Source of the DNA: Eledone cirrhosa
Lineage: Eukaryota
DNA length: 64,000 bases
Assembly (NCBI GenBank): GCA_964016885.1
Contig: OZ024743.1
Span: 27,218,001 to 27,282,000, forward strand
Direction: 5' to 3'
Shown: positions 1 through 64,000 of the stretch, piece after piece
Position numbering within the stretch: position 1 is the stretch's first letter
Layout of the letters: every line of letters starts with the position of its first letter
Notes under the pieces: model-generated
Databases searched by the model: none
Seen by the model: only the letters and a program-made list of their open reading frames with translations
Told to the model about the DNA's origin: nothing
Position numbers and translations under genes: made by a program

Positions 1-399
1 ATTAGAATAATAAAGACACCGAAGAAAAGTTTTCTATAAAAGAAATATATATATATTTCAAGAAAAGTCTTAAAACACGTCAATGTTATAAATCCTGCAA
101 ACATTTTTAAATTAGAAACTTTTAAATGAATATTTATTTTTCAACAACGGCAGATTTATATTCTAAAAGAAGCCTCATTTAAAACCAGAGCGACGTAAAT
201 TTATCTTCTCTTTTTCTCTCTCTACAATTCTCGAATATTGCTTCTTTTTTTTTAACAATGATTCTTTCACTAGCATCTTATATAACTTTACTCATTATAA
301 ATCGCCTCTTTTAAGGATTTAAGCACACTAATTAGATCAATTATATTTCTTTGAATAATAATACATGCATCTTCACTAACAGAACTACCACTACCAACA

Positions 400-400
400 C

Positions 401-433
<33 letters not shown>

Positions 434-473
434 TATCAACATCATCGTCATTACCATCCTGATTATCACATCA
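400..473. repeat. (CAT)n microsatellite
   Basis: Visible catcatcat run directly upstream of a CRE fragment. Confidence 0.9.
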
Positions 474-504
474 TAAGATTATTGGTTCATTGTATTGAGT
501 CTTT

Positions 505-840
505 GACCCTGTCCGCAACCTGGTGCAGTCTGCAACTAACCCAGGTTCTGCTGCACGTCGGGCTGAGGAGGCCAAACTCTTCAAATACCGGTCGCTCTCT
601 GACAGGTTTGCGGTTGTACCTTTGGCAGTGGTGACTTCTAGTGTCCTCGGCCCTAGGGTTACCTCCCTACTCACCACCATAGGCGCCGAGCTGGTTAGCC
701 GCAGGTGTAAGTCTCGGGAGCTGGAATGGCTTTTCCGGCGCGTCTCCCTTGCCGTCCTCCGAAGAAACGCCTTCTCCATTCTGTTCGCCGGGGCTGTGGG
801 GAGGCCACCAATATGATTGACTGACTTGTCATTTTATCAG
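505..840 (+). mobile_element. CRE-clade non-LTR retrotransposon 3' fragment (family A), C-terminal restriction-like endonuclease tail plus 3' UTR
   Basis: ORF 523-816 AARRAEEAK..KY..FAVVPLAV.TS.VLGP..WLFRRVSLAVLRRNAFSI; same 3' UTR (atatgattgactgacttgtcattttatca) as the copy at 51045-51298. Confidence 0.8.
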
Positions 841-1234
841 TCAGATGTGTTTATATATTTAATTAGATTATTGGTTCCAGCACCAACAATATTTTTTCTA
901 TATAGGCAAAACGTCCCAGCCAGCTCGATGAAGCGAGATTCAGTTAGGAAGACCAGTAGTAATATAAATAAACAAAACTATTTGAAATAGAAATTAAACA
1001 CTTCACTTAGGATTTTCGTTAACAACGTTACCATTTTACCATCCTAAACAATATATCAATAAACATAGTTTCCACAACAAAACTAGCACAGCAACAACAA
1101 CAACGCTACCACCAGCAGTGGTAGCAACAGCAGCGACAGCAGCAGCAGGAATAACAATATCGATAATGATAATTTATTACCCGAGCAAAAAATAACAAAT
1201 TTACGAGGTAGGTAAATGAGTTTGTGAGTATAAT

Positions 1235-1353
1235 TGTTTCTACTTTTAGCACAAGGCCAGCAATTATTTCAGCGTATTACTGGTACTTTATTTTATCGAC
1301 CCCGTAAGGATGAAAGGCAAAGTTAAAGGGTTGTATCTCTTTATGGTCTGAGT
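1235..1353 (-). mobile_element. tRNA-derived SINE family A, truncated with a short inverted segment
   Basis: Reverse complement of SINE body; flanked by 18-bp direct repeat tgagtttgtgagtataat at 1217-1234 and 1349-1366. Confidence 0.8.
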
Positions 1354-1456
1354 TTGTGAGTATAATGATGTAACGTAAGTGTAGTATAATGTCTCTAAAT
1401 TGAGATGATATGGTTTGATGCATACACGCGTGGTTAAGAAACTCGCTTTAGAAATT

Positions 1457-1529
<73 letters not shown>

Positions 1530-2274
1530 ATATGTATGTATGCAGGTATGAATTCTTGTATGTATGTATGGAGGGGAATACTTAATTTGGTGCCCGTATG
1601 TGCGGTTCGCCTATTGGGAGTGAGTGAGCCTCTAGTGCTTGTTAGGACATTATCTGGAAGTACGACTCGATGTCAACTAATGATTTTCACCTGTTCTTTT
1701 ATTTTTTGGATACCGGCTACCGTTGTTCAGAGAATGGTATTGGTCCAGTGAAATACCCTTTTTTCACTTAAAACAGCTTTAAGTATAGGTATCACTTAAT
1801 CTAAACGGCGTCCACGGGTGCTGCATATTCAGAAAGGAATTTAAGGTCCTGTTCGTGTCAGTCATGTGTGATAAAAAACGTGAAGAAAAGAGATGACAAT
1901 TCTCGAAACTGAGGTGCAGTCATTTTGTAAGCATGCATTCATGTATATATATCTACACACACACACACACACACATGCACATATATATATATACATATGC
2001 AAAAGGCAAACAGAAATAACAAAGCAATTGACACAGTACGATGAAGAATATATTATTAGTTTTACGCTTGATATAATAGGAAAAGAGTCTTAACGTTTCA
2101 GACGCTAGTCTTTCAGAAAATAGAATGAGAAATTAAAGAAGAAATAGAAAGACAGAGGAGACTGGGCAATGATTGATCCGAAAAAAAAAAATTTCTTTGA
2201 GAAAAAAGCTGGTCTATTCATGTCGCCATCTTTTGAAAACCTGCTGGTGTTATTGTAGACGTTGATCTTGTTTT

Positions 2275-2968
2275 AAAACGGTTTCAAGATGAAATAAATT
2301 AGTTCATATATATTTTATACAAATTAATTCAGGTTATAGAAATTTAAAATTTCCCAAAGACTTTGTAATAAACATATATACTAAACCATACACTCATATG
2401 AATATATATGCGTGTGTGTGTGTGTGAGGTATATACACACCTATATAGGTATGTATATATACATATTCAGAAATTCGTTTTAGAATATAAAATCTGGAGA
2501 GGTGTAGGTGAAAAAGTTATATCAGCTCAAAATACAATAATTTATTATAATAAACTGTACACACAGCTATATATAATCAAAAAAATTATATGAACTCCTA
2601 CTGCGCTAGATTATTCAAACGTAGAGCGATTATCCATTAAAATATGTTACCAAACACTATTATTTATGATATAAATAATAGTGTTTGGTAATATATATAT
2701 ATATATATATGTGTGTATAGATACACACACACATATATATATACACACATACATACATATATATATTTATATATATATATACACATATATACACCTATAT
2801 ACACATATACACACGCATGCATATATTCATATGTATGTGGTTTAGTAAATATGTTGAACACAATACCCAGCAGGTTTATTATAAAATCATTGTACAATTT
2901 TAAACTTCTATAACCTGAATTCATCTGTTTAAAATAAACGTGAACTAATTTATTTCATCTTGAAAACG
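2275..2968. repeat. Diverged inverted repeat, arms about 2275-2440 and 2790-2968
   Basis: ttcaagatgaaataaattagttca pairs with tgaactaatttatttcatcttgaa; attcaggttatagaa pairs with ttctataacctgaat. Confidence 0.8.
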
Positions 2969-3045
2969 TGAATATCCCCTGTGAAACATGAATGTGGATT
3001 TTCTGATGTTGGGGAAACTTGCATAAAACTATTGAAATGAATAAC

Positions 3046-3247
3046 TCTTTCTAATAGAGACACAAGGCCAGCAAGACTCAGGGAAGGGAAAATCGATTGC
3101 TACAACCTCAGTATGTGACTCGTACCTTACCTTATAAAAAGTAAAGTTAATCTCAGCCGGATTTGAACTTAGAACGTAAAGGGTCAGAGTTAAATGCCAG
3201 TCAGTATTTTATCTGACGGTCTCATAATTTTGCCAATGCAGCGCCCA
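3046..3247 (-). mobile_element. SINE family A, diverged long-tail variant
   Basis: Reverse-complement B box (ggatttgaact) and cacaaggccagcaa tail. Confidence 0.7.
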
Positions 3248-3305
3248 GGTGATAATAATAATAATAATAATATTAATAACAACGACAACAATAATATTAA
3301 GGATA

Positions 3306-3494
3306 ACTGTTTCTACTTTTGGCACAAGGCCAGCAATTACTCAGTGCATTACTGGTACTTTATTTTATCGACCCCGTAAGGATGAAAGGCAAAGTCAACC
3401 TCGGCGGCATTTGAACTCAGAATGTAAAAGGCCATTACTCTATGCTCCAAAGCATGGTGTCTGACGCTCTATCGATACTGCCAAACCACCGCTC
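3306..3494 (-). mobile_element. SINE family A, full length
   Basis: Reverse complement of A box TGGCAGTATCG, B box GAGTTCAAAT and central ctttcatccttacggggtcgataaaataaagtaccag. Confidence 0.9.
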
Positions 3495-3689
3495 TAACAA
3501 CAATAACAACTCCGCAATCAAGAATCGCCTTTATTCAGTTTCATTTTCAACCAGTTACTGAATCGGGTAAATGTGTTTCTTTAGTTTCGTATCAACAAAT
3601 TATTTAATACCCTTTCACAGGAAAACCATAAACAAATCTATTTCAAATAACAATAACACTACAGATATATAAACAGGGAACATCAAGGA

Positions 3690-4010
3690 AAAGGCAATGG
3701 CTCTAGTGTCACAGAAAAATGGGAGGAAGGAAGGTGATGGTCTTTAGGTCTAGGGTGCAGTGGTGATGGGGTTGCGCCCCGCGGACAAGGCCGCCAAAAC
3801 ATTTCCGCGGACTATGGCCAGTGACACCCGCTGCAACAGCCACCCCACCTCGTGGGGCTCCTTCCTTAGACGGGTTGCTGAAGTTCCGACCTTGCGGAGG
3901 TCCTCGGCAGTACGGGGTCCAAGTACGCCTGAGGTCTCGACATGACCTGTGCAAAGAGGAAGCGGCCGGACAATTCCCGGTATTTGTTTGTCTTCCTTTA
4001 CTCTGCCTTA
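3690..4010 (-). mobile_element. CRE-clade 3' fragment (family B)
   Basis: Minus strand reads KTNKYRELSGRFLF..ETSGVLGPRTAE..WLLQRVSLAIVRGN; similar to 21480-21960 and 55783-56015. Confidence 0.75.
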
Positions 4011-4076
4011 CTTGCGAGTCGCAGTATTCGGTCCTGTCTAAGAAAATCGTATGATTGTAAGACTCTTATAAAACAA

Positions 4077-4095
4077 ACACACACACGCACACGCG

Positions 4096-4186
<91 letters not shown>
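4077..4186. repeat. (CA)n microsatellite
   Basis: Direct observation. Confidence 0.95.
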
Positions 4187-4188
<2 letters not shown>

Positions 4189-4620
4189 ATTCAAATATGG
4201 TGATTTGTGCTACAATGACAGGAGACATGACTTTTAATGAAAGGTGAACAACGAGAAAAATCATCCGCCACATCGGCGTCAAAAAGGGTTACAAACATTA
4301 TGAAAGAGCAAGATTTGTTCAATACCAATAGTCTGTTCAAAACAACACAAAATTAGTTTGTTTTACACAAGCCATCACCACTCCAAAGTGAAATGAAGAA
4401 ATATCGATGTTTCATTTCAGACTGCTACTTTATAACGTTTGAAACTTTCTTTGAACATGCTTCACTGACTGAAAAGACCAGAAAGCTCACAAGAAATAAC
4501 AGAAGATACACGTTCTGCTTCTTATTGGCGCCAGAGACTCGCCTTCAACATGCACTGAAGAATGTTTTCATTAAAATGATTATCATTCTAATTATATTCG
4601 GTTTTAAAATTATAATACAT

Positions 4621-5003
4621 AATTCGCAGAATAATGGGAAGAACTCAACGCAACGAAACTCTTAAAACAGCAAAATAGCGTCAATGACAGCATCGAGTAA
4701 AATTTACCTCAATGGTTAGAAATCAGCGGCTAGAAGTGTGTTGGCCCGCAAAAGTGGTAGGAAGAAAGGGAGAAAAGAAGAAAATGGACGAGAGAAGAAC
4801 ACACATACATTTATTTAAATTGTGTGATCTTCTCTCATCCATTTTCTTCCTGTTCTTATTTCTTCCTATCTTTTTCTGCGTTCCAACACACTTCTAACTG
4901 CTGATTTCTAATCTTTGAGGTACATTTTACTCGATGCTGTCATTGGTGGCATTTCTCTGTTTTAACTTCCTTACGTTGAGTTTTTCCCATTATTCTATGA
5001 ATT
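4621..5003. repeat. Diverged palindrome of about 380 bp centred near 4813
   Basis: caatgacagcatcgagtaaaat pairs with attttactcgatgctgtcattg; agaagtgtgttgg pairs with ccaacacacttct. Confidence 0.9.
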
Positions 5004-6023
5004 CTAATACACTCCCGCTTTAAACTCGATATTCGAGATCAATGAGTTTATAATACATATTTCAAATATGCAGACATTATGTAGAACTTGTGCCTTAAGT
5101 AGAAACAATTATGTAGAATACTAGATATAAAACAAAACCAAATAAAAGGGAAATAAAAAAACCAAACCAAACCAGAACGTGAAGTTTAAATATAGCAGAT
5201 GTACGCACAGTTTGATTGCAGAAGAAATTGTAAACCATTTAATTTGAAAATATAATCAATGCCAAGCGAAGTGGAGAATCCTAAGCTTTTAGATAAAATT
5301 AACAGAGGGAGATAAAACGACAGCAACTACAACAGGAGTCACAACAATAGTAACTGTATTATCACCAACAACAGGATTCATAACAACCGGAATAACAACC
5401 ATAGCGCCATCATTATTAGCGTCTTTAATTTCTGACTGTAAATTACATTTTCGTTTGATTTACTCATGTTAAGTAAATACATTTAATTAGAAGTAAATTT
5501 TATTAGAAAATGAAACTCTAGAATTGATGTTAACACTTTTTATTATTAAAATATGGCTATATAATCGTGGTTTTATATTTTAGACATCAGCTGTCGGTGG
5601 CGGTTGGTGATTTATGCTTCTTCTAAAGGCCATATTTTTTCGTTATTCTATCATATTATTACTTCAGATTTTTTTCTTCAGAAAATCTCAGATATATTTT
5701 ATTTATGAGCAGCAAGGGAAAGAAGATACTACCAAAAGCAATTCACTGAAAATATTAAGAGTGGGAGTTATTTCTGAGTAGTACGTGGTGAAAGAACAGA
5801 CATTTTGGTGATTCTCATGATGTTAAGATTAAATTCACGTCTCTATATCATCATTGTTGTATACGTGGAGGTGTCTATTAGTAAAAGGTTTGTATATAAC
5901 CACTATGGTAAAATAATGAAGGCATTACCATTAGAATATATGGAGGTCGGTAGTTCGTATCAAGGGGGAAATAATAGAATTCAAAATATAAAAACTACGT
6001 TAATCATGATTACCGTAAGTGGG

Positions 6024-6180
6024 TGTAGGCATAGCTGAGGAGTTAAGAAATTCAATCAAAACTTCTTGGTTCGACCCTATTTTGTGGAATCTTGAGCAAA
6101 TGACTTTTACCTTAGCCTCGGATTAGCCTAAGCTTATGAGTGAAAATTGAGTTGATGGAAACTGTGTGGAAGCTCGTCGG
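6024..6180 (+). mobile_element. Degenerate tRNA/CORE-type SINE (third family)
   Basis: tRNA-like head (tagctgaggagttaag...ggttcgaccc), cttgagcaa CORE-like segment, ggaaactgtgtggaagctcgtcg tail. Confidence 0.5.
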
Positions 6181-6766
6181 ATAGAATGTATCTACCTACA
6201 ATTCAGAAGTTCATCCTTGTCACATTATTTTACGCTGATTCTGAATTCATAGGACGTTCAGTTGTCTGAAAAACTGAATATTCATCATCGAAACCGTGGA
6301 AGATCTACGAATGTCTCTAAATGCGGTAAACATTATGATACCATTCGTATACTAGAAGTAAATATATAATTACTAGGTGAATAGTAGTAAACAGTGGCAA
6401 ATATATAAAACTGCTTTTGAACCTATATTTTGATTCGTTTTCAATAACCGTATTGCCAGAGATACCAGGAAACATTAATTCTAGATGTTATTATGTTCAA
6501 AATAATATTCCATTGTATTGTTCATAATATCTTCTACAGAATATATATCATAGTATTGTTGGTAATATTGTTTGGAAAATGTCATTGCTTTTTTTATTGA
6601 TTAGATGAATTAGTTGATTGGATGTATTGTAAATTGAGTAAAAATAAGTGACTGAAGGCAAAGAGAGAGGAAGAGAGAGAGGGAAGGAGAGGAGGGAATT
6701 AAACAGATAGAGAAATAAAGCGAGAGGGATCCCATCCATTGAAAATAAGACAATGTTTATTTAATG

Positions 6767-6826
<60 letters not shown>

Positions 6827-7343
6827 TCGAAAGTAAGGTTTTTTTAATATACACCACACGGGCAAAAATATAGGAAAAAGAAGTTGAAAATGATGCATTG
6901 GAGTTTTTACGAAGGTTTATTTACAATCATATATATAACGTTACTGGTTTCACAAGTTTCAGGATGTGTGGCTATGTCAACATATATTTAGTGAGGCTGT
7001 GCCGATATATATTTAGTCAACACAATACGCAACAGGCGTAATACCTTGTATTTATATGTAAACAGATCAAAAGCCTGGTATTTGGATAAATCGAACTAGT
7101 TTTAATCCCGCATTGGGTTTCTCCACCACCGATTGATTACCTTCTTTTCTGACCACAGAGACACTGCTTATCGACACACAACTGCTTAGGTTTGAACTAC
7201 ATTCGAAATGTCAATTTATATACATAAGGCCTTCTTGGCAGCGAGTTGGATTAATAAATTATTAGTACCTTTCAGTGATTTGTTTCAATGTTATTATATA
7301 CTGTACTATATTATATACTGTACTATATTATATACTGTATAGG

Positions 7344-7533
7344 TAGGTGGATTGGCAGTATCGGTAGAGGGTAAGACGCCATGCTTTGCAGCAAAGAGTT
7401 ACAGCCCTTTATGATCTGAGTTCAAATCCCGCCGAGGTCAACTTTCCCTTTCATCCTTACGGGGTCGATAAAATAAAGTACCAGTAATACACTGGAATAA
7501 TTGCTGGCCCTCTGCCAAAAGTAGAAACAATTA
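7344..7533 (+). mobile_element. SINE family A, full length (tRNA head; central motif resembles the Meta-SINE domain)
   Basis: A box TGGCAGTATCGG, B box GAGTTCAAATCC, central ctttcatccttacggggtcgataaaataaagtaccag, tail agtagaaacaatt. Confidence 0.9.
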
Positions 7534-8885
7534 TACAAGATATATCTATAAAATGTTAGCCAACTCTGTATGTAGAGATAGATGTAAACAGCGTGTTTTA
7601 TAGATTAAGAATAATCACCTGAACTTCTTTTCTCCTGTGTTGGGATCTCATGAGTGTCTGGATATTATTTTTAACTGTCCACAGAGATACTGATCATAAA
7701 CTTACTATTGCTAAGGGCTAACGTAAGTTGGATATATCAGACATGGTGTTTACCTTTGTCTGTAAATCTAGAGCTGTATACAAGTCAATAGGTATATCCT
7801 GTAGTAGATTATTACATTGATATAAAAACACTGCCAACGGACTAATAATTTATCAATATTGATTGAATTTGGTATCACACATTTAATTATAAATATTCTT
7901 ACGTCAATGTCGATGATTTAAGTATAAATTGGTGCTGGTTTAGCTCCATCACAGTATGATCTGTCAGATCTCTTTCCCGTCTTTCTGAATATCTAGAACA
8001 ACGTTGTCCTGTGTGTCCTTCCTATTCTAAAACAGAAGGGTGTGATTTTAGAGATATTTGCCTGCTATTTCTAGCAAACTAAGCGTTGGCTCGCATAAGT
8101 ATCATTAATATATTAAGTTAAATGATTAAAAGAAATTTAGCTAAACTATAGTTACTTCTTTATAAAATGTCGAAGGATTAACCAATTCAGTTTTATGAAC
8201 TAAAGTTTTATTTATCTCCCCATTAGCTGATAAAATACAAAAATAAAATCTTCTAAAGTGGTGTCATGTCTGACACAGCTGTTGACTGCTTATATATTCA
8301 CGCAGTTATCAATGTATGTTAGCAAGACCCTCCCAGCAGGAAGGCCTAATAATTATAAGAAGGGATGAGTTTTGAAAGCTTTTGAAATGGCAAGATTTAA
8401 ATTAACAATGAACAACCGCAAGGAGAAATAATGTATTGGCAAATTGACAATATTAATATAAGCTTGAAAGATCAATAGTCATAATACACTACACGTACAG
8501 AGAATCTTCACCAACTCGTTGATAATTAAGCTACCATTCGTGTCCAATTCAGGTATGATGCCTGTCAATACGGAATGATAAGTTTAAGTATATGGCATAT
8601 AATCACGTATGTATCTGAATGATGAAGAAAACGATGCCAAATCGGAAATATTACTCAATAAAATAATACTCACCATTCAGTGTACGTCTATAAAAAGTAA
8701 TTAAAGTCAATATATGTGTCACAAATTGTAATAGTCACTATATGTAGATATGGCTGCTGTTTAACTAATAACACGGTAGCTTTCAATATTACCAGTGTCT
8801 TCAACAGTAGAGACAATTACAGAAGATTTAAATGCGTAGTTACTGTATGTGGAAATGAATGTTGTTTAACTAATAATGGCTTTCA

Positions 8886-9064
8886 GCAGTATTGGTAGAG
8901 AGTCAGACGCCATGCTTTCCAGCATAGAGTTACGGCCCTTGCTATTCTGAGTTCAAATCCTGCCGAGGTTAACTTTGCCTTTCATCCTTACGGGGGTCGA
9001 TAAAATAAAGTACCAGTAATGCACTGGGTAATTGTTGGCCTTGTGCCAAAAGTAGAAACAATTA
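8886..9064 (+). mobile_element. SINE family A
   Basis: Near-identical to 7344-7533. Confidence 0.9.
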
Positions 9065-9182
9065 TTTCTGGTGTCTTCTACGTTAGAAACAATTACAGGA
9101 CATATAACCCTTTTAATACCTTAGAGATATAGATCCTCCAATAATGCTTGCATTCTACTGAATTATCTTTGAAATGTTCATT

Positions 9183-9343
9183 CGGACGCCATGCTTTGAC
9201 ACATAGAGTTACGGCCCTTGCCATTCTGAGTTCAAATCCCGCCGAGGTTAACTTTGCCTTTCATCCTTACGGGGTCGATAAAATAAAGTACCAGTAATGT
9301 ACTGAATAATTGTTGGCCTTGTGCCAAAAGTAGAAACAATTAT
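9183..9343 (+). mobile_element. SINE family A, 5'-truncated
   Basis: Near-identical body and tail. Confidence 0.9.
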
Positions 9344-9418
9344 TTATAAAAACAAATCACTATTGAAAAGGTTAAATGTAATGATTATGGAATATGCTAG
9401 AGGATATGTTTCTGCATT

Positions 9419-9604
9419 GGTGAATTGGCAATATTGGTAGAGGGTTGGGCGCCATGCTTTCTAGCATAGTTACGTCCCTTTACGGTCTGAGTTCAAATCC
9501 CGTCGAGGTTAACTTTGCCATTCATCCTTACGGGGTCGATAAAATAAAGTACCAGTAATGTACAGAGTAATTGCTGGGCTTGTACCAAAAGCAGAAACAA
9601 TTAT
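9419..9604 (+). mobile_element. SINE family A
   Basis: A and B boxes plus body. Confidence 0.9.
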
Positions 9605-9730
9605 TTGGCTTCATCACCATAGTATAGCTTCACCGTTGCTGATTAGCAACTGGGGTGATCAGCTCATATATAATAAGGTATTTTTCGACCTTTTAATGAT
9701 TCTACAAATCACCATTATATTAACTATAAT

Positions 9731-9875
9731 AATGGTTTCTACTTTTGGCACAAGGCCAGCAATTACCCAGTACATTACTGGTACTTTATTTTATAGACCC
9801 CGTAAGGATGAAAGGCAAAGTTAACCTCGGCGGGATTTGAACTCAGAATGGCAAGGGCCGTAACTCTATGCGTCA
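9731..9875 (-). mobile_element. SINE family A, 5'-truncated
   Basis: Reverse complement of body and tail. Confidence 0.9.
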
Positions 9876-10110
9876 ATGCCCGTAAAAATAATTTAAAATT
9901 GATTGATAAATTAATCATAAGTAGTATGTATGTAGGTATGTATGTATGCATTATGTGTGTATGTGTGTATGTATATGTATATATGTATGTGTGCATGTGT
10001 ATGTATGTATGTATGTATGTGTGTATGTATGTATATGTGTATGTGTGTATGTATGTATATGTGTATGTATGTATGTGTATATGTATATATGTATGTGTGT
10101 ACATATGTAT

Positions 10111-10331
10111 GTTCTGGTTTTATAATTTCACAAATTTTTACCAATAGAGAGAGTCGGTTTCTAACATAGACACAAGACTCTTTCATTGGAATTTACACAA
10201 CATCAACTAGGTAGATATGTATGTATGCCTGCATGCCTGCATGTGTAGATATGGATGTTATTGTATGTGCGGATTGTACTTGTAAATTCCTAACTAGTTG
10301 TGTTCATTCTGTTCCTGTGGAACCTAGCTTC
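10111..10331 (-). mobile_element. Dong/R4 LINE 3' fragment (truncated, internally deleted) within (TATG)n
   Basis: Matches 24722-24880 joined to 25001-25061; TATG repeats on both sides. Confidence 0.85.
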
Positions 10332-10697
10332 ATGTATGTATGTATGTATGTATGTATGTATGTGTGTATGTATGTGTGTATGCATGCAATGTACATATGT
10401 CTGTATATTCATGTTTGCATTTTAGTACACGCACACACACATACACACACACACATATATATATATATATATGAAAAGTAAGAATGTTTTGGGGGCTGCT
10501 ACAATACAGACAGAGTTATAAATATTGAGTGGGTCCCTGAATATCGTAGATTTATGCCAAATTGCTTGTCTTCTGGTCTATAAGTAAATTATAAAAGTAC
10601 GTATGTTAATCTCATAAATATATCACCACATATGAATCTACATTATCGAAATGTTCCATAAAATATTTTATTCAAACTTAATCATGTATCTTTATGA

Positions 10698-10855
10698 GAC
10701 GGCGAATTGGCAGGGTTGTTAAAATGTCGAGTAGAATGTTTGGCAGCATTCGTTCTGGTTCTCTGCGTCCTGAGTGAGAATCCCGCCGCAGTTAACATTT
10801 TTTCCGACCTATCCTGATCGATAAATGATGTGTCAATCAAATGCCGTGGTCAGTT
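10698..10855 (+). mobile_element. SINE family A, old degenerate copy
   Basis: ggcgaattggcag head, ctgagt..aatcccgccg, tcgataaa. Confidence 0.55.
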
Positions 10856-11306
10856 CTTCTGTTAGATCTCTATATCAATTTTATTTCTTGTTTCATTATC
10901 TAGACGAAAATCGTCTGTGTTGAGACATGGGGATGGATTGGTTCAACTAAGTTTAAAATGCTCAAGGCTTGCTACGTGTTAATTCGGCGCTCGGACGACT
11001 CTATCAGTTATACGCGGAGAATCTGCAATGTTAGCTTATACGGAAGTCGTTTTCATCCCCATTTAAACCACCCGTTAATGAATTTATGATGGATTATATT
11101 AAAATATTTTAATATCAAATATAAGCAAATGTTTGTATATAATTTCCGTAAATACACGTCTAATTATAGGTAAAGCTTTACTAAAGTTTACGTATAAAGG
11201 ATATGACTAACCTTCGTTTTAAGCATTGGCGAGTCTGTTCGGATGAAAACGTGGTCTGATATATTATTTTATCTTATTTAGTTTTCTCTTTCTATATATA
11301 AAAATT

Positions 11307-11612
11307 GGCACTCCGTCGGTTACGACGATGATTGTTCCAGTTGGTCCGATCAACGGAACAGCCTGCTCGTAAAATTAACGTGCAAGTGGCTGTGCATTCT
11401 TCAAACACGGGTACTTTTAACGTAGTTCTCAGGGAGATTCGGCGTGACACAGACTGTGACAAGGATGCCCTTCGAATTACAGGTACAACTCACTTTTGCG
11501 AGCCGAGTGGACTGGAGCAACGTGGAATAAAGTGTGTTGTTCAAGTGCAGAGTGCGCCACCGGGAATAGAATTCACGGCCTTACGATCTTGAGTCGAATA
11601 CCCTAAGCCACG
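11307..11612 (-). mobile_element. tRNA/CORE SINE family B
   Basis: Reverse complement of 11617-11910. Confidence 0.85.
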
Positions 11613-11616
11613 TGCC

Positions 11617-11910
11617 TGGCTTTGTCGTATTCGGGTCACAATCGTAAGGTCGTCAGTTCGATTCCCGGTGGAGCGTTTTGTCTTTGAGCAAGACACTTTA
11701 TTTCACTTTGCTCCACTCCATTCAATTGACAAAAATGAATTGTACCTGTAATTCGAAGGGCCAGCCTTGTCACACTGAATCTCAATGAGAACTACGATAA
11801 AGGTATACGTCATTATGGAATGCTCAACCACTTGTACGTTAATTTCATGAGCAGGCAGTTCCGTTGATCGGATCAACTACAACACTCGTCGTCGTAACCG
11901 ACGGAGCGCC
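11617..11910 (+). mobile_element. tRNA/CORE SINE family B (OR-type)
   Basis: B box GTTCGATTCCC, CORE-like tgagcaagacactttatttcac..gctccac, tail cgtaaccgacggagcgcc. Confidence 0.85.
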
Positions 11911-12149
11911 TGTTCTATACATATTATGCATCTAACCTAGTTATGTATGTAACCGACCCAAGCTGGAGAATATGCAGAAGGCTGGCGCTAAATGTTTGCA
12001 TATAAAAGATATAAATTATTTACCGTCTTAACCATTTGAGAATCTAAGTAGATGCTAAAGTATCAATGAAAACTTTTAAAACCCTAGTATTTGTAGAGGA
12101 TTAGCTACAACATATGTATAGACAGTTATGGTAGCACATGTGTTCGGTG

Positions 12150-12199
<50 letters not shown>

Positions 12200-12252
12200 G
12201 GAAAAAATGAAACGAAATTTCATTTCCCACTCTTAGTACGGCTGTTACTTAA

Positions 12253-12753
12253 ATATAAGTATGTACACGTACATACATATATGTATACAGACGTACAGTA
12301 GTATGTATATATATATACATACATGCACACATATATATATATATGTACGTATGGATTCACCGAACATTTATTATAATGCTCGGTGTGTTTGTAAACAAGC
12401 ATCCCGTATTAAGCCGTAGTGTCCAGCAACCATCGTCGCTCGTTTGTTCAACACTGACAAAGGAACGCTGTACTAGTTTCAAGCTTATTAGCTATCGTCA
12501 GCAACGTATACCTTCCTACCAGATTGTTGAACGTATATACTTACCTTATGATTAACCCACTCGATATGCAAATTGGGCTACTCAGCCGTTAATATGCGTT
12601 AATACGGGATGTTTGTTTACAAACATACCGAGCATTATAATAAATGTTCGGTGAATCCATACGTACATATATATATGTGTGCATGTATGTGTATATATAT
12701 ACATACTACTGTACGTCTGTATACATATATGTATGTACGCGTACATACTTATA

Positions 12754-12755
<2 letters not shown>
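12253..12755. repeat. Inverted repeat, arms 12253-12412 and 12599-12755, with a hammerhead in the spacer
   Basis: gtatggattcaccgaacatttattataatgctcgg pairs with ccgagcattataataaatgttcggtgaatccatac; flanked by (TA)n and (TC)n(TA)n. Confidence 0.92.
12466..12506 (-). ncRNA. Type I hammerhead ribozyme motif
   Basis: Minus strand CGUUG-CUGACGA-U-AGCU-AAUA-AGCU-U-GAAAC-UA-GUA-CAGCG: intact core, palindromic stem III ACUAGU, GUA cleavage triplet. Confidence 0.8.
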
Positions 12756-12812
<57 letters not shown>

Positions 12813-13044
12813 GTATACATACTTATACACACACACACACGCACATGTACGCACAAATACACATACACACATATATATATATATATGGTTTTTTTTTATA
12901 GATGTGTGTACGTATAATATGTGTTTGTGTGTGTACTTTGTTTTGTTTTATTTGCCCTTTATATATTTCTATCACTTTTTATGATATGGGTGATATAATG
13001 GATGTTTATTCCGCAGTCTGCATCTGTTGTCATATCGATATGTA

Positions 13045-13225
13045 CTTCGTTGTCTTCCTGTCCTTAGGATTGCCGGCCGCGGTACCGGGGTTTGCGGCTG
13101 AAGCAACTAAACTGGAGGCGGAGAAAGTGGAGCAGCATGTCACGCCACAGATGAAGGATTTACCTCTTTCGTATGGGAAGAGGAAAGTTCCTTCGGGGAG
13201 CTTGCCGTCACCACGGTCGATGCCT
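13045..13225 (-). mobile_element. CRE-clade fragment (family B endonuclease region)
   Basis: Matches 21760-21925 (ggtaccggggtttgcggctgaagcaactaa); minus-strand RGDGK.P.G motif. Confidence 0.7.
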
Positions 13226-13259
13226 GGCTGCTGTACGTGTGCTGGCCTCGAGCGACAAT

Positions 13260-13720
13260 TTATTCCAGCCTACATCGGATGTCCTAGCAGCGTTCCATCA
13301 TAAGCACCCAGACCCCGCCGCCAACATCAGGGTCATCCAAGCCCCGACCAGTAACCTTTCCGTGACCACGTCAAGTGAGGACATATTAGCTGCCTTGTGA
13401 TACTTCCCACTGGAGCAGCAGTGGTGGAGTGAATGGCCTGTGACTCGGCCAGCTTAGAGACCATATCTCGCCACACGTTGCTGAAGCAGGAGCATACTTG
13501 CTCCAGTCAATCACAGCTCTTACCAACTATCTTCTTCGCAACAACCTGCCCTACTAGGTCCGTGATGCTTTCTCAGTCAATCTGACTGCTCTGAGGAAGA
13601 ATGGTGCAGGCGTTGGTCCCATCGAAGTAGGCAATGTCTTCCGACGACTTGCAGACAAGATAGCTTGCAAGTAGTCGAAGGTGACTTAAGCGAGACGCTA
13701 AACCCTGTCCAGCTCAGAGC
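13260..13720 (+). mobile_element. CRE-clade RT N-terminal fragment, inverted relative to 13045-13225
   Basis: Degenerate frame NLTALRKNGAGVGPIEVGNVFRRLADKIAC...LNPVQL. Confidence 0.7.
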
Positions 13721-13731
13721 AAACAGCCTCA

Positions 13732-13896
13732 AACACTACGTTTTAGAAGACTATCGTCATCCTTTTGTTCTAGCGGTGACAGAGAGAAACAATCGACAAT
13801 TGTTTCAGGGGAAATAACCCTGAAACAATCGACATTTGTTTCTCTCTGTCACCGCTAGAACAAAAGGATGACGATAGTCTTCTAAAACATAGTGTT
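13732..13896. repeat. Near-perfect hairpin with apex GAAATAA at 13811-13817
   Basis: ttttagaagactatcgtcatccttttgttctagcggtgacagagaga and its exact reverse complement. Confidence 0.95.
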
Positions 13897-13996
13897 GTGA
13901 GATTGTTCGTTTGGGAACGAATCGAATATTAATAGTATTATTATAATATTATTGTTCGATACAAATCTCACGAATGCATTATATGTATATATATTT

Positions 13997-14225
<229 letters not shown>

Positions 14226-14334
14226 GGATGATGATAGATAGATAAAGATATAATACAAAACATTGAACAGTTTCTTTGCTAAGATTTGCTAAATCTGGAA
14301 TAAATAAATTTTTTGTTCATTTATATATATGTAT

Positions 14335-14460
14335 ATATTTTATCGAACCCGTAAGGCAAAGTTAATCTCGAAGGGATTTGAACTCAGAACGTAAAGGACA
14401 ATAACTCTATGCCGTAAAGCATGGTGGCTGACGCTCTACCGATACTACCAACGCACCGCA
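14335..14460 (-). mobile_element. SINE family A, partial
   Basis: Reverse complement of head and B box. Confidence 0.8.
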
Positions 14461-14769
14461 ACAGAGAATAATAAAACACAAGAACAATAGAATAAAATAG
14501 CCAAATAATAATGGTTTCTTTATTAGCTATAAAAGAAAACAAACATTAAAGATGACACAGGACGGTACTGGCCGATACTAAGTGGGGTTTTTCGTGTAAG
14601 AAATTGGGTAACATAAATACGAAAATCTTGAAAAAGTTTCAAACTAAAAAAAATTCCCCTGACCTCCGAGGATCACTCATGTAGAAAGCCCACAAATGGC
14701 CATGTTCACTCTGATCACTAGTTCAATTTTCCCTCTCAGTTGTCCTCCCCCAATCTAGAGGCACATACT

Positions 14770-15480
14770 TAGAGCAGGCTCACTAAGGAGAAAACCACTC
14801 TGATCACCAAGAATAATGACACAACACCCCACCATCAAACTGCAGACCATCAAAATGCCTTCGTACTACTTTAACAGCAATAATGTCACAGAAACTGACA
14901 GAACATTTGGGAACAAAACAATCTGCTTCCAGAAAAACAGAAATGATGCTGCAAAGGCTCATGTGGTTATAATGACCAGTGGCTAATCAATAATGCCATA
15001 ATTGAAAACTTCAGAAAGATCAAAATCAAAAGAAAACAGCATGGCATAGATCGACTAGCAAAAAGCATTGACAGTTTTCCCTACACATGAATGCTAAACA
15101 GACTAGTCATGAATAAAGTAACGCCAACAATAAGAAGATTTATCAAGTATGCTATGATAAAGTGACAAATAGTTCTGCAGATACAAACGAAGGATGGAAC
15201 TATAAAAACTGAACTCATCCCAATAAAAGTGGAATATTTCAAGGGGACTCCCTATCACCACTGCTGTTTTGTCTAACACTGATATAATTATTTGAGACAC
15301 TAAACAGAGCTGGATTGGAGGGAAAATACTACATGAAAATTAACCATCTCCTGTATATGGATCATCTAAAGTTGCATTCTGCAGGCCGGAGACAGCTGGA
15401 GACATCATTACAGATGGATTCATCTTCATTGATTCACAAAGCAACTTTGAAGGGAGGTAAAGTAACGAAAAAAAATAGTA
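14770..15480 (+). mobile_element. Degenerate Dong/R4-like RT fragment
   Basis: Broken frames: KTTLITK..CRP, Q..CCKGSCGYNDQWLINNAI, GIFQGDSLSPLLFCL, INHLLYMDHLKL. Confidence 0.75.
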
Positions 15481-15869
15481 TCATTTAGAGTCTGTTACCC
15501 TTTCCTTTTCTCCCTTTCTTTTTTCCTTTGCCTAGTGGTCTTTGCTCTTTCCCTCTGGTTCCTTTCATTTATTGCATTTATAGTCCCTTCCAACGCTGCT
15601 TTCTTTTTCTGTACGTTTAACTAATTTATAGTAATGTTCAAATTATTTAAGGTTTTTTCCTGTCAGGCTGTCAAATAAAATTGTCTTAGTTTTTGCCATT
15701 TACAACGCCAATTTGAAATGTAAAGTATACCTTATTTAATAGATGTATATAATTGCTCGCATTTTAATGGTTGTATATTTCATGATAGCTTTTCAAACGC
15801 TATCAAAGACGGATATAATTGTATTTCAACATTCTATTGCAAAACTAGTAAGATATTAAATGTTGATCC

Positions 15870-16310
15870 TCATTATCTTGGCGCACTGGTTGGTCGGATC
15901 ACCATGACTCTCCTTCTCCACCCAAATGCGTCGTCCATTGTTAGTGGCAATTTAGCATCCTCATATAGCTGTTTGATATACGTTCTTTGAGATCTGCCCA
16001 CGTTGGAATATCCATGGCTTAGTATCCACAGCAACAAACCACTGACAATTTCTTTCTTTGCTCTCCAACTCTGTCGCATGAATCGGGTTCGTCTCTCTTT
16101 GCTGGTATGAAACATTGCAGGTACATGGCCGTAGAGTTGCTTTTTGTAGTGTGCTGCTTCCAGGATATGTTTAAATAAGTTCTGAACATTTTTGTGTATG
16201 TGCCATCTAGTTTCTTCTCGAATCGCTTATTGAGTATCCACGTCGTATACCCATACGACAGGGCTGACTCCCCTGTCCCTTGGAAGAATTTACGTTTTAT
16301 TTGTTTGGTT
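15870..16310 (-). mobile_element. RTE/RTEX-like LINE 3' fragment
   Basis: LLWILSHG..GRSQRTYIKQL..D C-terminal motif; LDGTYTKMFR upstream. Confidence 0.65.
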
Positions 16311-17811
16311 AAAACATGCTAAAATGCTGGAGCACTTTCAGCAAAAAAATGTTTCGACTAAGTTTGTATATATCTAAGAGAAACTATGTGAGAGATTTTG
16401 ATGTTTTAGAGTAAATGGCTTTTGTAAACAGAATCTCTCTTGCAACGTAGCAGACTGAGAGACATAGTCCGTATAGTTCCCATTGAAGATTAAAGAATTC
16501 CAACGTCTCTACTGTATGGAAAAATATGTTACGGGAAAAGACACACTTAAGAAATTGACGTTAAGAGCCTAGAACAGACTACCTTACATGATAAATTGCA
16601 CCATTCCCGTGTATAAAGCCATTTGAATGTATGGGAAGACTTGAAAAGACATTAGGAAAAGGAAGGGTTGTGAATATATTAACACCCTTTGAAATGTTAC
16701 ACAGAATTTAAGTGATATTGAAATTACTATTAAATTTCTTCCATCCCATTAGACAGTTCTATTTGGCATTACAATTCTGTCCATATTTGTTTCCTCTTAA
16801 AGAATGACGGCATTAACTGTTGTCATTTATTTGTACACATTGTTTGAATTAATTTTAGTACTCTATCCGTTTGCCTTCCCCTATCTCTCTCTCTGTCTTT
16901 CTATATCATTTAACTCTTCCTTTCTCTCTCTCACGCTCTTCCTCTCTCTCACTCTCTTCCCCTCTCTCTTTCTCTCTCTGTCTGTATCTGTCTTTCTATA
17001 TCATTTTAACTCGCTCTCTCTCTCCCATTCTCTTACAAAAAATGCAACAAATTTGCAGTGTTTTCAGTGTTGGTCATATGATGCACTAAATAACCTCGAA
17101 AACAAATATATGGAAATTAAAATATCGCCTATAGAATCTTTTCTTCATTCGTTCATCCTTTCCTTCTTATTTTCTTCCTTTATTTCTATCTTACTTTGTC
17201 TTTAACATTTTATTTCTCATTTATATTACAACAGACTTCACACCGATGATAACGATAACTTCTTTATCTTTCTCTCATTATTTCTCACAATCAATGCAAT
17301 AGTTAATATTCTACAAACGGACCCCATAAACATCAATCAGTTGTTTCGTATTTGTATGAAAAGCCAATAAATTTTATCTTTCTGCAATTATTCACGAAAA
17401 CTAATTACAATAATTAATAGAACAAATAGGTATCTTTATAGCGACTGTAATCTAATTAATATAGAGAAAATAAAAGAAAATACAATTGAATGACTGTCTT
17501 TCTGATTGTTTAATTGTCAACACCGGTGAAGACAGCGTATCTGTCTTACAGTCGAACGGCTTATATATTCTATGACAAAGTAATTAAATTCTCAGCTGCG
17601 TAGATGATGGGCCGGCAAACATTATCCGAGGCGTGGCCGATAAAAGGAGTGTCAGGAATTTAGGTCTTGTGGGTCAAAGAGAATAGAAAAGGAAAATCTG
17701 ACCATACAACGTCATGGAAACTATTCCTATCTTTTTTTAAAGTAAAACTACTTAAGTGTTTTGTTTATCAGCATTTAACGTAGAATAAAGGTTTTCAACG
17801 AAGGTATAGAG

Positions 17812-18037
17812 CAGGCATGTCAAACTGATGGTCCCCCCCTCCCCCCCGAGGGCCTCATGGGTCACATGTGTGTCTGAGGACCACACACGACAACTAATTG
17901 CGCACATTAAAACTAAATTTTTTTATTTTATGTTACGAACATAAAACATGCTCGCACTGTAAAAACCTTTGTACGGGTCATAGGTGTGCTTGGAAAAGGC
18001 CATATGCGGCCCGCGGGTCGCATGTTTAACATGCCTG
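17812..18037. mobile_element. hAT (Charlie-like) MITE
   Basis: TIRs CAGGCATGTCAAAC and GTTTAACATGCCTG; perfect 8-bp TSD GTATAGAG at 17804-17811 and 18038-18045. Confidence 0.9.
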
Positions 18038-18435
18038 GTATAGAGAACAATGACATAAACACGTTTACGTTAATAACATATTTTTTTTTAGTAAACCACA
18101 GCGGGTTCCAGCATTCAATACCAAACAAAGTATATAAAGTAATCGCTGTAGTGTAGAGAAAGGAGTTGCGAACAAGGAGATTACAGATGTTGAGCTAAAA
18201 CGAATAATTTTTTATGTAGATTGGTTAAATAGTATCAGAGGAAAATTGCTGAATCTGCCAAATAATATATTCTATGTAGAAATATACATGTAAATTGTTC
18301 TAAAATAGTTTTGACTGCAGCGAAATTAAATGCTAATCAATATAATCTCATGATTCTTTGCCATTGTATTTTCTCAAAGTTTGTAACATTATAAATTATT
18401 TTAGAGAAACGCTAAGAATAAATTGTTGTCTATAA

Positions 18436-18656
18436 TAATGGTTTCTGATTTAGGCACAAGGCCAACAATTTTTGGGGAAAGGGAAAGTCGATAAATTGAC
18501 CCCAGTGCATTACTGGTACTTTATTTTATCGACCCTGTAAGTATGAAAGACAAAATCTAACATAGGCGGGATTTGAACTCAGAACGTAAAGGGCCGTAAC
18601 TCTATGCTATAAATCATGGTGTTCGACGCTCTACTGATTTTGCCAATCCACCGCCC
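18436..18656 (-). mobile_element. SINE family A, long-tail variant
   Basis: Reverse complement of the full SINE. Confidence 0.88.
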
Positions 18657-18759
18657 TATTGTTATCTATAATAAAAACATGCTTATGTACGTATACTACG
18701 AGGATGGAAGAAGACTCAAGAGAGAGGGAAAAAAGCAAACGAGAGAGGGAGAGAGAGAG

Positions 18760-18816
<57 letters not shown>

Positions 18817-19469
18817 AAGAGAGACAGAAAGATGAGTGTTTATTGGAGGAGTCGGGGTAACAATCAGAGAGAGCACTATTTACGGAAACAGTGAAAAGGA
18901 ACGTTATTTACTGACATAATCACAAACACATATATATCTTATATATTGACAACTGCAGCTGCTGTTAAAGTGGTGGAGTTATCGGCATAGATATTGTTTG
19001 ATGGAGGCGGTGGAGGTGATTGTGGCTGTGGAAAGGAGTGGAAGGTGGGTCATATATTTTTTTTGATTAAACAAAAATTATTTTTTCTAGCAATCGCCAA
19101 TTATTCAACGTATGCGCTTTAGAATAATGAACTATCACTGCTAAACTGAACCTATTACACTCACCAGTAAGATTAGCATATTTAATGACAATCAATATAG
19201 CACAGGTTCAAACATTCAAGTAAATGGGGTTTTAATTACTATAACCGGTCATTGACAGTTACATGTTGCATTCTGATGTTTTTGTTAGTCTAGTTAATAA
19301 CAAATAGGCAAGGAAAACGAGGAGGAAAAAGCTATAGCTAAAATCATTTTATATAAGGAAGTGTTACGTTAATGAATTAAAATTCTGATAATTAAAATTA
19401 ATGGCATAATGAACCAAGTAATTTGATGATGGTGTAGTGACCTACATTCCGCGGGCTCACATACATTCT

Positions 19470-19680
19470 CTGTGAGTGATTTGGCTCAGCTCAGCCAATC
19501 AGCGCCAGGAGAAGAGGATGTATCCCTACGCGTTCTGAGAGAGAAATTACCCGCGAAAATTTGAAGACTCTCTCTCTCTCGCACCAGAAACTTCGAACCA
19601 GCAACACGTAAATGTGACGGTGAGATTTTGCACCTTAGCCTGCCGGCTTTCCGGCGCAATGGCACATTCCCTTTTGTAAC
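19470..19680 (+). promoter_or_regulatory. Putative promoter-like motif cluster (CCAAT, E2F-like, CHR-like)
   Basis: AGCCAATCAG 19493-19502; CCCGCGAAAA 19550-19559 directly followed by TTTGAA 19560-19565; CpG-retaining island in repeat-free DNA. Confidence 0.35.
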
Positions 19681-21479
19681 CTCATTTTTATGTGTAACTT
19701 CAACCATACAAGTTAACTAACATTATATGTAGCACAACAATTTAACCACGGCCTGGCAACACTCAAACAGCCAGTAGCCGGTGTCTTTCTGAAATCTTAA
19801 TTCGTTTGTTTTATTTCTCTTGGCATGCCAGCTCAACCTTTGTTAATAAATAATGTAAAAACAAGCTAAAGTCGTGGTCGATATTCCTATCATATCTTTC
19901 TACCAAAGATGGTTCCTCGTGGCAACATTACAACTCTCTAAATATTTCTCCGCTAAATTGGTGACAACTTCTCTACCAAAATTGTATAATTATACTGATA
20001 CAAAAGTGCACTGATTGTAATGTTATTAATTATTAAGTGTTGAAGCAAAATATATTAATTCCATTTTCCTTCTCATTTATTTATTCAGAGGTAATTGCGT
20101 GGAATTTCCAAGGGTCCAGCTACAATAATATTACTATGAACAATAATAACGATAATGTTTCAGAGCATACATATAACACAAACGTTGACACGAACACTCA
20201 CATAGACATCCCCACCACGCGAATGTATTTGTTTTCGGGTCTTAAATCATACATTTCCCTCCAACGTTATATAATCACACTACCAAACTTGTTAACTTTA
20301 CAAAATGTCTTCATGTTTCCTTTTAGAAAGGGACAAAAAAAATCAGAGAGAGGAATAGAGGGAGAGGGAGAGAGAAAGGAATAGAGAGAGGGAGAGAGAG
20401 GGGGATAGAGAGAGGGACAGAGAGAGCGAGAGAGAGGGGGATAGAGAGAGAGGGGGAGAATGGGCGTATGACGAATGAGAATTAGCTTGTTTCATACAGG
20501 AAATCTTGTTATATTTGTCAGCAACCTATAGAAAAGATAACAAAAACAAACAGAATATGACGCAAACTAAAAGTAACTAGAAATCAGTTTTCACACTTGT
20601 GACGAATCGAACCATGTCACGGAGTTATAAAATGCAGACATTGAAACGACATGTGTAACCCCAAATTGTGATCCAAACAATGATAAATAGGAATGTGTCC
20701 ATGCATGCTGGCAATGGATTGAGGAAACAATAGAACACAGAAAATGCTAATCTACAAAAGTAAAGGGGGAAAAAATAAACGACTTGATGGTGAGTAAATG
20801 TGTGACAAGAGGAAGTATATAGAGAGTTAAAAACGCTATAACTTCGTTTGAAAATGAAACACTTTGTGGTTTAGTTAAAACACTGCCAATTTGAGTTTAC
20901 CATTTATCATCCGAGGGCGACATTGTCTTTCAGCTATTGGAAGCCATTAAACATATCTTGCGCTATAAGTCTATTTTCTTTAAATAACGTTAAAGATATA
21001 TAGGTCTGAGTTTGAATGTTCCATTTGCGTGTAAGGTTTGTCAAAGTTGAAATATTAGTTTTTATCCCACAGGGCATTTTATCAATGCAAATCTTTATGA
21101 GGTCCATAGATCTAGAAGTGTGAGGAACAACAATCTATCATCCATTTCACGAAAGTACAGTCACGTGCACCAATAAGATATACACAATCCATCACATGTT
21201 ATATACAATATATTGCACCTTACGTTCAGGCATCGGACTATAAAATCAAAACATAAACTAACATGGCCGGCAGCCAATATAATACAAGATGTATTTTGAT
21301 TTACTTTTTTGTACACAATCGCCATCTTGTAACTCTCCAAAATTGTATCCATTCACATTTCTTTAAACTAGTACAATTGACAGTATTAAGAAGAATTTAA
21401 TAGAAAAATAAAATGAAATGGATTGAGAAGAAAGAATGGAATGTAAAATAGGAAAATGTAAAAACGGAAAAGGAAGAGA

Positions 21480-21960
21480 AAGGCAAAGGCTCTACTGTCA
21501 CAGAAGGATGGGGAAGGGGGAAGGGGAGGGGGAAGGGTCTAGGGAGCGGTGGTGTTGCGGCAGCGCCCCATGGGCAAGACCGCAAAAGCATTCTTGCAGT
21601 CCTGCTGCAACAGCCACCCGCCTCGTGCACTCTTTCCTTAGACGAGCCTCTGACGTTCCGATTTTGTGGAGGAGCTCGGCAGTTCGAGGTTCAGGTACAC
21701 CTGAGGTCTCAACGGCGACCAGTGCGAAGAGGAAGCGGCTGGACAATCCTCGGTATTTGTTGGTCTTCCTTTCCTCTGCATTGTGGGCCACAGTACCGGG
21801 GTTTGTGGCTGAAGCAACTAAGTTGGAGGCAGAGAAATGTCACATGTGGCGTCCTAGATGAGGGATCTACCTCCTTCGAATGGGAAGAGAGTAATGCCGT
21901 CGGGGTGTTTGCCGTCTCAGCGGTCAAGACCTACTGGCTTCAGTTGTAATGTAAGACAGC
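21480..21960 (-). mobile_element. CRE-clade 3' fragment (family B)
   Basis: ORF 21498-21791 AHNAEERKTNKYRGLSSRFLFALVAVETSGV; DGKHPDG motif upstream. Confidence 0.8.
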
Positions 21961-22639
21961 TGCGTCCAGGCTTTGTTTTACTTCAAACTTTAAAGCATAT
22001 ATTTGGAGTAAAGAAAAATGTTTGGTTCTAGTAGTTTACATTACAATCTATTAAACTATGTTGCAGATACTTTGGTTTCTTTTTCTATTTATTTTGGTGG
22101 CACGATATTTCACTGTATATAGTTTATATAATAAAACAATGACACTAATGTTAACACATTAAAAAAATCCCTGGAAACCATTTAAAAGAAAGAATTGCCA
22201 TTAAATAAGTTTATTTATGAAAATTTACGACAGGGCAGATAATAATATTTCACAAGTTTATGAAATCTAGGATATAAACATCTATAGAAAAAAAAAAAAT
22301 TTTGCTTTATGTTCCTTGTAAATCAGATTATCTGTGTTATAATTATAAAAGGGAATTCTGTTCACACTCAGTCGTCGCTGATGTACCATATTATATATAA
22401 TAGTCAATTAGATGTTTACTTTATATTTATGTCACACCATATAGGTATAGGAATTCAGCACCTTTGATGGTAGATATCCTCACCTTTTTATGACTAGTAG
22501 AACGTCAGTAAGAATATGACTGCTTCACGTCGCACAATGTTTGTGTTTTAATTTTATTCGTTTTCATCTTTATTTACAAATCATCTCGATTTATCTCGGC
22601 TTCTTTACTAGACAAACTATTATTATTCTCTCCCTCTAG

Positions 22640-22872
22640 AGCAGCGCATTGGCAGCGTCAGTAGAGCGTCGGACAACATGCTTCGCGGCAGAGGAGTTGC
22701 GCACATTTACGTTCTGAGTTCAAATCCCGCCGAGGTTAACTTTGCCTTTCATTCTTACGGGGTCGATAAAATAAAGTACCAGTAATAATGCACCAGTAAC
22801 GTATTGGTTCGATTTAATCGACTTTCCCTCCCCCCAAATTACTAGCCTTGTGCTTATATTAGAAATCATTAT
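22640..22872 (+). mobile_element. SINE family A, long-tail variant
   Basis: A and B boxes plus body; possible TSD attattctc. Confidence 0.85.
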
Positions 22873-24174
22873 TCTCCATCCCCCTCTCTATATATATATA
22901 TATATCTTTCTCTCACGCTGTCTCCATTACATTTTGAAAATGCTTTAATAGTGTCTGTAACGTTTTAGTTTTTAATAAAAAAATTGGTGAGTTTAGGGTT
23001 TGGCGAGATCCTATAATTACATATGTAGTTTTTGATGAATGCCTGCAGGAACAGTTATTATGATGAGGCATGAGTGTGAAACACATTGGGAATGTAGAAG
23101 CTCAGTCAAAATATTTAGGAAAAAACATTTCAGTTAATATAATTGGAACCGTAACAATATTTTCGTCAATGTCTCCTCTACAATTACTTCCGAAAAGCTG
23201 GAAGTTACCCAATATATTCAACACAAAAGGTAATAGACAACACCACAGAAATTAAGGGTGAATATTCTGAGAAACATAGTGAGTAAGACGATACACTTCA
23301 TAGACGATATGTTGAATAATCGAGTCAAAGAGCATTAGCCATAACATCATTGTTATCACAGATCCGATATCTCTTGATGCAATTCTAGATCCGCCTTCGT
23401 GACATGCAACATTTCTTGGGCATTGAAACATGATAAATCCTACCACTCTCATACTTTGATCAAAGCCGGCTTTACCAAGAAGAAAGCAACAGATTAGAGA
23501 GAGGGTTATAAAGCGAGGGAGAAGACTCAACCCCAGTACTGGACTGGGTTTTTATTTATAGACCTTGAGAGGACGAAATGCCAAATTTACCATAGTGGTA
23601 TTTGAAATCAGAGCACAGAGCGGAAAAAAATAAACAAAAAGCAGGTAATACCTTTGCTAATTCGCCATCTACGCTAAACATATAACCTTAGTCAATTTAA
23701 AGATTTAATTGAAATGGCCAAAGTGTTAAACAAGTAAAACATAACCGATATATTCGTAGTAAAGCTAAGATTTACGGCTAAAGCATTGACTCCTTAAAAT
23801 AAATTGATTTTTCTGTAGAGTTAATCAGGAAAGTTCTACGCTACTAACTTGTACGAAATCTTAGGCGCCCTCTAGTACTGCAGAGATGTAATTATTTGAA
23901 AAGAAAGAATAAATCTTTTAAATACGAAGCGACGCTCACAAACATTAACATTTACAATTTCAGAATAAATTTGACATTTTATCAATATTATGTCACTTCT
24001 AATCTTAAATGAATATTAACTTTATTTCAGTAACATTTCCAGTAAAACCTCAAGCCCCAAGACGTAGCCGGTCAGCTAACGAAAATACAGTTGATTTGGC
24101 GGTAATGGTAGTTAGGAATTCATGCAGTATTCATATATAAAAACTATATTTATGTATGTATGTATGTATGTATG

Positions 24175-24603
24175 TTATATCAGAGTTTTCCTTGTCCTAG
24201 AATTCTGCCTTGACAAAGGCTAAGGGGTCATCTCTGCCGGTGAATTTGGATGGCCATTGACTCTTAAGAGCTCCTTTGCCCTTTGATGTTGACTTGTTCT
24301 TCTTTTTGGTAAATATCATCTTGGTTAAGAGAGTGAGACTTGCTTTGTGCAGTGCCTTTGCTCACTATAAAAGCTTCACGGCACAGCCATTGCTTTGTAT
24401 CTGGAGATCTCTCTGCACTTGTCATCACTTGATACCATGGGCCCAACACTATGTGTCAATAATTGTCACAAGTGTAGTGTTTGTACCAGAGTTTTCAAGT
24501 CGCTGGCTGGACTAAAAAGTCACACTTGTTCAGCGCATCGGTAGGGGTTCTCCTACATGGATATAAAGTAGTGGCCGTCCTCGAAAACGAGTTGGCAGCC
24601 ACC
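24175..24603 (+). mobile_element. Bipartite non-autonomous RTE derivative with inverted 5' part and (TATG)n tail
   Basis: 24284-24603 matches 32749-33069 and encodes a C2H2-like CSVCTRVFKSLAGLKSH end; 24175-24257 is the reverse complement of 32641-32722. Confidence 0.75.
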
Positions 24604-24721
24604 ATGTATGTATGTATGTATGTATGTATGTATGTATGTATGTATGTATGTATGTATGTATGTATGTATGTATGTACGTATGCATGTGTGCATGTATGTA
24701 TGTATGCATGTATGTATGTAT
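24604..24721. repeat. (TATG)n microsatellite
   Basis: Direct observation; sits at the Dong 3' junction. Confidence 0.95.
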
Positions 24722-27700
24722 GTTCTTCTGGTTTTATAATTTCACAAAGTTTTAACAATAGAGAGAGAGTCGGTTTCTACATAGATACAAGACTCTCTCA
24801 TTGGAATTTACACAACATCAACTAGGTAGATATGTATGTATGCATGCATGTGTAGATATGGATGTTATTGTAAGTGTGGATGTGTATGTTTTGAGTTGTA
24901 TGTGTGCATGTGTATATGCTTTGCATCTGCACATGTGTATATGCAGTTATTAGATGCAAAATGTTTGGAATGTTTTACATATTTTTACTGTTCCATTAAT
25001 GGATTGTACTTGTAATTTCCTAACGAGTTGTGTTCTTTCTGTTCCTGTGAAGCCTAGCTTCTCAAGATTTGTATTGAGGCAGTTACTAACATACTCCAGT
25101 GCCCCAATAATCACAAGCATAAATCTGAAGGTGTAATCAGGGTGGAGTATCTGCAGATTTCTCATCAGTTCTGCATAAATATTCTCCTTTTCACTAATCT
25201 TTGATATTATATTGGCATCTGCTGGGCAGCTAATTTCCACTACTGTGCATGTTTTCTTCTCCCTGTCCCATATCATAATATCTGGTCTGTTATGCCTGCA
25301 TTTTATTGGGGTTTTACTGGAACATTCCACCAGTACTCTTTCATATTATGTACATGGATGTCTTCCACATTGCTGTAGCTTTTAATGTGTTTATTATCAG
25401 GGCTATCTTTTTTACGAACTGCATTGTACAGTGTTTTGGCCACTACATCATGCCTCATAGGTAGATAGTACCGCGATGACATCTTTGGACAGCTGCTGAT
25501 GACATGGGTGATATCCTCGATGTTAGTTCTGCAGAGTCTGCACTTGTTATCACATCTAGGTGTTTTGTGAATCAGGTATTTCCTGTCAATTTCCTGTTCT
25601 TGGATTGCAAAAGCGTATCCTTCAAAGTGGGAGCCAATATAGCGGTTGTTGGTCCAAGATAGACTACTTTCCTTATCTATATTACTCTCACTCAGGAGCT
25701 TCCTGGCAACATATCCATGCATGATTTTTTGCTGATAAGTATGCAGTCTTTCATCCATGGATTCACTGCGATACTGCTGAGCGACTTCCCTGGGTGTGAG
25801 ATTTTGATTATCATACAGGGAATATTTCTCGAGGAGTTCTTTCCCAACTCTCATGATCTTATCTGTTTCATGCAGATAGACTTGCTCGAGAAACGGGCTC
25901 CTACGCTTCGAGGTTCGTAGATGTTGTCGGAGAGATATGATGCGACATTCAAATGTTGTCTGGACTGATGTTAGGCCTCTGCCTCACTGCTTACGTTTGA
26001 AGTAAAGGCGGTCTATGTCACTGTTGATGTGGAAGTTTCCGATGCTGTTCAGTATTTTTCGAGTTCCAACATCAACTGCTCGGATTTCGTCTATCGTCCA
26101 ATTGAGTATTCCAAACGTTGGTGTTAGGACAGGCACAGCAAACACATTGTGAGCCACTGTTTTGTTTTGCGCAGAGAGTTCCGATGATCAGATCTTTCTT
26201 AATCGGGTGTAGTATTTCCTGGTTACGCGTTCTTTATTACAGATACCATTATAGAATATGTTCTAATCTATCCCCAGGTATCTGTAGCAGTCCTCATCAG
26301 ATATCCGTGAAACAGTTAGGTCATTGATGACAATGTTGCTAGATTGGGTTGTTGTTTTTCCCCGCTTTACATTCATGTATGAGCATTTATCTTGGCCAAA
26401 CTCCATTCCCATATCCTTTGAGAACGTTGTAACCAGTTCAAGATTTTTCTTCATCACATCCATGCTCTTGGCATAGAGTTTCAGATCGTCCACAAAGAAA
26501 TTATGGGTTAGGTTCGTATTTCTGTCCTCCTGTGAGCCAATGATGTATCCCTCACATTTCTTGAGCAGAAAGGACAAGGGGTTTAATGACAAGATGAATA
26601 ATATCACAGAGAGACTGTCCCCCTGAAATATACCCCTGCAATATTTTATTTTATCAGTGAAAATAGAGTCCTCCCTCTCTGTCTTTAACCGTAGGATAGT
26701 AGCCCAAGAAGAAGACAGTCTATCTATGCCTCTGACAATAATGTCTGGGACTTTAGAAAGTTGGAGGGCCTCTATCATCCAAGAGTGGGGAACAGAATCG
26801 AAAACTTTCCTGTAGTCCAGCCAGACTCTAGCCATATTCCTCCTAAGTTGTCGCACCTCCGACATCGTAGTTTTGTCGATTAGGAGTTGTTCAGCACATC
26901 CCCAAACCCCTTTCTTTCCAGATGCTTGTTCATCTGTGATGATGTTATTATTTTCACAGTGATCTTGGAGGAATAGGTTCAGGCAGGCTGTATACATCTT
27001 ATACATCAGGTTCTGGCATGCAATGGGTCGGTAGTTTTTTGCCAAGTGGGTGTCTTTGTTCTTGGGGACCAGTAATGTTTGTGCTAATGTCAACCATTCT
27101 GGTATAAGTGTATCTCCCTTAAGAACTTGTTGGTATCTTTCTGGGATGGGGCCTCAGTCCTCAGTGACACTTATTATTTTGCCCTTTATATCTCTATAGA
27201 CTAATGCTTGGTTTCGTCTGAATCTTTTATTAAGCACTTTTCTCTCATCTACCTTCTTCAGGTATCGGCGTTTTTCGCTAACAGCTCTCAATTCTTGTTT
27301 GAGGGTGATCAGCTTATATTGGAGAGTTCTGGTTCTACTGTTACAAAACATCGTCTCTATTTTATTTTCCAATCTATGTTAATGAGGAGTGAGGGGTTTT
27401 TTTGTGTTTGTTTGCATGTAAGGAGCATTGTCACATATCCTATATTTTTTCGTAGGTCAGCAATCTTTTTTTCTATTTTAGTTATATATGATGGTATTTT
27501 TGGTGGTGTTCTGTTCTTGTTAATATCTCTGCTATCACCAAGATAATGCTTCACTGTCGTTGCTAAGGCATATAAACAGGCGTTGATTTGCCAAATTGGA
27601 GTTTTTATCTGTCGTAAATATTCATCCCCTATTTCGTCAATAACACGTAATATTTCATTATTTGGTTTTTTATTAAACATTGTGGTTTTAATACGTTCAG

Positions 27701-28518
27701 CAAGAGAGATATTTATACATGAATTAATTTCTCTCTGGAAGATTTCGTCAAGGGAAAATTTCAATTGTTTATACTTTTGATTATTATCATTATCGATAGT
27801 ATTTTCCACAACAGTCGAGGTAGACTCGGATGGTACACGTGGTGTCAAATTTCTTCGATTATTATTATTATTTCTTCGATTATTATTATTATCGATAGTG
27901 TTTTCCCCAGCATTCGAGGTAGACTTAGATGGTACAGGTGGTGTCAAGTTTCTTACAGGCATAGTTGTTTCAAGACACAGTTCGACCTGGCTGCTAGGAG
28001 GTCTAGTAGTATGGCCACCTGAGCACATGTTGTTGATCCCATTTTTGTTGTGGGAGACTTACAATTAATAATATTTATCTTATTTTTACGTTCAACAAAC
28101 GTCGTTTGTTGGCGTAATTGTTTCGCTGTGAAATAATTTAGCTCTGGGCGCATTTCGTCCCAGTGTAGCTTCATTCTGTTCATATAGCCAATGCATGGAT
28201 TGTTTTTTTATCATTTTATAACAATTAAATAAATCATTATTAAGTTCGCAACTCCAAGAGAAATGTGATTTATAATTTCGGTCTCTTCTGTAGCTACAAC
28301 TGAACAAAGTTTGTTTACCTTCCCTGTTATTTGTCTTCAGTACTTCCTTAATTTTGTTGTTGATGTTGTGAAGATATAGTTAGAAGAATAACCAGTTATT
28401 CAACATGACTGTAGTTGTGACATTACTGTCGGAGATAGTATTCATCTTAAATTTAATAATTAGTCTCCCACGCCAAAATATGCGACTGATCGCGTTGACT
28501 GTATATGTATGTTGACTG

Positions 28519-28520
<2 letters not shown>
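24722..28520 (-). mobile_element. Near-full-length degenerate Dong/R4-clade LINE (RT plus restriction-like endonuclease)
   Basis: RT 26263-27093 (NYRPIAC, WLDYRKVFDSVPH, GIFQGDSLS, FVDDLKLY, YLG); CCHC CRLC..HVISSC and RHD; RPDIMIWD..VEISCP endonuclease; N-terminal W..E.N..L..CY..GY..RM..W motif; several frameshifts. Confidence 0.92.
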
Positions 28521-28521
<1 letters not shown>

Positions 28522-28550
<29 letters not shown>

Positions 28551-28608
28551 TGTATGTATGTATGTATGTATGTATGTATGTATGTATGTATGTATGTATG
28601 TATGTATG
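28522..28608. repeat. (TATG)n microsatellite at the Dong 5' junction
   Basis: Direct observation. Confidence 0.95.
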
Positions 28609-29026
28609 CATGGAAACTACTCAGACACCCTGAAACAATTGCTATCACAGTTGCAACAGGTAAAGTACTTTTTATCGATTATGTCTTTTTTCAAACTGAA
28701 TAATACTCTAGCGTGCTTTGTTTTAAATATGGTGAAAAGAAAGATGAGAAATCACAAATTAACTCTACCTGAATGTCTATAACGTCCTTTCCCACAAAGT
28801 TGAAAGGAAGAGGACACAAATCATTAAATAGACTGACCCTGGTTTTTAGTGACCGGCTCAGAGCTTATGAACACTAACATGTATAATAACAACAGCAACA
28901 TCCAAACGACAAAAAGTCAAACAACAACATTGTCTGCCATCACCACCACTCAATCAAAACGATCAACTAACAACAACATCTACAACAACAGCAGCATCAA
29001 AACGATAAGCCAAGCAACAATCAACT

Positions 29027-29295
29027 TCCACCACCATCACCACCACCAGCACCACCAGCACCAGCACCAGCATCAGCATCAGCACCAGCACCACCACAAC
29101 CACCACCACTATAACCATCACTGTAAAAACCACCACCACCACAACTATAACTATCACCACCACAACCACCACCACTATAACCATAACCACAACCACCACC
29201 ACCACTATAGCCACCATCACCACCACCACCACCACCACTACCGCCACCACTATAACCACCACCACCACCACAACCACCACCACAACCACCACCAC
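29027..29295. repeat. Compound (CAC)n/(CAG,CAT,AAC,TAT) trinucleotide repeat
   Basis: Direct observation. Confidence 0.9.
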
Positions 29296-29299
29296 GAGC

Positions 29300-31975
29300 A
29301 GGAATAAGAATAAAGCAAAATACAAAAATTACGCGAAAGATCGAGTGAAACTCAACATTTGTTGTTGCAACGTTAGGACACTCCTGGATAGAAACTCGTC
29401 TGGACATCCAGAGCGTAGAACTGCATTTGTGACAAAAGAACCCAGAAGATTGAACATAGACATAGTAGCTTTATCTGAAACACGTTTGGCGGGAGAAGAT
29501 CAATTAACAGAAGTATCATCAGCTTCTCTCTTTTTGGGGTAGGTAAACCCATTGCTGAACGGAGAGAAGGCGATGTTGGCTTCGCCATTAGAATATCCCT
29601 GCTTAATCGCATGGAATATCCTGCAGGTGTAACCGTTCACATTATGAAGCTTCGTATTCCTCTGAGATATGGCCATTATGTAACACCTTTGTCTGTTTAT
29701 GCACCAACCATACAGGCCAGTGAGATGGTCCTTGATTCTTTCTATGGGTCTCTTCATGCTGTCATTACATGCACACCTGCTGACGATAAGTTATTACTTC
29801 TCGGTGATTTTAATGCTCGTGTCGGTAGTGATCACGAGATGTGGGGCGCCCTCGGTTCATTTGGAATTGGTAAAATGAACACCAGCGGCATGAGGCTACT
29901 TGAACTTTGCTCAGAACTCAACTTAACCACCTGCTACACTCTTTTCCGCCAGAAGCTCAAATATAAAGCTACCCGGTATCATCCAAGGTTCATGCATGGA
30001 CACATGATTGATTTCATCATCACTCGTAAACGAGATCTAAGTGATGTGTGTACAGTGCGTGTGTTGCGTAGTGCAGAATGTGGCACTGACCATAAACTAG
30101 TGCGAGGAAAGTTGAAGATGATATCTGCAAAAGAATTTGTATGAGTGGAGTGAAAGCACCGAAACGCATTGATGTCACCAAACTGAGGTGAGAAGATGTG
30201 CGTGCAACCCTAACTGAAATATTCGATGTTCTCGATTTTGATGGCACCCGGGAAAACTTTAGAGATCAAGTTTACTCAGTGGGAGCTGAGGCACTTGGCT
30301 TCAGAACCAAGAAACACTACGACTGGTTCAATGACAACAATCCAATATCAATCAGCTACTGGAAGCCAAGCACACTCTCTATGAAAAGCTCCTGAATCAG
30401 AATCCCGTAGCACAACTAGCTGTCAGGAAAGCCTACGGAGATCACAAGGCAACACTGCAACGCGAACTGCGTAGGATGCAAAATGAGTGGTAGAGTAATA
30501 TCTCCTCGGAAATCTAATAGGCTTTTAACACCAAAGATTTGAAGTCATTATATTCATTGATACGCCAAGTATTCGGCCCACCAACATCCTCTGTAACTCC
30601 TCGGAGATCTAAAGACAATGCCAATACCATCACCAAAGAGCCACCAAAAATCCTTCAGCGTTGGGAGGAACATTTTACTGACCTGTTTGACAACCCATCA
30701 GCAGTCAATTTTGGAGTGATAGAGAGCTTTCCTCAATGTAAAACAGTCGACCGTATGGATCGTGTTTCTTCTGCTGATGAAATAAAGCTGGCAGTCAAGC
30801 AGGTTAACTCTGGCAAGGCACCAGGTCCAGATGGTAACCCAGACGAACTGCTGAAAGTCGGTAGTGATAATGTAATGGAAGCAGTAAAGAACTTCATCTC
30901 TGATTGCTGGAATAGGACCCCAGTTCCACAAAACTGGATCAACGGTATTCTGTTATCATTATACAAAGGCAAAGGTGAAAAATCGATATGTGGCAACTAC
31001 CATGGCATCACTTTGTTGGAAGATGTTGGTAAGATTCTCGAAAGACTTTTGCTCAACAGACTGGAGGACGATATCTGAATCCCAGAGTGGCTTTAGAGGA
31101 GGAACGGGAACATTTTACATGATTTTCTCTGTAAGACAAATACAAGAAAAATACATTGAGCAGTGTGTTCCTCCATATCAAGTCTTTGTCGACCTAAAGA
31201 AGTCTTTTGACACAGTTAACAGAGATGCACTGTGGATAATATTTGGAAAACTGGGATGTCCACCTAAGTTTCTGAGTATGCTAAAGCAGCTGCGCAGAAA
31301 TATGAAAGCTCGGCTTACCTTCAATGGTCAACTATCTGGGGAAATCCAAATTGATAACGGGGTAAAGCAAGGTCATATTCCTGCTCCTACGCTTTTCTCC
31401 ATTTTCCTTGCTGCCTTGTTCACACATGCTTCCCATGATTGTGACAGAGGCATTCTCTTACGATTCAGAACTACTGGAAAGGTTTTCAACTTAAGAAGGT
31501 TTAATGCCAAGACAAAAACCTTTCAAGCTAAGATAAGAGACCTTCTTTACATCGACGACTCTGACTTCCTAGTACACACAGAAGCTGATATGTAACGCAT
31601 TATGGATCGTTTCTCATCCTCGTGTACAGCATTTGGGCTTACAATCTGCCTTAAAAAGACCAAAGTAATGTTTACCCCTGCTCCTGGAGAACCATATACT
31701 GAACCCAATATCATGGTTGATGGAACCAAGTTGGGAGTAGTAGATAAATTTGTCTACTTGGGTAGCACACTCTCAAATTATGGCTCTTTGGATGCTGAAA
31801 TACATCTGTGCATCCAGAAGGCCTCTGTTGCCCTCAGAAAATTGGAAAAGAGAGTTTGGTCAAATCGCAACATTACCAACAATACAAAGGTGTGTGTATG
31901 TATAGATCATGTCTGCTCTTTTATACTTCGCCGAAACCTGGACGTTATTCCGCAAACACACCAAATTGTTTGAGC
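29300..31975 (+). mobile_element. Degenerate RTE-clade LINE (APE endonuclease plus RT)
   Basis: APE motifs NVRTLLD, IVALSETRL, SVYAPT, GDFNARVG, IDFII, TDHKLV; RT motifs GKAPGPDG, FVDLKKSFDTV, GVKQG, LLYIDD, KTKVM, FVYLGS; stops and frameshifts. Confidence 0.93.
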
Positions 31976-32505
31976 TCAGAATGTGAAGATTATCATGGTA
32001 TAAGTCCGCTCGAATCGGTAGAAAAAGTCTTATCCAAGGTCTTGTTGAATCGTCTAATAAAATGGATCTGCCCTGGTGCCATCCCTGAGACCCAGTGTGG
32101 ATTCAGAGCTGGGCGGTTTACTATGGGCATTATTTTCATTGCCCGCCAGATTATGGAGAATTGTGCCGAGCAGCAAGTACCGCAATACCAAATATATGTG
32201 GACCTTACTAAGGCCTTCAATACTGTTAATAGTACTACATTATGGGTCATATTGGGGAAACTTGGAAGACCTCATGAGTTTGTTTGAATATTCAGAAAAC
32301 TCCATCAACATATGAAAGCAATGGGATATTTTCAGAGACAATTTCAGTGGAAAACGGTGTTAAGCAAGGCGACATACCTGCAACCACTCTGTTCTCATAC
32401 TCTTCGTCATGTTGCTGACATATGTCTTCCAAGATTTCGAAATTGGTTTATACTTCCGAATTAGAACCTCTGGTAAAGTCCTTAATCTAAGACGGTTTAA
32501 CTCTA
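31976..32505 (+). mobile_element. Second RTE RT fragment, a diverged paralogue of about 30990-31505
   Basis: PETQCGFRAGR, YVDLTKAFNTV, NGVKQGDI, FRIRTSGKVLNLRRFN. Confidence 0.85.
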
Positions 32506-32577
32506 TTTAGAACTCTACCATTGGACTGAGTGCTCCACCAACTTTGGAGATGAATCCGCTGACTTTTCATTACCATC

Positions 32578-32641
32578 TATGTATGTATGTATGTATGTAT
32601 GTATGTATGTATGTATGTATGTATGTATGTATGTATGTATA
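32578..32641. repeat. (TATG)n microsatellite
   Basis: Direct observation. Confidence 0.95.
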
Positions 32642-33068
32642 TGGCCATCCAAAATCACCGGGAGAGATGACCCCTTAGCCTTTGTCAAGGCAGAATTCTA
32701 GGAGAAGGAAAACTCTGATATAGCACCTGCAACCCTGATGGTATCCAATGATGTTGACTTGTTCTTCTTTTTGGTAAATATCATCTTGGTTAAGAGAGTG
32801 GGACTGGCTTTGTGCAGTGCCTTTGCTCACTATAAAAGCTTCACGGCACAGGCATTGCTTTATATCTGGAGATCTCTCTGCACTTGTCATCACAGGGTAC
32901 AATGAGCCCAGCACTATGTGTCAGTAATTGTCACAAGTGTAGTGTTTGTACCAGAGTTTTCAAGTCGCTGGCTGGACTAAAAAGTCGCACTCGTTCAGCG
33001 CATCAGTAGGGGTTCTCCTACATGGATATAAAGTAGTGGCCGTGCTCGAAAACGAGTTGGCAGCCACC

Positions 33069-33069
<1 letters not shown>
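32642..33069 (+). mobile_element. Bipartite non-autonomous RTE derivative (5' UTR fused to 3' end)
   Basis: RTE-type 5' UTR motif ggagaaggaaaactctga; zinc-finger end; terminal hairpin gtggccg..ctcgaaaacgag..cagccac. Confidence 0.75.
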
Positions 33070-33100
<31 letters not shown>

Positions 33101-33120
33101 GTGGACCTTACTAAGGCCTC

Positions 33121-33174
33121 TGTTATTTTAATAAAAGCACACACATATATGTGTGTGTTTTTATTAAAATAACA
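33121..33174. repeat. Short near-perfect palindrome
   Basis: tgttattttaataaaa-gcacacacatatatgtgtgtgt-ttttattaaaataaca. Confidence 0.9.
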
Positions 33175-33299
33175 TTAAAGTTTAAGCAAAGTATCGCTGC
33201 TTTCGCGGGAATGTTGTTTTAAACTGCTCAACATAACGTTAACATGTGGAACCCGGATTTTAGTCTTCACATTTATTATTATTACTATATATATATAAA

Positions 33300-33415
<116 letters not shown>

Positions 33416-34013
33416 ACGTGTGTAATTAAAAATATAAATTTATGACACACTCAGCTCTTTCAGGTAGCTTTTCCTCGAAAGATAGCTGGATATAAAATGT
33501 TTGTATTTTTGTACGCTACATAATTACAGTAACAGTAATAAAGCATATCTGTTGATCAGTTTCATGAAAAATGACCTCCTAGAACTAATTATCATGCACG
33601 CCCTGGTTTCTATTTGTCTCTCATTAACGGTTGTGAGTGTTAACGCATGCTAACGTTATGTAGAGCAGTTTAAAACAACATTCGCCCGAAAGATAAGTTT
33701 GTTCGTTTTGTGCATTGTTGTATCCAATTCTATGAGATCGATGATTTTATACCACGCATTTGTATATGTAGATATGCCAGCTGTCACGCAATAAGAATGC
33801 GTGTTCTTCAAATAACAGTGAAAGCTAGTGTTTTCTTTTCCGTTAGAAAATATCTAATGTGTGGGAGGCAATGTCACGCGACTGACACAATTTGCTATAC
33901 TTGTTTATATTAATTCGTGTAAAGATATTGATCTTTTTAAACTCCACACACACACACACACACACACATATCTATATCTATATATCTATATCTATATACA
34001 TATATATATGTAG

Positions 34014-34099
<86 letters not shown>

Positions 34100-35614
34100 G
34101 TTAGAACACGAAAAGTGTGAAACAACAGAATGTTCACTTTTCGTGTTCTAACATATATGCCTAACTTCTTCATAAATTTTTCGGGGATAGCCGTGGTAGT
34201 GGTGATCGTATGTCATTGGCTAATTTTCAACCAATCAGAGTAAGTGTTGATATATATATATATATATATATATATACTATTCCCCCTCTCTCTATATATA
34301 TCTTACGCTTTCGCTTTACACTCCTTCCCTTCAATAACACATTTCCGCCTCTCTATATATCTCTTCCACTGTTACTTACGCCTGTTTCTCTCTATCTATT
34401 CCGTCTCTATATATATCTCTCTTACTCTTTCGCTTTGCACTCCTCCCCTTCAATACCATCTCTCCCCCTCTCTATATATTTGTTACTCTATCGCTGCACG
34501 CTCCTCTCCTTCAATATATCAATTACACACGCTTTACACTCCTTTATCCCCAGCGCCCCTATATATATACCCCCCCCCCCCTCCCGCATCTATATTTTAA
34601 TGTTCCGTTGCACCGTGAATATATGTGTCTATATATATATACATATATATTGTATATACACATTCATGTATGTGTATACACACTCATGTATGTATATACA
34701 CTGGTTTTATGTGTGTATTGTAAATTTGTACTGTTAAAACACGAAACTAACATTCGATTAGACACTTTGATTACCTGTACAGGCAATAGTTATTAGAATG
34801 CTGTTGAAGTGTGTATATATTTTTGGGGGACATCCTGTATATACACACATTATATATAATACAATAAACAGATAAATACACACATATATATATGAGCTTA
34901 TTTAATTATAAATATTGTGAATTTTTAACTCAGTTCAATTATATATATAAATGGCTTCTACAGGACTAGAACTGTTTCATTCGAAAGAAATCATCATAAT
35001 ATTGAGAGGGGGGACTAGATAAAATATTTCAAATCAAATGTGTATAAGTTATAAGTTAAAATGTATAAATAGAGACGATAGTGGAGGTATATCTGTTTAG
35101 TGGAACAGCAGACGATAGAATTAAATACAGACGAGAATCTCCCTTTAATGAAACAGCAGACGATAGAATTAAGGCAATTTAAATTTTAAGCATTTGCATT
35201 TTTGCCTTTCATCGTTACGGGGTCGATAAAATAAAGTACCAGTAATACACTGTCACTATAAGTAGACGACTTTCAAATTGAATTGTTGGTTCCATTTCTT
35301 TAGTATTTTCAATTGTAGTTATCTACTTAAAAAGAGTTACACGGTTAGAGACATAATTGGTAAGTTATATCTTCCCTATTAAACCATTGCATTATTTCGC
35401 CTACAATAGAACAAAAATGAAATGTTCTTTAAAGAAACAGGAATATAACTTTATAAAAAAAAAAGTTGCATCCGCTTCTTTTATCATTGATAATTTTTTC
35501 GTTTTATTATTAATTGTTTTTTGTAGTTGTTTATATTAAAAATCTTACTGTAATATTTACTTAAACGAAGGCAGACATCTAAACTTATAGATTAATCTTG
35601 AGCGAAGGACTAGA

Positions 35615-35707
<93 letters not shown>

Positions 35708-35708
<1 letters not shown>

Positions 35709-35921
35709 AACGAAGAATGATAACATTTCAAGCAAAGAGTTTAATTAGGTAATGACTTACAAATTTGTTTCAGTATATATTTAATATAATATTAATATAT
35801 TTTGTAATATTATTAACTAATTATTATAATTAGCGCTTCAGGCTTTGTCTATATACTGAAACAAATTTGTAAGTCATTACCTAATTAAACTATTTGCTTG
35901 AAATTTTATCACTCTTCGTTT
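35708..35921. repeat. Inverted repeat, arms 35708-35779 and 35850-35921, abutting (TC)n(TA)n
   Basis: tttaattaggtaatgacttacaaatttgtttcagtatata pairs with tatatactgaaacaaatttgtaagtcattacctaattaaa. Confidence 0.92.
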
Positions 35922-36009
35922 TGAATTTCTCCTAAGTATTCAATACTCTGTTGAGAAATACATTTTACATAAACAGTCTTTGTACCATTTATACGGTATT
36001 AATTACTTA

Positions 36010-36041
<32 letters not shown>

Positions 36042-36119
36042 GCGTATGATTAGAACTGTGTTTATTATTAATATTTTAATGGATTTAATGAAAAATTTTA
36101 GGTGTTCATATATATATTC

Positions 36120-36182
36120 TAAAAATGCGCGAAATCGTGAATCCGCGATAGTTGAACCGCCAAGTAGCGAGGTATCACTGTA
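36120..36182. mobile_element. pogo/Tigger-like terminal inverted repeat end
   Basis: Reverse complement TA-CAGTGATACCTCGC; single end only. Confidence 0.5.
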
Positions 36183-36208
36183 TATATGTTTAAATATATA
36201 GTGTAGCT

Positions 36209-36673
36209 GTGATGTATCTCGCGAGTGAATCGAGACCTGTCACTGATTTTTGTGTCCCCACTGCCGATGTGAATGAGCAACGCTGCACTTGTGAATTGGG
36301 TCTTGATGTTGCAGGCAGTTCATATACTTACAATGATGCGGTCCCACAAGCTTGTTCACATTCCTGTGCTAATAATCTAGATGGGCGTATTAAATTGGAT
36401 GTGAAAGCAGCTTACCGGATGCAGAATCGGGAGAAGTTGAGACAAAAACAGGTCGATTATAGAGCTGTGAATTTTGCTAAATTAACACAAAAACAGGCCA
36501 AGTATAGATGTTCAAAACGGTATGAGTTGGCAAAGAAGCAGGCCAAGTATAGATCTGCAAATTCAGCTATTATATCTCAAAAGCAAGCCGAGCGTAGAGC
36601 TTCTAAACGTACCGAGTTGGCTAAAGAGCAGACCAAGTACAGATCTGCAAATATCTTATTGCACAAACAATAA
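36209..36673 (+). other. ORF with about six 15-aa Lys/Arg/Gln repeats, probably a mobile-element fragment
   Basis: KQVDYRAVN / KQAKYRCSK / KQAKYRSAN / KQAERRASK / EQTKYRSAN periodicity. Confidence 0.4.
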
Positions 36674-36879
36674 TTCTGCACAAATGTTGCTCCATTATTA
36701 GATCTAATGTTGCAACGATACAGTTAAATGTTGTCTGTGTATTTTAAAAAAGATTTGCTTATAATCTTTTCAAATTTCATTACGCCAATGATTCAAGCTC
36801 AAATTGACATTATCTAAAAAATTGTACAAACAGCGGTGGATTAGCAGTAGTAACAGATAAATCAGTCAATTTATTAAGA

Positions 36880-37537
36880 TTGACTTGGCATCAATCAGCA
36901 AGACCTTCATTAGCTGCTCTCCAGCCATCTATTTAAAGCTGTATACATCTATGGTACGAATACACTTGGAGTTCGCGTCATCAGTCTGGAACCCCTATCT
37001 TGCTCAGAACATTGACCTCCTGGAAACTGTTCAGAGACATGCAACCAAGCGCATACCCTCCATCAGACACCTACAATACCCTGAATATTTTGCTTCCCTC
37101 TGGCAATGGACTTGGTAAACATCCACAAAGTTATTAACCATCCGACCAACAACAACCCCGAACACCTTTTTGATCTCCATGTGTCTAACACGTGGACATG
37201 CCTACAAAGTCAGAAAACAACACAGCTCCCATGACTTTAGGAAATATTTCTTCATGCTCAGAGTTGCTGAAGGATGGAACAAACTTCCTGCATCAGTTGT
37301 TAGCTGATGACACACTGCATCCTTTAAAACCATCATACATTCCGAAATACACCAAAACTACACCTGATGTCCCCCTTCCATACACATGCACATATGTGTA
37401 TATCATGACTCATGCACTGTTCTTTTTTCATGACGTTTTTATATTACCCTATGTATTATATATGCACTTTTGATGAGTTGTAGTGCACCTCAGCATTGTA
37501 CACAATATTTTCATTATTATTATCATTATTATTATTA
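36880..37537 (+). mobile_element. CR1-clade LINE 3' fragment with (ATT)n tail
   Basis: LYTSMVRIHLEFASSVWNPY..LLETVQRHATKRI; TRGH and WNKLP-like motifs; attattatt tail. Confidence 0.85.
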
Positions 37538-38005
37538 CACTCATTGATCCATTTTGCACTAACTCTGCATCAAGCACCTTCACCTAAATATTAACCAATC
37601 AAGGATCCAATACAGCTATCTGTTGGATGAGTATTGTATAGTGCCAAAAACGAAACCAATCAGTTTAGCAGAAAGTTTCCAGACAAGAAACACGCATATT
37701 TTGCTATCCTCAAACACGTTTACACATGGCATGAAATATAACTAATCCGGGATGGCTAGGTTTCATCTTCTAACTGGATATACGAAATCCATTATGTCTT
37801 GACAACAACATGAGGTAACATTATGTTATTCACAGACACACTTTGTACACTGTTCCATATCAGAATGTATTACCTTCGTCACATTCACAAAGAGTATTGA
37901 AAATATGTTCTTCGGCAAATAAAAATGTTTTGTTCATAATATTTCAACTAGCGATTGCTCTACTCCACGCACGACCACCATAAATTAATGACCAGCTCAA
38001 CACAA

Positions 38006-38177
38006 GTATTGGTAGAGCGTCAGACACCATGCTTTGCAGTATTGTTATGGTCCTTTGCATTCTAAGTTCAAATCCTGCCGAGGTTAACTTCGACTTTCAT
38101 ACTTACTAATTCGATAAAATAAAGTACCAGTAATGGACTGCCGTAATGGATTTGTGCCGAAAAATAGAAACACTATT
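38006..38177 (+). mobile_element. SINE family A
   Basis: Body match. Confidence 0.8.
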
Positions 38178-38723
38178 AATGTGCAATAAGAGCAAAATAT
38201 AACGACATTGCTCAATTATTTTATCTAATGTTGTAATAACACAAGGAAATGTTGTTTGTGTATTTTTTTTTATATTTGCTCATAGGCTTTTACAATTTCG
38301 CTCAGCCAACAACTATTAAAAAGTGAGTTGCTTAAGATAACAATTTAATCACAAATTGTTGCTATCTTTTAATACACTCCAACAAGTCATCAAATTATGT
38401 ACAATAAAAACAAATCTTATTAATTTGCTCAGGGAATATAAAGAAAATGTATATACACTGATAATTGCAATTGTATGTAAATATTTTGTTTTTGTATTGT
38501 TTATTTTATGTTTTCTATTATGTATATTGATTTAATATTGATTGTTTTTTGTAGTTGTTTATATTAAAAGTCTGAAAATATTTTTATACATCTTACACTA
38601 ATATTTATAAGATAATTTATAATAACAATTACATAATCTAATTACATTACAACGATAATTTATTATTAATATATATCCTGTTTAACTAGAGTTATTACAA
38701 GCGTTGCCTTAAAAAAATATTAA

Positions 38724-39680
38724 ACTAGACATGAAAAATGCGCAAGCTCAAAAGTGCCACAGAATGTTATAATAAACCTTCAAAAGTGTGGGACTAGAGT
38801 TGTTGCTAAAAAATATTGTAATCATTATATATCGTACATTCTGTGGCATCCTTTATAAAAATAGCTTAAACCAACGAAGCCTTTATTTTTACGCTATTTC
38901 ACTTAGTTAATTCTTAGAGTGTAACATATAAAAATAAATACATCTATGTTTAATGTAATAACAGCTATAAATAATTACGTAATATTATTATCATATACTC
39001 ATAGTAACAAAATAATTGTGTTGAAAATTAATATGATGCTTATATGAACGATCAAATCTATAATGATAATTTCTTAAATATACTAATAGTAAAATAATTT
39101 AGTTATCTATTGTTACATTTTCATAGAACTATAATATTAACAATCGTATTGCATTATCAAACTTTTATCACTACAAACTTTCATATTGGAATTACCTTAT
39201 GCCACTTATTATTACTTCGCTTTCGTACTTTTACAGCTGTAGATATTGCGCTGTATCTTATATCTAATATCAATATCTCATGGTAATTTGCATGCAGTGT
39301 AAAATAGGTTTATTAATAACTTTAATATGAAATGTATTATACAGGGCTGCGGAGTCGGCCAACAATTGACTGGCTCCAACTCAGGATCCGATACTCCATT
39401 ATTTCCTAAATTTCAGCTCCGCAGCTCTGTTATTATATTAATTAATTTATTTTATAGTTGTAAATCATATTTTTATATGTTACACTCTAAGAATTAACTA
39501 AGTGAAATAGCGTAAAAATAAAGGCTTCGTTGGTTTAAGCTATTTTTATAAAGGATGCCACAGAATGTACGATATATAATGATTACAATATTTTTTAGCA
39601 ACAACTCTAGTCCCACACTTTTGAAGGTTTATTATAACATTCTGTGGCACTTTTGAGCTTGCGCATGTTTCATGTCTAGT
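38724..39680. repeat. Near-perfect 213-bp inverted repeat, arms 38724-38936 and 39468-39680
   Basis: Arms are reverse complements with about one mismatch by eye; right arm abuts (TA)n. Confidence 0.95.
39342..39429. mobile_element. Very small (88 bp) hAT MITE
   Basis: TIRs CAGGGCTGCGGAG and CTCCGCAGCTCTG; 8-bp TSD gtattata/ttattata. Confidence 0.75.
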
Positions 39681-39686
39681 ATATAT

Positions 39687-40332
39687 ATATATAATAAAAT
39701 GAAGAATTAGAAATAGAAGCCAGGACTATCAATCATCAGTGGTCTACTAGCCATCATAGGTATTTCTTCGCATTACAGACCATATACCTCCGGCTAGGGG
39801 AATAAAATAACTAAATTAAGTTATTGGGATAAAAAGAATTAGGTGGAGAAAGAGAGACAGGTAAACAAACACGAATGGTGAGGCAACGTAAAGAGAGAAA
39901 AAAATGAGAAAATCAATTCAATGATTCATTTTGAACATAAGAACTTGCGAATATTGACGAGAAGGCAAAGACACATCTTGGCCGTGAGGATGTGAGCGAG
40001 GAAAGAATTTCGTACTGTGTGGGACAATGGAGGAAGTGAGAGAGAGGGTGAGTAGCAGAGGGGGGTGGGGGTGAAAGTAAGAGGGAAAAGGAGAGAGAAG
40101 GGGGAGAGAGAAAGAGGATAGCAGTATGGGAAGAGAAAAAGACAGGTCACTGCGAAGGGGAAATCATATATGAATAAAAAATGGCGAGCTGTGTTTTTGC
40201 AAATATGCTATATATAATAAATTGAAGAGTTAGAAATAGAAGCCAGGACTATCCATCATCAGTGGTCTACTAGCCATCATACTAAACTAAGTTATTGGGA
40301 TAAAAAGAATTGGATGGAGAAAGAGAGACAGG
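39687..40332. repeat. Direct repeat pair 39687-39861 and 40209-40332 (pseudo-LTR-like)
   Basis: Shared ttagaaatagaagccaggactatc.atcatcagtggtctactagccatcata and taagttattgggataaaaagaatt; second copy lacks about 50 bp. Confidence 0.85.
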
Positions 40333-40475
40333 ATAGACATATATTTATGCATATATATATATATAACTTTGATAACTTTGATAGGTTTCGGCCAGTATTG
40401 ACCCAGGCTATGTCTAACTTAATAGCACCACCTGGCGAAGTCTTAGAAATAAGTGTTTGGGCACCATGGCCCACT

Positions 40476-40523
<48 letters not shown>

Positions 40524-40561
40524 TAGATATACATACATATATATATATAAATACATACATA

Positions 40562-40611
<50 letters not shown>

Positions 40612-41017
40612 CAATATATAGAGAAACACAGAGATACATGTGGACACACACATATACATGAATATATCCACATCCACCTCTTCTACGGTCTCGATATAAA
40701 TACCCCCCTCCGCCTCCGTGGTATTTTTTTCAGGGTTATAAGAGGCTTAGCTCTGTTTCTTGACCGCTGTATCACGTGATTGACTCCCCCACCGCCTTTT
40801 CGGATTCTATCTCGCATCTTACAGACGTGTTTTTGAAATCCTTAATGAGGTATCCTCTTGATAAGTCGGCAGACCTCACAAAAATTGTATATCTCTGTGA
40901 TGTATTGTTTTTTATTATGCCACGAAACTACGTAGTCGAGGAATTTAGAAGCAGTTTAGGTATGATACATCTTATTACTAATTATATCTAATGTTTCTTC
41001 TCTCTTCATAATGTACT

Positions 41018-41062
<45 letters not shown>

Positions 41063-41245
41063 CACACCAAGAGAGAAATAATAAATAGGAACTAAAGCTG
41101 TTATGGCTTTAGTTTCAAAATACGGTTTCAGTTCATATGATTTGCCAAACAAGTGCAACTCTGAAATTTGGTAAACTTGAACCGGGCTGCCAAATCTCTG
41201 AGCGCTACTTTGACACACACACACACATATATATATATATATGCT

Positions 41246-41319
<74 letters not shown>

Positions 41320-42359
41320 AAACCTCTTAGTTGTTCACATTTGTATATATCCATAGAGGAATGCTGCTACTATGAATGAGTTTATTGTTCGGTCTTATTT
41401 CATTGGTTATACCTCGTCAGAAATATTATTTTAAGCAACTTGTACGTTTAAATTACTTTATAAAAAAACAGAGGAGAAAATATTGTATGTATTTTATTAT
41501 GAACACATATATCAAATGTTTATGTATTATATACATATATTCTTCTCCCGAGTCTTTTAAGCTGAGATCATATCACAGTTGCCTTAGTACTGGTATAAGT
41601 TCTTAGTTATGTGTCTCTATGCTTGAAATTCAATTATTACTAGACTTATGCTACGATGATAAATATAATAAAAGTATTAGTTATGGACAAAATTCAGTTT
41701 AACTGTGTTTCACTTCCTCTCTAAACTTAATTAATGGCAGTTCAAATGTCCATTTTTACGGCCTCCGACCCCTTATCATAAACTCAATGACATATTATTT
41801 CATCTTAATAAGAGTTTTAACTATCGATTTAACATTTAGAATATCAACAGACGTATATCATATGACTTTTCTCACGAGCTGATATCCAAGATTTTCCAGT
41901 TGATAATGTAACTATTTCTTTCAGAGTTTTCTGGCAACGAAAGGAATTGATTTCATCACACATGGTATTGGTGACGAAGAGTCAAAATATTTCTAATGAA
42001 TTTTAAATTTCATGGAAATGCATTCAATGTTTTGATTAGACTCATTCCAGTTCTGACCATCGCCTCTTGGATTAAATTAATCAGTTTCTCTTTAATAGGT
42101 CCTAACTGATTCAGCGAGCATATGGGGGGGGGGGGGAGTCCAGCTTCGTATGTATATATGAGTATATATGCATGTGGTATGTGTATGAAGGTTTGCTTGT
42201 TATCCCCATCATTTATAATATAATGACTGTAAGAAATTGATACTGAAATAATGAAATCGATAGATAAAGAGAGATAGACAGACAGAAGGTTACAAAAAGA
42301 TAGGTAGATAAATAGACATAATGTTATATAAAGCCGCCTAAAATCCAGAAAATGTTTCC

Positions 42360-42760
42360 TAAAGAGCGTCACACCCCTTGGTACATCAAGCATGAGTAGT
42401 AAAAGAGTCGTTGGGAAGAAACACTTAACAATCTAAAGGCGAGCGAGGCACTGTCCTCTGGAACAGATACAAACTACGCAGAGTGGAAATGCCTCAACAG
42501 ACTAAGATCTGGTGTTGGAGTTGCAAAAGTCAATCTGGCAAATGGTGATATTTAAAGGATTGGGACGTTGTGTGTGACTGCGGTATCGAACCACAGACTA
42601 CACAGCACCTCCTGATACGCCCCCTGCTGGAAAACCCCTGCACAGCATTGGACTTGGCAGAGTTTAATGAGAAAGGGCAGCAATGTGTTCAGCTGTGGCG
42701 GAACCACCTCTAGCCAAGATTTGTAGCTGAGACTCTTGTGGACACTATAAGAAGACATAA
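42360..42760 (+). mobile_element. Vingi/Ingi-like LINE 3' fragment
   Basis: EWKCLNRLRSGVG..VNLA; CDCGIEPQTTQHLL.. zinc-knuckle end. Confidence 0.7.
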
Positions 42761-44529
42761 AGATTAATAGACACACTTCTCCAAGTAACCAAAGATTATT
42801 TACAAGGGGAAAGCGGTAAGTGTGCATAAGCTGTCATCTGAATTTGCACCCAGTTTAAGCTGTTTTCTATTTTCCTATATCATTGTTCTTGCATATGGGA
42901 AGTTAAAATAGATTTACATTCCTATAAATATATTTATATATCGTAATATTCATATATGTATACCATAATACGTACATCACTCAATTGTTTCTCTCAAACA
43001 ATATAGTACTAGCCAACATTAAGAATATGTTGGATCTCCGCATCACCCTGTATCTTTAAACAATCTTTGAAATAAAATATTCACAGTATGTCCCTTGACA
43101 AAAGCAGCTGATAGTCAAACTATTGTATTCAATTATTGAAGATTTGTAACATTTCTCCTAATATATTTAATAACACTTTTGCAGTAGTTCAAAAGACAAA
43201 TATATTGTTATCTTTTCGTTTGATTATAAAAATTACAAGCGATGTCTATATATTTTTATTGTCTGACTAACGCTTTCAATGAAGGTGAGAATTTGAAAAC
43301 AATAACATTTCCCTGCAAATAAAATTCCACACGCTTTGAGACAAGTCAAAACGAAATAATGTGTGTTTTCCCTTTATTTTCGGCTGTTACAAATGAATCG
43401 TATAAAAGACGATTGTTATTACAAAGTCGTCAGATGGAGTACAATATTTTTGAATGCTATAAAGTGCTGTAAATTATTAAATATTGCGTTACTTCTTTCA
43501 GTGAGGTTATCATGTATATGGTGTCCAGTGAGATTGTTATGGACAGTATATGCTGGTAAATTCTATGTCTGTCTAGGTCATTAACAGACATTAGAAATCT
43601 ATTCACACTCAGATAAATATACACACACATATACAACCACACACTCGGATTATTGATTTTTTTTGTTATAAACTCTGAAGATCAAATGGTGTCAGAAAAG
43701 CAGACGAGGTGAGACCTCAATCAAGTTTTCATTGCTGTTGGCAGCTATTTGCTTTCTATAACAGTGATAATATTTTTGGAAATGACTGAATGCCGTAGTT
43801 TCCTGTTCCCTCCTAATATGTAGGTCGTTTGCGTTTAGTCATAAACAAAGTGACATGATTGATAATGAAATATTATTGAGATTTCATAGACTCCCGGCCA
43901 CATATTTGTTGAAAAGGTGTCTAGTCGAATGTATCAAATCCCAGTACTTCTCTGCTACTTATTTTATAGAATGATTTATTATTAAACCCATTTGTGAATC
44001 AAATAATATAATTGAGTGAAACATTGTCAATGTATTATTAGTATATATTTTGTCGACACCTTAGTGAGTAAAAGGAAAAATCGATTTCAATGAGGTTATG
44101 ACTCACAATGTGTAAAGGAATGTCCTAAACAAATGTTAATTATTATTGATTAAGTACAAAGCTACATTCTGGTATTGTCAATTATATCGATCTTTAGTAT
44201 CATCTTGAAATAGCAGACAAATCGCCTCCAAATCACACCCTAACTCATAAACATAATCATGCATAATATAATAAAGTCATTCAAGCTAAGACGATATGAG
44301 GACGATGGAATGCATAGGTCCACTCTAACGCGCTTCACTTACCACTCCTCACCTTGTAGCTACTACGACCACTTGGTTGAGGTCAATGAGAGAACCTCTA
44401 TGTGGCTGCACAACCTACTAGAAATAGCAAGTAAATCAACATAAAATATTTGCCATAGCTTCCCGTCACCTCCACACAGACACACACACACACATACACG
44501 CACACGCACACACACACACACACACACAT

Positions 44530-44679
<150 letters not shown>

Positions 44680-45419
44680 CGTTTGTGTTAAGTTAAAGAA
44701 GGAAAGGATATATATTTTATATTTTCTGTATCTTAGGTGCTGAGAGCCAACACTAACACTAATCACTTGACCACGATAACAGCATATACCTGGTCGGCGC
44801 AGACAAGTAGGCATAAAAAACAGCAGAGTTACTGACACTTCATCGACTGGGCGAGGAGTAGTGGATATTTGATTATGTACAATTATATATCCAATAAAAA
44901 GACGCTATGATCACGACTGGAATATTTTTATCATTGAACTCCCCTATCATGGTTGACCTCGGCCTAAATAACAACACTGTCAACAACAACAACAACAACA
45001 ACACCGGCACCAATAATTGTGCAAACAATCCCTTACTTCTAACAACTGCCACTAATTATGAAAACAAATCAGACATGCCAAGTAACAAAGCAAAACCTCT
45101 TTCATAAGAATTATAAATAATCCAAAGAAACAAATTCCAAAAGGAAAGAGAACTAAGGTTTTCAGAATTCAACGTATAGAAATATAAACAGAGAAATACA
45201 ATACATTCAACAAAGGAATGATATCTCACAAGGCAATATGAAAATTACTACCCAAATGCATTATTGTCCTAATCACCATCATAATCACCATCATGATCAC
45301 CATCATGATCATCATGATCATCATCAGGTATCGTCTAATTTTAGTAGGTTGAGTACCATCGATCAGTATTACTTGTGCTGTTCTTATAATCTGTATTTTA
45401 AGCTTGTACAATTTTTTTA

Positions 45420-46110
45420 CATAATCCGTCTATGTATTTCTTGGTTTTCCTCTTCTTCATATTAATTTTGTTTCTATTAATAGTCTCTGCAAACCATTAT
45501 TCTTAATTGAATGTCTAAAATGTTTTAGTTCTCTCTCTTTGATTGCTGTCAGGTAATGTTTTTAGTTAGTTTTTACCATTTTTAGTACTTTACTTTTGCT
45601 TTTGTATTCTGCCCATGTTATTCAAAAAAGTCTTCTATATGTCCATATCATCTCAAAGGCTTCTAATCTATTTGATAATTATTTCTGTTAATGGCCACGT
45701 TTCAGCTCCATATAGTAGAGTGCATCATACATAACATGTTAATATCTTTTTGGATCGGATGTTAATATTTATTGATGTTAGTATGCTATGACATCTTTTC
45801 AAATAATATTCTCCCTATCCCAATCCTTTTGATGTCTGCTTCAAATTTTTCCTTCTCTGATTGCCTATAACCCAGGTATATTATCTTTACTATCTCTTAT
45901 ATTAAATTTCCCTCAAATGGTATATCTATTTTGGATGATTTGTGTTTCATGCTAATTACCATTGATTTTGTTTTCGTTATAACCATTTCTATTGCAAATG
46001 ACATTCCTTTGGCATTTATTGTAGTAAAAAGGTTCGGCAAGTCATCTCTCTGTTGACGGCTAATTTCAGACATTATTTGAAGTTGTTCTTTGCTATCATC
46101 AACCTGTCTC
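45420..46110 (-). mobile_element. Degenerate RTE-clade LINE fragment
   Basis: KTKSMVIS, YLG, LLYGAETW, RLEAFEM motifs in broken frames. Confidence 0.7.
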
Positions 46111-46727
46111 TTTACGATGTGCAAACCTAATTATACATTGGAAAAAGCCATCATGATGAAAGCCAGGGATAACCTGAAATAAATTGCACCAATACAACCC
46201 ACAACAGAAATAAAACATAAAATAGATACAAGGAAACAGAAAAGAAAAACCTCCGCTAAACCTGAAACAATGGAAAGTAGTAAATTGCCAATCATTGTAT
46301 CCAACAAAAATCACAAAAAACAAACAAAAAACACGTGTTTGATAAGACCGAAACATGCTCGGCGGTTTTACTGAGCAGCTAGATAAAGGTCGGACAAATT
46401 TCTAACAGCATTCGATATTTAATTGAGTTTAATTAATTCAAATCGCTGAGTTGCCTAACCTTCCTTTTTGTTCTCATCATTATGAGTGTGATTTTAATTA
46501 ATTAATATTTTACTACATCAGGCACTCACCTTACAATCACGTTTACATGTAAAAGTCATTCTTGTGTAAATTTTCTTAGCCATAATTCTAAGTTATTACG
46601 TCGTTATGAGTTCATTCACGAAAAACCTATATATCTTCTATTCATTCAAACTTTTACTGTCAGGGTTAGAATATTGTCTATGGATAAATTCTAATAAAAC
46701 TGAAATATGCCATTATACTACTGTAAA

Positions 46728-46965
46728 ATGCATGGCTTAGTGATTATGATGTTTGGCTCGCTATCACCAGGCCGTGAGTTTAATTCGTGGCGAAACGTGG
46801 TGTCCTTGAACAAGACACTTCCTTCATTACATTCAGTTGTCAAAACTGAGTTGTTCATGTGATTCAAATGTCCAGCTGACTTTGAGAATTAGGTTTAGCT
46901 CATGCATTACACGCTAATTTAACGCTGACCTCATTGCTTAAACAACTGGAACACAAGTCGTTGGA
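46728..46965 (+). mobile_element. SINE family B, degenerate
   Basis: gcatggcttagtg head; tgtccttgaacaagacact CORE-like segment. Confidence 0.6.
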
Positions 46966-47875
46966 ACACTTTCTTATATTCTATATTTAATTAAAATTTC
47001 ATCTTGTTTTCTTCTCAGACAAAAATCCTCGTCCAAACATATCTCCTTACCAAAAATTCCTTTTAGAGGGTAACTTTAGTTTATGGTGATATCTTTATTT
47101 AAAATTTATATAACAAAACTCTGCCGAAGTTATTGATAATTCTGAGAACAAAATTTCATCAAATTACAGAACATATTTGCCTTAATAAATTCACAACAAC
47201 ATAAGGAAAAAGGTTTTCTAAAGAACGTTACAAAAAAGACGTGAATATATTCTCATAGCTGCAAACTGATTTTGATAAATGTTCTGGACGGCATCTGTAT
47301 TAAAACCTTGCCATGTAAATTAAATGAAGATGATATTCCTAAACCGAATTGCCTTAGAATAATGCAGATTAATTAAACGCCAGCCTTCAGTAAAAGATTA
47401 ATAAAATAAAATATATTCCTTCATCTACATTTTTCGTTTATTGCCTGAATTGATTTTATAAAATACATACACCTATAATAACACCCCCCCCCCACCCCAC
47501 TAAAAAAAATAAGAAAAAACCATGAAGATGCAAAATGTTCAGGAATGTAATGACCAGAATTTCTGAATTTCTGATTATATTATGAAATTTCGAGTTAGAT
47601 CCCCCTCACATAACACAAGAAAAAAGAAAGAATAAATGACTAGTTCACCATTTTAATTATGAACGTATTGATGAGAAATTTTGAAAAGTCGTTACTACTT
47701 TTGATGTAGCTCTGTCCATGTCATTGAGATGTTCCTATTGCATCGACTCAGTTATGGATTAGAATCAACTGACTTGTAACTTTGACATGTTTTTATTTTT
47801 ATCTCATAGAGTCAGGTATATCATTGTAGGGTGAGTGAAATTTGAAAGGATAAAACAGTACAGAAACCCTACGTA

Positions 47876-47949
<74 letters not shown>

Positions 47950-49901
47950 GTGTGTGTGTGTGATGGTAGCTAAAATGCTTCCATAGGCGGTATGCCGGTT
48001 GAGCACTCTATGCTCTTACAGAGCAGAGTATGATAGAATAGAAAACGAAAAATCAGTGATGCATCTGAACTCAATTTATTGTGTGTTATAATTGTTTCCC
48101 CGGCAGACAGCTCGAGACGTCATCATTGTGTGGATCTCCCTCTCATTCTGGACAAGCAGGTTCGACGGACACGTCTAATGATTTCGGAGCATATTCTCTC
48201 TTATATATATATATATATATATGGTTATATTTCGGAGGGTTATGTTATATCAATCAAAAACCTTGCAAAACAATTTCATCGCTGTATATATATATGTATA
48301 TATAAAGCTTTTTCCCCACTTGGGTTGAACTATAAATCAAGAATTTGAAAGGTCGAGGGAGAGACATAGAGCTATGCCATCACGACATTTAAGATATAGT
48401 ACCACTTATCTTCATCTCACACTATGTTTGAAAATCATGAAATTATGTAACCGGTCCGGTTAAATTAACTTGAATATGTCGTCTTCAAAAAACGCACCCT
48501 TCCTCGCCTTATATATGTATTAAGGGGTAATAGTTTACTTGAAGCATTCCTGGCCGATATGCAAAAAAACAACAAAATAACCACCTGGAAGGAAATCTCG
48601 GTTTTCTCCGCACACCCCTCCCTACGGATACCCCTTTGATAATGAATAGATAATCAGAAAAAAATCAGGGCTATTAAATTGCTATGGTAACTCTTAGTCA
48701 TTCTTCCTTTTCTTTTGTTTACCTTCTCCCACTTTCTCAATTCCCTTCTGGGTTGTTACCATGGCAAACTAACCCACTTGCACACGCATACCCACTTTTC
48801 AGATTCCTATATATATATATATATGAAAATAAAGAAGTAATAAGCACCACCCGTGGCCCAACTGTCCAATTTTTACCGTCTCTGGGGTCTTATTTTCAAA
48901 GTCAGAAAAAGGTGAGTTGTAACCATAACTCTATTGTAAAGTTGTAATTTTCGAAGATTACTGACTCACTCAATATTTGGATTATATATATATATATACA
49001 CGCACACACATTCACACACGCTTATATATATACGTATAATATATATATTTATATACATATATATATATATATATATACATAAATACACAAATACACAGAC
49101 ACACGCACACACACACACATATGTTATATTATATTATATATACATTATATATATATATATATATATAAAAATTTACCAAACAAAGAAATAAAGAAACGTT
49201 AACTAAAAACCAATTATCTTTACAAGAATATAATAATACAACAATACGAAAATACTTGTTATCTATAAATATCGTTGAATAGTATGAAGTAATATCTAAA
49301 AGAATGATAGAGAAATGTCGCTCAAACAATTCTTCATAGAGATTAAGATATGAAGCGGAATGAGCGAGCTAAAAATATATTCTCTATTGTTGAACTTGTA
49401 AATCATTGAAAATTCAAGGAGTCTGAGAAGTCGATAGGAAGACATAATAAGTATATGTTTTTGCAAAACTTTACGGCAGCTGGCATTGTTAAGCTAATGG
49501 CGTGAGAATATTTTAATAGGTTTCAAGAAAGTTGCATAAAATGGCTCTTGATATTGAAATTCTGTCGAAGATCACCAGGAAATCATTCGCATTTAAATAA
49601 AATATATTTTTGAACACATACATACATATTGGTATAGATATGATGAATAGCTGATGTGGAAGAATTGAAAGTCTAATATTTTCTTCACCATCTTATATAT
49701 AGACACTTATATATATACACACAAGCAATCACAGATTAAAAAATATACATATTTTAAAAACCACAGCTCATCACACACATTAACTCACGCATAAGTATAT
49801 GCACCCTTGCAACCATACCTGAATATTTACACATACCTATACTCACATACATACTCACAAACACACACGCACACACGTATACAGACATACAAAGACGCAT
49901 A

Positions 49902-49939
<38 letters not shown>

Positions 49940-50070
49940 AGCGTGTGTGTGTGTCTGTCTGTGTGTGTGTTTGTGTATACAAGCATAAAAAGACACATAC
50001 GCACATATATATATATGTATATATGTGTGTGTGTGCGTGTGTGTGTCTGTGTGTGTGTTTGTGTGTGTGC

Positions 50071-50105
<35 letters not shown>

Positions 50106-50186
50106 AGTGTGTGTGCAAATCCATAAGTGTAAATTAGGGGAAGGAAAGAGTGTACTCAAAACCTAATCGCCAGCAATCATTATATT

Positions 50187-50362
50187 ATCGGTAGAGGGTC
50201 GGACGCCATGCTTTGACGCATAGAGTTACGGCCCTTGCTATTCTGAGTTCAAATCCCGCTGAGGTTAACTTTGCCTTTCATCCTTACGGGGTCGATAAAA
50301 TAAAGTACCAGTAATACACTGGGTAATTGCTGGCCTTGTGCCAAAAGTAGAAACAATTATAT
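50187..50362 (+). mobile_element. SINE family A
   Basis: Near-identical to 9183-9343. Confidence 0.9.
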
Positions 50363-51044
50363 TATACAATATAATAATACACCAAGAATTAAATTATACG
50401 ATATAATGGGTAATAAATATATATATATACATATATATATATATAAATGTCTATATGAAAAATATATTTATTCATGCAAACATCATAAAAATCACAATTT
50501 CGAATGTGTATAAATCTTAGAGGACAAAGGAAATACCTTGAGAAATATCACTGTCTTTAAAACAACAAAACAAGATCCATATATTTCCAATATTTCAGAA
50601 AATTCAGCCATGTAGATTATATATCGGTGTTATAGTTATCTATCTCAAGGTATGTAATTTGAGGTGACCAAATATATCTGATGTTTTGTATATTTCATTA
50701 TAGTCTAAAAATACATGGATCTCCTCTTCATTTTGCACTCACCATTCGTGAGTGATTTCATGGCCAATTTGTAGCACATTGGTCGTGACGTCGAGGTCCC
50801 CATGAATGACCAGCAAGAAACCCCGACCTAAAAGCATGCGGTTTTCTTTCCTGAGGGGGTAGGCAAATGAATACGTCTATAGCTCAAAACCCAAACTTTG
50901 ATTGGAGGAACACATTCGTCATGTACTGACCAACATTATACCTGAGTTCCCCATGAAGTCAGTGGAGGATGTACCAATACGATTACAAACACTGGTGGAC
51001 AACGCTGGTGCCTATGCAGAATTTTAACAATGTACTTCTACCAT

Positions 51045-51298
51045 ACCGGTCGCTCTCCGACAGGTTTGCGGTCGTACCCTTGGCAGTGGAGACTTCTTGT
51101 GTCCTCCGCCCTAGGGCTACCTCCCTACTCACCACCGTAGGAGCTGAGCTGGCCAGCCACAGGTATGAGTCTCGCGAGTTGGAATGGCTCTTCCAGCGCA
51201 TCTCTCTTGCCGTCCTCCGGGGAAACGCCTTCTCCATTCTGTCCGCCGGGGCTGTGGGGAGGCCATCAATATGATTGACTGACTTGTCATTTTATCAT
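51045..51298 (+). mobile_element. CRE-clade 3' fragment (family A)
   Basis: YRSLSDRFAVVPLAVETS..WLFQRISLAVLRGNAFSI plus shared 3' UTR. Confidence 0.85.
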
Positions 51299-51917
51299 GT
51301 ACATTGGGGATTGGCTATACTATGTGACCAACATTCAGGAGGGAACCATGACAGTTTAAATCTATATAGAGATTGTTCAGTGTCTAGGTCACAAGGTATC
51401 ATCAACCACTATACTGTTCAAAATATAGATAAAGTTATTAATAATTATAAATAAGCGGTTTCTTTCCACCTGTGCTGTATATTTGATTTCAATGCGACGG
51501 ATCCTCATAACAATATTGAGAAACACCAATGTACGTGTACTTAGTTCAAAATAATGAGGATATATATAAGTACTAAGGATTAAATGTACTAGAATGGTGA
51601 AAGAATGGTGAAATATTTAAGTAATATAAACTTTATTTAGGATTTCTGTAAGGGGAAAATTGACTGATAGGTGCAGCACTGCTAACACAAAGCAATTCTA
51701 AATTAAGTAAATGACTTTCTTGAAAAGCAATATTTCCAAGCTATTATGAAAACCTGTAGATATATAGTGTAGTGCACCTATAAAAATGGGACTAACTGAA
51801 AACCTATAGATAGGATATAAGTACTATAAGTTCCACATGTTAATAAAATCCTTATAAATGATAAAGAAGAAAAAATCAAACTTTCCAGTTGTTGTCTTCC
51901 TGTTTCTTCTACAACAA

Positions 51918-52553
51918 CTACAACTGTACGCTATGGGGCCCACCCACAGCCCCGGCGGACAGAATGGAGAAGGCGTTTCCTCGGAGGACGGCAAGGGAGA
52001 CGCGCTGGAAAAGCCACTCCAACTCGCGGGGCTCACACCTGCGGCTGGCCAGCTCAGCGCATATGATGGTGAGTAAGGAGGTAGCCCTGGGGCCGAGGAC
52101 ACCAGAAGTCTTGACTGCCAGAGGTACGACCGCAAACCTGTAGGAGAGCGACCGGTATTTGAGGATTTTGGCTCCCTCATCCCGACGTGCAGCAGAATCT
52201 GGGTCAACCGCAGACTGCACTAGGTTGCGGCTGCAGAAAGTGTCGGTGCAAGTGGAATCCCAGACGAGGCGTTTGCCACCGCGGAACGGAAAGATGGTCA
52301 TGCCATCTGGCCTTTTGCCGTCCCCTCGATCCAGCCCCACCGGCTCGAGCTGGGAAGGGAAGCCTGCAGCAACCAAGCCGTGCTTAATGACCACGTTGCG
52401 GGCAGCATGTCGAGGAATGCGGCCGGCACTGTGGCGACAGGAAAGGGGGTGGAGGCCGAAAGAATCCACGGTGGAACCGCAGCGACATTGGTGTGGGTAG
52501 CAGATCCGGAGGCCGAGCCTCAGGGAAACGCCGATGCGCAAAATGACTATCAT
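51918..52553 (-). mobile_element. CRE-clade C-terminal zinc knuckle plus restriction-like endonuclease (family A)
   Basis: RLGL..C.CG...HPLSC..RH..EP...RPDG...VWD..K..KY..PLAV.T.G..G..QRVSLAVLRGN, open for 211 aa. Confidence 0.9.
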
Positions 52554-53612
52554 CCAGTGCTTTTCACCAGATGCCAGCCTCTTAATAAACTTCCAAAGAA
52601 CATTTCACTTCGGACAACAGCACTTGTTTTCTATAGCTACTATACATTTTGCTGTTTAGTCAGTTAAGTAAGGAAAATGCCCACAACACTTCCTAGGAAA
52701 CTATTCTCAAACTAGAGACTTGGATCGACTGCTTGTGATAGAGTGGCTTCCGCTAAAGACTCCCATAGGGTAAGTGGTGGTGTTAAACTGATAGTCAGAT
52801 TACATCTACTACCCAATTAAACCAGAGGGGATACAAATGCAAAATGTTTTATGCGGTAAAAGTGTAAATAATTTTTTTTTTGTTTGGCTTTTGTTTTTAC
52901 CACTTTATTTCCATTATTTCCGATATATTTTGTAGTGAGTTTATAAACACTTCACCTATATGCTAGTGACAACAGTCTATCATAATATACCGTTGTTGTA
53001 GCGAATAGTATTTTCTCTATAGTGATTATTTGCTTGGTAATAGAGAAAATCTCGAAATGGTTGGGAAAAATTTATATCTATATGATTGGGATTTATATCC
53101 TCTATTGAGCAAAACATGATGAAAATCTATAATGAAAAACCTTCGACAGTGGCTATCCATCCATTTGTATAGCAGGGTCTGCCTTCTTTACTGTATTGAG
53201 TTTTGACTGATATTTCAAGTAAGTCGATCTACCGCAAGAGGCTCCTTGATACACATCGACAAAACACACACACAAATACACACATACACACATACACAAA
53301 CACACGAACACACACACATATCTGGAAGAGAGCGCATTCACAGTGTTTGCGCCTGTGTTCTTCATCTTTATTAAATATATAAATATTGAGATTGAAATTA
53401 ATAGAGTATGAAAGGTACAATAGATAACGTCCCGAGATTCTACAAATTCAATTATGACACATAAATGAAATATGTATGAAAACTATAACATAGGACCTTA
53501 GGTTTAAAGAAAAGTAATATATATGTATATATTATATATAGAGAGAGAGAGTGGGAGAGAGAGAGAGAGAGAAAAACATGAAGTTTACAGTTAAATTACG
53601 TAAAATGTAATC

Positions 53613-53803
53613 AATTGGTAGTATCGGTAGAACCCCGGGGAACATGCGTTGTGGCATCGAGTTGTGTCCCTTTACGTTCTTAGTTCAAATCTCGCCGAGG
53701 TTAGCTTTGCATTTCCCCCTTTCGGAGTCAATCAAATAAAGTATCACTAACGCACTGGGGTCGATCAACTTTACCCAGCCTTGTGTTAAAGAAGAAACAG
53801 TTA
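53613..53803 (+). mobile_element. SINE family A, diverged
   Basis: A and B boxes plus body. Confidence 0.75.
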
Positions 53804-53889
53804 TCTAGTTAGATTTGCTGAAAATATATTGACCATACATATAATGACACGATAAACAAATACATAGTTTTAAAAGGGAATAAGCTCAT

Positions 53890-54128
53890 AATGATTTCTA
53901 TTATAGGCACAAGGCCAGACATTTTGGAGGCGGGGGAAGTCGATTAAATGGACTCCAGTACTGACTGGTACTTTATTTTATCGACCCTGTAAGGATGAAA
54001 GGTAAAGCTAATCTCAGCGGTATTCGAACTCAGAATATAAAGGGCCATAACTGTATGCTGCAAAGCATGGCGTACGACGTTCTTATCGTATCATTGTATG
54101 TATGGTCCGATTCCGCCAATCCCTCGCC
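53890..54128 (-). mobile_element. SINE family A, long-tail variant
   Basis: Reverse-complement body. Confidence 0.8.
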
Positions 54129-54141
54129 CTGGAAATAGCTA

Positions 54142-54324
54142 ATAATTGTTTCTACATTTGGCACAAGACCAGCAATTACTCAGTACATTACTGGTACTTT
54201 ATTTTATCGACCCCGTAAGGATGAAAGCAAAGTTAATCTCGACGGGATTTGAACTCAGACCGCAAAGGGACGTAACTATGCTAGAAAGCACGGCATCCAG
54301 CCCTGTACTTATATTGCCAATTCA
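54142..54324 (-). mobile_element. SINE family A
   Basis: Reverse complement, close to 9419-9604. Confidence 0.88.
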
Positions 54325-54477
54325 CTGAATGATGTGTATAATTGGCTGTTATTTCCAGCAGGCCTTTACACAATAGTTGTTTAGATGGTCCCTTCTTAGT
54401 TGGAGCTATGTTTTATTTCAACTCTATTTTTCTGACCGTCTATAACTGTCTATGTCTGTCTGACATTGTCCGTCCGT

Positions 54478-54554
<77 letters not shown>

Positions 54555-55043
54555 TATTCACATCTATATATACTGTTTTCCTTTCCAATAAACTTATATA
54601 CAGAAATTAAAATATAGTATGTCTTATCATTTGTTTCAATTTTGTCTTGGCAACCCGTATTTTGCTGTACCCAACCGTCTTGGCAAAGTAAATTGACTGT
54701 TTTTACGGTATAACTCTAAAAAAGAAAAAAATGCATACATATACACGCACACACACACGCGCACATACACACGCACACGCACACGCACACACACACACAC
54801 AAAACACACACAAAACACACACATATATATTCCTATATCCATATTATGTTGTAGGGAATGATTGCGTAGCATTAAGGATATACAGATATGTGATAGAAAT
54901 AGTCTGTTATGAAAGAGTAGCAACAATCAGGAAAACGATGGTCGTATATCATCATAGTTTCAACGCTACATCAATATAGCTGCACGCACGCACACACGCA
55001 CGCACGCACGCACGCACACATACACACACACACACATACACAC

Positions 55044-55075
<32 letters not shown>

Positions 55076-55264
55076 ATAATTGTTTCTTTTTTTGGCACAA
55101 GGCCACCAATCACGCCAGTGCATTACTGGTACTTTATTTTATCGACCCCGTAAGGACGAAAGGCAAAATTAACCTTGGCGGGATTTGAACTCAGATCATA
55201 AAGGGACGTAACTCTATGCTTCAAAGCATGGCGTCCGACCCGCTACCGATACTGCCAATCCACT
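55076..55264 (-). mobile_element. SINE family A
   Basis: Reverse complement of the full SINE. Confidence 0.9.
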
Positions 55265-55782
55265 AATAGTGAGTATAACCGAAATTCCAGCTGCGAATAG
55301 CAGGTTCGGAATCGATCTTTGGAGGCTGCCATGGAGCACTCAATGAGATGAAATCAATAGATTAATGCTCAGAGTGATAACATAAGTTAGGTAATGTGAT
55401 ACAATGAAAAATGCGACCTGAGGCGTGCTGCCACCTTAATACTACAATAACGAAAATACAAAGAGGTTAAATATGAACCTAGACCTGCTCGATAGATTGA
55501 GATATCTTCGATATGTTTCTGGGAAATCGTAAGCTACACACCAAGTTGCGTAACATGCAAGTGAGTAATGTATCCTAAGATGGAACGAGAATATCCCTTT
55601 CTCAACAGGTATTTCATTCCGGTATCCACTAAGCACGGCTTATGAACCCGACTGCCAACTAATACAGCTATAATTTTGGCAGTGGGGTCACATGTCCTTT
55701 GTTAATATATATATATACATATATATTAACAGTTTGACTTATTTACGCATTTCTTGCTGTTTCAAGACGAAAACGTGTATTT

Positions 55783-56015
55783 GGACCCCGTACAGTCGAG
55801 CCCCTCCGCAAGATCGGAATGTCGGCAGCCCGTCTGAGGAAGGAACACCACAAATTGGGGTGGCTGTTGAAGCCGGTGTCGCTGGCCATTGTCCGCGGGT
55901 ATGCTTTTGCGGTCTTGTCCACGGGCGCAGCCACTTTACCGCCGCGCCCTAGGCCCAGAGACCAATAACCCCCTCCGCCACCCTATTCTTCTGTGACACT
56001 AGAGTTCTTGCCATT
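55783..56015 (+). mobile_element. CRE-clade 3' fragment (family B)
   Basis: GPRTVEPLRKIG..LGWLLKPVSLAIVRG; 3' UTR ttctgtgacactagag shared with 3690-4010. Confidence 0.75.
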
Positions 56016-56754
56016 CCCTCCCCTTCTCCGTTTTTTCTCTTTTATTTTTTTATCATATTTTCCTATTTTAGATTCCGTTCCTTCTTCTTAATCTAAATTT
56101 TCCCTCTTTTCATTTTCTATTACACTGTATATACTTGATATATTCCACGAATAAATTATATTTCAAACCATTAAAAAGAATCGGGTGCATTTGAAAAGAG
56201 TAAAATATGATGGAGAATGAAGTTTGGGGCCATCCTGCTAAGGGCCTTTATTGGTTGGTTCAGGTCATGGCTGAAGACAGAATAAGAAAAGAAAGAAGAA
56301 GCAAAATACAAAAGAGAAAAAAAGACGCAAACAGCAAACCAGCTAACGATAAAAAAACCCACACACTTAAAACACACACAATCAACGACAATAACACACA
56401 CACACACAGACGAAAGCGCAGACGCAAACGCATATACAAATACGAAATACGAAAAACGTACCAGAAAACGAAATAACGGCATAACGACAAAATGAAATAG
56501 AAGTGTAAGACCATCTACTGTCTCTCATCCTATTTCTTCGCTACCTCCCTTTTCTGACCCCCCTCCTCCCTGCCCACTCCCTTTTTTCTCTCCTTCCTCT
56601 CCTTGCTCTCCCTTTTTATTGCTCTCCTTGCTCTCCCTTTTTATTGCTCTCCCCGCTCTCCCCCTTTCCTTGTATCTATGTATTTGTTTATATACAAATA
56701 CAATGAGAAAAGGGGAGCAAGGAGGAATATGAAAGCAAGGATAGTAAGGAGAGT

Positions 56755-56768
56755 ATATATATATACAT

Positions 56769-56817
<49 letters not shown>

Positions 56818-57010
56818 GTATATATATATATGTATATATATATATGTATATATATATATGTATATATATATATATGTATATATATATATGTATATATATG
56901 TATATATATATATATGTATATATATATATGTATATATATGTATATATATATATATGTATATATATATATGTATATATATATATGTATATATATATATGTA
57001 TATATATATG

Positions 57011-57055
<45 letters not shown>

Positions 57056-57240
57056 GTATATATATATGTATGTATATATATATGTGTATATATATGTATG
57101 TATATATATATATGTATGTATATATATATATATGTATATATATATATGTATATATGTATATATATATGTATATATATATGTATATATATATGTATATATA
57201 TATGTATATATATATGTATATATATATGTATATATATATG

Positions 57241-57273
<33 letters not shown>

Positions 57274-57298
57274 GTATATATATATGTATATATATATG

Positions 57299-57329
<31 letters not shown>

Positions 57330-57345
57330 GTATATATATATATAT
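56755..57345. repeat. (TA)nTG interrupted microsatellite array
   Basis: Direct observation. Confidence 0.95.
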
Positions 57346-58339
57346 GAAATATAAGAATCAAAGAACTGTTCAAAACATTTTTGTGCTTACAACTGTTTCC
57401 TCCAAACCGAGGTTTGGATTCTTCGGAGCAATTTATTAATGAATGGACAGTTATATGACCTCCTTTTCACCCAAGAGACATACAGATACATATGCAAATA
57501 TTATGGGTCAACATTCATTACAGCATTTAGAGTAGCAGTACACACTTAGAGGTAACATTCATATTAAATGGTACAATAAAAAATACAGGTTAAAATACAT
57601 GAAAATAAGCGGTTATATAGTGCAAATGTTATATGTGTGACAAGCACGTGCGTCTTGTTTATATAGTGTGGCAGAGAGTTACGTGTAGTAGAAGAACTTA
57701 GGTAGGTAAACAAGAGTGTTAGGTTGGTTGATCTGGTGGAAAATTTTTTATATGATTGTTATAGTCTGTGTGTGGAGAAATGATATAAGCATTAAAAATA
57801 GTGCAAGCATTAAAAATATTAAAAGTATTGGAAATGCACAGCGAAGGGATGTTATGGACTTCATGTACTTCGACATTTTCATAGTCAGGGGAGTGTATTT
57901 TTCAGACTATATGCCCCTCACATAATCCACGACAATTCGATATTGCGCGTTTGACAATCCAGTTAGAGAATCGTAGTCTGATGTTCTTTAGTTCAATACA
58001 GGAGGCTGTTACGTTTCGAGAATCGACATTGAATACTACCCGGAAGTGTGTGTGTGGCTAAGGGGAGTTAATGCACGAGGGGAGGTAACTCCGAGGTTTC
58101 TATTACTAGCTATTGAAATGTGTCTCAAAATAGACCCTAATTTCTATGGTTATGCGCAACTTCTAAAAAATTTCTAAAGCATAAAGTGTTTTAACTATAG
58201 AGTAGTCTATTAAGTTGTGCTGAAGGTGTTCGTATTATTATGGTGAATTAACCCTCATCGTAGGGTGCCTCGGTTTGGAGGAAACAGTTGTAAGCACAAA
58301 AATGTTTTGAACAGTTCTTTGATTCTTATATTTCATATA
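57341..58339 (-). mobile_element. Penelope-like element remnant with inverted terminal copy (arms 57341-57412 and 58268-58339)
   Basis: 72-bp perfect inverted repeat, hammerhead motif, and faint Cys-rich/GIY-YIG-like remnants in broken minus frames at about 57850-58100. Confidence 0.55.
57384..57430 (-). ncRNA. Type I hammerhead ribozyme motif, U4C core variant
   Basis: Minus strand UGCU-CCGAAGA-A-UCCAAAC-CUCG-GUUUGGA-G-GAAAC-AGUU-GUA-AGCA. Confidence 0.7.
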
Positions 58340-58526
58340 ACTGCTCTGTAAATCATCTGATGTTTTTACATTGAGCTACTTAACTTACTGGTAATAAGGT
58401 AGTAATATATTACTGCCTACCACTATTTAGGGTTTGTATAAAAAATATATATAACTGCAAAAGGTTTTTGTATTTACATAACCATAAATAGTATGATTAA
58501 TACTAATTAATTAATACTAATTAATA

Positions 58527-61401
<2,875 letters not shown>

Positions 61402-61551
61402 AGGGTTAAAATACTGGAGCGTGTTGGAGTTAAACACCCTCTTCGTATTATAGAAATGACAGTAAAAGGTATAGCTCAATGTAGTTAAACAGAGCCGAAA
61501 AATTAAGAGAGTAAAACAAAGAAGCCTTCAATACATCAAAAGTCTTTATTA

Positions 61552-61589
61552 GCCGACAATGTTTCGTCCTATTAAGGACTCATCAGGGC
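61552..61589 (-). ncRNA. Minimal type I hammerhead ribozyme
   Basis: GCC-CUGAUGA-GUCCU-UAAU-AGGAC-GAAAC-AUU-GUC-GGC followed by UAAUAAA. Confidence 0.88.
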
Positions 61590-62290
61590 AATTAAAACAA
61601 CAAGAAGTAATATCGGCAGATACAAGCCGGAAGCTCCGAAGAATATGGAGTGTACATACACTAAAGTATTGCAAAAATATATAATAAAAATAATAAAAAT
61701 ATATAATAAAAATTACTAAGGATGTATATAACATTAAGAACCATATTACAAATATAGTCCAAAGCAAAAAAACATAGAGCTAAACAAAGGTGGTTATATA
61801 GAGCAGGAATTATATATAATACAATGTAATATAATATAATATAATATACCTTTATCAACATTAAAATTACAATAAAAATCAAAAGGTACAATATGCATAT
61901 GTATATATGTGCGCACACGTACACACACATACACATACAACAATACACACATCCATATGTGCGCACATATATACATATGCATATTGTACCTTTTGATTTT
62001 TATTGTAATTTTAATGTTGGTAAAGGTATATTATATTATATTATATTATATTACATTGTATTATATATAATTCCTGCTCTGTATAACCACTTTTGTTTAG
62101 CTCTAGGTTTTTTTGCTTTGGACTATATTTGTAATATGGTTCTTAATGTTATATACATCCTTAGTAATTTTTATTATATATTTTTATTATTTTTATTATA
62201 TATTTTTGCAATACTTTAGTGTATGTACACTCCATATTCTTCGGAGCTTCCGGCTTGTATCTGCCGATATTACTTCTTGTTGTTTTAATT

Positions 62291-62328
62291 GCCCTGATGA
62301 GTCTTTAATAGGACGAAACATTGTCGGC
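62291..62328 (+). ncRNA. Minimal type I hammerhead ribozyme
   Basis: GCC-CUGAUGA-GUCUU-UAAU-AGGAC-GAAAC-AUU-GUC-GGC; predicted cleavage after C62325; AATAAA at 62330-62335. Confidence 0.88.
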
Positions 62329-62378
62329 TAATAAAGACTTTTGATGTATTGAAGGCTTCTTTGTTTTACTCTCTTAAT

Positions 62379-63076
<698 letters not shown>

Positions 63077-63504
63077 AAATAAAACAATGAAACAGTTCCT
63101 TATATTAAACAAAAAAAGTTCATTATTTAACGATCGTTTCTAGGATATATATGTGTTAGAATTGGCATGCATATTCAACAGATCTATGTACAAAATTATA
63201 CAAAATTATACAAACTATCAAAATTAAATATACAGACCCAACACATATATATGCCGTCTTCAGAAATAATGAAATATATTTATTGATAATAACAACAATT
63301 CAAAATTTCAGGTCCGTTTGGGAACAGAGTTCAAATTGACCAATGAAAATACAAAAAATTTTATGCAGTTTGGTGTGTGTATATACATGTAATTAACTTC
63401 ATACACATATTTACATAAAGATATATGTTGACATGCATACGCATGCCAAAAAGATGTATGAAAATACAAAAATTCAAGGCTAATGTCTCTGTAAGTCTAT
63501 AATA

Positions 63505-64000
<496 letters not shown>

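Follow-up and report, generated by a model that had tools for sequence, protein, structure and literature searches.

Structure of the insertion in the window

Between a (TA)n repeat and a (TC)n(TA)n tract of the window (the whole 64,000-nucleotide stretch of Eledone cirrhosa contig OZ024743.1 that was analysed) lies a long hairpin made of two arms of one repeat unit, joined head to head. Table 1 gives its features, with unit positions counted from the first base after the cleavage site (u1). The two halves of the inverted repeat are 95% identical over 160 columns and enclose a loop that holds a minus-strand hammerhead, and these elements, like the two bounding tracts, are placed as they were in the preliminary description of this DNA.

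Table 1. Features of the two-armed insertion, its hammerhead and the comparison element in the window.
Feature	Position	Strand	Remarks
(TA)20 target repeat, left flank	12157-12196	.	
Long arm	12194-12550	-	u341-u420, then u1-u273; mapping on unit
Tail	12194-12252	-	u215-273, long arm only; predicted hairpin, flanked by the fixed 3' end sites
Inverted repeat, left half	12253-12412	-	long arm u59-214
Hairpin loop	12413-12598		186 nt, contains hammerhead
Hammerhead with extended stem I	12446-12532	-	MFE fold and alignment of copies
Minimal type I hammerhead	12466-12506	-	cleavage predicted between 12471 and 12470
Stem I, 5' strand	12506-12502	-	5 bp with 3' strand
Stem I, 3' strand	12470-12466	-	
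Core CUGACGA	12501-12495	-	
Helix II	12494-12481	-	U.U at base, 4 bp, loop AAUA; then GAAA
Helix III		-	single A-U pair and palindromic loop CUAG
Cleavage triplet GUA		-	cut predicted after 12471
Head-to-head junction	12550-12551	.	u341 / u295
Short arm, start	12551-12597	+	u295-341
Gap in short arm	12597-12599	+	137 nt, u342-u58, spanning the short-arm hammerhead; present in L002
Short arm, remainder	12599-12754	+	u59-214, to short end site; inverted repeat right half
Right flank	12756-12790, 12790-12821	.	(TC)n, then (TA)n
Family B comparison element	61402-62378	.	head-to-head ends; minimal hammerhead in both arms; tail of ~100 nt in left arm only

The u341/u295 junction, as read from the assembled sequence, occurs at only two places in the genome, namely in the window and at locus L002 (insertion L002:1198-1900), which lies on the same contig at a distance of 1.27 Mb, has unrelated flanks and carries a hammerhead in both arms. 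With its junction confined to these two places, the hairpin is ruled out as an independent mobile unit. Loop II of the short-arm hammerhead in L002 has a short insert repeating a word from u332-340, and the same word is found at the deletion point of the window copy. It is likely that the window short arm lost its hammerhead through a later deletion of 137 nt, and the likeliest history that we infer for the pair is a local copy at the DNA level followed by deletion near the centre of the long palindrome. Because L002 has the same unique junction and keeps both hammerheads while the window lacks these 137 nt, the position of the window ribozyme in the loop is incidental. The window copy was most likely dead on arrival.

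The hammerhead motif

A hammerhead descriptor matched the 64-kb window once and none of 100 first-order Markov simulations, so that the minus-strand motif first described at this site stands. The motif has the core CUGANGA...GAAA...UH, three helices and the open helix I of type I hammerheads, and it has two weak spots, a helix III of 1 bp closed by CUAG and a helix II that starts with a U.U pair. Its MFE fold has a z-score of -2.2, with 4 of 200 shuffles folding as well. An Rfam search of the window returned no hammerhead model, either at the gathering score or among the 95 matches at E<=10, and the microRNA matches that it did return stem from TA-rich sequence.

The preliminary description extended stem I across a bulge containing GGUAUA. 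The extension itself is borne out by distal pairings in the MFE fold; the particular bulge, the candidate partner of loop II in a tertiary contact, is one of two equivalent registers, as it and a UAUA/UU internal loop pair equally well (92.2% vs 92.1%) in 60 aligned copies, and RNAalifold did not recover the distal stem. This alignment consists of 60 of 77 full-context rows plus the window, chosen by core pattern and by hand. Within stem I, pair 31-67 is UG in 21 copies, GU in 17, AU in 16, CG in one and unpaired in five, a pattern that, read from the alignment, represents a few subfamily events and not independent changes. On the same alignment, the window motif is classed as a natural hammerhead of type I that is conserved and whose stem I is extended.

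A family of 420-nt hammerhead repeats

The window copy belongs to a large family. Exact matches to a core pattern of 30 letters number 12,460 in the 3.0-Gb genome (none for the reversed control); a second pattern, mainly catching a sister subfamily, has 12,935 matches and the 3' module has 31,627. The lengths of 26 monomers, cut between neighbouring cleavage sites, have their mode at 420 nt, and most monomers differ by 1-5% from the majority sequence. The unit has a GC content of 38%, its predicted circle is 71% paired, and it lacks a reading frame with RT plus GIY-YIG; the longest ATG frame is 49 aa in sense and 97 aa in antisense, in agreement with the earlier statement that the element is ORF-less. 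Arms of up to 2.9 kb are built solely of repeated units, and the mapped loci have no terminal repeat besides the unit itself. These properties are shared with the animal non-LTR retrozymes of PMC7229834, which are ORF-less tandem units of a few hundred bases (350-390 bp in mussel, 330/350 bp in axolotl and 220-240 bp in coral), each with a type I hammerhead, with a GC content under 50%, thousands of copies and a self-paired predicted circle. Retrozymes are recognised as tandem units of 150-450 bp that each carry a type I hammerhead; the main family has this organization, and the units of the sister subfamily measure 466-538 nt. By its sequence characters, then, the family is an animal non-LTR retrozyme.

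Comparison of the two subfamily majorities reveals two differences among the 31 positions of the core plus helices II-III (one at N7, a free position of the core, and one in loop II) and 2 among the 49 of the 3' module, u166-214, vs 24 among the 91 of the body; it should be noted that the second-subfamily pattern itself enforced the core, and that this subfamily was first met through its 3' module. Together with the UG, GU and AU forms of the stem I pair, these values provide the covariation and core conservation among copies that had been put forward as a check on the original description. A hairpin in the body is fully paired both in the main family and in L157, a divergent copy in which both partners of four pairs have changed; correction of hairpins at the DNA level is possible as well. 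In a minor subfamily (L031, L094, L109 and L058), helix II starts with C-G or C.A and the cleavage triplet is GUU, which offers a natural control for the question of the U.U pair.

In two arrays, L064:1137-3073 and L198:1331-4231, variants recur every two or three units, which therefore point to duplication at the DNA level; L198 also has three insertions with identical breakpoints, a local duplication. Only four rare variants are common to all units of an insertion. Given these arrays and the scarcity of insertion-wide variants, rolling-circle copying from a monomer is unsupported. At L064, contig depth over the 3' module greatly exceeds that over the hammerhead region in runs X4, X5 and X6 (labelled organisms B and C), an excess that may come from other elements with the same module, which is TA-rich, and depth here is not copy number. 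The contigs, from four runs of unrecorded kind placed on this tandem locus, carry no information about expression or ends.

Insertion ends and pairing of arms

Of the first 113 loci, 104 were mapped on the unit and nine overlapping or duplicate loci were dropped. The 5' ends of the mapped arms are scattered, and the 3' ends are fixed near u214 (short) or u273 (long), some 59 nt apart, and followed by (TA)n. In the set taken in chromosome order, most arm ends fall at u205-222 or u258-276. The insertion targets are (TA)n, which would mask any target-site duplications; those of animal non-LTR retrozymes, when present, exceed 4 bp.

Head-to-head arms are present in 38 of the 82 complete insertions of the chromosome-ordered set. 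All 25 pairs in which both ends could be classified combine one long and one short arm (P about 3e-8 by chance), and the other 13 have one end elsewhere. The best-hit set gave the same result for 19 of 19 head-to-head pairs, with one more unclassifiable, so that the pooled sets contain 44 long-plus-short pairs among 44 classifiable ones, with one end unclassifiable in 14 of 58 head-to-head insertions. The sister subfamily follows suit (4 of 4), and among 28 loci picked by their 3' module regardless of the hammerhead, inspection by eye found at least 11 long-plus-short pairs and none with ends alike. Short inverted remnants, also judged by eye, add three long-plus-short pairs and one possible long-plus-long pair, L087. 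One tail-to-tail pair was seen at L085.

The relationship between the two arms of a pair bears on how the second arm arose. In one scenario, proposed for Penelope-like elements (PLEs) in PMC3846280 and PMC8557442, a single cDNA or antisense template folds back and primes itself, the second arm is copied from the first, and the tail is left by endonuclease resolution. The lengths of 28 of the 44 pairs are compatible with one arm having been copied from the other, some junctions have short overlaps or palindromes, and the arms share subfamily variants, with discordance at only 19 of 537 subfamily-diagnostic sites vs 38% in shuffles. This concordance is as expected of a single event and, at the level of sequence, would fit a single RNA without proving it. 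However, each arm has sequence absent from the other in the remaining 16 of 44 pairs, and therefore neither arm can be a fold-back copy there; moreover, most pairs show no relation between the points at which their two arms meet the junction. We therefore regard self-priming by fold-back as an improbable explanation.

PLE-type families in the same genome

The inverted, 5'-truncated head-to-head copy, the tail at one end and the (TA)n target that characterize this family are all traits of the PLE insertion unit; an inverted 5'-truncated copy with a one-end tail is described as a PLE signature in PMC3846280 and PMC8557442. The same anatomy is seen in family B, an autonomous PLE represented in the window at 61.5 kb, where it sits within a very long (TA)-rich tract. 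Family B has 2,325 core matches in the genome, and its complete copies, with a repeat length of 4.67 kb, code for RT motifs as well as for a GIY-YIG-like region at the C terminus; copies of the family have open frames of 900-1081 codons, the longest of which includes a TA run. Pfam did not recognize the PLE frames; among their Atlas look-alikes, a minority of members have GIY-YIG and RT families, which we treat as a lead. Among 30 family B loci, all eight two-armed insertions are long plus short, with a tail of about 100 nt. The contrast previously drawn between the window hairpin and the 61.5-kb element is accordingly accidental, both being of the same long-plus-short design.

Because the long-plus-short pairing of the retrozyme equals that of autonomous family B, the hairpin is a by-product of PLE-type insertion. 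In full, we consider it very probable that the window hairpin is a truncated two-armed insertion of a 420-nt non-coding hammerhead retrozyme, likely mobilised in trans by a PLE. The shared insertion signature would also be expected if the sequence were no more than a truncated terminal repeat belonging to an autonomous PLE. This is hardly credible: arms as long as 2.9 kb contain nothing but repeated units, and none of the 104 mapped loci has an arm running from the unit into a PLE frame, the frames nearby being separate elements.

A protein search for the autonomous partner returned only family B. Between the unit and PLE families B and D, the two that were compared, there is only low-complexity likeness and no homologous pseudo-LTR; family D, a hammerhead family adjoining a retrozyme arm, was considered as the partner and set aside, being without homology to the unit. 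The adjoining arms lie at L204:2336-2620, where a retrozyme long arm is flush, head to head, with an arm of family D, which also targets (TA)n, and both end at long sites; this one case could represent either a single event with two RNAs or separate events. Four or more additional families that resemble hammerhead repeats occur between (TA)n flanks (L201, L202, L210 and L217), and the genome holds many PLE-type families.

Predicted folding and cleavage

In its predicted resting fold, the single hammerhead pairs the CUG of its core with the UAG of the helix III loop. Computed energies, which exclude tertiary contacts, place the active fold 6.8 kcal/mol above this state, and the cost is the same whether it is computed for a 91-mer, for the transcript of the whole insertion or for the circle. 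In four tandem dimers, a double-hammerhead fold would cost 5.6-7.5 kcal/mol for two sites, or about 3 kcal/mol per site, vs 13.6-15.1 kcal/mol for two single folds. A lone hammerhead is thus predicted by these models to misfold and to need a partner hammerhead, and the earlier proposal that the palindromic helix III favours dimer cleavage agrees with the dimer calculations.

The preliminary description further proposed that the ribozyme, from its position in the unpaired loop, could cut the hairpin open, which would make the long RNA hairpin and its ribozyme a functional unit. The hammerhead does lie inside the 186-nt loop, its core is intact and its local fold is kept in the full minus-strand fold. 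Nevertheless, because the calculations predict misfolding of a single copy and its need for a partner, and this hammerhead has none on the same strand, the idea that it cuts the hairpin open is unsupported. Its placement also varies among the 25 ordered pairs, with the hammerhead in both arms in 13, in the short arm only in nine, in the long arm only, as in the window, in two, and in neither in one; furthermore, the junction is confined to two places, one of which, L002, has both hammerheads. We consider a role as a loop cutter extremely unlikely.

An unbiased census of the first 100 matches to the 3' module on C1 showed that 58 of the 64 arms reaching u20 cross the cut site, and therefore that the templates were circular or uncut; a circle and an uncut multimer account equally well for such read-through. 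None of the 64 stops at u1-6 and six stop at u7-17, a rate not above that of neighbouring bins (P 0.20), with a small excess of stops just downstream of the cut site not excluded. Genome-wide, 11 5' ends fall exactly at u1, vs 10 and 36 at two control positions, the 36 also counting small deletions and a wider range of subfamilies. Neither the genome-wide count nor the C1 census thus showed an accumulation of 5' ends at the cut site that would mark cleavage in vivo.

This footprint is what would be expected if the unit were a SINE-like or satellite sequence mobilised by a PLE from uncut tandem templates, with a hammerhead that no longer cleaves, arrays made by DNA duplication and no circular RNA stage. 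The weak helices II and III and the period-2 and period-3 arrays are likewise in favour of this possibility, but a hammerhead that has lost its function is difficult to reconcile with a core and helices II-III that differ at 2 of 31 positions between subfamilies vs 24 of 91 in the body, or with the covariation in stem I. On this evidence we regard it as unlikely, while giving it real weight.

Proposed mechanism of insertion

Strict long-plus-short pairing means that the two starts must be coupled, and coupling by a protein dimer on one RNA is, on balance, the simplest account. In PMC11167929, a PLE protein extends both target strands from starts at two sites that bound the tail, and unprocessed RNA is described as the main substrate of the PLE studied. 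We therefore put forward, tentatively and as one plausible reading, that the Eledone insertions record PLE integration in which an RT dimer, seated on one RNA at the tail hairpin, primes twice, once per cut strand and fixed site, and that the RNA of the retrozyme is circular, its one hammerhead being silenced by the loop of its own helix III and working only within tandem precursors. In the more general account of the insertion that we favour, tandem transcripts would cleave as a double hammerhead, with helix III formed between two CUAG palindromes, and the cleaved units would be ligated into circles, in which the single hammerhead would rest inactive with its core CUG paired to the loop UAG. 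The PLE RT-endonuclease would then cut a (TA)n target, both free 3' ends would prime cDNA, one at each of the start sites flanking the tail hairpin, and the two cDNAs would stop at varying points before being joined head to head. With one priming per strand and site, this dual-priming model would leave exactly one tail per two-armed insertion.

If the dual-priming reading is true, the anatomy of the insertions would directly prove the use of PLE machinery by an invertebrate retrozyme, and the family would supply a 420-nt substrate for testing the origin of the PLE tail and inversion. Near-strict long-plus-short pairing, in arms that are often not mutual copies, narrows the ways in which PLE inversions and tails may form, for which three ideas are in print. 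Likewise, the predicted off-state of the single hammerhead may explain how circular retrozyme RNAs avoid self-cleavage.

Comparison with known systems

Retrozymes, their proposed dependence on PLEs and the inverted-plus-tail unit of PLEs are all known already. For example, mobilisation of animal retrozymes by PLEs is a hypothesis in PMC7229834. What is added here is a retrozyme in which the insertion signature of PLEs is directly visible, next to an autonomous PLE that shares it, and we would like to emphasize that the family behind the feature originally described matters more than the by-product copy in the window. Compared with the retrozymes of PMC7229834, the Eledone insertions stand apart by the fixed position of their 3' ends, by a tail on one side only and by arms set head to head in (TA)n; the main text of that paper uses none of the words inverted, tail and microsatellite, and inverted arms or tails are not discussed in the main text of either that paper or the preprint on Xenopus retrozymes (bioRxiv 10.64898/2026.07.22.740005). 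The preprint, which describes Xenopus retrozymes derived from PLE pseudo-LTRs, argues that animal retrozymes are non-autonomous PLE derivatives, on evidence of co-occurrence and sequence homology, mainly in vertebrates, whereas the evidence in Eledone is insertion anatomy. A literature search that included cephalopod and mollusc terms and covered mostly open papers found no account of this family, nor of insertions of a retrozyme that bear the PLE signature; a family of this kind may be listed in the supplements to PMC7229834 and to the preprint.

Each weak feature of the window hammerhead has a counterpart in axolotl (PMC7229834): HHR_Amex1 has a 1-bp helix III with a palindromic tetraloop and HHR_Amex2 has a U.U pair at the base of helix II. 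Axolotl hammerheads with one or the other of these features cleaved by 6% and 22% in one hour as monomers and much better as dimers, and dimeric cleavage by hammerheads is also covered in PMC6155905. The window hammerhead, for which dimer dependence is a prediction, combines both weak features. Among Xenopus retrozyme dimers, eight of nine did not cleave, according to the preprint.

Endonuclease-bearing PLEs (PMC3846280, PMC8557442) insert as 5'-truncated tandem and inverted head-to-head copies with a one-end tail in (TA)n targets, as does the Eledone repeat, which differs in being non-autonomous and without an ORF and in having a tail of about 59 nt vs 30-40. A parallel to the two fixed sites is Poseidon of the green anole in vitro (PMC11167929), which has two internal RT start sites bounding the tail, an AT-rich target, extension of both strands and a predicted protein dimer. 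In that study, the start site in vitro does not differ between strands, in contrast to the genomic pairs of Eledone, which have almost strictly one of each site.

Other features of the window

At 11620-11760, the window contains what appears by eye to be the tRNA-like start of a candidate SINE-like repeat. Within the start of the short arm, at 12566-12573, there is an octamer-like word; it lies about 105 nt upstream of the cut site and is kept in both subfamilies. The idea of an snRNA-type promoter comes from newt satellite 2. Such a promoter is not supported for the present unit: three U2 loci of the genome are without an octamer within 500 nt, and the unit and these U2 loci have in common only AT-rich words of up to 12 nt. 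Elsewhere in the window, frame fragments that are presumably LINE-like, judging by their motifs, are located at 25306-28058 (-), 29479-32284 (+) and 51921-52604 (-).
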